A DNA stretch of 62,735 nucleotides, filler included. It is 5 parts of 5 records of this genome, joined end to end, with 100 filler letters (N's around TTAATTAATTAA, not from the genome) between each part and the next. Parts side by side here need not be neighbours in the genome. Positions count along the whole stretch, not along the records: positions 17,673 to 39,893 come from SRR20825006_802; 4 more parts are not named here. One strand, 5' to 3'. Shown piece by piece: positions 1 to 62,735 of the stretch (position 1 is the stretch's first letter; each line of letters begins with the position of its first letter). Both the position numbers and the translations under genes were made by a program. A model generated the notes under the pieces. That model was not told where the DNA came from. It did not search any database and was given only the letters and a program-made list of their open reading frames with translations.

Positions 1-248
1 AGGGTCACGCCACGCTTTTCGGCAAGGCGTCGCGCCTTTTCAAGACCGACAGGCGACGCATCGATCGAGGTCACCGCCAGGCCCTGTTCTGCCAGCCAGA
101 CGCCGTTGCGGCCCTCGCCATCGGCGACGGCCAGCGCATTGCTGTAACCAGCCAGCCGCTCGCGCTGCGACGCCAGAAAGGCATTGGGCGCCTCGCCGAA
201 TATATACTCGTCCGTATCGTAGCGTTCGTCCCAGAAGCTCACGGCCAT
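1..248 (-). CDS. class I SAM-dependent methyltransferase (TehB-like), 3' end cut by window start
   Basis: Manual translation from ATG at 248: MAVSFWDERYDTDEYIFGEAPNAFL...ALAVADGEGRNGVWLAEQGLAVTSIDAS; ADGEGRNG is a motif-I variant. Not in the ORF track. Confidence 0.8.
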   Translation of the reverse strand, partial: MAVSFWDERYDTDEYIFGEAPNAFLASQRERLAGYSNALAVADGEGRNGVWLAEQGLAVTSIDASPVGLEKARRLAEKRGVT

Positions 249-254
249 CGGCGC

Positions 255-3200
255 TCAATAGTCCTTTTCGAAGAACACGCCGACGCTGGAATTGCCGTCC
301 TGACCGGCCGAACCCTGGACAGTCAGGTCTTCGGTCACGTCGAGATTGATCGTCACCTTGGATTGGCCATTCGCGCCAACTGTCGCGCCGAGATAGACAT
401 TGTCCTGGATATAGGTGCCGGCCTGCACCCCGACATTGCCATCGTCATCGGTGACCACGTCGAGATCGGCAAGGCCCGCAGCGCCACGCAGACTTTCGAC
501 CAGCCCGCCGCCACCACCGCCGCCAACCAGTTCGGCCGCCGCCGCCGCCAGTTGCGCCAACTGGATCGGCGAAAGTTCGCCCATGGAGCGGTTGAAGATC
601 AGCCGGCTCAGCACCTCGTCCTGTGGCAGGGTCGGGTTGGACCTGAAACTGATATCGGGTGCCGAGGCGCGACCGGACAGAGTCACGAAGACCGTGATGC
701 CATCGCCCTCGGTGCGCGCCACGAAATTAAGCTGCGGGTCGAGATCGCCCACCAGGGTCACCGTGCCGGTTTCGAAGATGACCCGCTGCCCAAGAATGGA
801 CAGCCGGCCGCGCAGCAGGTTAAAGGCGCCGACAGGCTGGACGTTGCTGATCGAGCCGGTCAGGCGTACCGAACCGCCGACTTCCGCATCAAGACCGCGA
901 CCGCGGATGAAAATCTGGTTGGGTGCGTTGACATTGATATCAAGCTGCAATTGCGGCCCGCCACTGCCTGCCGCGACACCCGTGCGCTCATTGATCCGGG
1001 CCCGATCCAACGTCTGCTGCACATCAGCAGGGGTGCGCCTGTGCTCGACATCGATCAGCAGGGCACCGCCGCCCAGGCCCTCAGGTACGGTGATATTGGC
1101 CTGCTCGATCAGCACATTGCCCGCCAGCAGCGGTGCGCCAGTCAGATCGCCGGTCAGGTTGAGACCACCGGACAGGGTTGCGACGAACAGATCGCCATCG
1201 GCATAGCGGGCCGAATTGATCTGCACCGCCAGATTGACCGGCAGAGCTGGCGTCAGGCCGACCGTGCCCGACGCAGACACGTTGCCACCGGTCGCCAGAT
1301 TGGCCGTCAGGCTCTCGATATTGGCATTGGTGCCCGACAGCGCCACCCGCCCGGCAATGCCGGTAAGGCGCAGATTAAGCTCGGGATCGACATATTCGGC
1401 CCCATTCGTGGAGGCGCTTCCGGTAAATTGCGGGCTGCTGAGACTGCCGCCCACCCGCGCGTCGAAATTGACCGTGCCGGAGACGCGCGCGCCACGATCG
1501 GCCACGAAGCGATTGGCCAGCGACAGCGGCCCGGAGCCATTGAGCGCCACGGAAAGGCCATTGCCGGTCAGCGGCACCCGGCCGGACCCCGAAACGGCCA
1601 GCCCGCCGCTGCCATTGGCGCTGAGGCTATCGAGCGTCACCACCTCGTCAGCAAAGCTGCCCGAAGCGTTGAAGGTCAGCGGCGCAATGCCGAAAGGCGC
1701 GATGGCGCTGGCGCCGATACCGCCGCCCCGTGCCTCGAAGGACACCTGCGGATCGTCGGCCGGCCCTGACACCACGGCGCGGCCATTGAGCGTGCCGGAC
1801 AGACCCAGATCGGGCGCCACGGCATTGGCAATTGAAAGCGGCAGCTCGGCAATATCGATCACCATGTCGAGCGCCTGCCCGGCTGTACCGGTCGCCGTGA
1901 TGCTGCCCGAGCCGACATTAAAGCGCAGCGCGTCCAGCGAGACGCTTTCGCCCTGCACCATCAGCACCGCCGGATTGGCAAGGCGCGCCGCCAGGCTCCC
2001 CTGTTCCAGATTGGCGCGATCCAGCGCCAGGCGGTATCCGCCATCCACCGGGTTCAGCGCACCGGCGAGATCAAGATCGGTGCCGGTAGCAAGGCTCGCC
2101 TGCGCATCAAAGCTCGTGGTGTCACCCGATTGTCTGGCGCGCGCACTCAGCGTGTCGACCACGACGCCGCCAGCGACGACATTGCCCGCCGTTGCGGTGC
2201 CATTGACCACCGGAACCCCGAACAGGTCCGAAATGCCGGCGGTGATTTCGGCCCGACCCACAGAGATGTCGTTGATCCGCAGACCGGCGACACTGGCCGT
2301 CACGCCGGCCCCCTGTTCGCCATCCTGCGGGGTCAGTTCAATGGCGGCATTGACCGCGCCCGACGCATCGGCCAGCAGCAGTGCCGCGGCCAGCGAAACA
2401 TCATTGGCGGCAACGTCCAGCCGTCCGTCGATAAGGCCGGTTTCCACCATGCGCGTCAGATCGCCGGAAATCCGCGTGCCGGCAATTTCAAAGGCAATAT
2501 CGGTCAGTGCCTGCAGTTCTGCGTCGGTCTCGAAATGCGTATCCAGCGTAGCGCGATAGCCATCCAGCATAGCAACGCCCGTAACGTCGCCATTGATCGC
2601 GCCATCAAGCAGGGTTGCGGCCACACCCAGCTTGGCATCGCGCAGGGTATAGTCGCCCAAGGTGCCGCTCGGCACCTGTCCGTCCAGCATCAACACCAGC
2701 GGCTCTTCAGGCGCCGTCAATCGTGCCGAGCCCCGCGCCGCCATCGCGCCGCTGGCCTCCTCGGAAATCAGCCCCAGATCGGTCAGATCGAGCGCGATGT
2801 TGAAATCGGCGGCGTCACTGGCATAGACGCCATCGGCGCTGAACTGCACCTGATTATTGGCAATCAGGAAATCATCGGCCGAAATGCCCGCCTCGGTGCG
2901 CGCCAACCGGCCCGACAGGTCGACCCGGCCTGCGAGCAGGGCATCGGCAGCCGGGTCATCAATCCGCAAATCCGTACCGGTCCCGTCGAACACCAGGTCG
3001 AACCCACCCGTGAGCGGGAATATCTGTCCGTCCGCTGTCAGCTCAAGGCCGCCGGAAAGAGAGCGCCCGGCCAGCGCAGAAAATGGAGCAATGCTGTCCG
3101 TCGCCAGCCGGATCTGCCCGTCGAAATCGGTACCGTCGATCTCACCGGCCATGGCCGCAGTCAGCGCCTGACCCACCACCCGCAATTCGGCGAGCTCAAT

Positions 3201-4592
3201 CGGTTCACCCGCATTCCACAGCCCGGCAATGCCCAACCCGACCGAAGTGCCCAGCGCCGCCTCGACGCCCGGATCGGCGGCGATGCCGGACAAGGCGCCG
3301 TCGCCATTGAAGGTCACCATGCGACTGGCCGGATCTTCGAGATTGCGCGCAACCCCGCCTATGCCCAGACCGAAGGTCTGCGCATCAAAGCCGTCGGTCT
3401 CCAGCCCCTCGACATCGAGCCGCGCCTGCCACTGGTCACTGGCCTCGGTGCCGAAGGACACCCGAAGCTGTCCGCCCTGCACCAGGGTCGAGCTGCCGGG
3501 CACCGGCAGCGTCACCTTGTCCCCGTCGGGATCGGCAATGGTCGCCGTCAGGTCGAGCAGGCTGACAAAATTGTCTGCCGTGGTCTGGGCGCGGGCCGTC
3601 AACCCCAGCTGCCCGCCACTCAGCGTCAGATTGGAAATGTCGATGCCGCCGGCGCTCCTGACCAGTGCGCTGGTCGTCAGCCGGGTCTCGGCACCGAAAA
3701 AGTCGCGATAGGGTTGTGCCACCAGGGTCGAAAGCGGCCCGCCCAGATTGGCGTTGATAGCAAAGCCATCGGCCTGCTGCGCAATGGTGGCCGTACCGGC
3801 CAGGGCGGTCTGGTCATTGGCGAGCAATTGCATCTGCGTGGTGAGATCGGCAACCGGCCCCTCGCCGTCCAGCGTCAGCGTCATGGCCGGGCGATCCTGG
3901 ATATTCAGCAGGTTCGCCAACACCCCATTGGGCGGCTCGACCAGCGACAGGCCCAGATCGATGGTGCTGCCCTCACGCCGATAGACCACATCAAGGTCCA
4001 GCGTACCGCCCGGCCCATCGAGCCGCTCGATATCGAGCACCGCATCCAGATTGCCGCCTTCCAGCGTCATCGAGCCATTGAGCGCAATTTCCGACCCGAG
4101 CCCGAACACGCCCTCCCCGAAGGTCACGCTGGGCACGGCCAGTTCGCCGATCTGGATGGCGACGGGAAACTCCGGAATGTCCAGCGCTCCGGCCTCGGGC
4201 GGCGGCAAGTCAACCGCGCCTTCGACCGGAATGGCATTGCGAATGTAGTCGATGGACTCGGCGCGCAGCGAATTGACCTCGAGCCGCCCGCCGAACAAGG
4301 CCGCCTGGTTCCAGTTGAGGCTGGCATTGTTGACGCGCAACCAGACCCCTTCGGCGTCGGAAATGGTGATCTCGCGGATCGAGACATCCGACCCCAGGAT
4401 GCCGTCAATATTGGACAGGCGGATTTGCCGCTCCGGCGTCGAAAGCTGGCCTTCGACAAAGCCGGTCAGGAAGTCCTTCTGCTCCTCATTGTTCATGTCC
4501 TGCGCCACCAGCGCCACCGGCACGGCGGCCGGTGCCAGCAGCAGTGCAGCGATCATCAGACGGCGGCGGTTCGTTGCGGAAAGCTTGACCAT
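255..4592 (-). CDS. tamB: translocation and assembly module protein TamB
   Basis: 1445 aa Gly-rich beta-taco-like protein with an N-terminal anchor and DUF490-type C-terminus (IFIRGRGLDAEVGG, LPQDEVLSRLIF); directly downstream of tamA. Confidence 0.9.
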   Translation of the reverse strand: MVKLSATNRRRLMIAALLLAPAAVPVALVAQDMNNEEQKDFLTGFVEGQLSTPERQIRLSNIDGILGSDVSIREITISDAEGVWLRVNNASLNWNQAALFGGRLEVNSLRAESIDYIRNAIPVEGAVDLPPPEAGALDIPEFPVAIQIGELAVPSVTFGEGVFGLGSEIALNGSMTLEGGNLDAVLDIERLDGPGGTLDLDVVYRREGSTIDLGLSLVEPPNGVLANLLNIQDRPAMTLTLDGEGPVADLTTQMQLLANDQTALAGTATIAQQADGFAINANLGGPLSTLVAQPYRDFFGAETRLTTSALVRSAGGIDISNLTLSGGQLGLTARAQTTADNFVSLLDLTATIADPDGDKVTLPVPGSSTLVQGGQLRVSFGTEASDQWQARLDVEGLETDGFDAQTFGLGIGGVARNLEDPASRMVTFNGDGALSGIAADPGVEAALGTSVGLGIAGLWNAGEPIELAELRVVGQALTAAMAGEIDGTDFDGQIRLATDSIAPFSALAGRSLSGGLELTADGQIFPLTGGFDLVFDGTGTDLRIDDPAADALLAGRVDLSGRLARTEAGISADDFLIANNQVQFSADGVYASDAADFNIALDLTDLGLISEEASGAMAARGSARLTAPEEPLVLMLDGQVPSGTLGDYTLRDAKLGVAATLLDGAINGDVTGVAMLDGYRATLDTHFETDAELQALTDIAFEIAGTRISGDLTRMVETGLIDGRLDVAANDVSLAAALLLADASGAVNAAIELTPQDGEQGAGVTASVAGLRINDISVGRAEITAGISDLFGVPVVNGTATAGNVVAGGVVVDTLSARARQSGDTTSFDAQASLATGTDLDLAGALNPVDGGYRLALDRANLEQGSLAARLANPAVLMVQGESVSLDALRFNVGSGSITATGTAGQALDMVIDIAELPLSIANAVAPDLGLSGTLNGRAVVSGPADDPQVSFEARGGGIGASAIAPFGIAPLTFNASGSFADEVVTLDSLSANGSGGLAVSGSGRVPLTGNGLSVALNGSGPLSLANRFVADRGARVSGTVNFDARVGGSLSSPQFTGSASTNGAEYVDPELNLRLTGIAGRVALSGTNANIESLTANLATGGNVSASGTVGLTPALPVNLAVQINSARYADGDLFVATLSGGLNLTGDLTGAPLLAGNVLIEQANITVPEGLGGGALLIDVEHRRTPADVQQTLDRARINERTGVAAGSGGPQLQLDINVNAPNQIFIRGRGLDAEVGGSVRLTGSISNVQPVGAFNLLRGRLSILGQRVIFETGTVTLVGDLDPQLNFVARTEGDGITVFVTLSGRASAPDISFRSNPTLPQDEVLSRLIFNRSMGELSPIQLAQLAAAAAELVGGGGGGGLVESLRGAAGLADLDVVTDDDGNVGVQAGTYIQDNVYLGATVGANGQSKVTINLDVTEDLTVQGSAGQDGNSSVGVFFEKDY

Positions 4593-6472
4593 CAGAACGC
4601 CTGCCCAATACCGGCATAGATCGCATAGTCCGGATCGCCCGCCTTGCGGTTCAGTGGCACGGCCACATCAAGCCGCAAGGGCCCCAGACCCGTGTAATAG
4701 CGCAGGCCAACACCGGCCCCAACCCGCAGGTCGTCAAGACCCGGGAAGGTGTCGGCCGCCACATAGCCGCCATCGACAAAGCCGACCACGCCAATATCGT
4801 CGGTCACCTTGGCCCGCGCCTCGAGTGAGCCTTCGAGCAGATAGCGGCCACCGGTAATGTTCCCCATCCCGTCATCGACGCCGATGGACTTGAAGCCATA
4901 GCCGCGCACCGAGCCGCCGCCCCCGGCAAAGAACAGCTTGTCGGGCGGAATATCGACGAGTGCCGGGCCGACAACCGCACCGGCCTTGAGCCGCCCGGCC
5001 AGCACGAAGGGATCATTCTCGCCAAAGCCGAAATAGGTGCGACCCTCGACGACGAGCCGCCCGCCCGGCGTGCCGCCCAAAAGATCGAAGAAGGGCTCGA
5101 TATTGGCCGAGGCGTACCAGCCTTCGGTGGGATCAACGCTGCTGTCGCGGCCATCATAGACCAGGCCGGCATAGAGCCCCGCCGTCTGGAAGTCGCGGGT
5201 GCCGAAACTATCGTCAAACCGTGCGATTTCGAAACTGGCGCCGCCCTCGAAGGTCAGCTCATCGGAAAAGAACCAGCTCAGCCCGACTTTGCCGCCCGCC
5301 GAGGTTTCCGTGTATTTCGGATAGATGGTCCGCTCGGCCGAGACCGTGGCCACCAGATCCACATCGGGGTGATAGAAGCCCGGCTTGGTGAAGGTGCCAC
5401 CGATAAAATAATCGAACTGGGCGGTGTCGAGCGGCCAGGCAATGCTGGCAACGCGCGCATCAAGCCGCAGCCGCTCGGCCTGCCCGAACAGATTGCGCCA
5501 AAGGTGGTATCCTTCGAGCCCCAGCCCGTCGACCGTCGAGAAGGTTGCGCCCAGGCCAAACCGGCGCCCGGGCAATTCTTCCACGATCAGGTCATAGGGC
5601 AGCAGGCCGTCACTACCGATGCTCTCAGCAGCTTCCAGGCGCGCCGCGCGGAACACTTCGAGCCGGTCGAGGCGCTTCTGCGCACGGTCCAGGTCGTCGG
5701 GGTCATATTCCTGCCCCACGGCCAGGCCGGTCTGCTGAGCCACAAATTCTGGGTTCATATTGGTCGTACCGGTGACTCGCACCGGGCCGAAGGCCGCCAG
5801 GCGGCCCGGATTGACAGTGATCGTCGCCGCCACCGTATTGGTGGCATGGTCGGCAACCACATCGCGCGACACAATCTCGGCCTTGGCATAGCCCTGCTGC
5901 CGCCAGGCCTCCAGCGCCAATTGCTCGGCCCTCAGGATCACAGCCGAACGCGCCACCTGCCCCACGCCGAAGCCGCGCAACGCTGGCGGGTCGACCTGGT
6001 CATAGGGATCAAGCGTCGGCGCTGCCTGGTTGACGATCACCACATCGCCAAAGCGGAACAGCGGCCCGGCCGTCACCGCGATGGTGACATCGACCGGGTC
6101 CGGCAGGCTGGTATCGGGCGCCAGACTTGAGGCTTCGCGGCCGCCAATACGAATGCTGAGCGCGCCGCCATAATGGCCTTCGCCGTAAAGCGCGGCCAAC
6201 AGGCGCCGATAATCACCCCGCGCCTTGGCGATCAGTCCGGCCGCGCCCGAAGCCGGCTCCGCCTCGTCGGCCAGCAATGCCGAGGCATTGCGCAGCGCCG
6301 CTTCAACAGCCCCGCCCTCGCTGGAGGTGAAGGTCACGAAATAGGGTTGCGGATCGACGATCACCGCATCGGCATCGGTTTCCGACGGATCCTCGAAAAA
6401 TGTGAAGCCAAAGAGCTCGAAACCCACAGCAGGCATCGCCGCCGTGGCCGACAGGGCCATGGCGATGCACAA
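4592..6472 (-). CDS. tamA: autotransporter assembly factor TamA (Omp85 family)
   Basis: POTRA region plus Omp85 barrel motifs FFAGGGGSVRGY and GLRYYTGLGPLRLD, ending YAGIGQAF. Start uncertain. Confidence 0.9.
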   Translation of the reverse strand: MCIAMALSATAAMPAVGFELFGFTFFEDPSETDADAVIVDPQPYFVTFTSSEGGAVEAALRNASALLADEAEPASGAAGLIAKARGDYRRLLAALYGEGHYGGALSIRIGGREASSLAPDTSLPDPVDVTIAVTAGPLFRFGDVVIVNQAAPTLDPYDQVDPPALRGFGVGQVARSAVILRAEQLALEAWRQQGYAKAEIVSRDVVADHATNTVAATITVNPGRLAAFGPVRVTGTTNMNPEFVAQQTGLAVGQEYDPDDLDRAQKRLDRLEVFRAARLEAAESIGSDGLLPYDLIVEELPGRRFGLGATFSTVDGLGLEGYHLWRNLFGQAERLRLDARVASIAWPLDTAQFDYFIGGTFTKPGFYHPDVDLVATVSAERTIYPKYTETSAGGKVGLSWFFSDELTFEGGASFEIARFDDSFGTRDFQTAGLYAGLVYDGRDSSVDPTEGWYASANIEPFFDLLGGTPGGRLVVEGRTYFGFGENDPFVLAGRLKAGAVVGPALVDIPPDKLFFAGGGGSVRGYGFKSIGVDDGMGNITGGRYLLEGSLEARAKVTDDIGVVGFVDGGYVAADTFPGLDDLRVGAGVGLRYYTGLGPLRLDVAVPLNRKAGDPDYAIYAGIGQAF

Positions 6473-6824
6473 GGCGCCAATACTCGTTACCAGACGCGCG
6501 CTTTGCAGTGGTCTATCCCGCCCTTTTACGCTTCAACCAAACCGGGCTGAAACCAAGATTGCCGCATGGACGGAAAGATTGCGTTAATCCTTCCCCGCCC
6601 TCTTCCGCCTCCGCCCAAAAGGCGAAGATTTCGTGGCGAGTTTAGGGCCAGCAGCGTCCAGCGAACAGCCTTTGCATTGAATTTGTTCGATTTTGATCGC
6701 CGGGGCGTGGCAATGGCGCAACGCTTCGAGCCGTACCGCAGGGCCAATCATGCCAGTGGCATGATTGGAGGTGAGAAGGCCAAGAGAGCTATGCTCGATT
6801 GGCTCGATATCGAGGTACCAAGCC

Positions 6825-8825
6825 CTACTCCCGTGCCAACGCCTCGACCGGATCGAGCCGCGCCGCCGAACGCGCCGGCATGAAGCCGAACACCACCCCG
6901 ATGACACTGGCCGAGATGATCGCCAGCACGATCGACTCGGTGGAATAGGCCAGCCGGGCGCCCGAAACGATTGCCGTCAGCCCCTGGCCCAGCGCAAAGC
7001 TCAGCGCCACGCCGGCAGCGCCACCGGCAAAGCACACCAGGATCGCCTCGATCAGGAATTGCCGCATGATATCGCTGCGGCGCGCGCCCACGGCCATGCG
7101 GATGCCGATCTCCTTGGTACGCTCACTGACCGACACCAGCATGATGTTCATCACCCCGATGCCACCGACGACCAGCGATATCACCGCAATGGTGGAGATC
7201 AGGATGGACAGCGTCGCCGATGTCGACTGGATGGTCTCGCGGATCGTGTCGGTATTTTGCAGGAAGAAATCCTGTGTACCGCCATGCAGCCGCGTCAGCA
7301 GTTCGGTGATTTCCACCTCGGCCTGCGCCGTATCATAGTCATCTGCAATCCGCACGGCGATGGAATTGAGATAGCTCTGGCCCAGAATACGGCTCATTGC
7401 CGAAGTATAGGGCACATAGACATTAGCATTGTCACCGCCGCGCCCGAAGCCCGAACTGGCCTCCACCACCCCAATGACCCGCACCGGCACCTTGCCCAGC
7501 ATGATGACTTCACCAATCGGATTCTCCCCATTGGTGAAGATGGAATCCACCGCGTTCTGGTCGATCACCGCTTCCTGGGCCATGACGGTGACACTGTCCT
7601 CGCCAAAGCCGGAACCGGCGGTGAAGGTGCGGCCATTGACCTGGAAATAATCCGCGCCAACGCCGGTCACCGAGGCATTTGTCGCCGTATTGCGATAAAG
7701 CGCGGTGGCATTGGCGCTGACCTGTGGCGTCACGCTATCGGCATAGTCCTGTTCGGCCAGCGCCTCGGCATCGGTCGGCCGCAGCGTCCGCACCCGCCCC
7801 GAACGCACGTCGCCAAAGCCGGAGCCGGGATAGACATTGATAGTATTGGTGCCAATGGAGGAAATATTCTCCAGCACGGTCTGCTGGCTCCCCTGCCCGA
7901 GCGCCACCACCGCCACCACCGAGGCAATGCCGATGATGATGCCGAGCATGGTCAGGAACGTCCTGAGCTTGTGCGCGCCCATGGCCCGCAAGGCCATACG
8001 CAGGGCTTCACCCATGCGGTCCAGCCCGCGCCGCCAGCTTGCCGCGGCCTTCATCTCTGTCTCGGCCTTTTCCACCCGGCGCGGCTCGACATTGTGCCGG
8101 TCCGCTATGATCTCGCCATCGGCGATTTCAATGACCCGTTCAGCCTGCGCGGCAATCTGCGGGTCGTGCGTGACCAGGATTATGGTGTGCCCGTCGGCAT
8201 GCAACTCCTTGAGCAGAGCCATCAGTTCCTTGCCCGAGCGCGAATCGAGCGCGCCGGTGGGCTCATCCGCCAGAATGACCTCGCCACCATTCATCAGCGC
8301 CCGCGCCACGCTGACGCGCTGCTGCTGGCCGCCCGAAAGCGCATTGGGGCGATGGTCAAGACGATCGCCCAGCCCCAGCCGGGTCAGAAGGGCAACGGCC
8401 CGTTTGCGCCGCGCGGCCGCATCGACACCGGCATAAACCGCAGGCACCTCGACATTTTCCACAGCGTCGAGATCGGGCAGCAATTGATAGCGCTGGAAGA
8501 TGAAGCCGAAATGTTCGCGCCTGAGCGCGGCCAGCGCATCGGCATCGAGCTTGCTCACATCCTTGCCGGCAAAATGGTAAGAGCCTTCGCTCGCACGATC
8601 CAGGCAACCAAGGATGTTCATCAGTGTCGACTTGCCCGACCCGGACTGGCCGATGATTGCGACCATTTCGCCGCGATGAATATCGAGATCGACGCCCTTG
8701 AGCACGGCCACCGATTCCGGGCCAGCCTGGAAGCGCCGGACGAGGCCCCTGATCGCGATGATCGGCGTTCCCGCGTCGACCGGCTTGGCGCCCATCGTGT
8801 CGGTGTTGCTGAGGGGACGGTTCAT
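6825..8825 (-). CDS. macB: MacB-family ABC transporter (ATPase-permease fusion)
   Basis: Walker A GQSGSGKS, LSGGQQQR, DEPTGALD, followed by FtsX-type permease (ERTKEIGIRMAVGA, LDPVEALARE). Confidence 0.92.
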   Translation of the reverse strand: MNRPLSNTDTMGAKPVDAGTPIIAIRGLVRRFQAGPESVAVLKGVDLDIHRGEMVAIIGQSGSGKSTLMNILGCLDRASEGSYHFAGKDVSKLDADALAALRREHFGFIFQRYQLLPDLDAVENVEVPAVYAGVDAAARRKRAVALLTRLGLGDRLDHRPNALSGGQQQRVSVARALMNGGEVILADEPTGALDSRSGKELMALLKELHADGHTIILVTHDPQIAAQAERVIEIADGEIIADRHNVEPRRVEKAETEMKAAASWRRGLDRMGEALRMALRAMGAHKLRTFLTMLGIIIGIASVVAVVALGQGSQQTVLENISSIGTNTINVYPGSGFGDVRSGRVRTLRPTDAEALAEQDYADSVTPQVSANATALYRNTATNASVTGVGADYFQVNGRTFTAGSGFGEDSVTVMAQEAVIDQNAVDSIFTNGENPIGEVIMLGKVPVRVIGVVEASSGFGRGGDNANVYVPYTSAMSRILGQSYLNSIAVRIADDYDTAQAEVEITELLTRLHGGTQDFFLQNTDTIRETIQSTSATLSILISTIAVISLVVGGIGVMNIMLVSVSERTKEIGIRMAVGARRSDIMRQFLIEAILVCFAGGAAGVALSFALGQGLTAIVSGARLAYSTESIVLAIISASVIGVVFGFMPARSAARLDPVEALARE

Positions 8826-8832
8826 GACCCGC

Positions 8833-10029
8833 CTAGCCCCCGCGCCGCATCATCATCGGCCCGCCAAAGCCGCCACGGCCACCCGGCCCATCCGAATTGC
8901 TCAGGCGCGCGCCGGTCGCGTTGACGACAAGGTCGCCTTCTTCGAGGCCGGAAACGATCTCGGCATTGATGTTGTTGTTGAGCCCCACTTCGATGCGCGC
9001 CGGGCGCATTTCCTCACTGTCCGGGTCATAGACCGTGACCATGGTGGCTCCATCGGGCCCCTGCCTGGTGACCAGGCTCGAAGGCAGGGACAGCACATCG
9101 CGCGCCTCGGCAAGCACAATGGTCACCGATGCGGTCATGGAAATGCGCAGCCGGTGATCGGCATTGGGCACCTCGAACAGCCCATTGTAATAGACCGCGC
9201 TGCCGGAACTGGATGCTTCATCGGCAATGGAGGTCGGCGCCGGCTCGATCTCGCGCAGTGTCGCTTCGATGCGCTGGTCCGGCTCGCCCAGAATGGTGAA
9301 ATAGACTTTCTGCCCGGCGCTCACCTTGACCACATCGGCTTCCGAAATCTCGGCCTTGATGACCATGGTGTCCAGATTGGCGATCTTGGCGATGGTTGGC
9401 GTGGCCGAGTTGGCATTGAGCGTCTGCCCTTCCTCCACCAGAAGCGCCACCACGGTACCATTGGCCGGCGCCACAATCTGCGTGCGCGCCAGATCGAGTT
9501 CGGCGGACTCCACCGTCAGTTCCGCCTGGTCGATCTGAGCGTCGAGCTGGTCGATCTGCGCCCTGGCCTGATCCACGGCGGACTGGGCCGTTTCCAGCGC
9601 CGTCTGCGAGACGAGGCTATTGGCGCTCAATTGCTGCTGCCGCGTCAAAGCGGCTTCGGCCTGGGCCAGAATGGCTTCCTGGTTGCGCCGTTGCGCCTGA
9701 ATGCCGGCAAGCGCCGCTTCAGCCGATTTCACCGCATTTTCCTGGTTCAGGCTGTCGATCTCGGCGATCAGATCGCCCCTGGAAACATCATCGCCCAGCG
9801 CCACATGCACCGCCTTGATGCTGCCCGACACTTCCGCGCCCACGCTGACCAGGGCACTCGCTTCCAGCACACCCGAGGCCAGCACGGTGGTTTCAATATC
9901 CCCGCGCCCGACCGTGACGGTATCCGGCGTGGTGCTGGCCTGTGTCGGGGCCAGGAAATACCACCAGCCCGCCGCAGCACCACCGCCCAGGACGATCAGA
10001 ACAAGCAGGAAATTGACAAAGCGCTTCAT
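8833..10029 (-). CDS. macA: MacA-family periplasmic adaptor (membrane fusion protein)
   Basis: N-terminal TM, lipoyl/hairpin MFP motifs (VGAEVSG, IVAPANGTV); 7 bp upstream of macB. ATG at 10029 preferred. Confidence 0.88.
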   Translation of the reverse strand: MKRFVNFLLVLIVLGGGAAAGWWYFLAPTQASTTPDTVTVGRGDIETTVLASGVLEASALVSVGAEVSGSIKAVHVALGDDVSRGDLIAEIDSLNQENAVKSAEAALAGIQAQRRNQEAILAQAEAALTRQQQLSANSLVSQTALETAQSAVDQARAQIDQLDAQIDQAELTVESAELDLARTQIVAPANGTVVALLVEEGQTLNANSATPTIAKIANLDTMVIKAEISEADVVKVSAGQKVYFTILGEPDQRIEATLREIEPAPTSIADEASSSGSAVYYNGLFEVPNADHRLRISMTASVTIVLAEARDVLSLPSSLVTRQGPDGATMVTVYDPDSEEMRPARIEVGLNNNINAEIVSGLEEGDLVVNATGARLSNSDGPGGRGGFGGPMMMRRGG

Positions 10030-10199
10030 GGCTCGGAACGGCCTCAATAAATTCAGTATCAGGTTTCCATACGCCCAATAGGTGGCAAATTCACGTTAGC
10101 ACTGGGTAAGACGCATTAAACTTTGGAAATGTTGACGCGAACAGGAAGTGCGGTCCACCCTGCACGCGAACTGTTGACCACTTCCCTTCAGGACCCATC

Positions 10200-10976
10200 A
10201 TGTATTCGCTGCTCGATCCCAGCCGCTTTGTTGTCTTCATCACCGGCGCCACCTCCGGTTTCGGCGCCGCCGCTGCTCGCCGCTATGTCGCCGCGGGCGG
10301 CAAGGTGATCGCGACCGGTCGCCGCGAGGACCGCCTGCTGACGCTGCGCGACGAACTTGGCCATGACAACTGCCACATCATTCCGCTCGATGTGCGCGAC
10401 CGCGCCGCCATGGAAGCGGCCATCGCCGCCATTCCCGCGCCCTTCGATGCGATCAATATCGTACTGGCCAATGCCGGGCTGGCCCTGGGCCTGCAGCCGG
10501 CCGCCGAGACGGATCTGAATGACTGGGAGACCATGATCGACACCAATATCAAGGGTCTGGTCTATACCGTGCGCCTGCTTTTGCCCCGGCTCATCTCCCG
10601 CGGCGGCGGCCATGTGGTGACCCTGGGATCGGTCGCGGGCGAATATGCCTATCCCGGCGGCTCGGTCTATGCGGCCTCAAAGGCCTTCGTGAAGCATTTT
10701 GCCCTCGCCATCCGCTCGGACCTGCAGGGCAAGAATGTGCGCGTCACCGATATCGAACCGGGACTGACCGAGACCGAATTTTCCGTGGTCCGCTTCAAGG
10801 GCGACGCGGACAAGGCGGGCAATGTCTATGCCAACACCAAGGCCATGACTGCCGAGGACATCGCCGAGTCCATCTTCTGGGCCACCTCGCTCCCCGAACA
10901 CGTCAACGTCAACAAGATCCAGCTCATGGCCACCACCCAGGCCATCGGACCGTTCGACATCTATCGCGAGGGCTGA
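10200..10976 (+). CDS. YdfG-like short-chain dehydrogenase/reductase
   Basis: TGATSGFG, NAGLALG, catalytic YAASK, IEPGLTETEFS. Confidence 0.88.
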   Translation: MYSLLDPSRFVVFITGATSGFGAAAARRYVAAGGKVIATGRREDRLLTLRDELGHDNCHIIPLDVRDRAAMEAAIAAIPAPFDAINIVLANAGLALGLQPAAETDLNDWETMIDTNIKGLVYTVRLLLPRLISRGGGHVVTLGSVAGEYAYPGGSVYAASKAFVKHFALAIRSDLQGKNVRVTDIEPGLTETEFSVVRFKGDADKAGNVYANTKAMTAEDIAESIFWATSLPEHVNVNKIQLMATTQAIGPFDIYREG

Positions 10977-11024
10977 CAGCCGCCGGGCGAAAGGGCAGTA
11001 TGGCGCCCTCAATGGAGGGTTCCC

Positions 11025-11690
11025 ATGCTGCTGCGACTAGCAATTTTTCTGCCCGTCACCCTTGCCCTGGCGACCCCTGCCGTCGCCCAGATCTCCCTCA
11101 AGTCCATCGGCGACACCTGCCTCGAAACCGAACTCGAAGACTGCAAGGTGCTGACGGCGGGCTATTTCAACCGCGCCGATTACGGAGACGGCGAGGGATC
11201 ACCCCTGATTGCCTGGCAGACCCAGGCCGGTACCGCCGATTATGGCATCATCGGCGGCTTCGTGCTGTTCCGGCACAATGGCGAAGGCTGGGAGGTGCTC
11301 GACAAGGGCTTTGACGGCTATTTCCAGATGCCCAGCCTCAATGACGAGAATGTGCTGCACCAGCCCGGCTACAGTCAGGGCACCGGCGTCTTCAACACCG
11401 ACCGCCTGTTCCGGCTGGAAGAAGACGGCACCACCTGGACACCCATCGACATGGACAATTGGCTTGTTGGTGTCAAACTCCCCGAGAACCTCGAAATCTG
11501 GAAGGGCGTCGCCTTCGATTTCTCCAACCCCTGGTCGGGTTATGTCGCCCGCAGCGGGCTGTGGCGCCCCGACGACGGCAATTGCTGCCCCAGCGGCGGC
11601 AGCGCAGTGATCAGCCTGGAGATCGAAGGCAATACGCTGGTGGGCAAGGAAGTTGAATACATCCCGCCCACAGAGGAAGAAGAAGACTAA
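11025..11690 (+). CDS. secreted acidic hypothetical protein with a C-terminal NCCPSGG motif
   Basis: GGAGG RBS, signal peptide ending AVA-Q, four Cys, normal codon use. Confidence 0.7.
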   Translation: MLLRLAIFLPVTLALATPAVAQISLKSIGDTCLETELEDCKVLTAGYFNRADYGDGEGSPLIAWQTQAGTADYGIIGGFVLFRHNGEGWEVLDKGFDGYFQMPSLNDENVLHQPGYSQGTGVFNTDRLFRLEEDGTTWTPIDMDNWLVGVKLPENLEIWKGVAFDFSNPWSGYVARSGLWRPDDGNCCPSGGSAVISLEIEGNTLVGKEVEYIPPTEEEED

Positions 11691-12137
11691 AGCCCCAGGA
11701 AGCGGACCGTATCCGGATCGACGGGAATGCCTTGGGCGCGCCGCCGGTCCAGCTCCTCCCATTCCCGATCGCCCGGCGCCATCACGCGCCCGCCCTCGCG
11801 CACCGGGGAACCCCGCAACGCCGCCAGATAGGTGGTGATTGCGGCTCCGAAGGCGGCGCGGCCGGCGAATTTGTCCGGATCGATCACCAGCACGAAATGG
11901 CCCATGTTCCGTGGCGTCGAAATATCATCGCCGCCATACATGGGGATGAAATCAGGGTCGAGCGTGGTGCCTGTGAGCAGCGCCGAAAACAGCGTCGCCA
12001 CCCCGGCCAGCGCTGCGCCCTTATAGCCGTAATCCGTGCCACCCAGCGGCAGCAGCATATCGGCTGCATGCGGGTCGGTGGTCATCTCGCCGTCTGGCGT
12101 CGCGGCCACACCGGCCGGTAGCTCCTTGTCGAGCGAA
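11687..12137 (-). CDS. Ldh_2 (malate/L-lactate/ureidoglycolate dehydrogenase) family, C-terminal fragment
   Basis: LLPLGG..YGYKGAALA, GHFVLVIDP and VMAPGDRE motifs; cut by contig end. Confidence 0.85.
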
Positions 12138-12237
12138 NNNNNNNNNNNNNNNNNNNNNNNNNNNNNNNNNNNNNNNNNNNNTTAATTAATTAANNNNNNN
12201 NNNNNNNNNNNNNNNNNNNNNNNNNNNNNNNNNNNNN
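12138..12237. other. artificial contig linker
   Basis: 44 N + TTAATTAATTAA (stop codons in all six frames) + 44 N. Confidence 0.98.
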
Positions 12238-12247
12238 CCGCGATCAG

Positions 12248-13330
12248 ATGAAATACTGGGGCTTTGCCGCAGTGGTCTTCTTCGTCCTGCTCTGGGCGCT
12301 TGGCAACGTGCTGGTGCCCTTCCTGCTCGGTGGGGCGATTGCCTATTTTCTGGATCCGGTGGCGGACAAGCTGGAACGCATGGGCGCCAGCCGGGTGCTG
12401 GCCACGGCGATCATCACGCTGGTGGCGCTGTTGCTGTTCGTGCTCATGGCGCTTCTGGTGGTGCCCACGCTGATCAACCAGTCGGTGCAGCTGTTCAACA
12501 CGGCCCCCGATCTGGCCAAGAATTTCGGCACCTTCCTGACCGAGCGGTTCCCGTCATTGCTGGATGCCAACAGCACCCTGCGCCAGTCGCTGGACAGCCT
12601 GGCGGCCACCGTACAGGAGCGCGGCGGTGAACTGGTCACCACCGCGCTGAGCAGTGCCGCGTCGCTGATCAACATCGCGGTTCTGTTCGTGATCGTGCCG
12701 GTGGTGTCGGTCTATCTGCTGCTGGACTGGGACAACATGGTGGCGCGCATCGACGAGCTGCTGCCCCGCGACCATGCGCCGACCATTCGCAAGCTGGCCG
12801 GACAGATCGACAAGACGCTGGCGTCCTTCATTCGCGGTATGGGCACGGTCTGTCTGATCCTCGGGACATACTACGCGATTGCGCTGATGCTGGTGGGGCT
12901 GCAATTCGGGCTGGTCGTGGGATTTGTGGCCGGACTGATTACGTTCATTCCCTATCTGGGCGCGCTGATCGGCGGGTCGCTGGCGATCGGGCTGGGGCTG
13001 TTCCAGTTCTGGGGTGACTGGGTGTCGCTGGGGCTGGTCGCGGGCATCTTTATCATCGGACAGGTGATCGAGGGCAATTTCCTGACGCCCAAGCTGGTCG
13101 GCAACTCGGTGGGATTGCACCCCGTCTGGCTGATCCTTGCCCTGTCCGTCTTTGGCACGCTCTTTGGCTTTGTGGGGATGCTGGTGGCCGTGCCGGTGGC
13201 GGCTGCTCTGGGTGTGGTGACACGTTTCGCCGTCCAGCAATACCAGCAAAGCCTGCTCTACCGCGGCCTGTCGGACCACCACCTTACGGACGAGGGCCAT
13301 GTCGTTCCCGACCGGACCGACGCGGACTGA
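12248..13330 (+). CDS. AI-2E family transporter (start probably cut by contig edge)
   Basis: AIAYFLDPVAD, FIPYLG, IEGNFLTPKLVG, LHPVW motifs; multiple TM segments. Confidence 0.88.
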   Translation: MKYWGFAAVVFFVLLWALGNVLVPFLLGGAIAYFLDPVADKLERMGASRVLATAIITLVALLLFVLMALLVVPTLINQSVQLFNTAPDLAKNFGTFLTERFPSLLDANSTLRQSLDSLAATVQERGGELVTTALSSAASLINIAVLFVIVPVVSVYLLLDWDNMVARIDELLPRDHAPTIRKLAGQIDKTLASFIRGMGTVCLILGTYYAIALMLVGLQFGLVVGFVAGLITFIPYLGALIGGSLAIGLGLFQFWGDWVSLGLVAGIFIIGQVIEGNFLTPKLVGNSVGLHPVWLILALSVFGTLFGFVGMLVAVPVAAALGVVTRFAVQQYQQSLLYRGLSDHHLTDEGHVVPDRTDAD

Positions 13331-13333
13331 ACC

Positions 13334-14008
13334 ATGTCTCAGCAACTTAGTTTTGACCTGCCGGTGCGCACCGCACTGGGACGCGACGATTTCATGGTTT
13401 CGCCCGGCAATGCGGTGGCGGTCAGCCTGATCGAGGCGTGGGACAATTGGCCCGGAGGCAAGCTGGTGCTGACCGGCCCGCCCGGTGCGGGCAAGACCCA
13501 CCTGACCCACGTGTGGGCGGGCATGGCGGGCGCGCGGATCGTGGCGGCCCGCGGCCTGGCGGACGCCGACATTCCCGATCTGGCAAACGGACCGATTGCG
13601 GTCGAGGATGTGCCACAGATCGCAGCGGATGCCGATGCGATGACCGCTATGTTTCACCTGCACAATCTGGCGCTGGCCAATGGTCACCCGCTGCTGATGA
13701 CCGGACGCGGTGCGCCGGTGCATTGGGGGCTTGGCCTGCCTGACCTGCAAAGCCGCGTGGGCGGCACCCCGGCGGCGATCCTCGAGTTGCCCGACGACAG
13801 GTTGCTTACAGCGGTGCTGGCCAAGCTGTTCGCCGACCGCCAGCTGAAACCCCGCGTCGATGTGATCCCCTATCTGGCGATGCACATGGAACGGTCGTTC
13901 GACGCCGCGCGGCGCATGGTGGCGGTACTGGATGCAGAATCGCTGAGCGCGCAAAAGCCTCTGACCCGTGCCATGGCAGCCAAAGTTTTGGGTCGCGAAG
14001 CCGAGTGA
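13334..14008 (+). CDS. Hda/DnaA-like AAA+ ATPase (HdaA)
   Basis: N-terminal clamp-binding QLSFDL motif, GPPGAGKT, LPDLQSR, MERSF; usual context between AI-2E and ppk. Confidence 0.85.
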   Translation: MSQQLSFDLPVRTALGRDDFMVSPGNAVAVSLIEAWDNWPGGKLVLTGPPGAGKTHLTHVWAGMAGARIVAARGLADADIPDLANGPIAVEDVPQIAADADAMTAMFHLHNLALANGHPLLMTGRGAPVHWGLGLPDLQSRVGGTPAAILELPDDRLLTAVLAKLFADRQLKPRVDVIPYLAMHMERSFDAARRMVAVLDAESLSAQKPLTRAMAAKVLGREAE

Positions 14009-14091
14009 TCCGGCAGATAAGCGCCGGACCGCCATCTTAAAATGGTTTCAAGGGCTTAAAGCTGGACATTTAAGGTACAAACGCGCCAAGC

Positions 14092-14109
14092 TTGTTATCA
14101 ATCCGTTAC
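14092..14109 (+). promoter_or_regulatory. putative Pho box upstream of ppk1
   Basis: TTGTTAT-CAAT-CCGTTAC: two 7-mers at 11-bp period resembling CTGTCAT-N4-CTGTCAT, 22 bp before the ppk1 ATG. Confidence 0.4.
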
Positions 14110-14131
14110 AATCCCGGTTTATCAGCGCGCC

Positions 14132-16300
14132 ATGTCACAGGCAGATTTCCTTACCCACCCGTTCCCCGAGCCTCAGGCCCTTGATGATCTCGATTTGTCG
14201 GGCCCCGGTCGTTTTGTAAACCGCGAGCTGAGCTGGCTTGCCTTCAACTGGCGGGTGCTGGAAGAGGCCGAGAACCGGCGTGTGCCGCTGCTGGAGCGGC
14301 TGCGTTTTCTGTCGATCAGCGCGGGCAATCTGGACGAGTTTTACACCGTGCGCGTTGCGGGCCTGCGCGAGCTTGCCATCGCGGGCAACACCATGCCCGC
14401 CGCCGACGGGCTGACCCCCGCCGAGCAACTGGTGCTGATCAATGAGAACGCCCGTGCGCTGATGCTGTCGCAGCAACGGGTGTTGTCGGACCTGCTGGCC
14501 GAGATGGAAGCCGAAGGCATCGACGTGCTGACCCGCGAGGAACTGACGCCCAGCGACAAGACGTTTCTGAGCGACTATTTCCTGAACCATGTCTTTGCGG
14601 TTCTGTCACCGCTGGCGATTGATCCCGCACACCCGTTCCCCTTCATCCCGAACACCGGCTACGCGCTGGCCTTGCAGCTGGAACGCAAGTCGGACAAGCG
14701 CCCGTTGCAGGCGCTGCTGCCGATCCCCGGCCAGATCGACCGTTTTGTCGCCCTGCCCGGTCAGGGCACGCGGTTCCTGCCGCTGGAGGAATTGCTGGTC
14801 GAACAGATCGGCACGCTGTTCCCCGGCTACAAACTGACGGCCCACTTCGAGTTTCAGGTGCTGCGTGACAGCGATCTCGAGGTCGAGGACGAAGCCGAGG
14901 ACCTGGTGCGCGAATTCGAGGTGGCGCTGAAACGCCGCCGCCGTGGCGAAGTGGTGCGGATGTTGCATTCGGCCGGCGCGCCCGAGCGGTTGAAATCGGT
15001 GATCATGCGCGAACTCAACGTCATGCATTCCGAAGTGATCGAGATCGACGGGATGATCGGCCTTGCCGATCTGGGCAAGCTGGTGCTGGACAGCCGTCCC
15101 GACCTTTTGTGGCCCACCTTTACCCCGCGCGTGCCCGAACGGGTCACCGACTTTGACGGAGACATGTTCGCGGCGATCCGTCAAAAGGACATGCTGCTGC
15201 ACCACCCTTATGAGACCTTCGAGATGGTGATCCGTTTCCTGCAACAGGCGGCGCGCGATCCCAATGTGGTGGCGATCAAACAGACGCTGTACCGGACCTC
15301 GAAACGCTCGCCCATTGTCGAAGCCCTGTGCGAGGCGGCCGAGGACGGCAAGTCGGTCACGGCGCTGGTCGAGCTGAAAGCCCGCTTTGACGAGGCGGCG
15401 AACATTCACCAGTCGCGCCGGCTGGAGCGCGCGGGTGCGCATGTGGTCTACGGGTTTCTCGACCTGAAAACCCATGCCAAGATCAGCACCGTGGTGCGCC
15501 GCGAGGGTGACGAGCTGGTGACCTATACCCACTACGGCACCGGCAACTATCACCCGATCACCGCCCGGATTTACACCGACCTGTCGCTGTTCACCTGTGA
15601 CCCCAAGCTGGGCCGCGATGCCACCAAGGTCTTTAACTTCCTGTCCGGCTATGCCGAGCCGGAAGAGCTGGACAACCTGGCAATCTCGCCCACCACGCTG
15701 AAGCCGCGCCTGCTGGAGATGATCGCCAACGAGGCCGAACATGCCGCCGCGGGACGGCCTGCGGAGATCTGGGCAAAGATGAACGCGCTGATCGACGCCG
15801 AGGTGATCGATGCGCTCTATGCGGCGTCGCAGGCCGGCGTGAAGATCAGCCTTGTGATCCGTGGCATCTGTGGCCTGCGTCCCGGCGTAAAAGGGCTGAG
15901 CGAGAACATCCGCGTCAAATCCATCATCGGACGGTTTCTGGAACATTCGCGGATCGTCTGCTTTGGCAATGGCAAGGGGCTGCCCCACAAGAAGGCGCGG
16001 GTGTTTATCTCATCTGCCGACTGGATGGGCCGCAACTTGAATCGCCGTGTTGAAACGTTGGTGGAAATCGAGAACCCGACGGTGAAATCTCAAATCACCA
16101 GCCAGGTCATGGCGGCAAACCTTGCGGATGTGGCGCAAAGCTGGGTGATGGCACCAGACGGTAAATTCGTGCGCCCCGAGGTGCCCGAAGGCGATTTCGC
16201 GTTCAACTGCCACAGGTTCTTCATGGAAAACCCGTCGCTGTCGGGTCGTGGATCAGCCGGCGCATCCGATGTGCCGCAGCTGACTCACGCCGAGGACTGA
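14132..16300 (+). CDS. ppk1: polyphosphate kinase 1
   Basis: [38 protein letters not shown] (phospho-His), [16 protein letters not shown]. Confidence 0.97.
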
Positions 16301-16363
16301 TTGACCCCGCGCCCCCCGTGGGCCATGTTCGGCAACGACACTGCGGCGGCCACAGGGAACCGA

Positions 16364-17572
16364 ATGACCGATCAGACCGAACAGGCCAGCACTCCGGCAA
16401 CCGACCCTGTTGCACCGCATGACTGGGGCCCATTCGGGCGGCCTCTGTTCGAAGATCCCGGCGCGCGTGCGTTGGCCCGTGTGGGCGTGGTCGACATCGG
16501 GTCGAACTCGGTCCGCTTGGTTGTTTTTGACGGGGCGGCGCGCAGTCCGGCCTATTTCTACAACGAAAAGATCATGTGCGCGCTGGGTGCGGGTCTGAGC
16601 GAAAGCGGCACGCTGAACCCGGCGGGGCGCAAGCGGGCGCTGGCGGCGCTGATCCGGTTCAAGCATCTGGCCGACGGCATGAACCTGCCCGAACTGACGC
16701 TGGTGGCGACGGCAGCGGTGCGCGACGCGTCGGACGGGGCGGATTTCTGCGCTGATGTGCTGCGCGAAACGGGGCTGCGCATCTGGGTGATCGACGGGCG
16801 CGAAGAGGCGCGGCTGTCGGCGCAGGGTGTTTTGCTGGGCTGGCCCGGTGCCTACGGGCTGGTCTGTGACATTGGCGGCTCGTCAATGGAGCTGGCCGAG
16901 ATTTCCGGCGGTCGCGTCGGACGGCGCGAGACGTCGCAGCTGGGTCCGCTCAAGCTTGTGGATGTAAAGGGTGGCAAGAAGGGCCGCCGCGAGCATATCG
17001 CCGCCGTGATGGACCAGTTGCAAGACGCCATGGGCATACAACGCGACCGGCTGTTTCTGGTGGGTGGCTCGTGGCGGGCGATTGCACGCATCGACATGTA
17101 CCGCCGCAACTATCCGCTGCACGTGCTGCACGAATACCGCATGACGCCCAAGGGCGTAGCCAAGACCGTGGCCTTTATCGCCAAGAGCGACCCCGAGGAA
17201 TTGCGCAATGCCTGTGGCATCTCTGCGCAACGGATGGGGCTGGTGCCGCTGGCCGCCGAAGTGCTGTCGCGGCTGGTGCGCACGTTCAAGCCCAAGGACA
17301 TTGCCGTGTCGTCCTATGGCATCCGCGAGGGGTTGCTGTACGAACAGATGCCCCAGCGCCTGCGCGACCGCGATCCGCTGATCGAATCCTGCCGCTTTGC
17401 CGAGGCCAAGGACGCGCGCCTGCCCGGTTTTGGCCGCACGCTTTATGAATTCATCATGCCCCTGTTCAAATCCGCACCGGTACAGCGCAAGCGGCTGATC
17501 AAGGCGGCCTGCCTGCTGCACGACGTCAGCTGGCGCGCCCACCCCGATTACCGCGCCGAGGTCTGTTTCGAC
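16364..17572 (+). CDS. ppx: exopolyphosphatase Ppx/GppA, 3' end cut
   Basis: VDIGSNSVRL, ATAAVRDA, EEARLS, DIGGSSMEL, GIREG; HD domain begins (LLHD). Confidence 0.92.
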
Positions 17573-17672
17573 NNNNNNNNNNNNNNNNNNNNNNNNNNNN
17601 NNNNNNNNNNNNNNNNTTAATTAATTAANNNNNNNNNNNNNNNNNNNNNNNNNNNNNNNNNNNNNNNNNNNN
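17573..17672. other. artificial contig linker
   Basis: Same N44-TTAATTAATTAA-N44 structure. Confidence 0.98.
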
Positions 17673-17933
17673 GCGGCGATGCTCGGCGCCTCGCTCTCGA
17701 TGACGGCTTGTGACCTCGGCGAGCCCGAGCCAGAGCCCGACATGGGCGAGGCCGATATGCCGATGAATCAGGCGCTCTACGGGGTGCCTGCCGTCGACAT
17801 GGACGAGGAGCAACCCGACATGCCCGTGGATCAACCCGTCTACGGCGCGCCCGCCACAGACATGGACGATGAAGAAGCTGATCTGGAGCCTCCCGCGCCA
17901 GCTTACGGGCTGCCGCCCCAGGATATGGGCTGA
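17673..17933 (+). CDS. putative lipoprotein-type precursor/substrate peptide with three x-YG-x-P repeats (5' end cut)
   Basis: ..AAMLGASLSMTA-C lipobox-like signal, acidic Pro/Met-rich body, LYGVP / VYGAP / AYGLP; 33 bp upstream of the radical SAM gene. Confidence 0.8.
   Translation, partial: AAMLGASLSMTACDLGEPEPEPDMGEADMPMNQALYGVPAVDMDEEQPDMPVDQPVYGAPATDMDDEEADLEPPAPAYGLPPQDMG
17751..17930 (+). repeat. 63-nt (21-aa) degenerate tandem repeat, about 3 copies
   Basis: TAC-GG codons at 17778, 17841 and 17904; units ADMPMNQALYGVPAVDMDEEQ / PDMPVDQPVYGAPATDMDDEE / ADLEPPAPAYGLPPQDMG. Confidence 0.85.
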
Positions 17934-17966
17934 CACTTTCCCCACGCCGATCTCTCGAGCAGACCA

Positions 17967-19319
17967 TTGACGCAAGATAAGAGCACCAGAGCCGAAGCAG
18001 TCACCGAAGATCAGCGCCGCGTGGCGCGCTACCTGCGCCCCGGAGATCACGAATCACACACCCCGATCTATGTCGTCTGGGAGATCACGCTCGCCTGCGA
18101 TCTCGGCTGCAAGCACTGCGGCTCGCGCGCTGGCAAGGCGCGCCCCAACGAGCTGACGACCGAGCAATGCCTGGATGTCGTGCGCGAGATGGACGAGATC
18201 GGCGTGCGCGAGGTCACTCTGATCGGCGGCGAAGCCTACCTACGCGATGACTGGGATATCATCGCCAGCGAGATCACCAAACGCGGGATGAACTGCTCGA
18301 TGGCCACGGGCGCCAGGAACCTGACACAGGATCGCGTCGATCGCGCCGCGGCGGCAGGAATGCGCGCGATCTCGATCTCGGTCGATGGGCTCGAGCGCAC
18401 GCACGACGCGCAACGCGGGCCAAAGGGCGCCTTCGCCGCAGCGATGGCGGCCGCCGAGCGGGTCGCGAAATCACCCATCAGGTTGAGCTTCAACACTCAG
18501 ATCAACCGCCTCTCGATGCCGGAGCTGCCAGCGATCGCTGACTTGCTGATCGAAACAGGCGGCAAGGCGTGGCAGCTCCAGCTCACGGTGCCGATGGGGC
18601 GCGCAGCGGATCGCCCTGATCTGTTGCTCCAGCCCTACGATTTACTCGAGTTGTTCCCGCTGCTCGTCTGGATCAAGCAAACAAAGCTCGAACCGAACGG
18701 GGTCAAGATCTTCCCGGGGAACAACCTCGGCTACTTTAGCCCCTACGAACCGCTGCTTCGCCATCGCGGCGAGGGGGGCGGTCACTGGAGCTCTTGCTCG
18801 GCGGGCAAGTGGACGATGGGTCTCGAAGCCGATGGCAAGATCAAGGGCTGCCCCTCCCTCCCCTCCAAGAATTACACGGGAGGTTATCTCGGGAAGGACA
18901 GGATCGCGGATGTGTTCGCGAGCGCGCCCGAGGTCACGCACATTCGCGAGCGCACCAAGGAAGACATGTGGGGGTTCTGCAAGAGCTGCTACTACGCGGA
19001 CACGTGCAAGGGCGGTTGCTCCTGGATGGCGACCACGCTGTTCGATCGCACGGGGAACAATCCCTACTGCATCCACCGGGCGCTGCAATACGAGCAGCAA
19101 GGGTTGCGCGAGCGCGTGGTGCGCATTCAACCTGCCTCGGGCGATCCTTTCGATCAAGGTCTGTTCGAGATCCAGGTCGAGCCGATCCCGGAAGAGGTGC
19201 TTCAAGAAGAGGTGCCGAGCATCCTCGGGCTGGCGACAGGTGACGTGATGAACTTGACCTCGAAGCAGAGTTCTGTTTGGGATGAGGATATGATCCGGGC
19301 GCGCCTGATGCGCACCTGA
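17967..19319 (+). CDS. radical SAM/SPASM maturase, splicease (PlpX)-like
   Basis: VWEITLACDLGCKHCGSRAG (CX3CX2C), IGGEAY, SPASM CSAG..LEADGKIKGCPSL and CKSCYYADTCKGGC...NNPYC. Confidence 0.85.
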   Translation: MTQDKSTRAEAVTEDQRRVARYLRPGDHESHTPIYVVWEITLACDLGCKHCGSRAGKARPNELTTEQCLDVVREMDEIGVREVTLIGGEAYLRDDWDIIASEITKRGMNCSMATGARNLTQDRVDRAAAAGMRAISISVDGLERTHDAQRGPKGAFAAAMAAAERVAKSPIRLSFNTQINRLSMPELPAIADLLIETGGKAWQLQLTVPMGRAADRPDLLLQPYDLLELFPLLVWIKQTKLEPNGVKIFPGNNLGYFSPYEPLLRHRGEGGGHWSSCSAGKWTMGLEADGKIKGCPSLPSKNYTGGYLGKDRIADVFASAPEVTHIRERTKEDMWGFCKSCYYADTCKGGCSWMATTLFDRTGNNPYCIHRALQYEQQGLRERVVRIQPASGDPFDQGLFEIQVEPIPEEVLQEEVPSILGLATGDVMNLTSKQSSVWDEDMIRARLMRT

Positions 19320-19341
19320 ACGCCTCGTGAGGACGCCGAGT

Positions 19342-19818
19342 ATGCACACCCAGAACCGACAACAAGCATGGAGACATCGCGCCAGGAGCGCGATGATCGC
19401 GATGCTTTGCGCCATGACGCTCGGCTCGACGGCGTGCACCACGACCCTGCCGCTCTACTCGCGCCCCGAAGGAGCCGAGGTCGTGATGGACGAAAAGCGC
19501 GCGCTCGGTCAGACGCCGATCCTCGTCAAGGAGCAAGCCTGGGTCTGGACCTCGCACACCTTCACCTTCACCAAGGACGGCTATCGTCCCGAGACGATCA
19601 AGGTGCGCGCCAGACCGAGGATTCCCAACGTCGCGTTCTGTTTGCTTGGCTTCTGTATCTCATGGCTTGTCTGGCCTGTCGGCTTCGCCGGAGAGTACAA
19701 GCGCGAGATCGTGGTCAACCTCGAGCGCGAGTTCGACGCAGACGACTTCGAGACGATGGAGTTGTCAGACGAGCGCGCGCCGCTGCTCGAAGACGGGCCG
19801 ATCCTTTCCTTTGAATGA
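19342..19818 (+). CDS. PEGA-domain lipoprotein
   Basis: LGSTA-C lipobox; SRPEGAEVVMD..LGQTP..TKDGY PEGA pattern; hydrophobic segment near the C-terminus. Start uncertain (19327-19391). Confidence 0.65.
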   Translation: MHTQNRQQAWRHRARSAMIAMLCAMTLGSTACTTTLPLYSRPEGAEVVMDEKRALGQTPILVKEQAWVWTSHTFTFTKDGYRPETIKVRARPRIPNVAFCLLGFCISWLVWPVGFAGEYKREIVVNLEREFDADDFETMELSDERAPLLEDGPILSFE

Positions 19819-19862
19819 GCGCGACCTCCGCGCTCGCACACCGATAAATCACCGAGAATACC

Positions 19863-21548
19863 GTGAACGACGATCTTACGCGCGTCGTGGCGCCATCATG
19901 CCACAACCGCCCCGCCTGTGATGGCTGCCCCCTGCTCGAACAGAGCGGCGAGGAGATGCACCGACTCAAGCGCTCTCGCCTCACTCAGGAACTCTCGATC
20001 GCGCCCGAAACGAGCGAGATCGACGCCGGACAAATCCTCGAAGCCCCGACACGAGAGGGTTGGCGCCACCGCGCGAGGATGGTGTTTGGAGACAAGCGAC
20101 GTCCTGGCGAGGCGCTGCTCGGGTTTTATGAAGCCGGGAGCAGGGATGTGCTCGAGATCGATGCGTGTCCAGCGCACCATCCTGACATCGAGCGAGTGCT
20201 GGCGAGCTTTCGTCGACACATCAGCGCGTGCGAGACGATCACGCCGCACCTGCGTTTTATCGACGCGCGGCGAGGAAGCACGACTGACGAGGGCACATCC
20301 ACAGTGATCTTGACGCTCTGCATGAATCATCGCGTCGAGAACCTCGACGCGTGGAAGGCAGAGGCAGGAGCGCTCGCTGCGAGTATTCGCGAAGATGTCG
20401 AAGGAGTGACGCTCGGGCTTCACCTGGATGTCGGCACGCACGGGCCAGCGATCCTCTCGGGTGACTTTGTGGAAACGAGCGGACCGACGACCTCGCCACA
20501 ACACGCCGGTCAGTTTTCGCTCGAGGTCCCTCCGAAAGCGTTCTTCCAGGTCAACCCACCCCAGCTCTCACGCACGCACGAGTTGATGAAGACCTGGCTC
20601 GGTGAGCTCTCCGACGGGGCCTTGCTCGACCTGTACTGCGGAGTGGGCGCCCACGCGTTGGCGCTGGCGACGAAACCAGACGGGAGCACGCGCCGAGTGA
20701 TAGGCGTGGACATGAGCGAGGATGCGATCGCAGCGGCCAATCATGCGCTCGAGGTGAACTCACTCGAAGGGCGCTTCGAGGTGATGCGTGACGACGCGGA
20801 TGATCTCGGCGCGCAGCTCGACGCGATGGTCGGCGAGCAAAAGCTCGCCGCGATCGTGGTCAACCCGGCGCGCGCCGGGCTCCATCACGGCATGCTCCCC
20901 TGGATCGCAGAGCGCCGAGGGGAAATCGACGCCCTGCTCTACCTCTCTTGTGAGCCAAAGACGTTGGCGAGGGACTTGATCCGCCTGAGGCGGCTGGGGT
21001 TTGCCGTCGAGGAGATGCAACCGATCGACATGATGCCGAATACGGATCAGGTCGAGACGTTGGCGAAATTGGTGCGCGCCGAGCCATGGGAAACAGAACC
21101 TCACGTCGAGCATGCTTATGCTTCGAGCGATGCGGCGAGCAGCGACAGCGCGCGCCGTCTCTCGCCGCGGGTTTCGGGGGTGAGGTTTACCCCTGGCGGC
21201 GAGTCGACGTGGTGGGCTGCGGTCGCCGGTCAGGCGCCCGTGCATGGGGAGTTGCCGAGCATCGAGGGGAGCGAGGCGACGCTGGTCGCGCGGCGCATCA
21301 TGGAGACGCGCGCTTACAGCATCATGGAGATTCGGGCGAAGGGGTTGCAGGAGGATGGCGAGATCCGTCAGCGGCTTCGCGCGTGGGGTTATCCTGTGAT
21401 GGGGGACACAGATTTTGGTGATCGGCGCGTGAATCGTCGCGCGTACAGAATCATGGGACTCGATCGCGCGGCGTTGCACTGTCTCGAGGATAGCGATCAG
21501 GGGCATACAGCGCTGGCCAGCGAACTCGAACTCTGTTTTCGAGCGTGA
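19863..21548 (+). CDS. RlmD/TrmA-family RNA m5U methyltransferase with a C-terminal RluA/TruC-like extension
   Basis: CHNRPACDGC Fe-S motif, FFQVN, LDLYCGVG, NPARAG, catalytic YLSCEPKTLARD, DMMPNTDQVE; about 150 extra C-terminal aa. Confidence 0.8.
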   Translation: MNDDLTRVVAPSCHNRPACDGCPLLEQSGEEMHRLKRSRLTQELSIAPETSEIDAGQILEAPTREGWRHRARMVFGDKRRPGEALLGFYEAGSRDVLEIDACPAHHPDIERVLASFRRHISACETITPHLRFIDARRGSTTDEGTSTVILTLCMNHRVENLDAWKAEAGALAASIREDVEGVTLGLHLDVGTHGPAILSGDFVETSGPTTSPQHAGQFSLEVPPKAFFQVNPPQLSRTHELMKTWLGELSDGALLDLYCGVGAHALALATKPDGSTRRVIGVDMSEDAIAAANHALEVNSLEGRFEVMRDDADDLGAQLDAMVGEQKLAAIVVNPARAGLHHGMLPWIAERRGEIDALLYLSCEPKTLARDLIRLRRLGFAVEEMQPIDMMPNTDQVETLAKLVRAEPWETEPHVEHAYASSDAASSDSARRLSPRVSGVRFTPGGESTWWAAVAGQAPVHGELPSIEGSEATLVARRIMETRAYSIMEIRAKGLQEDGEIRQRLRAWGYPVMGDTDFGDRRVNRRAYRIMGLDRAALHCLEDSDQGHTALASELELCFRA

Positions 21549-21722
21549 CGAGATCGTTTCTGTATCTTGAACTCTGTCTGAAGGCTGTTAGGATTTTCAA
21601 AGGGCAGGACTTGAAATTCGTTGCTTATCCGTGATTATGTGTTGAGCGCGAAACCGTCTGTGACGGTCGAGACTTGTTGCTCCCGCCGCCGACCTTACCC
21701 CTTAACCACTAAGGGCCCAAAA

Positions 21723-23960
21723 ATGCATAGTAACCGACGAATATTGAGCGCGCTTGTTGTGGCGCTCCTGAGCGCAAACTGTCTTGTCGTGACAGGTTGT
21801 GGCCCAGACGAAAACAACGATGACGCGGATATGACTACGCCGGTAGAGGATATGAATCCTGGCGAGGACATGGACCCCGAAGGCGATATGGAGCCTGAGG
21901 AAGACATGAACCCTGGCGAGGATATGGATCCGCCGGAAGAGGACATGAATCCTCCAGAAGAGGACATGGATCCTCCCACGCCGGACATGGACGGTACCGA
22001 TATGGATGGTACCGACATGGACGAGACGGACATGGATGGCGCAGACATGCCGCCAGATATGCCTGTGGACATGGGCCCTGACTGCTCGCTCGACTCGGAC
22101 TTCGACGGTCTCAATGACTGCGACGAGGCGATGCTGTGTACCTCAGCGACAGACCTCGACACGGACGACGACCTGTTGACCGATTACGAGGAGTTCCAGC
22201 TCGGCACGGACCCTTGTGATGCCGACACGGACGGTGACGGACTCAACGACGAGCGCGAGAACTACTTCGGGTTCGACCCGAACAACCCATCGACCTACGG
22301 CGAGATGGTGCTCGACGGTGATCTCTTCATCGTGACGGCATGTGACGTGCCCGAGAGCGAGCCGATCGAGTTCAAGAAGAGCGCGCCAGGTGACTGGCTC
22401 ATCGCGCTGCCTCAGTCGTTCGCCAACTACAACGAGCTCACGATCACGAGCAACAACCCCAAGGAAGCCGCGGCTGTCTACGATGACCCGGCCAACGAAG
22501 TCGCAGGTTTCATCCTGTCGACGGACACCAACGGGAGTGACGCGCTCCAGACGCTGCTCGGCTACCGCAGCGGCATCAACTCCGCCGGGTCGATCTTCCA
22601 GGATTTGACCGAGGGCGAGTTCGACACGCACGATCGCTACAAGGCTGCTCCCGGTGAGTACCGCGTGGCGGCTGGCTCGAAGTCAGCGCGTAAGCTTCGC
22701 GATGACGTCCTGTTCGCTATCGCGCCATTTGCTCGCGCGGACGTGACCGGCCTGCCCGTCTCCTCGGGCAACCAGTACAACAAGTATTACGTGCGCGTCT
22801 CGGTCATCGAGCGCCTCGATCGCATGATCACGACGGTGTCGGTGGCACCCGAGCAGTTCTACAACTCTCGTGATGCGGTCAAGTTCCGCATCAACGACCT
22901 GACCAACACCACCAACGTGGCGCAGTCGGGCGATGGTTGGAGCCTGCGCTGCTACCCCTTCCCGGCAAACACCGAGGTTCCTGCGGCAGACTTCTACTGG
23001 GTCCTCGATCAGTCGGGCTCGATGTCGGATGACTTCGCCAAGGTCCAGAGCTTCGCGAGCGACTTCTACGATCAGCTCCTGAACACGGCGCTCGACTTCC
23101 GATTGGGCGTCGCCAACATGGAGGAAGGCTTCAGCGGACGTCTCCGCCCCACGGTGGGTTGGATCTCCGGCCCCGGCGCGGACACGACCTTCACCGGCGA
23201 AATCCAGTACTACGTCATCGACTGTACGACCAACTTCGGCTTCTCGGACTGCTCCGGCGGCACCGAGCACGGCCTCTACTCGGCGCGCGAAGGGATCAAG
23301 TTCATGCGCAGCGCTGCGGCGCCTCCGAGCGAGAAGATCCGCGCCAACGCTCAGCTCGCCACCATCTTCATGAGTGATGAGGAGGATCAGAGCGTCAAGG
23401 ACGAGAGGGATCCCGATGGCACGACCTTCCCCAACGAGCAGGCGGTCATCAACGATTACTCGGCGTTCTTCGCCAACAACCCGCTCTCGTTCTCCATCGT
23501 CTCCAACGGCGGAAGCTGCGGTGAGGACGCTGAAGGTTACCGCGAAGCAGCGCTCGCCAGCGGCGGCGCCATCGCCGACCTCTGCGCGCAAGACCTGAAG
23601 TCGACCATCACGCAGGTCATCGACATCGTCGCCGGTCGCGCGTCGACCTTCCGCCTGCCTCAGACGCCGATCTCTTCGACTCTGCGCGTCTACCAAGCAG
23701 ACGATTCTGGCACCAACGGTGTCTGGGTGCCTCGCAGCCGCTCCGATGGCTTCGACTACTTCCCGCAGTCGAACTCGGTGGCCTTCTTCGGCGCCTACCG
23801 TCCCAAGTCTTCCACGCTCTCGATGTGCTCGGTCGACGCAGACTGCACCGAGACCGGCGAAGTCTGTCGCGGCGGTCAGTGCGAGCTTGCCATCTCGATC
23901 CAGGTGGCGGTCCACTACCAGACCTTCCGCGACAAGACCAAGACGCCTGTCGGCCCATGA
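21723..23960 (+). CDS. large lipoprotein with Asp-Met repeats, TSP3-like Ca-binding repeats and a VWA domain (CglD-like adhesin architecture)
   Basis: VVTG-C lipobox; DSDFDGLND / DTDDDLLTD / DTDGDGLND; MIDAS YWVLDQSGSM; Cys-rich C-terminus. Confidence 0.7.
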   Translation: MHSNRRILSALVVALLSANCLVVTGCGPDENNDDADMTTPVEDMNPGEDMDPEGDMEPEEDMNPGEDMDPPEEDMNPPEEDMDPPTPDMDGTDMDGTDMDETDMDGADMPPDMPVDMGPDCSLDSDFDGLNDCDEAMLCTSATDLDTDDDLLTDYEEFQLGTDPCDADTDGDGLNDERENYFGFDPNNPSTYGEMVLDGDLFIVTACDVPESEPIEFKKSAPGDWLIALPQSFANYNELTITSNNPKEAAAVYDDPANEVAGFILSTDTNGSDALQTLLGYRSGINSAGSIFQDLTEGEFDTHDRYKAAPGEYRVAAGSKSARKLRDDVLFAIAPFARADVTGLPVSSGNQYNKYYVRVSVIERLDRMITTVSVAPEQFYNSRDAVKFRINDLTNTTNVAQSGDGWSLRCYPFPANTEVPAADFYWVLDQSGSMSDDFAKVQSFASDFYDQLLNTALDFRLGVANMEEGFSGRLRPTVGWISGPGADTTFTGEIQYYVIDCTTNFGFSDCSGGTEHGLYSAREGIKFMRSAAAPPSEKIRANAQLATIFMSDEEDQSVKDERDPDGTTFPNEQAVINDYSAFFANNPLSFSIVSNGGSCGEDAEGYREAALASGGAIADLCAQDLKSTITQVIDIVAGRASTFRLPQTPISSTLRVYQADDSGTNGVWVPRSRSDGFDYFPQSNSVAFFGAYRPKSSTLSMCSVDADCTETGEVCRGGQCELAISIQVAVHYQTFRDKTKTPVGP
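21828..22073 (+). repeat. coding low-complexity Asp-Met repeat tract (15 DM dipeptides)
   Basis: GAC/GAT-ATG recurs at short irregular intervals: EDMNPGEDMDPEGDM...TDMDGTDMDETDM. Confidence 0.9.
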
Positions 23961-23986
23961 TGTCCTGAACATCATCCAAAACTTTG

Positions 23987-24022
23987 AAAGGCCCTGCTTC
24001 CAAAAGGAAGCAGGGCCTTTTT
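23987..24022 (+). terminator. intrinsic terminator
   Basis: AAAGGCCCTGCTTCC-AAAA-GGAAGCAGGGCCTTT perfect 15-bp stem ending in a T-run, 26 bp after the stop codon. Confidence 0.85.
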
Positions 24023-24067
24023 ACGTCACCGCGCACCCCGCGCGAGGAGTGATTCCGTGACGACGTA

Positions 24068-24100
24068 TTGTTTTGACCACTTCGTCAATGGTATAGACCT
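24068..24100 (+). promoter_or_regulatory. putative promoter with FadR-type operator
   Basis: Extended -10 TGgTATAGA (24089-24097); TGTTTTGACCA resembles TGGT-N3-ACCA; lies upstream of the GntR gene. Confidence 0.35.
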
Positions 24101-24165
24101 TTTGTTTATCGAGGGGATCCGGATGTCCAGGTGATGTTTCGCGCTCTCCTGGGCACTACTCAGGA

Positions 24166-24936
24166 GTGGTTGCAGTGAGCAAGAGCGATACAGACACGAC
24201 CTTTAAACCAGTCGAGAAAAAATCTCTGGCTGATGCGGTCTTCGAACAACTCAAGGGCGAGATCGTCTCGGGTCGTATGGAGCCAGGGGACGCACTGCCC
24301 GCGGAGCGAGGACTGAGCGAGATGCTCGGGGTCAACCGCGGCGCTGTGCGCGAGGCGCTCAAGCGCCTCGAGCAGGCGCGACTGATCACCATCCAGCAAG
24401 GGGGCGTCACGCGCGTGCGTGACTACTTGCAGGTGGCAGGCACAGACCTGCTCTCCTCATTGCTCATCGATGCCGATGGCGAGGTCGATACGCGCGTAGC
24501 GCGCAGCGTGATGGAGATGAGGAGCGCGCTCGCTGGAGATATCGCGAGGCTCGCGGCGAGGCGCGCTGATGACGCGCTGCTCGCGGATGTGGCCAGGATC
24601 GTCGATGAAATGGAAGAGCAAAAGAGCGACATCGTCGCCCTCCAGGAGCTCTCGATCGCGTTCTGGAGAAAGCTCGTCGAGGGCGCCGATAACGTCGCCT
24701 ACCAGCTCTCGCTCAACTCCCTCGAGGAGAGCTACTCGAAGTTCAAGCACCTGCTCACGCACACGCTCGCCGAGGAGTTTGGCGACCTCGAAGGCTACCG
24801 CGCGGTGTTGGCCTCGATGCGCGAGGGCGACGAGGAGGAGTCGAGCCACGAAGCTCGTCAGATCACCGAGCTCGGCGAAGCAAAGATCAAGGCGATCCTG
24901 AACATGATGGACGCCAAGAACGCCGCCAAGGGGTGA
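24166..24936 (+). CDS. GntR/FadR-family transcriptional regulator
   Basis: LPAERGLSEMLGVNRGAVREALKRL winged HTH plus FCD-like C-terminal domain. Confidence 0.9.
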   Translation: MVAVSKSDTDTTFKPVEKKSLADAVFEQLKGEIVSGRMEPGDALPAERGLSEMLGVNRGAVREALKRLEQARLITIQQGGVTRVRDYLQVAGTDLLSSLLIDADGEVDTRVARSVMEMRSALAGDIARLAARRADDALLADVARIVDEMEEQKSDIVALQELSIAFWRKLVEGADNVAYQLSLNSLEESYSKFKHLLTHTLAEEFGDLEGYRAVLASMREGDEEESSHEARQITELGEAKIKAILNMMDAKNAAKG

Positions 24937-24937
24937 G

Positions 24938-25468
24938 TCACTCCTCGTCGGCTTCTGCCTCGGCTGCGGCCTTCGCCGCGGCCTCTTCCTTCTCTTTCTT
25001 TTGAAGCTCGCGCCACTCCTTCTTGGTGACGCGCTCCTTGAGCACCCAGCTCGTCTGACGGCGGTTCCACGTCTCGACAAACGTGTCCTTCTTCACCGTC
25101 ATGTTCGGCTCGATGTACCACTCCTGCTCGACCTCGACGTCGGCCTCGGGCCACTTCTCGCCCTTCTCGAGCGGTTGCATCTTGACGCTGACGACCTCGA
25201 GCGTGGTGATGTGGAAGTCCTCGCCGAGCTCCTCGTAACGCCCCAGAAATACTTGCTTGTATTCGTCCGCCACGAGACGCGAGGCGTCCTCGTAGCGCGC
25301 CCAGCGCAGGTTCTTGTGGAAGGAGCGCAGCGCGCCTTCGAGCTCGTTGCCATCCTCGATGGTCGGCTGTCGGTGCGCGCAGTCCGAACCCATCAACATC
25401 GTGGCCATAAAGAACAACAGGATCGCCTGGAGCAACCTGTGTGGGATCTGGAACTCATCCTTGAGCAT
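24938..25468 (-). CDS. putative lipoprotein
   Basis: Hydrophobic signal ending LMGSD-C; FHKNLRWARY; overlaps the flippase stop region. Confidence 0.65.
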   Translation of the reverse strand: MLKDEFQIPHRLLQAILLFFMATMLMGSDCAHRQPTIEDGNELEGALRSFHKNLRWARYEDASRLVADEYKQVFLGRYEELGEDFHITTLEVVSVKMQPLEKGEKWPEADVEVEQEWYIEPNMTVKKDTFVETWNRRQTSWVLKERVTKKEWRELQKKEKEEAAAKAAAEAEADEE

Positions 25469-27323
25469 CTTCGCTTTCCTCGGGTTCTTTTTTCTTTTTC
25501 TTGCGGCCGATCACCGCGCGCAGGCGCGCGAAATCACTGGCGACGAACTCTCGCGTCAACACCAGCACGGCGAGCAACACGAGCCCCATGATCGCCATCT
25601 TGGCTCCCACGGCACCTAACATCACGAGCTTACCCGTAATGCCTCCCATCGCCAAACTTTTCACGTAAGCGACTGGATCTGGACCGATTTGGTCCACGCC
25701 ATACAGCAGCCCGCTGGCGAGCAACAATCGGCCGATCGTGAGGAAGGGAGGGACGGCGCCAAACACACGCCAGAGCCAGCCGAGCGCGAGCGTGAAGCCA
25801 GTGAACATCGAGATCGCCGTGGCCATCGCCGCGGCCCTCATGTAGTCGGGCGCGAACTTGACGTAGGCTGCGGCAAAGCTCGCCCGCTCGCTGGCCTGCG
25901 ACGCCGCCATGTGCACGGTCTCGCTCGCGCCGCTTGCCTTTGCCGCGGCGCCAGGCGTCCAACTCAGTTGCCCCATAACCGTCGCGTGCACGTCCTGGAT
26001 AAACGCCCAGTTTAGCCCGGCGCTTATCAACAAGCTGATCCCCATCAAGATCCCCGCGACGCCAGGGCGACCAGCGCCAGTGATGATCGTCGCGGCCACA
26101 TAGAAGAGCGCGAAGAAGATGATCGACGTGCTCATGATCGCCAGCGCATCGGCGGCGGCCTGATAGTCCGTCGAGTAGAGCGCGCCGATGAGCGAGTCCG
26201 CGTTAAAAATCAATGGCAACGCCACGCCCGCGATGAGGATCAGGCAATAGCGGAACGTATCCTCGATGTAGACGCGCGTGCGGTCGCGATCCTGTTGGAA
26301 GGTCGCCTCGCTGATCAGCGGGAAGATCACGAACGTCACCGCGATCACGCCCTGATATGGCAACCTCGAGAGGTTGAGCGCGGCGCCGTAGAATCCAGCG
26401 AACTTGTCCGACACGGTGCCGAACACGGGGGCGAGCGCGCTCCAGGCTTCTGGAGCGCGCGAAGCGATCGATTTGAGGACGAACAGATCCGCGCGCAGCA
26501 AGCCATTGAGCGCGAAGGTGTACGCCATCACTAGCAGCAGGAACGTCCCCAGACGCTTGAGCTGATTGCGATCGATCTCCTCGCCGCCCTCCTCTTTCTC
26601 GGGAGCTTTCTCGGGTTGGCCAGCGCGCAGGATGCGCATCGTCCAGACACCCGAGATCAGGCAGATCATCCCGGCCGCGCCAGCAAAGCCCCAGACCGCG
26701 CCCGCGACCCCGAAACCTGCGGCCACCAGCCCGAGCATCCCGATCGTCTTCATCGTCTGGAAGCCGATGTCGAGAGATGCCTGACGGACAAAAGATTTGA
26801 TCCCGTTGAGATATCCGACAAAAATCGCGTAGTACGCATAAAACAGGATAATCAAGCTCGAGACCTGCATCAGCGGCGCGAGCGTCGGATCGTTAAAGAA
26901 CGCACCAGCGATCCAGGGGCTCGCCAGCGCGTAGACAAGCGTCAACGGCACGCCGAGCATCAACTGGAGCTTGAGCGCCTGATTGACGATCTCTCTGGCG
27001 CGGTCTGGACGCTCGCTCACGAGCTTGGCGACCGCTTGCAAAGACCCCGTGATCACGACCATGTTCAGAAGCCCGATCGCCTCCGTCACGATCTTGAAGA
27101 CGCCGAACAGCTCCGCCGAGCCAAACACGATCGGCAACCCGAGCTGGATCAGCGCGCCCGTGACCATAAACCAAAGCTTGGCTGCGGTGATCACGAGGAA
27201 ACCACGCCCGGTGGTCCTCGCGGTCTCCTGCGCGTCGGCTTCTTTCTGCGCCTGCGCGGCCTCGTCTGGGGATGCCAGCGCTTCTTCTTGGCCAACTGTC
27301 TTGTCGGATTCCAGGCTACTCAT
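25455..27323 (-). CDS. MOP-superfamily flippase (polysaccharide biosynthesis / MurJ-Wzx-like)
   Basis: Many TM helices, AGFYGAA, IFPLISEA, ATIITGAGRP. Confidence 0.75.
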   Translation of the reverse strand: MSSLESDKTVGQEEALASPDEAAQAQKEADAQETARTTGRGFLVITAAKLWFMVTGALIQLGLPIVFGSAELFGVFKIVTEAIGLLNMVVITGSLQAVAKLVSERPDRAREIVNQALKLQLMLGVPLTLVYALASPWIAGAFFNDPTLAPLMQVSSLIILFYAYYAIFVGYLNGIKSFVRQASLDIGFQTMKTIGMLGLVAAGFGVAGAVWGFAGAAGMICLISGVWTMRILRAGQPEKAPEKEEGGEEIDRNQLKRLGTFLLLVMAYTFALNGLLRADLFVLKSIASRAPEAWSALAPVFGTVSDKFAGFYGAALNLSRLPYQGVIAVTFVIFPLISEATFQQDRDRTRVYIEDTFRYCLILIAGVALPLIFNADSLIGALYSTDYQAAADALAIMSTSIIFFALFYVAATIITGAGRPGVAGILMGISLLISAGLNWAFIQDVHATVMGQLSWTPGAAAKASGASETVHMAASQASERASFAAAYVKFAPDYMRAAAMATAISMFTGFTLALGWLWRVFGAVPPFLTIGRLLLASGLLYGVDQIGPDPVAYVKSLAMGGITGKLVMLGAVGAKMAIMGLVLLAVLVLTREFVASDFARLRAVIGRKKKKKEPEESEDAQG

Positions 27324-27335
27324 TCCATCGTCGCC

Positions 27336-29066
27336 ATGTCATTGATCGCCAAATCAACACGCGGGCTCATCCCGAGCGCTCTCATCACACGCACCTCTCT
27401 GGCTATCGTCTTGTGCTCGAGCATGAGCGGGTGCGAATCGACCCCCTCTGCAGAGCGCGATCCCGCGCCGCTCGAGCCAGAGCGCACACTACCCGAGGCG
27501 ATCGTCGGCCACAAGAATCCCATCCTCGCAGACATGGACATGGCCACGGATATGCCCCCTGACATGCCCGAGGTCTACCAGCCACCCGCGCCGATCAACC
27601 CCAGGTCGATCGCCTTCGAGAATGCCTGCGCGCCGGGTGAGCGCATCACCATCGCGGCGGTGGGAGATGTCCTCCTCCATAGCCGCCTGCAACGCCAGGC
27701 GACCAAGCGCGATAAACGCTTTGGCTCGCTCTGGTTCCCGGTCAGTGACCTGATCGAGGGCGCCGATATCGCCTACGCCAACCTCGAAGGCCCCACCGCC
27801 AAAGGGGTGCTCGAAGGGGGAGAGCTCGCCGAGGATGATCCGGGATTTCGCTTCGATGGTGAGGTGTACTCGACGTGGCCAAGGTTTAACTATCACCCGC
27901 TGCTCGTCGAGGATCTGGAGGATGCTGGTTTCGACGTCGTCTCGACGGCAAATAACCACACCCTCGATCGCGCAGGCATCGGCGTGGATCGCACCATCGA
28001 CGCGCTCGAACGCGCGGAACTCGCCTACACCGGCACGCGTCGCTCCACGTGGAAAAAACGCGGCGTGCCGAAGCGGTGGCACACGATCACCGAGCACGAG
28101 GGGTGGAAGATCGCCTGGCTCGCGTGCACCTATAGCACCAACGGCTTGCCTGATTATCACGAACAGGTGCTGTTCTGTTACGACGACCGCGCCGCCGTCA
28201 TCGGCACAGTCGAGCAGCTGGCAAAGGACCCCTCGCTCGACGCCATCATCGTCACGCCACACTGGGGCTGGGAGTACCGCGAAGAACCTCGCGGCAAGCA
28301 ACGAAAGCTCGGCAGAGAGCTTATCGAAGCTGGCGCCACGGCGGTGATCGGCGGACACGTGCACGTCCTCCAGCCGTGGGAGAAGCATGACACCGAGGAT
28401 GGCCGAGAGGGATTTATCTTGTATTCGACGGGCAACTTCGTGAGCAACATGGCCGAGATGGCCGAGCGCACCTCGATCATGTTGATGTTGGGGCTGACGC
28501 GAGAGAAGCCGGGCGCCCGCGCCAAAATCAATGGCGTGCGCTATATCCCGCTCTGGCTTCACCGCGATGGTGGTGACCGCTATGTCGGAGATATCGCGCG
28601 CAGCGAGGCAAAGATCCCCGCAGAAGCCAACGCACACGTGCACCGTATCTTTGGCTCCTACAACATGTTCGATCCCGATAACCTCTTCGAGACCACGCCG
28701 CAGTGCGATCCCGAGTGGACACCCCCGCTCGAAGCACATCCTCATAACGGCGGCGTGGGCGGCGCGTGTAACACATCAAAGAATGAGCCCTGCGCGACGA
28801 GCTCGAGATTGAGCGAGGCGCGGTGTGACGCGAGCAAGACGCAAGGGTTTTGCTCGCTCTCCTGTGAGGGGAAGTGCCCCTATGTCAGAGGCGCGCCGAG
28901 GACGATGTGCGCCTCTGATGAGTGGGACGCGACAGCAGGCGCCTGTCATGTGCGATGCAAGAAACACGAGGAGTGTCGGCCTGGCTATGTCTGCCAGTAC
29001 CGCTATCAGGTGGGGAGCGACGAGAAACGCCGCAAGGTGTGCGTGCAGGCTCAGTCGCCCCAGTGA
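27336..29066 (+). CDS. CapA-family metallophosphoesterase lipoprotein with Cys-rich C-terminal domain
   Basis: SMSG-C lipobox; AVGDVLLH, ANLEGP, STANNHTLD, PHWGWEY, GGHVHVLQ, YSTGNF. Start approximate. Confidence 0.85.
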   Translation: MSLIAKSTRGLIPSALITRTSLAIVLCSSMSGCESTPSAERDPAPLEPERTLPEAIVGHKNPILADMDMATDMPPDMPEVYQPPAPINPRSIAFENACAPGERITIAAVGDVLLHSRLQRQATKRDKRFGSLWFPVSDLIEGADIAYANLEGPTAKGVLEGGELAEDDPGFRFDGEVYSTWPRFNYHPLLVEDLEDAGFDVVSTANNHTLDRAGIGVDRTIDALERAELAYTGTRRSTWKKRGVPKRWHTITEHEGWKIAWLACTYSTNGLPDYHEQVLFCYDDRAAVIGTVEQLAKDPSLDAIIVTPHWGWEYREEPRGKQRKLGRELIEAGATAVIGGHVHVLQPWEKHDTEDGREGFILYSTGNFVSNMAEMAERTSIMLMLGLTREKPGARAKINGVRYIPLWLHRDGGDRYVGDIARSEAKIPAEANAHVHRIFGSYNMFDPDNLFETTPQCDPEWTPPLEAHPHNGGVGGACNTSKNEPCATSSRLSEARCDASKTQGFCSLSCEGKCPYVRGAPRTMCASDEWDATAGACHVRCKKHEECRPGYVCQYRYQVGSDEKRRKVCVQAQSPQ

Positions 29067-30319
29067 TACCCGACGCCGAGCATGACCTGCTCTGCGCGGT
29101 GTGTGAGGCCATCGGTGCCGACATCGCCTTGCCAGGATTCGTAACCGAGCCACACCGAGAGCGGCCCTCTGGCGATGCTCGCGTCCAGCGCGAGCGTGTC
29201 GAGCCCGTTCGCGACAGGCATCCAACGCGCGTTGACGCCGAGCCCGTCCAGGGCGCCGATCACGTCGCCGAGTTGGAGGAGCAAGCCGGGGCCTGCCATC
29301 AGGGGCGCCGTGGTGTCTTCGAGGGTCTCGCCCTGAAAGATCACGCGGCGAATGCGCCAGCGCGTGCCAAACTCGAGGCCAACCTTGCGACCGGCGAACC
29401 AACCTTGCAACCCGGCGCCGACATCGAAACCGCGCAGCGCGAGTGATTCCTGATCATCGACCTGCCCGAGCGCGTTCGCCATGACACCTCGCGCCATCGC
29501 CATGCCGCCGATGGCGAACGCATCCGAGATGGCGCGCGTCGCCATGATGTCAGCCTGCACGCCATAACACACGGCGGCGTCCGTGGCGTTGGCCTCCTGC
29601 GAGGTGCCGCCATCGCGGACCAACCTGGCGAGGCAATAGCCTGCGGGGACGCCGATGTTTCCAGTGATAAAGAGGTTCTTCTCGGGCACTGAGGGGGTCG
29701 GATCAGGTTCGATGACGACGGTGGTGTCGTCCTTCTTCTTGCCGCCCAGTTTGATGGTGGTTTTGGTGGTCTCGGCTCCCACGATGACCGCTTGAATGGA
29801 GACGCTGGCGTCGGTCTCGGGGTTGCGCGCGTCGATCTCGTAGGTTCCGGGCGCGAACGTAGCGGGTTCGCCACACGAGAGCTTTCGGTCCTTGTTCGAG
29901 AGCTCGAGCCCGTCGGGCTCACACGCGATCACGAGCTCGCCATCGCACATCGTGCCGAGGTCTTTTCGGTAGGTCTCGGTCTGCGCTTGGATGAAGCCCT
30001 CGGGCAAACCCTCGACGCCGGGCGCAGAGAGCGCTCTGTCGAACTCCTCGACCGCCTTGTCACACTGATTGTCGAGTTGATAAGCGCGCCCGAGCGTCAG
30101 GTGCAACAGGTCGCCCTTCTCGCCGGTGACCATGGCGGCCTGCACGAGCGAGATCGCCTCCTTGGGTTTGGGAGGGTTCGCCTCGAGCAAACCGACGGCG
30201 CGGTTGTTGAGGTTGATCTGCTCCTCGGTGAGCTGGACGGTCTCCTGAGCCCAGAGATCGAGCGGCCAGGCGAGGCAGATCAAAAATGCAATGGAACTCG
30301 ACCTGAAACGATGACCCAT
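29051..30319 (-). CDS. secreted TPR + PEGA-like protein with probable C-terminal beta-barrel
   Basis: Signal peptide (LWA-Q), TPR LTLGRAYQL..C.KAVEEF, FAPGTYEI, amphipathic strands ending LGVGYHW. Confidence 0.6.
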   Translation of the reverse strand: MGHRFRSSSIAFLICLAWPLDLWAQETVQLTEEQINLNNRAVGLLEANPPKPKEAISLVQAAMVTGEKGDLLHLTLGRAYQLDNQCDKAVEEFDRALSAPGVEGLPEGFIQAQTETYRKDLGTMCDGELVIACEPDGLELSNKDRKLSCGEPATFAPGTYEIDARNPETDASVSIQAVIVGAETTKTTIKLGGKKKDDTTVVIEPDPTPSVPEKNLFITGNIGVPAGYCLARLVRDGGTSQEANATDAAVCYGVQADIMATRAISDAFAIGGMAMARGVMANALGQVDDQESLALRGFDVGAGLQGWFAGRKVGLEFGTRWRIRRVIFQGETLEDTTAPLMAGPGLLLQLGDVIGALDGLGVNARWMPVANGLDTLALDASIARGPLSVWLGYESWQGDVGTDGLTHRAEQVMLGVGYHWGD

Positions 30320-30350
30320 CCGAGGTCTCCTGCTGGCATGGGGCGCGAAA

Positions 30351-32393
30351 TTACTTGGGAAGCACGATACCGTTGCTCTTTTTCTTGTCAGGTTTCTTCT
30401 GACCAGGCAAGACGAGCTTGGGCGCGGTTTTCTTCTCGACTTCTTCAGCAGGTGACGTGGTTTCTTTGGGGGGTTGCCTGGTCGTCGACTTCGCGACCTC
30501 CGAAGACGCCTTGCTGCTGGTGTTTTTGCGAGTGGTTTTGTCATCCGCTTTCGCGCTCGGGCGAGTCCTGGTCCTGGATTTGACGAGGGCGCGGGTCACG
30601 ATAGCTGGACCCTGCGCCGAGATATCGAGCGCGAGATCCTCGTAGCCTTCGTGGCGCACGAGGAGCGCGCGCTCCTCGGACTCCTTGCTCTCGAACTCCA
30701 CCGGATAGGGCGTCTTACCGAGCAGCGTCTCGCCATCATAAACGCTCGCTCCCTCGGGAACCGTCGCGATCTGAACGATGACAACGGGTTTCTTCTCGGC
30801 GGCCTCCTTAGCGGGTGTGGTTTCCGCTGGTGGCGAGGTCTCTTTCGCCGGAGTGGTTTCGCCGCTCTTTGCCGCGAGCGAACCTGGGTCGACGTTCTCT
30901 GGCGCCTTGCCCCCGCTCTGGTTATTCGCGAGCGTCACGGCCACGCCGCCAGCCACCACGATCATCAGCAGCAAGGCCGCCAACAACCCCATGATCTTCT
31001 TGTTATTCGAGGGAGGGTCAGGTTCGAAGAAGTCGACCTCGTGCATGACCCCGGTCTGCGAGCGGGGCACCATCGCGCGTTGCCGCGAGGTGTCGCTGAC
31101 CTCAGCGGTCGGCGGCGGGTCGCTCTCCTCGATATCCTCGTCGAACTCCTCATCGATGTCGAACTCATCAGACGCGGCGGCTTCGCGCTCTGCGCGGTGG
31201 CGGAGCAGATCCTCACGCTCCTCGATGATGTCGCTAGCCTCGCTCAGATCCGAGACGACCTGTTGCTCGATGAACTTCGTCGAGCGGCCCTTTTGCGCGA
31301 CCGTGTCTTCGAAGGCAAACGAGTCGAGGTCTCCCTCGAGCTCCGCCTCGGCATGCCAGGACATGGCCGCCTCGGACTCGTCATCGCCAAGTCCCGTGTC
31401 GATGTCCATCAGCGCGGCGACGCCGGGTATGGTGGACCTGGGTTTTGACGGAGGCATTGTCACATCCGACGGAGGGGGCGTCTGGCGAGTGGCCTTGCTG
31501 TGCGCGCCCCCCACAGATGCGATGGTAGAGACGTTGACCTCGGAGAGCGCCTCGGCGAACTCCATCGCGTTCTGGTAACGCACGTCAGGGTCCTGCGAGA
31601 TGGCGCGCTCGATGATCGCGCCGAGCCTGGTGCCAGCGATCCCCTTTGGCAGCCCCTTGGTCCTGTTGAGGTGCATCAACAGGTTGGCCATCGCGTCCTC
31701 GTGGAACAGGAACGGCTGGCCCGTCAAACACTCGAGCAGGATCAACCCCATCTGGTACACATCGACCGCGGCCGAGACCTTTTGCTCGGTGATGTACTCG
31801 GGCGCCATATACGCGGGGGTGCCAAAGAACTCGCCATTCTTGGTCACGCGGCGGCTGTTGTTTCGACCGATGTGCGCGATGCCAAAGTCCACCACGCAGA
31901 AGGACTCGCGGATGGTGCCAGGGTAACGGTAGAAGATGTTGTCTGGCTTGAGGTCCTTGTGGACGATGCCTGCTTCGTGCGCGAAGCCGAGGCCGACCAG
32001 AAGATCCTGGTAGAGCGGGAGGAGCTTTTGGGGATCGAGCGAGCCGTGCTTCTCGATGTAATCCTGCAAGGAACAACCGCGCAAAAACTCCATCACGATG
32101 AAGGGCTCGTCGACGCCAGCGATCTCGCCGACGTCGTAGATCTTGACGATGCTCCCGTGATCGACCGTCGCGGCGAGCCTTGCTTCCCTCTCGAAGCGCT
32201 CGAGCACGTCCTTTTCGCGGTCGTCGCCACCTCCGAGCAACGCCCCGTGGAGGACCTTGATGGCAACCTGGCGATCGAGGTTCAGATCACGACCCTCGAA
32301 CACCATCGCGAAGCCCCCCTCACCGACCTTCTTCACGATCTCGAAGCGGTCATTGATGACAAATCCCGCTTTGATACGCTGCGTGCTCTTCAT
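30351..32393 (-). CDS. Hanks-type Ser/Thr protein kinase with TM and PEGA domain
   Basis: GEGGFAMV, VAIK, HKDLKPDN, DFG, GTPAYMAPE; TM; TVPEGASVYDG..LGKTP. Confidence 0.92.
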   Translation of the reverse strand: MKSTQRIKAGFVINDRFEIVKKVGEGGFAMVFEGRDLNLDRQVAIKVLHGALLGGGDDREKDVLERFEREARLAATVDHGSIVKIYDVGEIAGVDEPFIVMEFLRGCSLQDYIEKHGSLDPQKLLPLYQDLLVGLGFAHEAGIVHKDLKPDNIFYRYPGTIRESFCVVDFGIAHIGRNNSRRVTKNGEFFGTPAYMAPEYITEQKVSAAVDVYQMGLILLECLTGQPFLFHEDAMANLLMHLNRTKGLPKGIAGTRLGAIIERAISQDPDVRYQNAMEFAEALSEVNVSTIASVGGAHSKATRQTPPPSDVTMPPSKPRSTIPGVAALMDIDTGLGDDESEAAMSWHAEAELEGDLDSFAFEDTVAQKGRSTKFIEQQVVSDLSEASDIIEEREDLLRHRAEREAAASDEFDIDEEFDEDIEESDPPPTAEVSDTSRQRAMVPRSQTGVMHEVDFFEPDPPSNNKKIMGLLAALLLMIVVAGGVAVTLANNQSGGKAPENVDPGSLAAKSGETTPAKETSPPAETTPAKEAAEKKPVVIVQIATVPEGASVYDGETLLGKTPYPVEFESKESEERALLVRHEGYEDLALDISAQGPAIVTRALVKSRTRTRPSAKADDKTTRKNTSSKASSEVAKSTTRQPPKETTSPAEEVEKKTAPKLVLPGQKKPDKKKSNGIVLPK

Positions 32394-32665
32394 CTATCTT
32401 CTCGACTCCTTGTCCCTGACAATGGAGGTGCCCTTGTACCACCCTCATAGTCCGAGCACCACTGCGGACATACCTCATTCCAACTTCAGGGAAATGGCGC
32501 GAGCTGGAGGACAAAATCATCCTCCGAATAATAAGATTCAGGCTCGTGGCGAACCGTCCACGGCTTGTTCGGGTAAAGCGTGTAGTCGCCCTCTCCAGCG
32601 CCTGGGTTTAGGAGTTGGTGCTCCAGACAGTTGGCAGGCCCGAACACGAGGCCTGGAGGGGTAGC

Positions 32666-34414
32666 TCAGGGGTAGCTCAGGCGCAGGATGAAGTTGAGCT
32701 CGGAGTAGTGAGAACCCTCGACGAACACCTCGTTGCACGAGCGGATGGTGGGGAGCGCCGCGCGGCGTGGACCGATCGTCCCCGGAGAGCCATCACCGAG
32801 GAGCGTCACCTTCGCGCCTCCTTGTGGAGGCGTGGCGCCACCGACCGGACATTCGCCGTAAAGCAGGAACGTGTCATCGACCTGAAAACCGGTCCCTGTG
32901 AGATCGATCACGCCCTTTCCTGGGTAGTTTCCGTTGCAGCAGAACTGCGAGCGAGAGGAGACGATCCCATATTTGACCGAGGATTGATCGTTGAGATCCT
33001 GCTCGATAAGCGTCGTCTCGGCGTAGCTGTCATCGACGACGTTGACCTCGAAGGTGCGAGGATCGATGCGAAGCTTCGTATACCTCGTCTCCTTGCGCAC
33101 AGGGTTGGTGTCATCCCCGCCCTCCTGCATCAGGTTGCTCTCGCCGGTGACCTCGACCAGCTCGAGGTACTCCTTCGGGCCGGCGGCTCGCCCCGTCTTC
33201 AAGAACCTCTTCTCGGTCATGGCGGTGAGCCCCTCACAGGTCGCGTTCCAGGGCTTCCCAGGATCACGATCGGCGTAGAGCGTGTAATCGCCATCCTCTC
33301 TGGAGAAGTCCGCGAACTTGAGCTCGAGGCACGTCCTGGGGACCTCGGAAGGATCGGTGCTCGACCCGACGTAGGCGAGCTGCATGAAGGGCTCGACGCC
33401 AGCCTGCCCTTCGACCACGTCGCCCCCCTCGCACTGGCTCCCCTGGCGCGCCGCGTAGGACTCGGGGCCGACCATCGCACACTCGCTCGCGGTGGGGCTA
33501 CCGCCGTTGATCTCGACCTCTTGCACGACCCCATCGACCTCGGCATCGAAGGGCTCGGCGCACTCGCCAGCGGCGACAAAGCGGTCCGCGATCTTGAACG
33601 GCGTGTGCGTGAGGTCGATGACGCTGCTGGCGTCCTGCCACTGGAGCGCGTCCTGGATCTGCTTCGAGCAGGACTCGGCGGTCCCGAACGGCACGCGCTT
33701 GCCAGAGTTCTCGATCTCGACGTCGTAGTATTCGGTGCTCGAGAAGGTGAAGTCTTCGAGATCGACGCGCAACGTCAACGGATCGACGCGCACCATCCAG
33801 AAGGTCGTGACCGCCATCGTGACCGCCTCGAAGTTCCCGCTCCCCGAGCTGGTCTCTCGGATATCGACGTACTCGAAGCGGTTCGAGCTCTCGCTGTTGA
33901 CGCCAAGAGGAAGGTAGGTCCCTGGCGTGGGCGTGTTCATGTCCACGCAGATCGCGCGCCACGGCTTCTGCGGATCGTTTTGCGCGTAGAGGGTGTAGAA
34001 GCCATCATCCTGTGTGAGCGCGAGCGATCTGACCTGCTCGCACGATGCAGGCGTCTGCGTGCAGCTCGCCTCGCCCATCGCGTCACTGCACACGCCCATC
34101 CCCGTACAATTGATGCCCGAGGCTTCGCACGTCGGCATGCAGGTGCCGTCGCCATCATTATCCTGCTCGTCAGCGCCGCACGGCCCCGACGCCATATCCG
34201 ATGGCGGCGTGGACATGTCCGATGGCGCGCTCATATCACCGTCGCTTTCCATATCCTCTGGAGGGAGCGTGACGACGCCCTGATCCATATCCGAGGAGGA
34301 GATCACATCGCGCCCCTCGGCGTCGGTGTTGGTCTTTAGCAAACATCCACTGCCGAGGATCGACAGGGCACAGAGAGGAAGGATATATGCGGCGGAGCGG
34401 CGAATGATAAACAT
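32666..34414 (-). CDS. lipoprotein with two tandem GON-like domains
   Basis: LGSG-C lipobox, DM linker, EGF-like Cys stretch, twice SC..DG.YTLY..DP.KPW.A.C..YL.L..R.DP.T..V..IDLT.T.F. Confidence 0.7.
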   Translation of the reverse strand: MFIIRRSAAYILPLCALSILGSGCLLKTNTDAEGRDVISSSDMDQGVVTLPPEDMESDGDMSAPSDMSTPPSDMASGPCGADEQDNDGDGTCMPTCEASGINCTGMGVCSDAMGEASCTQTPASCEQVRSLALTQDDGFYTLYAQNDPQKPWRAICVDMNTPTPGTYLPLGVNSESSNRFEYVDIRETSSGSGNFEAVTMAVTTFWMVRVDPLTLRVDLEDFTFSSTEYYDVEIENSGKRVPFGTAESCSKQIQDALQWQDASSVIDLTHTPFKIADRFVAAGECAEPFDAEVDGVVQEVEINGGSPTASECAMVGPESYAARQGSQCEGGDVVEGQAGVEPFMQLAYVGSSTDPSEVPRTCLELKFADFSREDGDYTLYADRDPGKPWNATCEGLTAMTEKRFLKTGRAAGPKEYLELVEVTGESNLMQEGGDDTNPVRKETRYTKLRIDPRTFEVNVVDDSYAETTLIEQDLNDQSSVKYGIVSSRSQFCCNGNYPGKGVIDLTGTGFQVDDTFLLYGECPVGGATPPQGGAKVTLLGDGSPGTIGPRRAALPTIRSCNEVFVEGSHYSELNFILRLSYP

Positions 34415-34571
34415 GGCTGACTCGAGGTCATGGGTTCTCCCGCGCGTGATACAGGTAAGGCTGACGGGAGGATATCGAGAGCTTTCTCGACCCGAGTCTA
34501 CAATCGCCAACTCACCGGAGCAAGCTGGCAAGTTCGCGCCAGCCACGCTCCGATGAGCTGGACGTCAGCGG

Positions 34572-35282
34572 TCACCAGGGGAGCGTCGATCCGTTCCAGT
34601 TCATGAACGCGCCGCTGGTCTCATCGGTCGCATTATGCAGCACCGAGAGCATCCCCGAGACGCTCTTCTCTGTGGTGATCTTGGCGTTGGGGCCGCCCAT
34701 ATCGGTCTGCACCCAGCCGGGGTGAATCACGAACGCGATGACGCCGTCGCCGCGCGTGTCATTGGCGAGCGAGCGCGTCCCCATGTTGAGCGCCGTCTTG
34801 GACATGCGATAGGCGTAAGAGCCGCCCGAGCCGTTGTCATCGATGGAGCCCATCTGCGAGGTGACGTTCATGATGAGCTTGCCCTTGCTGCGCTTGACGT
34901 TTGGCAAGAGCGCCTCGGAGAGACGCAGCGGCGCGATGGTGTTGACCTCGAAGCCTTTGCGCGCGGTATCCCAGTCGATGGAACCGAGCGAGCCGGAGCG
35001 AGGATAGATCCCCGCGTTGTTGATCAAGGCGTCGATATCGAGGTTGGCGATCTCCTCGACGAACGCATCCACGCTCGCCGCATCCGCGATATCGAGCTGC
35101 ATGATCCGCACGCGCTGCTCGCTGACTGCGGCGATCGCCTGCAGCTCGCTCGCGCCATCTGGATCGCGCGCGGTGGCGATGATGTGCTTGCCATCTTCGG
35201 CGAGCTGCTTGACGAATTCGAGGCCGATGCCTCGGTTGGCGCCGGTGACGACATACTGGGTGTAGGATCTGACGCGAGCCAT
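34572..35282 (-). CDS. SDR oxidoreductase, CsgA/C-factor-like subfamily
   Basis: TGANRGIG, INNAG, SQMGSI, YRMSKTALN, HPGWVQTDMGG. Confidence 0.85.
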   Translation of the reverse strand: MARVRSYTQYVVTGANRGIGLEFVKQLAEDGKHIIATARDPDGASELQAIAAVSEQRVRIMQLDIADAASVDAFVEEIANLDIDALINNAGIYPRSGSLGSIDWDTARKGFEVNTIAPLRLSEALLPNVKRSKGKLIMNVTSQMGSIDDNGSGGSYAYRMSKTALNMGTRSLANDTRGDGVIAFVIHPGWVQTDMGGPNAKITTEKSVSGMLSVLHNATDETSGAFMNWNGSTLPW

Positions 35283-35455
35283 GGGTGCTCCTTCCCTTTG
35301 ATAGAGAACGCGGTGATGAGTGGTGACACAGGGAGGTTAGGCACTCGCTTCACTGAAGCAAGCCGGGGGCGGGTATGCGCTTCACACACATCTGGAAATG
35401 ACGTACAAGAGTCAGACCCTGACAATCGGACTTTGCCAAAGAGCAAGCGGCCAAG

Positions 35456-38400
35456 ATGAGCGTCGAACAGAGCAACGTCATATTCTGCCCCCATTGTGGT
35501 GCGTCGAACGCTCCTGGCGCCTCTTCTTGCGATCGTTGCCAGGGGCAACTCCCGACGAGCTCCGGGCCAAAGATCACGCGCGAGGAAGAGCGCCCGAGCA
35601 TCGACGACCTTATCAACGCAGGACAACAGGCGGGGCTGGTCGAGGAGACCGAGGTCAAGAAGACGCGCCAGGAGATCATGAAGCTGCGCGACGCGATGGC
35701 CGAGGATGTCACTGAAGAGCACCGGATGGTCTCGCCAGCGTCGAAGTCCGTCGAGCTGACCGCCGCCAGCGATGACTCTCACCACGAGCTGCCCGCCCCA
35801 TCAGAGGCCGAGCGCATCCCCGATGACGCGCGCAGGTTGCGCTTTGGCTACAGCGAGGACAACGACATCGTCGTCCCGCGCAACACCATCTCGCGCCACC
35901 ACGCCGTGCTCGCCTACTCGCCATCCACGGGCGACTACTACTTCAAGGATCTCAACTCCACCAACGGCATCTCTATCAATGGCCGCGACGTCTCCTGCGC
36001 CATCGCCAGGCCAGGAGATGTCCTCGGGTTGGGGAGCTACGCGTTCAAGCTCGACAAGGAGCTCACGCAGCGGCTGACCGAACACGCCATGGACGCGCGC
36101 CCCACGCAGGCGATGGAGGCGGTCGTTGGACCGAGCGGCCCGGAGATCGTGATCATCGGCCGCGATCCAGAAGCAGACATCATCCTCGACGCGCCTCAGA
36201 TCTCTCGCCAGCACGTGCGCCTCACGCGCACCGAATATGGCTGGCTCGTCGAGGATCTCGGGAGTGCCAACGGCACCTTCCTCAACGAGCGCCACTCTCA
36301 GCAGATCGACAAGGTCGAGGCAAAGGAGCAGGACGTCATCTACATGGGGAGTTATCGCTTCCCACTGAGCCGACTGCGCGACTTTTTGGGGAACAAGGAT
36401 GACATGACCTCGAGCGGCAAGCTGGCGATGCCGCTCGACAAGAAGATCATCACCATCGGCCGCGGCTCGGACAATGACATCGTCCTCGACGCGCCGCAGG
36501 TCTCGCGCCATCACGCGCGCATCATCCGCAAGGAGAAGACCTTCTTCGTCGAGGATCTCGCCAGCGCCAACGGCACCTTCGTCAACGGCAAACGCGTCGG
36601 GCGCGCCGAGATCTCGAGCGATGACACCCTGAGCTTTGGCACCTACGCGGTGCGCATCGATCTGGCGCGCGGCGCGCTGCAAAAGAGCTACCGTGGCGAC
36701 ATCCTGCTGCAAGCCGAGAACATCCGCGTCGACGTCAAGAACGAGGGCCGCGTCAAGCGCTTGCTCGACGGGATCTCATTCACCGCCTACCCCACCGAGT
36801 TCGTCGGCCTGATGGGTCCCTCGGGCGCGGGCAAGACGACCTTGCTGATGTCGATGATCGGCTACCTCTCGCCAACCTACGGGCGCACCACGCTCAACGG
36901 CGATGATCTGGCCACACACTATGATCGCTACCGAGGCGCCATCGGTTACGTCCCACAAGAGGACATCATCCACGGCGAACTCAGCGTCTACGAGGCGCTC
37001 TACTACACGGCCAAGCTGCGCCTGCCACAGGACACCAGTGATATCGAGATCGACCGCCGCATCCAGGAGGTCCTGCTCGATCTGGAGATCGCGGACACGG
37101 CGGATGTGCGCATCGGCTCGCCAGAGAGAAAGGGGATCTCTGGAGGTCAGCGAAAGAGGGTCAACCTCGCGCTGGAGTTATTGACGGAGCCGAGCCTGCT
37201 CTGCCTCGACGAGCCGACCTCGGGCCTCGCCAGCGAGGACGCCGCCAACGTGATGCGGCTCTTGCGAAAGCTCGCCGACCAGGGCCGAACGATCCTCTTG
37301 ACTATCCACCAGCCCTCGCTGCAGGTCTATCGACAGCTCGACAACGTGCTCTATCTGGCGGACGGCGAGGAGGTCTATTATGGACCGGCCTACCCCGACT
37401 CGATGCTCTATTTTCACCCGGAGATGCGACCCGGTTCTCCAGAGGCCGAGGAGATCCTCGCCGATCCAGGATCGTGTCTGCGTCCGCTGGTCGACGCCAA
37501 GCGCGCTGGCGAGCCGATGGAGACCTTCGCCGCGCGCTATCGGCAGTCGCACTACCACAAGGAGTACGTCGAGGAGCGGCGCAAGAACCAGTCCGATGTG
37601 AACCTGACTGGAAACAGCGAGCGCAAGGCGCCAAGTTTCAAGCTGCATCAGCTGCTGGTGCTCGGTCGCCGCTATATGACGATCAAGCTCAAGGATCGGC
37701 TGGGTACGGCGATCCTGTTGGTGCAGGCGCCAGTGATCGCGACGTTTATCGCGCTCGTGTTCTCGGGGCAGGAGCTCGGCACGCCGAACCGCATGGAGTT
37801 CATGCCCTTCGCGCTGTTCCTGCTGATCATCTCGGCGATCTGGTTCGGTTGCTCGAACGCGGCGCGCGAGATCGTCGCAGAGCAGGCCATCTACAAGCGC
37901 GAGCGCATGGTGAACCTCTCGATCCCGGCGTATGTGGGGTCGAAGTTTGCCATCCTCGCGGGCTTCTCGTTCGTGCAGTGCGTGACGTTGCTCGGCATCG
38001 CCTATGTGGCGCTCGATATGGTGGGGAGCCCGCTGGTGCACCTGTTGGTGTTGTGGGGTTGCGCGCTGGCGGGGACGGGGATGGGGCTGACGCTCTCGGC
38101 GCTGGTGCGCACGACCCCTGCAGCGCTCGCGCTCGTGCCGATGTTGCTGATCCCGCAAGTGATCCTTGGCGGCGCGATCATGCCGATCGAGCGAATGGAG
38201 ACGCCTGCCTGGCTGCTCTCACAGACGACCATCAGCCGTTGGGGCTTTGAAGGGATGCTCCAGATCGAGAACATCTGGGACGCCTATGAACTCAGCGCGG
38301 ACGAGATGCCAGAACCACTGGGGCCAGGGCTCCCAGCGCCGCCTCCACCGCCAAACCCGATCGATCGCTTTATCGGAGACTCGGAGACCTTGCTCGTCGT

Positions 38401-38488
38401 CGACCTCGGCGCGCTCGGCGGGTTCACCTTCCTGTTCCTGATGAGCACCGGGCTCACGCTCTGGAGCAGAGAGCGCTTCGGTCAATAA
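35456..38488 (+). CDS. FHA-domain ABC transporter (zinc ribbon + 3 FHA + ATPase + ABC-2 permease; Rv1747-like)
   Basis: CPHCG..CDRC; three SRxH / S.NG(T) FHA units; GPSGAGKT, ISGGQRKR, LDEPTSGL; REIVAEQAIYKRER. Confidence 0.9.
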   Translation: MSVEQSNVIFCPHCGASNAPGASSCDRCQGQLPTSSGPKITREEERPSIDDLINAGQQAGLVEETEVKKTRQEIMKLRDAMAEDVTEEHRMVSPASKSVELTAASDDSHHELPAPSEAERIPDDARRLRFGYSEDNDIVVPRNTISRHHAVLAYSPSTGDYYFKDLNSTNGISINGRDVSCAIARPGDVLGLGSYAFKLDKELTQRLTEHAMDARPTQAMEAVVGPSGPEIVIIGRDPEADIILDAPQISRQHVRLTRTEYGWLVEDLGSANGTFLNERHSQQIDKVEAKEQDVIYMGSYRFPLSRLRDFLGNKDDMTSSGKLAMPLDKKIITIGRGSDNDIVLDAPQVSRHHARIIRKEKTFFVEDLASANGTFVNGKRVGRAEISSDDTLSFGTYAVRIDLARGALQKSYRGDILLQAENIRVDVKNEGRVKRLLDGISFTAYPTEFVGLMGPSGAGKTTLLMSMIGYLSPTYGRTTLNGDDLATHYDRYRGAIGYVPQEDIIHGELSVYEALYYTAKLRLPQDTSDIEIDRRIQEVLLDLEIADTADVRIGSPERKGISGGQRKRVNLALELLTEPSLLCLDEPTSGLASEDAANVMRLLRKLADQGRTILLTIHQPSLQVYRQLDNVLYLADGEEVYYGPAYPDSMLYFHPEMRPGSPEAEEILADPGSCLRPLVDAKRAGEPMETFAARYRQSHYHKEYVEERRKNQSDVNLTGNSERKAPSFKLHQLLVLGRRYMTIKLKDRLGTAILLVQAPVIATFIALVFSGQELGTPNRMEFMPFALFLLIISAIWFGCSNAAREIVAEQAIYKRERMVNLSIPAYVGSKFAILAGFSFVQCVTLLGIAYVALDMVGSPLVHLLVLWGCALAGTGMGLTLSALVRTTPAALALVPMLLIPQVILGGAIMPIERMETPAWLLSQTTISRWGFEGMLQIENIWDAYELSADEMPEPLGPGLPAPPPPPNPIDRFIGDSETLLVVDLGALGGFTFLFLMSTGLTLWSRERFGQ

Positions 38489-38506
38489 AACAACACCTTA
38501 CAACAA

Positions 38507-38583
38507 GCCAAGAAGCGGCGAGGGGCGATGCGTCAGCATCGCCCCTCGCCGCTTCTTGGCGGTGATTTTTTGGAAAAAATCAC
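38507..38583. terminator. double hairpin between convergent genes (terminator or REP-like)
   Basis: Perfect 25-bp stem at 38507-38560 (loop GTCA), then GTGATTTTTT-GG-AAAAAATCAC at 38562-38583. Confidence 0.7.
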
Positions 38584-38599
38584 TCGCGTGCGCTCGGCA

Positions 38600-39775
38600 T
38601 CAACGGCTGAACTCGTCGCCAGATTCTGGCGCCATCTCGTCCATCTCCTCTGGTGCTGGAGGCATCGGCTCTCCGTCAGGCACAGTCTCGATCATGACAG
38701 GGTCTTCGAAGGTTTGCTGCATGCCGGTCATGAAGAACATGCCGCCAGCGACCAGGCCACCCATCATCATGACGACCATGTTTCTCTCCGGTGATGGCGA
38801 GGGGACCTTGAAGGCGAGCTTCTTCTGGGCGGGACCCTGGACCTGGATCGAATCGCGCCAGGCGCCGAACGTGTGGAAGGCCATCGAGGCAGCGATCGCA
38901 GAAGCAGGATCGCTGTCACGCGCGCCGGTGCGAGCGTTGGCGAGCTCTGTTCCGGCAGCAGAGACGGCGCTCTCGTAAGAGGTCTTGATCCCATTGAGCG
39001 CCTCGTCCGAGCCGAGGAACACCGCGTTGATGTCCTTGCTCGCCTGGAAGAAGGCCGCCTCGGGAGCAGGGAATGGCGCGCCCTGTGCTGCTTGCTGGAT
39101 CTCCTCGTCATCGAGCATCACGGCCAGGGACAGACCGAGCTCCGGGGCGTTGGCGAAGAGCGCCGAGAAGCTCGCCATGCGCTCCTTTTGCGACGCGAGC
39201 GTCTTCCCTGCGCCGAGCGCGTCTGCGGCCTCGTCTCCGACCACCATGAGCATCCCCTTTTGATCGGGCAGCGCCATCGTCCAGAAGGTCTCACCGACCT
39301 GATCGCGCGCGGCGGCGCTGTCGAGCTGCTTGAGCGTCAAGCTCCCTGCCGTCTTCGAGGTCTCGGTCGCCTTGAAGGCGACATCTCCGAGCAGCACGAT
39401 CGAGACCTGTTCCTTGGCCACACCGATCACCACGCGATCAGCGCGCGTGAAGTCGACGCCAAATTGATCGATCAACGCCCTGCTCACATCGCGCTCGAGC
39501 GCAGCGAGGTGCTCCTTGCGGCTGTCCTTGTTGTGGTCGACCTCGGGCGGCATCGCCAGCTCGAGCAAACCGAGCGTCTCGCGACCATCGATAACCACGA
39601 GCGCGAGCGCGTCCGCGGGCAAATACTGAGCGTAGGTCTCGAAGCCCTCGAGCGCCAATTTGGGCTTTGGCTTCTCGACGACGGTCTCATCAGCCTTTCC
39701 CTTGCAACCGAGCATCGGCGCGGTGAACGCGACCAGGGTCAAGAGCAACAACATTCGCGCGGTGAAACGATACAT
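38600..39775 (-). CDS. hypothetical lipoprotein
   Basis: PMLG-C lipobox, AAGGA RBS, Met-rich hydrophobic segment near the C-terminus. Confidence 0.7.
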   Translation of the reverse strand: MYRFTARMLLLLTLVAFTAPMLGCKGKADETVVEKPKPKLALEGFETYAQYLPADALALVVIDGRETLGLLELAMPPEVDHNKDSRKEHLAALERDVSRALIDQFGVDFTRADRVVIGVAKEQVSIVLLGDVAFKATETSKTAGSLTLKQLDSAAARDQVGETFWTMALPDQKGMLMVVGDEAADALGAGKTLASQKERMASFSALFANAPELGLSLAVMLDDEEIQQAAQGAPFPAPEAAFFQASKDINAVFLGSDEALNGIKTSYESAVSAAGTELANARTGARDSDPASAIAASMAFHTFGAWRDSIQVQGPAQKKLAFKVPSPSPERNMVVMMMGGLVAGGMFFMTGMQQTFEDPVMIETVPDGEPMPPAPEEMDEMAPESGDEFSR

Positions 39776-39893
39776 GAACCATCCTTATCATTGTGGAAAG
39801 CGGCCTCGTGGCCGAACACTTCTCAGATAGGGCGCCCTTGTATCAAATTGCATGTCGCAGGAAAACCGAGAGCCGGTGAGATTCGAGAGTACT

Positions 39894-39993
39894 NNNNNNN
39901 NNNNNNNNNNNNNNNNNNNNNNNNNNNNNNNNNNNNNTTAATTAATTAANNNNNNNNNNNNNNNNNNNNNNNNNNNNNNNNNNNNNNNNNNNN
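39894..39993. other. artificial contig linker
   Basis: N44-TTAATTAATTAA-N44. Confidence 0.98.
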
Positions 39994-40209
<216 letters not shown>

Positions 40210-40211
40210 TA

Positions 40212-41360
40212 TCAGGGCGGGGATTTCGCCTGCACGCACATGGCCAAGCAGACCAGACCGGCAAAAGAGAGCAAGGCGAATTCCCCACCCCTCCAGTCAT
40301 AGAGCGCCCCGAAGAGAGGCGCTCCGGCAACCTGACCAGCCGCAATCGCCAGGAACCCGGCCCCCAGACCGAATGCGGGCCGGTCCGGAACTACTTCCAC
40401 CCCCCAGACCAGAATGACACCGGTGAGCATGATATAGGCCGCACCGAACAAGGCGGCGGCAGCAAAGGGCAGACCATCGGAGACGCCGGAAAAGAGTAGC
40501 AGAAGCAATGCAAGCGCCAGTGCGGCAAGTGAAACCCTGTGCACAGGGTTGAGGCCGAACCGCTTGATCAGAGGCCCCGCAGCCGCACCGGCGAATCCCG
40601 CCACGCCAATCACGATCCAGGACCTGGCAATCATCCCTTCGTTCAATCCGGCAAGCTCATGTAACAACACTCCCCCAAAGGTCCAGAATGCCGTGCTGCT
40701 CACCCCCATGATGAAGGCAGCCAGAAGAACCGCTCGCAAAGCGGCGGGAAACCGGACAAGAGAAGTGGCTCTATCTGTGTCACACACCGCATTCGCTCCA
40801 CCGGCCATATTACGCATCGCATAGCCAAGCCAGACCGTCACTCCGAGCGCAATCAGCGCAAACACCGCGTAAGCCTCGCGCCAGGCCTCGGCGAACCCGA
40901 GTGCCACCGGCCCGGAAAGGATCACGCCCGCACTGGTGCCGCTGTTGATCAGAGTGTTTGCCGCTCCCTGCCGGGCCAAGGAAATGCTTTGCGATACAGC
41001 CAGAGCCAACGGCGGCGAGGCCAACCCCGTGCTCACCCCGGCGAGGAAAACAGAAGCAGCCAACTGCCCTGCCCCATCGGACCATGCAATCCCCGCCATG
41101 CCTGTCATGGCAACAAGGCCTGCAATCAGCACGGTCCGGCGTGGACCCAACCTGCTGCTCACCAGAGCCGCGAAGGCAATTGCCAGGCAATAGGCAGCGA
41201 AGGCAGCAGAGCTGATCAGTCCCGCCCCGGCCCGGCTCAGACCGAGATCGGCTGTGATAGCGGTAAGAAACAATCCGTAAGCAAAACGTGCCAGACCATA
41301 GGACACAGCAATCAGGGCAAACCCGGCAGCAATGAAGGATATCGTTCCAGAGGGTTTCAT
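40212..41360 (-). CDS. MFS transporter
   Basis: YGLARFAYGLFL, about 12 TM segments; ATGA overlap with the tetR stop codon. Confidence 0.88.
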   Translation of the reverse strand: MKPSGTISFIAAGFALIAVSYGLARFAYGLFLTAITADLGLSRAGAGLISSAAFAAYCLAIAFAALVSSRLGPRRTVLIAGLVAMTGMAGIAWSDGAGQLAASVFLAGVSTGLASPPLALAVSQSISLARQGAANTLINSGTSAGVILSGPVALGFAEAWREAYAVFALIALGVTVWLGYAMRNMAGGANAVCDTDRATSLVRFPAALRAVLLAAFIMGVSSTAFWTFGGVLLHELAGLNEGMIARSWIVIGVAGFAGAAAGPLIKRFGLNPVHRVSLAALALALLLLLFSGVSDGLPFAAAALFGAAYIMLTGVILVWGVEVVPDRPAFGLGAGFLAIAAGQVAGAPLFGALYDWRGGEFALLSFAGLVCLAMCVQAKSPP

Positions 41361-41899
41361 CCCTTCGGGGTCGCCGAGACCAATATCCTTGCCGCATCCC
41401 GAGCCGCCTCGACCATTGTACTGCCCGCGACGGCCACAGCCGCTGTTGCCCCTTCGAAGAGCAGCCAAATCTGGTCCGCCAGGCGCGGATCGGGAGCTCC
41501 AACGGCCATCGCGACCCGTTCGGCGATCAGCACGCGCATACGCTGTTTGTGGATCTGAGCAAAGGCTGCAATTTCCGGATCTTCGGAGAGGTATTCACCG
41601 AGCGCGCGCAGGAACGGGCATCCCGTGCCCTCCTCGTCGCGCACCCAGTCCAGCAAGACATCAAAAATGCCCGTGACCGGATCAGCTCCGTCAACACCGG
41701 CATTCATTGCGGCAAAGAAGCGGTTATCCCGACGTTTCAGAATGGCCAGGGCTAGACCGTTCTTGGAGCCGAAATGCTTGTAGAGGGTGCGGGTCGAGGC
41801 TCCGGCGGGTTCCAGCAAACGGTCGACCCCGGTTGCCCGAAACCCTTCCCGGGCGAACAACTGCTCGGCAGTGGAGAGAATGATGTCGTGTTTGTCCAT
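41357..41899 (-). CDS. TetR/AcrR-family regulator
   Basis: LFAREGFRATGVD..STRTLYKHFGSK; GCPF motif. Confidence 0.92.
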   Translation of the reverse strand: MDKHDIILSTAEQLFAREGFRATGVDRLLEPAGASTRTLYKHFGSKNGLALAILKRRDNRFFAAMNAGVDGADPVTGIFDVLLDWVRDEEGTGCPFLRALGEYLSEDPEIAAFAQIHKQRMRVLIAERVAMAVGAPDPRLADQIWLLFEGATAAVAVAGSTMVEAARDAARILVSATPKG

Positions 41900-41905
41900 G
41901 TCACC

Positions 41906-41931
41906 AAATGTAAAACGATCGTTTTACATTT
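41906..41931. promoter_or_regulatory. TetR operator (perfect 26-bp palindrome)
   Basis: AAATGTAAAACGATCGTTTTACATTT, 6 bp upstream of the tetR ATG. Confidence 0.8.
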
Positions 41932-41960
41932 AGCAATTCCTTTTACTGCCGCTGGGCCCA

Positions 41961-42479
41961 CTACTGGCTGGCCTGACGGTTGATGCCATCATGCCTCGCC
42001 CGGATATCGGCAGGCCATGTACTCTTGATGAAGGACAGTACGGCGATGATTTCCCGGTCGCTGAGCACTCCCTCGTAACCGGGCATGTCGCTTTCGTAAC
42101 CGTCACCGACAATCCGGGCCGGGCCCAGTTTCGTCAGGGCGAAAAGCTGGCCATCGGGGTGATGCCAGGTATGGCCCGATGGGTCATGCGGCGGGGCAGG
42201 CAGACGGCCATCGGGCTTGCGCTGTTTCCAGTTCGCCTGCCCTTCGAGGTTCGCGCCGTGACAGGTCGCGCAGGCCGTTGCATAGATTTCGCGTCCGTCC
42301 GCGACCAATCCGGTATCTCCGGGCCGCAGCCTGATCGTAGAGCTCTTACCGGCTTCAGCCGCGCCCGGAACGATCTTGGCGATCACCGACGGGCGCTCCG
42401 GGTCCAGCATCCTTGAATACCCTGCCAGGCCAAGCAGGATCAGGACCGCGACGCCGGAGACCAGAAAGCGCCAGTTCAC
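41961..42479 (-). CDS. monoheme cytochrome c with PPHD..GHTWHH motif
   Basis: CATCH heme motif, distal DMP, N-terminal TM; GTGA overlap with the cueR stop codon. Confidence 0.85.
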   Translation of the reverse strand: MNWRFLVSGVAVLILLGLAGYSRMLDPERPSVIAKIVPGAAEAGKSSTIRLRPGDTGLVADGREIYATACATCHGANLEGQANWKQRKPDGRLPAPPHDPSGHTWHHPDGQLFALTKLGPARIVGDGYESDMPGYEGVLSDREIIAVLSFIKSTWPADIRARHDGINRQASQ

Positions 42480-42874
42480 GGGCCATCCCCGATGCCAGCG
42501 AGATCGTCGAGAATCGGGCAATCGGGCCGCTCGTCCCCATGACAGGCATGGACCAGGTGCGCCAAAGTCTGGCGCATGCCTTTCAGCTCCCGGATCTTGC
42601 GATCGATCTCGTCCAGATGCGCTTCGGCAATGGCCCGGACATCCGCACTCTCCCGGCCCGTCTCGTCATAAAGCGAAAGCAGCGCCCGGCAGTCCTCGAT
42701 GGAGAAGCCAAGCCCCCGCGCCCGCTGCAGAAAGCGGAGCCGATGCACATCTTCCGTGGAATAGATCCGGTAGCCATTATCCTGCCGGTTCGGCCGGACC
42801 AGACCGATCTCCTCGTAATAGCGGATGGTCTTGGCCGGAAGCCCCGCGCTCTGTTCAACTTCCCTGATCTGCAT
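42476..42874 (-). CDS. cueR: Cu(I)-responsive MerR-family regulator CueR
   Basis: KTIRYYEEIGL, RQDNGYR, metal loop CHGDERPDCPIL. Confidence 0.93.
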   Translation of the reverse strand: MQIREVEQSAGLPAKTIRYYEEIGLVRPNRQDNGYRIYSTEDVHRLRFLQRARGLGFSIEDCRALLSLYDETGRESADVRAIAEAHLDEIDRKIRELKGMRQTLAHLVHACHGDERPDCPILDDLAGIGDGP

Positions 42875-42885
42875 GATCTGCCTCC

Positions 42886-45153
42886 TCAGAGTTTCGCCGA
42901 CCGGAGCCGCAGGGCATTGCTGATCACGGAGACGGAGCTGAGGCTCATCGCCGCCGCCGCCAGCATCGGACTCAAGGTCAGTCCGAACAGCGGATAGAGC
43001 AGCCCCGCCGCCACGGGCACGCCAAGCGCATTATAGACAAAGGCGAAGAACAGGTTCTGGCGGATATTGCGCATGGTCGCCCGGCTCAGGCGCCGGGCCT
43101 TCACCAATCCGCGCACGTCCCCTTTTACCAGTGTCACGGCAGCGCTTTCCTTAGCGATATCCGTGCCATTGCCCATGGCGATACCGATATCGGCCAGCGC
43201 CAGTGCCGGCGCATCGTTGATACCGTCTCCGGCCATCGCAACAATCCGCCCTTCCGCTTTCAAGTCGCGGACCAGATCGGCCTTGTCGGCAGGCATCAGC
43301 CCGCCATGCACTTCGGTGATCCCCAGCTCCGCGCCGATGGCGGCGGCGGCCTTCGGGTTATCGCCCGACGCCATGACGACGCGAATACCGTCCCGGGCAA
43401 GATCGGCCACGGCCTCGGCCGCACCGTCCTTGATCCGGTCCCGCACGGCCAGCAGGCCGATGGCCGCACCGTCATGGGCGACATACAGCAACGTCGCCCC
43501 ACCTTCGGAATAGGACGCCGCAACATCCGTCAGTGCGGATATGTCGACCTTCAACGTCTCCATGAACCGCGCGGACCCGGCGGCGATCTGCTTGCCGTCG
43601 ACCTGTCCGCGTAAGCCAAGTCCGGCTTCCGTTTCGACATCGCTCGCATGCTGTACGGAAAGCTCACGCTCCCTCGCCGCGCGCAGAACGGCGGCAGCCA
43701 GCGGATGTTCGCTGCTGCGCTCCAGAGCGGCGGCAAGCCCGAGAACACGGCTCTCCTCCTGCCCCCCGGCAACGGAGATATCCGTGACTTCCGGATGCCC
43801 TTCGGTCAGGGTGCCGGTCTTGTCGACCACCAGCGTGTCGATCTTCTCAAACCCTTCGATGGCTTCGGCGTCCCGGATCAGAATTCCGGCCGATGCACCG
43901 CGCCCGGCACCGACCATGATCGACATCGGCGTTGCCAGCCCCAGAGCACAGGGGCAGGCAATGATCAGCACGGAGACGGCGGCAACGACACCATGTGCCA
44001 GAGCCGGCTCCGGGCCGAAAAAGGCCCAGATTGCAAAAGCTGCGACGGCGGAGACCAGAACCGCGGGCACGAAATATCCGGCAACGGCATCGGCGATTTT
44101 CTGGACCGGCGCCCGGCTGCGCTGCGCATCCGCGACCATGGCGACAACACGGGACAGCACCGTGTCCTGGCCGACCTTTTCAACTTCCATGACCAGCGTC
44201 GACCGCCCATTCAGCGTTCCGCCGACCAAACTGTCGCCCGCACTCTTGTCCACCGGCAGAGGCTCACCCGTCAGCATGGATTCATCGACAGCGCCGCTGC
44301 CTTCAACCAGACGGCCATCGACCGGGATGCGCTCTCCCGCGCGAATGCGGATACGGTCGCCCGCGCGAATATCGTCGACGGCAACTTCCTCGTCGTCACC
44401 GCCCTCCGTCAAACGGCGGGCCGTCTCCGGCGCCAGACTGAGCAGCGCCTTCAGGGCATCCGATGTCTTCTCGCGCGCGCCGAGTTCCAGAACCTGACCG
44501 AGCGCGACCAGACAAATGATGACGGCCGCGGATTCGAAATACAGGCCGACGCGGCCATCTGCCCCCCGGAAGCCTTCAGGAAACAGGTCCGGCAGCAATA
44601 ACCCGGCGAGACTGTAGAGATACGCCGCCCCGGTGCCGATCGCGATCAATGTGAACATGTTGAAATGGCCGGTGCGCAGCGATGTCCAGCCACGCTGGAA
44701 AAACGGAAAACCGGCCCAAAGCACCACCGGCGTTGCCAGAACGGCCTGCACCCAGGCATTCCACGGGCCGGAGACCAGATCCGCCAGCCCCGGCAGCATT
44801 TCCCCCATGGACAGCACGAAAACCGGCAATGTCAGAACGGCTCCGATCCAGAACCGGCGCCGCATGTCGAGATATTCCGGGTTGGGCGGCGTATCGCGGG
44901 TGATCATCTCTGGCTCGAGCGCCATACCGCACATCGGGCAATTATCCGGCTCCGGGCTCCAGACGCTCGGACACATCGGACAGATATATCCCGGACCGGC
45001 GCCTTCGGGTTTCCCCGTCATCACAGCCTTGCCCGAGCTGGCGCCACCGCCGTCACCGTGACCATGCCCGCAACATGCGCTCGCGGGTTTCTCTACCGCG
45101 CTGTGACAGCAGGATTTCGGCGCCTCGGTTTTTTCTGGTGCGTGGCAGGACAT
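42886..45153 (-). CDS. copA: copper-exporting P1B-1 ATPase
   Basis: Cys/His-rich N-terminus, [39 protein letters not shown]. Confidence 0.92.
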
Positions 45154-45203
45154 GATAGCTCCGTCGGATGCTTCTTCAGCCGGGATATCCGGGCTGATAT
45201 CTC

Positions 45204-45234
45204 TGCATAAAGGTTCTAGTCGCTGGAAGGTCAA
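45204..45234 (-). promoter_or_regulatory. CueR-type promoter of copA
   Basis: TTGACC-19 bp (TTCCAGCGACTAGAACCTT)-TATGCA; dyad resembles ACCTTCC-N7-GGAAGGT. Confidence 0.7.
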
Positions 45235-45255
45235 GCATGAACTGATACGGCCTGC

Positions 45256-45687
45256 TCAGCTTCCCAGCAGATGCAGAACCACCTCCCGGCGATGGGGCGC
45301 ACGGCGATGTTCCAGAAGATAGACCGCCTGCCAGGTGCCGAGCAGCATCCGGCCATCCGCCACCGGGACCGGTATCGATGTCTGGGTCAGCATGGTGCGG
45401 ATATGTGCGGGCATATCGTCCGCCCCCTCGATCCCGTGCCGGTAACGGCCCGGGTCTTCCGGTGCGATCCCGGCAAGATAATCCGCCAGATCGGCGCGAA
45501 CATCCGGGTCAGCATTTTCCTGGATCGTCAGGGAAGCCGAAGTGTGACGGACGAAGAAAGTCAGCAATCCCGTGGATATGCCCGTCCCGTTCACCCAGGA
45601 GGAAGCATCCCGCGTCAGATCATAGAAGCCGTGTCCCGCCGTACGAACCGTCAGAATTTCCTGTGCCTGCCGATCCACATGCAACAT
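45256..45687 (-). CDS. YjbQ/UPF0047 family protein
   Basis: HTSASLTIQENADPDV, EGADDMPAHI, LGTWQ. Confidence 0.9.
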   Translation of the reverse strand: MLHVDRQAQEILTVRTAGHGFYDLTRDASSWVNGTGISTGLLTFFVRHTSASLTIQENADPDVRADLADYLAGIAPEDPGRYRHGIEGADDMPAHIRTMLTQTSIPVPVADGRMLLGTWQAVYLLEHRRAPHRREVVLHLLGS

Positions 45688-45762
45688 GGCCGTAGCTCCC
45701 TTATCAAACCATCAAGCCGGAACTATGCTCACGACATTGCAATGGCACAACAAAGGGCGGCC

Positions 45763-46440
45763 ATGACAGGCACAAGCAGCCAGAACAGCGCTCTCCACGA
45801 GGCCGTGATCGAATTGACCCGGCGCGACCCCGATATCGGGGCGCTTTACGAAAAGCTCGGACCGCCACAGTCAAGGCGCGAGCCGCCCGGATTCGCCTCC
45901 CTGATCCGTATCCTCACGGCCCAGCAGGTCTCTCTGGCTTCCGCAAGCGCCATATGGACACGGCTCAACCAGCAGCTCGACGTCACCCCCGCCGCCATTG
46001 CCACCGCGACAGACGAGGATTTCAAGCAGGCCGGTTTCAGCCGCCCGAAGGTCCGCTATGCCCGCGCCCTTGCCGAATACGTGCTGGACGGACGGCTCGA
46101 TCTTGAAAGCCTCCAAAATCTGGATGACGACGCCGTTTTCAAGGCTCTGACACAGGTCCCGGGCATCGGGCGCTGGACCTCGGACATCTATCTTCTGTTC
46201 TGTCTTGGCAGGCTGGATGTCTGGCCCGGCGGCGACCTCGCCATTCAGGAGGCTGTGCGTGCCCTGAAAAAACTGGACGCCCGGCCACGGGAAAAAGACA
46301 CACATCCTATAGCCGAGCCCTGGCGGCCATATCGCGGTGCGGCGGCACAATTGCTCTGGCAGTACTATCGGATGCTGAAATTTGGCGGTAAAACCTCCGG
46401 AATTGGAGTGTTTCCCGTGACAGACGAGGCATCACCCTGA
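45763..46440 (+). CDS. alkA: DNA-3-methyladenine glycosylase II (HhH-GPD)
   Basis: AQQVSLASA, VPGIGRWT, DVWPGGDL, WRPYRG. Confidence 0.85.
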   Translation: MTGTSSQNSALHEAVIELTRRDPDIGALYEKLGPPQSRREPPGFASLIRILTAQQVSLASASAIWTRLNQQLDVTPAAIATATDEDFKQAGFSRPKVRYARALAEYVLDGRLDLESLQNLDDDAVFKALTQVPGIGRWTSDIYLLFCLGRLDVWPGGDLAIQEAVRALKKLDARPREKDTHPIAEPWRPYRGAAAQLLWQYYRMLKFGGKTSGIGVFPVTDEASP

Positions 46441-46626
46441 TATCTTTCGGGAAATTGATATGAAACTAGGGCTCGCAAAGCTCGAAAAACCGATCTCCCT
46501 TCCGCTTACACCGGTCAGGCGGGCATCTCGAAACTGCGGAATGGAGAGTCAGAATGACACAATCCACCATGCTTCTGATATCCAGCGGTAACCGGAATTG
46601 CGCGGCATGGGACGTAAAGTGACGCA

Positions 46627-49119
46627 ATGGGCATAACCAAGCCGGCAGCTCTGGAAAACCACCCGACCGAACTGCTCGGTGCCCTGGAAGAGATTCAGGT
46701 CGGCCTTTGCCATTTCGACCAAAATGGCCGCATCACTTCCTGGAATACTCAGTTTCTAGAGCTCTATCCTGAACTTGGCGGCATGACGCTTGCCGGGCGA
46801 ACGCTCGAAAGCCTGCTGAACGAGCCGGAAATCATCCAGCGCTGGACGACCGACACGCCCTCGGAATTTCCCGAGAAATGGCGCGAGAGACGATTGCAGG
46901 CCCACCGGGAACCGGGGGGCCGCGTGCTGCTGCACGACCGTAAAAACCGCTGGATTGAAATCGCGGAGCTCCGCACCGCCAGCGGTGGCTTGCTCAGTTT
47001 CCATCGGGATATCACCGAAGAAAAGGCCGCCCGCAAGCACGCCGAAGACCAGACCATGCTGCTGCGCGCCACCCTGGACAGCATCGATCAGTCCATCGCC
47101 GTTTTCGATTCGGCACTGATGCTCAGGGTCTGGAACGCCAAACTGGTCGAAATGTTCGAGTTCCCCAAGCATCTGATGCGCATCGGCACGCCGGTCTCCG
47201 AGTTGGTCGATTTCATGATTGCGCGGGGTGATTTTCTGGAAACCGGCCGGGAAGCTGTTCTGGAAGAGGTCGTTGGTTATCTGCGCCTGGAGCGCTCCCT
47301 GACCAGCAACCACCGTCTGGCCTCCGGCCGCATTCTCGAGCATTCCTTTACGCCTATGGCCAATGGCGATGTGATCATGGCCAGCACGGACGTGACCCTG
47401 ACCGAAACAGCCCGTCAGGGGCTGGCCGAAAGCGAAGAGCGCTATGCCCTTTCCGCGGCCGGTTCCAACGACGGATTGTGGGACTGGGACCTTCGGCGGG
47501 AGAGGATTTATCTATCGCCGCGCTGGAAGGAAATGCTTGGACTGGCCGACGAGGAGGTCTCCGACAATCCCGTAGAGTGGTTCAGCCGTATTCATCCGGA
47601 CGATGTTGCCCGCGTCACCACACAGATTGATGCTCATCTGGCCGGAAAAGTTCCTCATTTCGAATGCGAATTCCGGGTTCGCCATGCAGATGGCACCTTT
47701 CTCTGGATGCTGACCCGAGGCCTCGCTGTACGCGGTCCGGATGACTCGGCACACCGTATAGCCGGAAGCCAGACCGACATCACCGGGCGCAAACAAGCCG
47801 AACAGCAGCTTGTGCATGACGCCCTGCACGATGCACTGACCGGACTCGCCAACCGAACCCTGTTCCTCGACCTCGTGCGCAGGGCACTCGCACGTCTGCG
47901 CAAGGATCCCAATGCCCGCTTTGCCGTCGCCTTCCTCGATCTCGACCGGTTCAAGATCGTCAACGAGAGTCTCGGGCATGTTCATGGCGACGATCTGATC
48001 TTTGCCACCGCCCGGCGGTTCGAGAGCACCCTGCGCGACAGCGACACCGTCGCCCGTCTTGGCGGAGACGAGTTCGCCATCCTGCTGGAAGATATCAAGA
48101 CCCCGGAAGAGGCCACCCGGCTGACCGAGGGTCTGCATCAGGCGCTGGACACGCCGTTCCGTCTCGGCGGGAAAGAGATTTTCGTCTCTGCCTCGCTTGG
48201 CATAGCCCATTCCGATCAAGGCTATGAGCGGCCGGAAGACATCCTGCGCGATGCCGAACTCGCGATGTATCAGGCCAAGGAACGCGGTAAAGCCCAGAGT
48301 ATCGCTTTCCAGAATGATATGCGGGTCTGGCCCGTCACTCCGCTCGATCTCGATTCGGATCTCCGCCGCGCCCTCGAACGCAACGAGATGCAGCTCTATT
48401 ATCAACCGATCATCGATATGCGGCGCGGAAAGATCGCCGGCTTCGAGGCCCTGCTCCGCTGGTTCCATGCCGAGCGCGGGGAAATATCGCCCGTGGAATT
48501 CATTCCCGTCGCGGAAGAAACCGGGACGATTTTCTCCCTCAGCCAGTGGGCGCTGCACACCGCCGGGGTTCAGATGGCGATATGGAACGCAGGGCGTCCG
48601 GCAAATGAGCAATTGGAAATCAGCGTCAACCTGTCGGGCCGGCAGTTCGCCCGCCCCGAAGTTGTTTCCGGGATCATCGATTGCCTGGAAGGCGTTGGCC
48701 TGCCCACAACCCAGCTCAAGATCGAGATCACCGAAAGCACATTGATGCAGGATGTCGCACTGTCGACCGAGATGCTGGATCGGCTGAAGGCAGCGAATAT
48801 CAGGATTTGCGTGGACGATTTCGGCACCGGTTACTCGTCCCTCTCCTATCTGCATACCTTCCCGATCGACACCCTGAAGATCGACAAATCCTTTATCGAG
48901 GACATGACCAGCAACTTCCAGAATCTGGAGATCGTGCGCACCATCACGATGCTGGGACAGAATTTACGTCTGGATGTGATCGCGGAAGGCGTCGAGACAA
49001 CAGAGCAGCTTGCCCAATTGCGCGCGCTCGATTGTCATTACGCTCAGGGTTTTCTGTTCTCCAGACCCATGAACGCCGAAAATGCCACGGCGTTTCTAAC
49101 GGAAGACAAGAGTTGGTAG
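46627..49119 (+). CDS. PAS-PAS-PAS-GGDEF-EAL c-di-GMP turnover protein
   Basis: GLWDWD PAS, HDALTGLANR, RLGGDEF, FEALLRW, DDFGTGYSS, IAEGVE. Confidence 0.93.
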   Translation: MGITKPAALENHPTELLGALEEIQVGLCHFDQNGRITSWNTQFLELYPELGGMTLAGRTLESLLNEPEIIQRWTTDTPSEFPEKWRERRLQAHREPGGRVLLHDRKNRWIEIAELRTASGGLLSFHRDITEEKAARKHAEDQTMLLRATLDSIDQSIAVFDSALMLRVWNAKLVEMFEFPKHLMRIGTPVSELVDFMIARGDFLETGREAVLEEVVGYLRLERSLTSNHRLASGRILEHSFTPMANGDVIMASTDVTLTETARQGLAESEERYALSAAGSNDGLWDWDLRRERIYLSPRWKEMLGLADEEVSDNPVEWFSRIHPDDVARVTTQIDAHLAGKVPHFECEFRVRHADGTFLWMLTRGLAVRGPDDSAHRIAGSQTDITGRKQAEQQLVHDALHDALTGLANRTLFLDLVRRALARLRKDPNARFAVAFLDLDRFKIVNESLGHVHGDDLIFATARRFESTLRDSDTVARLGGDEFAILLEDIKTPEEATRLTEGLHQALDTPFRLGGKEIFVSASLGIAHSDQGYERPEDILRDAELAMYQAKERGKAQSIAFQNDMRVWPVTPLDLDSDLRRALERNEMQLYYQPIIDMRRGKIAGFEALLRWFHAERGEISPVEFIPVAEETGTIFSLSQWALHTAGVQMAIWNAGRPANEQLEISVNLSGRQFARPEVVSGIIDCLEGVGLPTTQLKIEITESTLMQDVALSTEMLDRLKAANIRICVDDFGTGYSSLSYLHTFPIDTLKIDKSFIEDMTSNFQNLEIVRTITMLGQNLRLDVIAEGVETTEQLAQLRALDCHYAQGFLFSRPMNAENATAFLTEDKSW

Positions 49120-49141
49120 CACGGTTATCATCGGGTCCGTC

Positions 49142-50179
49142 ATGAAGCGATATGCGCATTATTACCTCCAGTCCCGCCCCGCCACCGATCGTGGCGGCCC
49201 TTGGGAGACCGTCGAGCAGGCCCGGGCCTATTCCGTTCTGAAATCCGGATTGGCGCGGGAAATCGCGCATGATCGCGGCGCGGAAATCCGGCTCGTCGGC
49301 GCTTACCACGACGACGCATCCGGCGACTGGCAATATGCCCAGCTGTTCTATATCGACCAGTCCAGCATCGATCTGCCGATGGTTGAGGAAGAGCCGGAAG
49401 CCGGGTTTGATGATGACGCGGTGGACGGTTTCGGAGCGGAGTCCGGGCCGGAAGAATATGACGAGGAGCGGACCGAAGCTCCGCGCCGGGACGAAAGTGT
49501 CTCGATGACTTACGAGCCGGAGCCGGCAGAAGCCGAAGAGACCTGGCCCGTAGACCGGGGCGGTGCCTCCGAGCGTCAAGCCTACGATGACCTCCCACCC
49601 ATCTTCCGGAAACCCGCGCCCCGGAAAAAACGCTCCGCCCTGAAAACCATCATCCTGCTGCTGCTGGTCCTGCTGCTCCTTGGCGGCGGCGCGATCTCGG
49701 TCATGCTGTACCTGCAGCATCCTGCGATGCTTTCTCTCGCCGACAAGGTCGGTCTTGGCAGCTACGCTCGCATGTTCCCGCATGCCTCAATGGCCCATGA
49801 CGAGCCGGAAATGGGGAGCCATACGGCGGATGAGCCTGTGGTGATGCCCCTGACCACGGGCAATGTCATCCGCTATAGCGGCATTGCGCCGACGCTGGTC
49901 GGCCGCTGGTCACCGGACAATTGCGCGGAGAATTACGTGATCTTCACCGGTTCCGGCTACACCGTGACCCGCGAAGGAAAGACCTCTGCGGAAACCGTCA
50001 ATATCACCGAGACCATGGAAGACGATTTCCAGTTCTACCTGCGACGCTCCCCCACGCTTGTTGAGCATCTGCAGAAGCTCGGGCCGAACGATATCCAGAT
50101 GGCGGGATCGACCGGCACAGGCGGCTTCATGGCAAGCGGCAACACAATCCAGATCCTGAATCGCTGCCCCCGGGAATAG
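49142..50179 (+). CDS. single-pass membrane hypothetical protein with acidic linker
   Basis: Acidic tract, RKKR followed by a Leu-rich TM, periplasmic domain with 2 Cys; 22 bp after the EAL gene. Confidence 0.7.
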   Translation: MKRYAHYYLQSRPATDRGGPWETVEQARAYSVLKSGLAREIAHDRGAEIRLVGAYHDDASGDWQYAQLFYIDQSSIDLPMVEEEPEAGFDDDAVDGFGAESGPEEYDEERTEAPRRDESVSMTYEPEPAEAEETWPVDRGGASERQAYDDLPPIFRKPAPRKKRSALKTIILLLLVLLLLGGGAISVMLYLQHPAMLSLADKVGLGSYARMFPHASMAHDEPEMGSHTADEPVVMPLTTGNVIRYSGIAPTLVGRWSPDNCAENYVIFTGSGYTVTREGKTSAETVNITETMEDDFQFYLRRSPTLVEHLQKLGPNDIQMAGSTGTGGFMASGNTIQILNRCPRE

Positions 50180-50191
50180 AGCAAGCCTCTG

Positions 50192-50908
50192 TCAGAACAG
50201 GGAGCCTTGCCGGGGAGCGGCCCTGGGCGCGTCCACACTTCCCGCCTCTCCCTCAACGACGGGCTCCATCAGCGCCGGATCGTCGTTCCGGACATTCCCG
50301 ACGCGCGTCGAGACTGACGTGAAAACGAGGTCTTCCTTGCCATAAGGGCGCAACAGCGCCGCCCGGTCCTCCGCATCGCCGTCCAGCCAGCGGGCAAATT
50401 CCTCCGGCTCCGACAGCATGACCGGCATCCGGTGGTGGATGTGCTCGATCCTGGGATCGGCATCCACGGTCAGCAGGGTGAAAGTCTCTACCGGCTCGGC
50501 GCCTTTTTCCCAGCGCTCCCAAAGCCCCGCGAACGCAAACGGGCGCTCTCCCTCAAGCGAGACCCTGTAAGGCTGTTTACCGCCAGCGACCTTGCGCCAC
50601 TCATAAAAGCCATCGGCTGGCACCAGACAGCGCCGCTTCGCATAGGCGTCCCGGAAAGACGGCTTCTCAGCGGCCGTTTCCGATCGCCCGTTGATCAGGG
50701 ATGCGGCGCGGCTTTCATCCGGCGCCCAGCTTGGCACAAGCCCCCAGCGGAGCCGGTCCATATGCCGTTTGCCGTCACGGTCCCGGACCACCGGCGCGGT
50801 CTGCATCGGCGCCATATTGTAACGCGACTCCAGATTGAGCATGTCCGTCACCGCGAAGAGCCGGAACAGATCTTCCGGGGGCGTTTTGATGCTGTAACGA
50901 CCGCACAT
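50192..50908 (-). CDS. SOS response-associated peptidase (SRAP, YedK/HMCES family)
   Basis: MCGRY start, WGLVPSW, GFYEW, IHHRMPV. Confidence 0.92.
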   Translation of the reverse strand: MCGRYSIKTPPEDLFRLFAVTDMLNLESRYNMAPMQTAPVVRDRDGKRHMDRLRWGLVPSWAPDESRAASLINGRSETAAEKPSFRDAYAKRRCLVPADGFYEWRKVAGGKQPYRVSLEGERPFAFAGLWERWEKGAEPVETFTLLTVDADPRIEHIHHRMPVMLSEPEEFARWLDGDAEDRAALLRPYGKEDLVFTSVSTRVGNVRNDDPALMEPVVEGEAGSVDAPRAAPRQGSLF

Positions 50909-50993
50909 GCCTGTTCAAACCCGTCCAATTCCAGTATTGCAGATCGAAACTACGACCGACACCGCCCCCTATCAACACTCTGCCGGACAGATC

Positions 50994-51080
50994 ATGGACA
51001 AACAGGCCCTGCTGAACGAAGTCATTCTGATTGCCCGGGACGCCTCGGCTCTGATCCTGAAATATTACGAGGGCGAGATC
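50994..51080 (+). CDS. probable CysQ / inositol monophosphatase-family N-terminal fragment
   Basis: MDKQALLNEVILIARDASALILKYYEGEI; only 29 aa visible. Confidence 0.5.
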
Positions 51081-51180
51081 NNNNNNNNNNNNNNNNNNNN
51101 NNNNNNNNNNNNNNNNNNNNNNNNTTAATTAATTAANNNNNNNNNNNNNNNNNNNNNNNNNNNNNNNNNNNNNNNNNNNN
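51081..51180. other. artificial contig linker
   Basis: N44-TTAATTAATTAA-N44. Confidence 0.98.
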
Positions 51181-51611
51181 TCGATGGAGACGCGCCCGTT
51201 CCGGTCGGCGCCGGTCCGGGTATAGGGGTCGCCGAGCTCCGCGAGAAATCCGAGCGCCGCGTCGGGAGCGTCCTTGTAATTGATCCCGTGGATCGGAACA
51301 GTCCCGGTCTGGGCCAGTTCGACTAGGAGGGGCATCTCCACGCGACAGGGCACGCACCAGGAAGCCCAGACGTTCACGATGGAGACCTGGCCGCGCAGGT
51401 CCTCCGACGAAAGACCGTTGTCGCGCCCTTCGATCGGCGGCAGGGCGAAATCTGGCACTGATCGCCCGATCAGCGTCGAGGGCAGCCGGTCGTCCTTGTT
51501 CCAGAGCCCCCAGTATAAGGCGGCGAAGAGCAGCGCAGCGATGGCGAGGGGGATTATCGCGAGCAACCTTCCGCCCACAGGGCGAGCGACATGACGGGCT
51601 CCGTCGCTCAT
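51181..51611 (-). CDS. DsbE/CcmG-family thiol:disulfide oxidoreductase, 3' end cut
   Basis: LPSTLIG, NVWASWCVPCRVE, GINYKD. Confidence 0.9.
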
Positions 51612-52093
51612 GACCCGCCCTCGTCATTCGCCGTCACTTCGGCCTGGAATCCGCGCTCGCGCTCGGGCCAGGTGCTCTTGATGAAGGCTAGGACTGCGAC
51701 GATTTCGTCATCGGAAAGGATGCCCTCGAAGGCGGGCATGTCGCTCTCGTAGCCAGGCACGATGGCGCTCACACCGAGCTTGGTTATGGTGAACAACTGG
51801 CGGTCGGCATGGTGCCAGGTATGGCCGTTCGCATCGTGCGGAGGCGCGGGCATACGACCATTCTCGTTCCGCCTGCGCCAGTCGGGCTGGCCTTCCAGGT
51901 TTGCCCCGTGGCAGGAGGCGCAATTGGCGGCGTAATCCTCCTGCCCAAGCACTAACTGCGCCGCGGTGACCGTCTTGCCGAGGAAAGTCAGGCTCTCGAC
52001 GTCCGTCGCTTGTTGAGCCGCCGCGTTCCAGCCTGCCGCACCGATCGCCGCCACAACAGCGACGGCCGCTGCGATGGGAGCCCGGCGCGTCAT
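51608..52093 (-). CDS. monoheme cytochrome c with PPHD..GHTWHH motif
   Basis: Signal peptide, CASCH, GYESDMP; same family as 41961-42479. Confidence 0.85.
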   Translation of the reverse strand: MTRRAPIAAAVAVVAAIGAAGWNAAAQQATDVESLTFLGKTVTAAQLVLGQEDYAANCASCHGANLEGQPDWRRRNENGRMPAPPHDANGHTWHHADRQLFTITKLGVSAIVPGYESDMPAFEGILSDDEIVAVLAFIKSTWPERERGFQAEVTANDEGGS

Positions 52094-52230
52094 TCGGGCC
52101 TCCGCAGATATCTGATCAGCGCTGCCGTCGCGAGGACCAGCACCACGATCAGCAGCAACAGGACGAGTCCGCCACCCAGCATCATGCCCATCATGGACCC
52201 GCTCATCATCTGGCTCATACAGTCGCCCAT
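52090..52230 (-). CDS. 46-aa Met-rich membrane microprotein (not in ORF track)
   Basis: GGAGG RBS; MGDCMSQMMSGSMMGMMLGGGLVLLLLIVVLVLATAALIRYLRRPE; stop codon overlaps the cytochrome start (ATGA). Confidence 0.75.
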   Translation of the reverse strand: MGDCMSQMMSGSMMGMMLGGGLVLLLLIVVLVLATAALIRYLRRPE

Positions 52231-52326
52231 CAGCCTGCCTCCCAGTTATCATCGCGCCATGCAGCCAACCCGGCGAGGTAGTGTAAGAATTCAGCGCCCG
52301 AGCCTGTCTCCGGGGTGAGTGTGATG

Positions 52327-52746
52327 TCATTCATCGGCATAGACCGTCACTCCTTTGGGTCCGAATGAGTAAGTGCGTAGCGTGCCGGTCTTCTCAGGCG
52401 CCATCCCCGGTGCGTTGGCGGGCATGCCGGGCAGCGTAATGCCAGTGATTTCGGGACGTTCCTCAAGCAGCCGCTCGATGAGCTCGGCGGGAACCAGACC
52501 GCTGACGACATAGCCGTCGATCTTGGCAAGGTGGCAGCCCACCCCCTGCTTGGGGACGCCCGCGGCGACAGAGCGGGCCACGAAGTCATGATCATCGATC
52601 ACGGTGACCTCGAAGCCTTCCGCCCGCAGGTATTCGGCATAAGCGTCGCAGCAGCCGCAGCTGGGACTGCGCCAAATGGTCACGGGCTCGGCTGCGAGCG
52701 CCGGGGTTCCTAAAGCCAGGAAAATGGCCAGGGCGAGACGTTTCAT
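52327..52746 (-). CDS. DUF411 / CopG-like periplasmic copper protein
   Basis: Signal peptide, SPSCGCC, GCH, PGMPANAPGM. Confidence 0.82.
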   Translation of the reverse strand: MKRLALAIFLALGTPALAAEPVTIWRSPSCGCCDAYAEYLRAEGFEVTVIDDHDFVARSVAAGVPKQGVGCHLAKIDGYVVSGLVPAELIERLLEERPEITGITLPGMPANAPGMAPEKTGTLRTYSFGPKGVTVYADE

Positions 52747-52757
52747 GTGATGTCCTT

Positions 52758-53696
52758 TCACGTGGTCGGGAGCGCAGCCCATGAGGCCCCGCTGTCATGA
52801 CTGAGGATCACCTCGTCTGCGGTGATGGCGGCGATCCGGGATGGCTCGGTCGGGTGAGCGGCGAGCGCGGGCGCGACGTGGCCCGATCTATGCGCCCAGT
52901 TCACCCCGCCATCGGAGGACGCCCAAAGTCCCGAGGGCAGCGCCGCAGCGAGCCGTTCTGGGGCAGCCATTGCCGAGGTCAGAGCCAATACGGGCTCGCC
53001 CTCGGGCAGCGGAGTCTCTGGCGCGGGCGGCGTTCCCGCGACCAGCGCGTCCATCGCGTTCCCCGCCACCACGTCCTGCCAACGGCAGAAGCAGTCGGGA
53101 ACGCGGGTCAAGCCGCGCTCGGTGCCGGCGTAGATCCAGATGCCGCCCATGCCTGAGGCGAGATTGACAGAGGCGATCGTCAGCACCTCGCGCTCAGCAT
53201 CGGCGATCCAGGGACGGTCCATCACGAAGGACCAGTTTTCCCCCGCGTCTTCGCTGCGCCATAGCCCGTCGCCCGCGACGGCGGCATAGACCGTGTCCGG
53301 AGCGCCCGCCGCGGTGGCAACCGCCGTCACCTGCGGCATCGGCAGGCCTCCCGATGCCGGGTGCCATGTCCGGCCGCCATCGTCTGACCGATCGAGACCG
53401 CCGCCCTCCAGCGCCGCGAAGAGCCGCCCGGTCCGCGCGGGGTGACAAGCAAGCGCCCGGATATGGGCGCGTGGCGTGGGAAATGTTGCCGAAGCGCCAC
53501 CTGACAAGTCATGCCGCCACACCTGCGCGCCCGCGACGACAAGCGCACCGCCGTCAAAAGCCAGTGCGGAGGCCACGGCGCCCCCGGCATGCGCCCACCG
53601 CGCCGGAGACAGCCCAGAGAGGACCACACCGCCCAGCATGGCCAATGCTTGGCGTCGCCCGAGCGGAGATCCGGTCCTTGAGTGCTCGTTCATCAT
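52758..53696 (-). CDS. Tat-exported BNR/Asp-box repeat beta-propeller protein
   Basis: GRRQAL Tat motif; SDDGGRTW, SEDAGENW, SSDGGVNW, SHDSGASW; internal DCFC. Confidence 0.78.
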   Translation of the reverse strand: MMNEHSRTGSPLGRRQALAMLGGVVLSGLSPARWAHAGGAVASALAFDGGALVVAGAQVWRHDLSGGASATFPTPRAHIRALACHPARTGRLFAALEGGGLDRSDDGGRTWHPASGGLPMPQVTAVATAAGAPDTVYAAVAGDGLWRSEDAGENWSFVMDRPWIADAEREVLTIASVNLASGMGGIWIYAGTERGLTRVPDCFCRWQDVVAGNAMDALVAGTPPAPETPLPEGEPVLALTSAMAAPERLAAALPSGLWASSDGGVNWAHRSGHVAPALAAHPTEPSRIAAITADEVILSHDSGASWAALPTT

Positions 53697-53706
53697 CGCT
53701 CTCCCC

Positions 53707-55143
53707 TCAGGCCACACGGATCACCCCCATCATCCCGCCCGCCTGATGCTCGAGGATGTGGCAGTGAAACATCCAGTCGCCAGGATTGTCGGCGACGAAC
53801 GCGATCTCGACCCGTTCGCGCGGGGCCATCAGCACGGTGTCCTGCCATTCGCGATGTGCGGTGGGCGTGCCGTCGCGGCTGAGCACTCGGAAGGAATGGC
53901 CGTGCAGGTGGATCGGGTGGTGGAACGCCGTGGCGTTGGTCATGGCGATAACGTGGGAGGCATCGCGCTCCAGCGTCAGCATCGGGTCGAGGATATGGCC
54001 TTCGGCCGCCACGCCGTTGACAAACCAGATGCCGCTATCGTGCATTCGGTTCATCATACCCCTCATGCCGCGTCCGTTAGAAAGGCCCATCTTGCGCTCG
54101 ACCATCCCGCCCATCATGCCTCCAGTGAAGGTCACCTCATGACGATGGGCGCGCCCGATGTTTGGTTCGGGGAGGTGGTTCGGGGCCAAATCCATGGACC
54201 AGTCGGGCTGCGCGTCGCGGAGCGGCGTCTCCGCTACCGTCAGATCGACGAGGGCATAGGCGTCCTTTGCGAAGAACCGGTCGATGACGGAGACCGTCGC
54301 ACCCGGCTCGGTGGTTACGTCGATCATCAGGTCTGCGCGCATGGCCGGACCGAGGACCAGCCGCCCGCCGGGCACCGAGTGCGGCGCGACCGGTTGGCCG
54401 TCGAGCGCGATCACTTGCGGCGCAAGATTACCAAAATCGAGCGCGAAAATGCGAGCATTGGCAGAATTGATCAGGCGGAGCCGGATCCGTTCCCCCGCTC
54501 GTACTGCCACCGCGTCGGGGACCCGACCGTTGATCGTCACCGTATTGCCTAGCCGTCCGCCGTGGCTCATATCGTGGAAGTCGCCGAAATCCGCAGCGAT
54601 TGATGCATCCTGCGTCAGGCGCCAGTCATCGAGCACCCAGACCAGTTCACGGTCCACGCGCGGCGGGGTCGCTTCCTCGACAATCAGCGGGCCGTAGAGG
54701 CCTCGACCGACCTGCTCGAAGCTTCGCTGGTGCGGGTGATACCAGAACGTGCCGGCATCGACCGCGTCGAACTCGTAGACGAAGCTCTCGCCCGGCACGA
54801 TCGGGGGTTGCGTCAGGTGCGGCACGCCGTCCATGGCGTTCGGCACCCGCAGTCCGTGCCAGTGAACCGTCGTGTCTTCGGCAAGTGCGTTGTCGACCAC
54901 GATGCGGAGCCGCGCGCCTTGGCGCACCCGGATCTCGGGGCCGGGCACGGTGCCGCCATAGCACCAGATGTCGCTCTCGCCCCAGGGGTAGGGCGCCAAA
55001 CGCGCCCGACCCGGTGCCGCGCGCAGGGTGAAGATACCGGGCGTGTCAGCCCATGCGGGGCGCAGAGCAAATGCTGTGCCGGACGCGGCGCTGCCAGCCA
55101 GAAAGCCGCGGCGCGATAGCGTCGGTGATAATGCAGATCTCAT
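53707..55143 (-). CDS. Tat-exported multicopper oxidase (CueO/CutO-like)
   Basis: SRRGFL; HWHG, WYHPH, HPIHLHGH, HCHILEH..M; Met-rich loop. Confidence 0.93.
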   Translation of the reverse strand: MRSALSPTLSRRGFLAGSAASGTAFALRPAWADTPGIFTLRAAPGRARLAPYPWGESDIWCYGGTVPGPEIRVRQGARLRIVVDNALAEDTTVHWHGLRVPNAMDGVPHLTQPPIVPGESFVYEFDAVDAGTFWYHPHQRSFEQVGRGLYGPLIVEEATPPRVDRELVWVLDDWRLTQDASIAADFGDFHDMSHGGRLGNTVTINGRVPDAVAVRAGERIRLRLINSANARIFALDFGNLAPQVIALDGQPVAPHSVPGGRLVLGPAMRADLMIDVTTEPGATVSVIDRFFAKDAYALVDLTVAETPLRDAQPDWSMDLAPNHLPEPNIGRAHRHEVTFTGGMMGGMVERKMGLSNGRGMRGMMNRMHDSGIWFVNGVAAEGHILDPMLTLERDASHVIAMTNATAFHHPIHLHGHSFRVLSRDGTPTAHREWQDTVLMAPRERVEIAFVADNPGDWMFHCHILEHQAGGMMGVIRVA

Positions 55144-55278
55144 GTATCTCTCTCATCTGATGCATGCCGTTGGTCTCGCGCACATGGCGCAAGGGCTGCG
55201 CGTCTCCTGGCGTCCGTCAGGGACTCAGAGAAGACGCGACGGTCGCACACCCGCCCTCGCGGGAGGTGTGTCGTCGGA

Positions 55279-55623
55279 TCAGATGAAGGGTCGAGGAGGA
55301 AATGGGTCCGGCGGCGCGCGCAGCCCGCGAGGAGTCGTCATGCCGAGAAGGCGGTCCTGACGCAGCAATGGTGCTGCGGGCTGCGCGATGTCCACGCCTT
55401 TCAAGACGGCCGTGACAGGCGCCGTACAAACAAGGTCGCATAGCGTGTTCGCATCGCTGTCGCCGTCCTCGGGGCAACCCTGACAGTCGGGCATCGACAT
55501 CTCGCCGCCCTCAGACATCGCGATGTCCAACGCCATCGCGTTCGCACTCACCGCGTGCGTGACCGTGCCTAGGGCAAGAAGCGCCACTAAGGCTGAAAGA
55601 AAGATGGCTCGGACCTGCGACAT
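55279..55623 (-). CDS. CutF/DUF2946-like small exported Cys-motif protein with Pro-rich RAPP C-terminus
   Basis: Signal peptide, CQGC and CDLVC, ends LRAPPDPFPPRPFI; directly upstream of the multicopper oxidase. Confidence 0.7.
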   Translation of the reverse strand: MSQVRAIFLSALVALLALGTVTHAVSANAMALDIAMSEGGEMSMPDCQGCPEDGDSDANTLCDLVCTAPVTAVLKGVDIAQPAAPLLRQDRLLGMTTPRGLRAPPDPFPPRPFI

Positions 55624-55718
55624 GTTTAGAAGATGGCTTCGCAGAAGGCATTTATCCAGCCACTTTTTTGTGATGGGCCCCCGTGTCATCCTCGGCCGGC
55701 GGCAAACGCGCGCCCGGA

Positions 55719-58232
55719 TCAGCATGACGCGGTCTCTTGTGGGACCGCCATCTCGCGCGGTCCAGTCGAGGCCGCCCGCTCGTCCATGACAGGGCGCAAG
55801 CGGCGCAGGCGCAGCGCGTTCGACAGAACGAAGACCGAGCTTAGGGCCATCGCCCCGGCCGCCAGAACCGGCGACAATAGCTGCCCGAAAGCCGGGTAAA
55901 GCACGCCCGCCGCCACTGGGATCAACGCTGTGTTGTAGCCGAAGGCCCAGAAAAGGTTCTGCCGGATGTTGCGCATCGTATGGCGGGAGACCTGAAATGC
56001 GTTCACGATGCCTCGCAGATCACCCGACATCAGCACGACATCGGCGGATTCGATGGCGATGTCGGTCCCGGTCCCGATCGCGATACCGACATCCGCATGG
56101 GCCAGCGCGGGCGCATCGTTGATCCCGTCGCCAACGAAGGTCACGCGCGCGCCGCCCTCGCGTAGACTGTCGAGCGCCGCAATCTTGCCATCCGGCAGCA
56201 CGCCCGCGATTACCGTGTCTATCCCGACCTCCCGAGCGATGGCCTCCGCCGTTTCGCGCTTGTCGCCGGTGACCATCGTCACGCGCAATCCCGCCGCATG
56301 CAGTGCGCGGATCGCCCTGGCACTCGACGGTTTGACCGGGTCCGCCACGGCGATCACCGCTGCTACTCGCCCGTCGATTGCAGCGTAAAGCGAGGTGCGG
56401 CCCTTTGCAGCGAGATCGGCCTCTGCCCTAGCAAGGTTACCGGGATCCAGCTCCTCGCGCGCCATCAAGCGGTCCGCCCCAACCAGCACGTCACGTCCCG
56501 ATACGCGGGCACGCACACCATAGCCGGTGATCGATTCGAACTCCTCCACCTTGGCGCGCGCGGCCCCCTCAACCTGCGCTGCGCGGGTGATTGCCTTGGC
56601 AACGGGATGTTCGGACTGGCTCTCAACCGCAGCGATCAACGACAAGACTTCATCGTGCTCAAACCCGTCTGCCAGCACCAAATCGGTCATTTCAGGACGC
56701 CCTTCGGTCACTGTGCCTGTCTTGTCTAGCGCCACCACATCGACGGACGCCAGCGCCTGCAGCGCGTCGCCCTTGCGAAACAGCACTCCCATTTCCGCCG
56801 CGCGCCCGGTACCCACCATGATCGAGGTTGGCGTGGCTAGTCCCATAGCGCAGGGGCAGGCAATGATCAGCACCGATACCCCGGCCACCAGCGCCAGCGT
56901 CACGTCGTGGTCCGGCCCGACCGTCAGCCATATCGCTACGGTGATCGCGGCCACGGCCATGACGGCCGGCACGAACCACGACGTGATCCGGTCGACCAAC
57001 CCCTGAATCGGCAACTTGCCGCCCTGCGCCTCTTCGACCATTCGGATGATCTGCGCTAGGGTCGTATCCGTGCCCACCCTCATCGTGCGAATGTGCAGGC
57101 TACCCGATCCATTGACCGTGCCGCCCGTTACCGCGTCGCCCTCGGCCTTGGCCACCGGTACGGGTTCACCGGTGATCATGCTCTCATCGACATATGCCTC
57201 GCCGCTCAAAACCTCACCGTCCAGCGCGATGCGCTCGCCTGGGCGCACTAGCAGGATGTCGCCAACGCTAATACCGTCAATCTCGACCTCCTCCGCCTCT
57301 CCATCGCGGATCACGCGGGCCGTGCGGACCTGAAGCCCCAACAGCCGCTCGATAGCTGCCCCGGTCCGACCCTTGGCGCGCGCCTCAAGCCACCTGCCTA
57401 GAAGGATCAGCACGACGATCACCGCCGCCGCTTCGAAATAAACCGCGCGCACAGCCTCGGGCAGAAGGCCAGGCAGGAATGTAGCGACCACCGAATAAGC
57501 CCAAGCAGCACCAGTGCCGACCGCGACAAGGCTGTTCATATCCGGCGCCCCTCGCAGCAGCGCGGGAATGCCCTTGGCAAAGAAAACCCACCCCGGTCCC
57601 CCGAGGATGATCGTTGTCAGCGCGAACTGGAAATACCAGCTTACCTGCTGCCCGATCGCGCCAGTTATCAGCTCATGCACCCCAGGAATCAAATGACTGC
57701 CCATTTCGATCACGAAGACCGGCAGCGCCAGCAGGGCGGCGATCATGGTCTTGCGGGAGATCAGCCGAGCATCTTCCTCCTTGCGTGCCGCTGCCGAGAT
57801 GCCCTCGCTCGTCTTTGCCAGCTCCGCCGGAAAACCAGCCGCGCGCGTCGCGGTCAAAAGATCTTGTGGGTTCACGACTCCCTCGGCAACCGTCACCACT
57901 GCGCTCTCTGCGGCGAGGTTTACGTTGACGTCCAGAACGCCGGACAATGCGCCGAGAGCGCGATCCACCCGGCCAACGCAAGAGGCACAGGACATCGATG
58001 TAAGGGTCAGTTTCACGGTCCGGGTCCGCAGCGGATAGCCAATGCCTCCAAGTGCTGTAGCGACCTGATTTAAATCGACACCCTCCGTGATATCCAATTG
58101 CGCGGCCCCATTGGCTAGGTTGACCGAGGCATTCGTCACCCCATTCACATCCGCCAAAGTTCTTTCGACCCGCCCCACGCAAGACGCGCATGTCATGCCC
58201 TCAATAGCAATCTTGATATGCTGCGCATCCAT
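55719..58232 (-). CDS. copA: copper-exporting P1B-1 ATPase with two HMA domains
   Basis: GMTCASC and [33 protein letters not shown]. Confidence 0.93.
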
Positions 58233-58265
58233 TGATACCGGCCTTCCATCTCGTGTTGTTTTTCA

Positions 58266-58296
58266 CACATAGGGGTTCCTGTAGGGGGAAGGTCAA
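58266..58296 (-). promoter_or_regulatory. CueR-type promoter of copA
   Basis: TTGACC-19 bp (TTCCCCCTACAGGAACCCC)-TATGTG. Confidence 0.75.
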
Positions 58297-58340
58297 GGTA
58301 GCAAAGCCCGGGAGGCTTCTGTTGCCCAATTCTCTTATGA

Positions 58341-59104
58341 CTAGGCCGTGGACTCATTAACGCGTAGCCAATCCCGGATGGCAGCGAGCTTGACGAAGGC
58401 AAGGAAGTTGGCTGCGTGTTTCTCATATCGCGTAGCGATGCGCCGACAGTGCTTCATCCTGTTGAAGAACCGCTCAACGTGATTTCGATGACGCAAGAGA
58501 TACGGACTGAAGCAGATCGGATCGCGCCGGTTCCGACGGGGCGGGATGTTCGCCCAGCATCCACGTGAACTCACGAACGTTCTTATCTCGGTCGCGTCCT
58601 AAGCCTCGTCGGCGAGAACCATTCCGCCGCTCGGTAGGCCTTCAAGTAGAGCACATGCCATCAGACTGTGATGCTGCTGACCGCCAGTAATCATAACTTG
58701 GAGCGGCAGTCCGTTCGCATCGACAACGGCGTGGATTTTGGTCGTCAGCCCTCCACGCGAACGTCCAAAGCCTTCGCTGGCACTATTCGGGATGCAACTT
58801 GCGTGCTGATGAGCGCGGCCTATCGTGCTTCAATCATCTGCACCTCGGCATCGTCCCGATGCGATATGGCAGTCAGGATACGGTCCCAAACGCCTGCGTA
58901 ACGCCAAAGCACGAAGCGATTGTAGCAGGTGGTGTAGGAGCCAGCTCTCGGGTAGATACGCCATGGCGCTCCCGACCTCAAGATCCAGAAAATGCCGTTC
59001 AGGACACGCCTGTCATCCACACGCGGGACGCTTCGCGGCATGCAAGGAAGGATTGGCGCTATCAACCGCTATTCGGCGTCGGAGAGGGCATGTCCCTTGT
59101 TCAA
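58341..59104 (-). pseudogene. IS5-family (IS427-like) transposase pseudogene
   Basis: VDDRRVLNGIFWILRSGAPW and RNHVERFFNRMKHCRRIATRYEK fragments, broken by in-frame TAG codons and frameshifts. Confidence 0.88.
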
Positions 59105-59262
59105 GACTCCCCTTCGGAGCTTGAATCACGCCGGCATGCCAAACTTCAATGTCTGCTTTGCCCCCAGGCACTGCGGCTTGGTCCGTTAGATCGACCGGTC
59201 GCTTCGCGCCCGAAATGCATGATTTCTGCAATGCAGCCACGGTCAGCTCATGGAAAGGTTGC

Positions 59263-59293
59263 TTGAGCCTCCTGCTGGTGGAAGGTCTAGCAT
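59263..59293 (+). promoter_or_regulatory. MerR/CueR-type promoter of the ccdA-like/MFS operon
   Basis: TTGAGC-19 bp-TAGCAT with AGCCTCC-N7-GGAAGGT dyad. Confidence 0.65.
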
Positions 59294-59326
59294 CAAGCTC
59301 CAAGATTAATGATTTTAAGGGCACCT

Positions 59327-59995
59327 ATGGAGATCACTGATCAAACGCTGCTGCTTGCATTCGGCCTTGGGTTACTTGGCTTTATCGAACCCTGCACTAT
59401 CGGCGCACATATGCTTTTTCTGGGAGGCCAGAGAATCCGCCCGATGGGTCAGCGGATCAGCGCAGCTTTCATCTTTCTTCTGGCACGGCTCGTCGTGATG
59501 GGCGGATTCGGTGGCTTGATCGTCGTGCTGGGCCAGCGCCTTATCGAGGTGCAGACCGGTGCGTGGCTAGCTTTCGGCGCAATTTATCTTGGCTTTGGGT
59601 TTGCGATACTCGCGGGATGGGACAAAATAATGCGCCACCGCATCGGGTTAGCGCCTGAACGATGGAAGATTGCCTCCAACCCGCTGCTTCAGGGACTGGC
59701 GTTCGGCCTGAACATTCCCGCCTGCGCAGCACCAATCCTTTTTGGGCTTATCGGCACAGCGACCGTCAGCGGGTCGGCCACGACTGGTTTTCTTATGATG
59801 GGGGTCTTTGCGCTAGCGCTGTCGCTCCCACTCCTACCGCTCTCCGTAGTTCCCGGTCTTGCCCGGCCCCTTGATCGGCTTTCGGACTGGTTGCGACCGC
59901 GTCGCTGGCTACTGGGCATGATCTTCATAGGGCTAGGTATCTGGTCAATTTGGTTTGGCCTGTTCGTAGAACCTGTGGATTGGAGTGGGACGTGA
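59327..59995 (+). CDS. CcdA/DsbD-type transmembrane protein
   Basis: About 6 TM with paired EPC and PAC cysteines. Confidence 0.75.
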   Translation: MEITDQTLLLAFGLGLLGFIEPCTIGAHMLFLGGQRIRPMGQRISAAFIFLLARLVVMGGFGGLIVVLGQRLIEVQTGAWLAFGAIYLGFGFAILAGWDKIMRHRIGLAPERWKIASNPLLQGLAFGLNIPACAAPILFGLIGTATVSGSATTGFLMMGVFALALSLPLLPLSVVPGLARPLDRLSDWLRPRRWLLGMIFIGLGIWSIWFGLFVEPVDWSGT

Positions 59996-61230
59996 CCCCC
60001 CGCCGCCGCTTTTGGCATGTGGCGGGCGCAGGCACTGCATTCCAGGCTGGTTCGGCAGCGGTGGACAGCGCAACAGTGATGTCGGCGCTGGTCTACCAAC
60101 TGACGGGCAGCGCTGTCGCCGTCGGAGCGGTTTCGACGATCCTGCGACTCGGCTGGCTTCTCCCTCAACTCTTCGTTGGCTATTTCGCCGGTCGTGGTGC
60201 TTCCTCCATGCCGTTCTATGTCGTGGGCGCGTTTGGACGAACGGCGGCCATTGCCATGCTCGCAATCGCACTCTGGCTCGGCGCGAAATTCGGCGGGACC
60301 TACGCAGCGCTCGGTACAGTGACACTTGTGCTGTGGGTACTGTATGCCTTCCTCAGTGGTATTGTCGGCGTTCCCTACAACGATATTGTTGCCCCGTCCG
60401 TTCCGTCGGAACGCCGGAGCCGGATGCTTTCAATCCGCTTCTTCGGTGGAGGGATTGTTGCACTTCTTGTCGCCGCGTTGGCAGACAAACTGTTCCGGAC
60501 GCTCGACTTCCCGATCTCCTATTCCGCAGTGCTGGGGATCGCGGCGAGCCTGATGTTGGTGTCGTCTTTCATTTTCACTGCGATGGGAGAGCCCGAACAG
60601 ACAATGCCTACCAAAGCGGCCACAAGTTTCACGGCCTATCTGCGAGAGGGGGCCGTGACGTTTCGAGACGATCCAGTGTTCCGCCGCTTCGTTTTTGCAC
60701 AATGGTGCGGCGGCGCGGTTCTCATTGCCGCTCCATTTTTTATCGTCGCGGCCAACAGGCTTGGGGTAGGTTTGGAAAACGTGGCGCTTTTGCTCGGTGC
60801 CCAGACCGTGGGAGCGCTTGCGGGAAATCCGTTATGGGGCTGGTGGGGCGATAGCCGGGGCAAATTGAGCCTTATGCGCGGGATCGCAGTTGCCCGCATG
60901 GCTCCGCAAATTGCACTTCTGGTTCTTCTGCTGATACCCGTGCCGCCGGAGGCAGCCATGCCGGTTCTGCTCGTCGTATTCTTCGTTCTCGGCGCATTGG
61001 CGAATGGCTTGACGATTGCGGTCATCGGACTGCTGATGGAGATATCGCCGGACGACCGACGCCCTGCCTATAGCGGGTATTTCAACGCGCTGACGGCACC
61101 CGCTTTCGTTCTCCCGCTTGTCGGAGGTTTAGCCGTCGCCTCCTTGGGAACATGGATCGTATTCGCGACTGCGCTAGCTGCTGCAATCGGTCAAGCCACG
61201 TTTCTTGTGCGCATCGACGTAAGAGAATGA
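59992..61230 (+). CDS. MFS transporter
   Basis: About 12 TM, LPQL, WGWWGDSRG, ISPDDRRPAY; GTGA overlap with the upstream stop codon. Confidence 0.82.
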   Translation: MTPRRRFWHVAGAGTAFQAGSAAVDSATVMSALVYQLTGSAVAVGAVSTILRLGWLLPQLFVGYFAGRGASSMPFYVVGAFGRTAAIAMLAIALWLGAKFGGTYAALGTVTLVLWVLYAFLSGIVGVPYNDIVAPSVPSERRSRMLSIRFFGGGIVALLVAALADKLFRTLDFPISYSAVLGIAASLMLVSSFIFTAMGEPEQTMPTKAATSFTAYLREGAVTFRDDPVFRRFVFAQWCGGAVLIAAPFFIVAANRLGVGLENVALLLGAQTVGALAGNPLWGWWGDSRGKLSLMRGIAVARMAPQIALLVLLLIPVPPEAAMPVLLVVFFVLGALANGLTIAVIGLLMEISPDDRRPAYSGYFNALTAPAFVLPLVGGLAVASLGTWIVFATALAAAIGQATFLVRIDVRE

Positions 61231-61428
61231 AGGAGATAGACGGGTCTACTCGGCTATCCGGATGAGAAGCGGACATGCGGCCAATGTCTGGAAAGTCCGC
61301 AATGCTGACCTACGCGATTGATTGATCGTCTTCGAAGGTTCCGCCGAAAGCGGTCATCTGCGCTCGCTCGTTTATGAGTACACGCCCTATACTATGCTTG
61401 GCTTGGTGAACGCTCGTGCCGCCCTGCC

Positions 61429-62735
61429 TCACCCTGAGCAGCACGACAGCTTCGCTACGTCTTTGTCGAAGGTTTGCGCAGCGAGTTTCAGGCCTTCTAC
61501 TGTCGTGAGATAGGGGAAGATCGTCTCACCAAGCGCCTTGGTCGTCATCCTCGCCTTCAGCGCCATCGCGAGCGTCTGGATGCTGTCCGCTCCCTCCGGC
61601 GCCATGATCACACCTCCCAGCAGGCGGTTGGTCGCCTGGTCCGCAACGAGCTTGATCAGGCCCCGCGTGTCGCGGGCGGCGAGCGCGCGGGGCACGTTGT
61701 CGAGCGACAGCTCGCTCGTCATGACGTCATATCCTGCCGCACGCGCCTGCTCCTCTGTCAACCCGACTCCCGCGACCTGCGGATCGGTGAACACAACCCA
61801 GGGCATCGCGGCGTTGTCGTAGCGCTCCGCCCCGCCTAGCACGGCGTTGCGAGACGCGAGCTTGGCGCCGTAAGCGGCCATGTAGACGAACTGGTCGCGG
61901 TCCGTGACGTCACCCGCAGCGAAGATCCCGGGCTGCGTCGTCTGCATGTCGTCGCCAACCCGGATTGCACCGCGTGCGTCGGTCTCGATGCCTATCTCCG
62001 CGAGGCCCAGTTCCTCGGTGTTGGGTACACGTCCCGTCGTCAGAACAAGACGGTCAGCCATCAGATCGAGCTCGGCCCCGTCCACCGTCACGGTCAGGAC
62101 TGCACGGTCCCCGTTGCGTCGCGCGGTATCGTAGGTCGCGCCGTCAAGAACCGTGACACCCTCAGCGCGCAAAGTCGCCGTGAGCACTTCTGACACTTCC
62201 GGCTCGGTGCGCGGCAAGAGGCGCGAGCGGCAGACGATGGTGACGCGGGCGCCCATCCGAGCCATCATCTGTGCGAGTTCGACACCGATATAGCCACCGC
62301 CGAGGAAGATCAGGCTGTCGGGCAACTGTTCCAACTTCAGAAGCGATGTGCTGTCAAGCGTGGGGGCGTCTTGGATGCCGGGGATATCGGGCACGGCCGG
62401 GCGCCCGCCGGTGGCGACAATTACCCTGGGTGCCGTGAACTTACGACCGGCGACCTCGACTCCGCCGGGGACGAGCCGCGCGTGACCCTCGTCAATGTAA
62501 GTCACGTCCTCGTATGCCGGCAGCAGGTCGGCATATTTTTTCTTGCGCAGTGTCGAAACGAGATCGTCCTTGGCGGTGACATGCGCTGCCCAGTCGGCGA
62601 CATGCGCCTCGCCATGCAGGCCCGGGAACCGATGCGCCGACTGGGCACCATGCAGGGCTTCCGCAGCGCGTATCATTGTTTTCGAGGGCACGCAGCCGAC
62701 GTTCACGCAGGTGCCGCCGATGGTGCCATGCCCAA
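61429..62735 (-). CDS. merA: mercuric reductase, 5' end cut
   Basis: GGTCVNVGCVPSK redox pair, FVYMAA, IFPYLT, C-terminal LSCCSG vicinal cysteines. Confidence 0.93.
   Translation of the reverse strand, partial: GHGTIGGTCVNVGCVPSKTMIRAAEALHGAQSAHRFPGLHGEAHVADWAAHVTAKDDLVSTLRKKKYADLLPAYEDVTYIDEGHARLVPGGVEVAGRKFTAPRVIVATGGRPAVPDIPGIQDAPTLDSTSLLKLEQLPDSLIFLGGGYIGVELAQMMARMGARVTIVCRSRLLPRTEPEVSEVLTATLRAEGVTVLDGATYDTARRNGDRAVLTVTVDGAELDLMADRLVLTTGRVPNTEELGLAEIGIETDARGAIRVGDDMQTTQPGIFAAGDVTDRDQFVYMAAYGAKLASRNAVLGGAERYDNAAMPWVVFTDPQVAGVGLTEEQARAAGYDVMTSELSLDNVPRALAARDTRGLIKLVADQATNRLLGGVIMAPEGADSIQTLAMALKARMTTKALGETIFPYLTTVEGLKLAAQTFDKDVAKLSCCSG

Follow-up and report, generated by a model that had tools for sequence, protein, structure and literature searches.

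The locus described here lies in a window of 62,735 nucleotides (the whole stretch of DNA that was analysed) and consists of two genes on the plus strand, a truncated precursor gene (17673..17933) and a gene for a 450 aa radical SAM/SPASM enzyme of a splicease-like superfamily (17967..19319), placed there by its NCBIfam scores, a Pfam Radical_SAM match and its position in the tree. The gap between the two genes is 33 bp, in agreement with the initial annotation. Base 17673 is the first base after the contig linker (N44-TTAATTAATTAA-N44) and the small ORF is open at its 5' end, so the ATG at 17679 was read as an internal methionine and not as a start. The upstream side is cut by the contig edge as had been noted, the 5' end of the gene is lost, and 86 codons plus the stop remain. 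Comparison with relatives puts the missing part at about 65-70 N-terminal residues (zinc ribbon and linker). A six-frame search of the window for the lost N-terminus found only an unrelated zinc ribbon, in an FHA-ABC transporter gene. Because the N-terminus is absent, the window copy of the precursor cannot be shown to be intact.

The remaining part of the precursor begins with the C-terminal portion of a lipoprotein-type signal peptide (17673..17711, plus strand) that ends in the putative lipobox M-T-A-C with its Cys codon at 17709-17711, the SMTA-C motif that had been picked out earlier. The closest relative, L001, has almost the same sequence here. The predicted mature part (17712..17930, plus strand) is an acidic, Pro-rich and probably disordered tail of 73 residues made up of three 21-residue units. 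Each unit carries one copy of the family motif: L-Y-G-V-P at 17775..17789 (Tyr codon 17778-17780), V-Y-G-A-P at 17838..17852 (Tyr codon 17841-17843) and A-Y-G-L-P at 17901..17915 (Tyr codon 17904-17906), all on the plus strand, the last one 7 residues from the C-terminus. Reading the sequence bore out the initial annotation in that the only tyrosines of the small ORF are Y34, Y55 and Y76 (counted from the Met at 17679), exactly 21 residues apart, and its pattern D-[ML]-X6-YG-X-P-X2-DM fits all three units (DM PMNQAL YG V P AV DM; DM PVDQPV YG A P AT DM; DL EPPAPA YG L P PQ DM). Gly makes up 0.08 of the tail, and by simple arithmetic the probability of finding 3/3 Tyr as Y-G is ~5e-4. A 779-aa lipoprotein-like ORF (21621..23960) serves as a control: the linker that follows its ...TGC is likewise acidic and rich in DM but contains 0 Tyr. 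The precursor matched no family in Pfam or NCBIfam.

The motifs reported earlier for the enzyme are all present: CDLGCKHC (18096-18119), GLEADGKIKGCPSL (18819-18860) and GNNPYC (19053-19070). The first holds the CX3CX2C motif (C44, C48, C51; 18096..18119, plus strand) expected to bind the radical SAM 4Fe-4S cluster and is invariant in 39/39 aligned homologues. The SPASM region (18795..19070, plus strand) contains C277, C295, C338, C341, C347, C351 and C368, predicted ligands of auxiliary clusters, and all seven are likewise invariant in the 39/39 homologues of alignment A1, in which Cys numbering is +1 relative to the window enzyme. An NCBIfam profile search gave 462 bits against TIGR04103, an 'equivalog' model with a curated cut-off of 725, and 434 bits against TIGR03913, below its curated cut-off of 591.75. 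Scores for other families were far lower, the next being TIGR04133 (169 bits), with MftC at 111 and PqqE at 84 bits. With Pfam, Radical_SAM matched at 75 bits and SPASM at 20.0 bits, just under its cut-off of 21.5. The same two top families were recovered for 30/30 tested 50%-identity representatives of the best 150 homologues, and 0/30 reached the TIGR04103 cut-off of 725. A PDB search with the enzyme returned no solved splicease structure and SkfB (81 bits) as its best match. We take TIGR04103 to be the family of PlpX and to be equivalent to InterPro IPR026482. In the accessible text of PMC11002830, PlpX is assigned to IPR026482 and excises tyramine at Xaa-Tyr-Gly.

Phylogenetic placement used FastTree only, and the tree has several open forks. 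The window enzyme fell inside a 78-row clade (SH-like support 99) together with all tested TIGR04103-like and TIGR03913-like representatives and apart from more distant ones, and within it belonged to a clade of its own of 38 rows, mainly Myxococcota (SH-like support 99). The rows include no experimentally characterised splicease and no true TIGR04103 member, the best representative scoring 551 bits, so the kinship of the enzyme to PlpX is drawn from the HMM scores. Taken together, HMM scores and tree favor the splicease reading of the initial annotation, with both scores below their cut-offs and a tree free of characterised spliceases. Homologues of at least 58% identity were found in 28/301 sampled Myxococcota genomes, and one of 60% identity occurs in the cultured species Lujinxingia vulgaris. 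No enzyme homologue at E <= 1e-20 was found in genome G001 or in 60 relatives of it (0/61); since G001 shows kinship only with other contigs of the window, this negative does not bear on the source organism.

A zinc-ribbon/Y-G precursor adjoins the enzyme gene in 40/42 related loci, across enzyme identities of 49-76%. Upstream of the enzyme gene, 39/42 of these loci hold a total of 44 ORFs that combine CxxC...CxxC with one or more Y-G, and L009 adds a divergent one. The precursors are 90-260 aa long and share one layout. A zinc ribbon with four Cys lies at the N-terminus and is followed by a basic stretch and then by a hydrophobic segment whose last two residues are [A/G]-Cys; the acidic Pro-rich tail behind it holds between one and five P-x-Y-G-x-P-P sites. 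Across 43 aligned precursors the sole invariant columns are those of the four zinc-ribbon Cys and of the lipobox Cys. In the AlphaFold2 model of the L001 precursor, residues 1-40 have a pLDDT of 81-93 and residues 52-72 form a helix, while the tail is modelled without secondary structure at a pLDDT of ~50-60, as a disordered region. Tyrosine is concentrated at the sites: Y-G accounts for 109/121 tail tyrosines in 45 precursors, a number that no shuffle reached (n=2000, mean 13.8, max 24), and the leaders contain only 6 Tyr in 2954 residues. The YGxP pattern of the window gene was retained in the small ORFs beside homologues, 86/109 sites reading YGx[PA][PA]. Pro precedes the site at position -2 in 71/107 cases and follows at +3 and +4 in about 80/107. 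The last site lies at most 12 residues from the C-terminus in 29/45 precursors. The 21-residue spacing is local to the window gene, spacings in relatives ranging from 10 to 93. In the subgroup L021-L024, 8/12 tail Tyr are not Y-G. One locus in the enzyme clade of the window (L038) has a different leader with no zinc ribbon and no lipobox, and its Y-G-P-P sites are still there. No recognisable precursor was found at two loci with paralogous enzymes (L043, L051). A profile search for further precursors returned at least 16 proteins; low-complexity words filled the candidate list, so this number is no census.

The lipobox reading of the window gene is supported family-wide by alignment. The putative lipobox Cys is invariant in 43/43 aligned precursors and is preceded at position -1 by A (27), G (15) or S (1). 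In 40/43 the uncharged run, mostly 12-21 residues long, has one or more K or R ahead of it. At lipobox position -3, where Leu, Val or Ile would be usual, the 43 precursors fit only in part and often have Ala (A 12, I 7, L 6, M 4, T 4, V 4, others). In precursors with a correctly located lipobox the Cys is found at residue 46-94, after the folded zinc ribbon and not in an N-terminal signal peptide. Substrates of Lgt/Lsp do not typically have their signal peptide 30-70 residues from the N-terminus with a folded zinc ribbon in front of it.

No neighbor other than the precursor was conserved, the next gene cluster occurring in only 5/42 loci. It was thereby confirmed that PlpY, protease and exporter genes are missing nearby, and this was extended to the lack of any other conserved partner across 42 loci. 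The downstream PEGA lipoprotein, RlmD-like gene and 779-aa lipoprotein of the window had 0 matches beside homologues (tblastn E <= 1e-5, 52 loci). Splicease types outside cyanobacteria are normally without a Y protein (PMC11414181).

We consider it probable that these two genes form a stand-alone spliceotide-type module whose substrate is exported as a lipoprotein. This reading fits the observed gene pairing, enzyme family placement, Y-G site conservation and signal-peptide-like architecture, and it predicts tyramine excision, lipidation and a biological role. Because the pairing of the enzyme with a lipoprotein-like YG precursor is repeated across many Myxococcota, the cell probably makes a membrane-anchored peptide with reactive ketoamide groups. 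In the proposed pathway the radical SAM/SPASM enzyme would act in the cytoplasm on each Tyr of the x-Y-G sites (x being Leu, Val and Ala in the window gene), Sec would export the unfolded tail, Lgt would lipidate the lipobox Cys and signal peptidase II would remove the zinc ribbon and the signal peptide together. On this lipoprotein route the zinc ribbon and signal peptide would together form the leader that signal peptidase II takes off, and this leader would double as export signal and disposable recognition element. The product would be a lipid-anchored polyanionic peptide in the envelope. It would bear between one and five electrophilic ketoamides, and its most plausible role would be that of a tethered molecule which traps or inhibits serine or cysteine proteases. 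The analogy is with spliced ketoamides that inhibit Ser and Cys proteases when the unspliced peptides do not, as reported in the available portion of PMC11626197.

The alternative that survives best accepts splicing and assigns it a different product. On this view the hydrophobic segment would either anchor the protein in the membrane or act as an enzyme-activating leader helix, the zinc ribbon would be retained, and the result would be a bitopic protein or a peptide freed by an unlinked protease. The position of the segment behind the zinc ribbon, away from the N-terminus, agrees with this, as does a recurrent (R/K)-(S/G)-G-x-(L/I/V)-A-A-x-L within it, which in our judgement seems over-conserved for a plain signal peptide. 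A type II leader helix also docks on its splicease where PlpY binds (PMC11414181). However, the invariant Cys, the A/G/S before it in 43/43 precursors and the basic residues directly before the uncharged run are a lipoprotein layout that an anchor or docking helix would not need, and the signal peptides of other lipoprotein-like ORFs on the contig of the precursor gene have similar ends (TGC in the 21621 ORF, TAC in the 19327 ORF). We therefore regard a non-lipoprotein product as unlikely.

A second alternative keeps the enzyme-substrate pair and replaces tyramine excision with other Tyr chemistry such as a C-C or C-O crosslink, beta-carbon modification or epimerisation. Tyr-directed crosslinking is common in the SPASM superfamily (PqqE, MftC), the window enzyme scores below the TIGR04103 and TIGR03913 cut-offs and sits in a clade of its own, and the Pro flanks of the Y-G sites are, to our knowledge, not a feature of characterised splice sites. 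Against this, MftC and PqqE score far below the two splicease-like families, and no conserved residue that might serve as crosslink partner is evident in the variable tails of the 43 aligned precursors. A Gly strictly following Tyr is moreover a hallmark of splice sites in the accessible parts of PMC11414181, PMC11626197 and PMC9811515. Other chemistry thus appears still less probable than a non-lipoprotein product. It is very unlikely that the adjacency is incidental, the small ORF being an ordinary acidic-linker lipoprotein or no gene at all and the enzyme acting elsewhere: acidic DM-rich linkers are common in the lipoproteins of this organism (21621..23960) and the precursor has no Pfam or NCBIfam family, but the pairing persists in 40/42 loci as enzyme identity falls from 76 to 49%, 0/2000 shuffles reach the Y-G enrichment, the control linker on the same contig is free of Tyr and no other gene is conserved beside the enzyme.

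The proposed spliceotide-type module was compared with known systems. It resembles the type I spliceotides of Pleurocapsa (PlpX/PlpY/PlpA, PcpXYA) in its radical SAM/SPASM enzyme, for which the best curated HMM is the presumed PlpX family. It is also like type I in having several x-Y-G sites per substrate, multiple sites per precursor being known for that type (PMC11414181). Unlike type I, the window system has no Y protein, epimerase or PCAT exporter gene nearby and its enzyme scores below the TIGR04103 cut-off; type I leaders are Nif11 or NHLP, whereas in the window-type leader a zinc ribbon is joined to a lipoprotein-type signal peptide. The type II binary systems of Rheinheimera (RhaX/RhaA, RcsX/RcsA) are closer in composition, with an enzyme and a precursor only and no Y protein (PMC11414181), and their spliced ketoamide inhibits Ser and Cys proteases according to the available text of PMC11414181 and PMC11626197. 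By description, type II precursors are short with a helical leader and Cys-bridged cores, whereas window-type precursors are 90-260 aa long and combine a zinc ribbon and a lipobox with a long acidic tail.

TIGR03913, the 'GDL motif peptide-associated radical SAM/SPASM maturase' family, is the second-best HMM match at 434 bits. The window enzyme shares 46% identity with P0139, a true member that scores 771 bits, and an ORF with [PL]-Y-[GA]...G-D-L lies upstream in 59/72 eligible metagenome loci of the TIGR03913 type. TIGR03913 enzymes nevertheless form a separate clade, and the precursors that go with them are helical GDL peptides that lack a lipobox and have their site close to the N-terminus. 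The GDL motif is absent from the window precursor and the window pair falls outside TIGR03913; no match above the TIGR03913 cut-off was found in the 301 sampled Myxococcota genomes (0/301). TIGR04133 ('rSAM_w_lipo'), which we take to be a radical SAM/SPASM enzyme paired with a small lipoprotein, is the third-best match of the window enzyme at 169 bits, far under its cut-off of 425. PqqE and MftC are comparable as SPASM enzymes whose target is a Tyr of a small precursor, and the window enzyme scores only 84 and 111 bits against them; their precursors have a single site and require a PqqD-like RRE.

Splicease chemistry is already known and is prized for placing beta-amino acids and ketoamide warheads in gene-encoded peptides. 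The final spliceotide natural products in native hosts are still elusive according to the accessible text of a 2022 review (PMC9811515). No link between spliceases and lipoproteins, lipoboxes or Myxococcota was found in the main texts of the searchable papers. If the precursor type was already included in the 2022 survey by Scott et al., what remains is a well-documented example together with the lipoprotein-leader reading. We tentatively suggest that the precursors are 'RiPP lipoproteins', in which the Zn ribbon and lipoprotein signal may serve as splicease leader and export signal, signal peptidase II may be the leader peptidase and the product may be a lipid-anchored disordered polyanion whose one to five ketoamides form a tethered covalent protease trap in the envelope of (often predatory) Myxococcota. 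If this is true, spliceotides would gain a defined native end product and a cellular location.

From the precursor family one can state in advance, and test, what the mature product should be: the whole sequence following the lipobox Cys, carrying a lipid and spliced at defined positions. The location of the product and the identity of the leader-removing enzyme follow as further predictions, in which a dedicated protease or exporter is unneeded. The homologue is present in cultured Lujinxingia vulgaris, and the prediction is therefore testable at the bench. Separately, the strict P-x-Y-G-x-P-P site, set as it is in disordered sequence, might find use as a compact splice tag.

The window was made up of five contigs separated by N44-TTAATTAATTAA-N44 linkers (12138-12237, 17573-17672, 39894-39993 and 51081-51180) and the gene pair was located at the extreme start of the third contig (17673-39893), leaving the 5' end of the small ORF open. 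This ORF read AAMLGASLSMTAC and then an acidic, Pro-rich tail of 73 residues, with a stop at 17931-17933. Its description in the initial annotation was confirmed: the sole tyrosines (Y34, Y55 and Y76, numbered from an internal Met at 17679) were exactly 21 residues apart, all three lay within D-[ML]-X6-Y-G-X-P-X2-D-M, and a 33-bp gap was followed by a 450-aa radical SAM/SPASM gene (17967-19319), which carried the motifs CDLGCKHC, GLEADGKIKGCPSL and GNNPYC. As the precursor fragment starts within a hydrophobic stretch, the contig edge must have removed approximately 65-70 residues, among them the zinc ribbon, and this part was absent from the window's other contigs. The five contigs did not resemble one organism when compared to genome G001, with contig 5 at 100%, contig 4 at 94%, contigs 1 and 2 at only 65-74% and no match for contig 3, which bears the gene pair. 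Such a mismatch is indicative of a mixed bin or assembly.

When one genome per prokaryotic species was scanned, 42 loci were obtained with enzymes 49-76% identical to that of the window, labelled mostly as Myxococcota MAGs (Bradymonadia, Lujinxingiaceae, Polyangiales and Kofleriaceae). ORFs combining CxxC...CxxC with one or more Y-G were found upstream of the enzyme on the same strand in 39/42 loci (44 ORFs). Locus L009 had such an ORF on the opposite strand and locus L039 had one CxxC only and no lipobox Cys. The upstream ORF of L038, a Rhodospirillales MAG locus (3442-3927, +), had no zinc ribbon or lipobox yet ended ...GYGPP...IYGPP. The L038 enzyme nested inside the Myxococcota clade. This arrangement suggests that the genes were transferred and the leader was swapped, and that the core motif is recognised. 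In five loci two tandem precursor genes preceded a single enzyme gene (L001, 2828-3250 and 3420-3893; L019; L031; L034; L036). Public annotation listed the enzymes as 'radical SAM protein' and the precursors as 'hypothetical' or 'Zn-ribbon protein'.

Conservation of the neighbours was judged by clustering every ORF of the 42 loci. The enzyme cluster was present in 42/42 loci and two further clusters were antisense shadow ORFs within the enzyme gene. BLASTP grouped the precursors from only 25 loci due to their low-complexity sequence, and the next most widespread cluster, a kinase-like ORF, occurred in 5 loci. Enzyme and precursor are a conserved two-gene module. No conserved RRE, protease or exporter gene was found nearby in the 42 loci; the Y protein is described as missing from all spliceotide types outside cyanobacteria (PMC11414181). 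Downstream in the window were a small PEGA-domain lipoprotein (19327-19818, +), an RlmD/RlmC-like 23S rRNA methyltransferase whose C-terminal extension weakly matched the pseudouridine synthase TruC (19863-21548, +) and a 779-aa lipoprotein-like ORF (21621-23960, +), none of which had a counterpart in any of the loci. The same contig encoded a 1010-aa protein (35456-38488, +) with an N-terminal zinc ribbon (DUF7577), three FHA domains, and an ABC ATPase and ABC-2 permease.

We aligned 43 of the precursors, leaving out one ORF without a start codon. The only invariant columns were the four zinc-ribbon Cys and one Cys closing a hydrophobic stretch. The residue immediately ahead of this Cys was A (27), G (15) or S (1). 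The uncharged run leading up to the Cys was 12-21 residues long in most precursors, and at least one K or R lay ahead of the run in 40/43. As read from the sequence, this signal-peptide-like segment is laid out like a lipoprotein signal peptide, except that it is placed after a 30-70-residue N-terminal extension; a fate other than lipoprotein processing is unlikely for the hydrophobic segment. AlphaFold2 modeled the precursor of the closest relative, L001, with a small beta domain at residues 1-40 (pLDDT 81-93), a helix at 52-72 and a disordered tail. Pfam and NCBIfam held no family for the precursor and its nearest ESM Atlas clusters were unnamed Myxococcota proteins. The zinc ribbon of the L042 precursor (3541-3963, +) weakly matched (E 0.0074) positions 426-451 of the 477-position TIGR03913 enzyme model, which hints at a similar zinc ribbon fused to the C-terminus of TIGR03913 enzymes.

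Tyrosine sites were analyzed in 45 precursors (the 43 aligned, L009 and the window). Past the lipobox Cys, Gly followed 109/121 tyrosines. When each tail was shuffled for 2000 rounds, Y-G averaged 13.8 and peaked at 24; Tyr-Gly in the tail is under selection. The L021-L024 subgroup was an exception, with 8/12 tail Tyr outside Y-G. Leaders were Tyr-poor (6 Tyr among 2954 residues). The sites read Y-G-x-[PA]-[PA] in 86/109 and had Pro at -2 in 71/107, while the residue at -1 was L (41), V (21), E (13), A (11), P (6), D (6), M (3), I (3), H (3) or R (2). Precursors had one (13), two (11), three (11), four (9) or five (1) sites, with the final site 12 residues or less from the C-terminus in 29/45. 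Spacing between sites ranged from 10 to 93 residues across the family, so the exact 21-residue period of the window is local. Nor are the sites a by-product of acidic DM-rich linkers, as the comparable long DM/DP-rich acidic linker that follows ...VTGC in the 779-aa ORF, an ORF with no Pfam family, was free of Tyr.

The best NCBIfam match of the window enzyme was TIGR04103 ('nif11-class peptide radical SAM maturase 3'; 462 bits, E 1.4e-138, full length), which we take to be InterPro IPR026482. TIGR03913 ('GDL motif peptide-associated radical SAM/SPASM maturase') was second at 434 bits, and the third-ranked family scored 169 bits, MftC 111 and PqqE 84. As both top scores were under the curated cut-offs (725 bits for TIGR04103 and 592 for TIGR03913), the enzyme belongs to neither equivalog. 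Exhaustive HMMER searching of 1.84 billion representatives resulted in 510 cluster representatives at E <= 1e-30, and 30 of the best 150 were scanned against NCBIfam. TIGR04103 and TIGR03913 were the two top families in 30/30; the TIGR03913 cut-off was passed by 2/30 (P0139, 771 bits; P0157, 646 bits) and the TIGR04103 cut-off by 0/30, the highest being P0144 at 551 bits. In a FastTree phylogeny of 85 sequences, none of them an experimentally characterised splicease, all splicease-like sequences formed one 78-row clade (SH-like support 99). A 38-row clade of homologues from the 42-locus set (support 99) contained the window enzyme, and the TIGR03913-type enzymes formed a distinct 22-row clade (support 94). 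These scores and this tree place the enzyme in the splicease-like superfamily. The PDB contained no splicease structure, and the closest match there was SkfB (81 bits).

Partners of TIGR03913-type enzymes were evaluated in 80 metagenome loci related to P0139, 72 of which had sufficient upstream sequence. An upstream ORF with x-Y-[GA] followed by ...I...G-D-[LV] was present in 59/72, with PYG (40), LYG (25), LYA (12) and three others. These data tie the window enzyme's clade and both its curated neighbour families to x-Y-G-bearing partners. In the 'GDL motif' peptides of these 59 loci (among L059-L137) a conserved [PL]-Y-[GA] lay approximately 12-15 residues ahead of G-D-L, and Ala replaced Gly in 13/81 sites of the TIGR03913-associated peptides. 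PlpX, the founding splicease (IPR026482), is reviewed as excising tyramine at Xaa-Tyr-Gly (PMC11002830). A main alternative, in which the window enzyme performs some other Tyr chemistry on x-Y-G, is unlikely.

We favor tyramine splicing in which tyramine would be excised at every x-Y-G in the cytoplasm, the disordered tail exported by Sec, the lipobox Cys lipidated, and the zinc ribbon and signal peptide removed by signal peptidase II. This package as a whole is reasonably probable. The window precursor would thereby carry Leu-, Val- and Ala-derived ketoamides. By analogy with spliced peptides, which are reported to inhibit Ser and Cys proteases when their unspliced forms do not (PMC11626197), the product could be an envelope-tethered protease trap. 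The splicing chemistry itself is already known. According to a review (PMC10849128), a 2022 survey detected YG-rich neighbours next to PlpX-like enzymes in 189 genera and verified 27 enzyme-substrate pairs; the survey may well include myxobacterial examples. A lipoprotein or zinc-ribbon precursor architecture was not found in the searchable literature, a scope excluding the 2022 survey and its supplements.

Among 301 sampled Myxococcota genomes, 104 had a match to the enzyme at E <= 1e-60, 28 had a match of at least 58% identity and in none did a match exceed the TIGR03913 cut-off. A second clade of Myxococcota enzymes (L049, L050 and L052) was also partnered with zinc-ribbon/lipobox precursors (L049 552-1454, L050 2721-3089 and L052 2691-3182, all -). 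In these, Y-G immediately followed the lipobox Cys (A-C-Y-G-[ILV]...) and was followed by Cys-rich D-x-D-G-D-G-type repeats, an arrangement in which the residue for conversion would be the putatively lipidated Cys itself.
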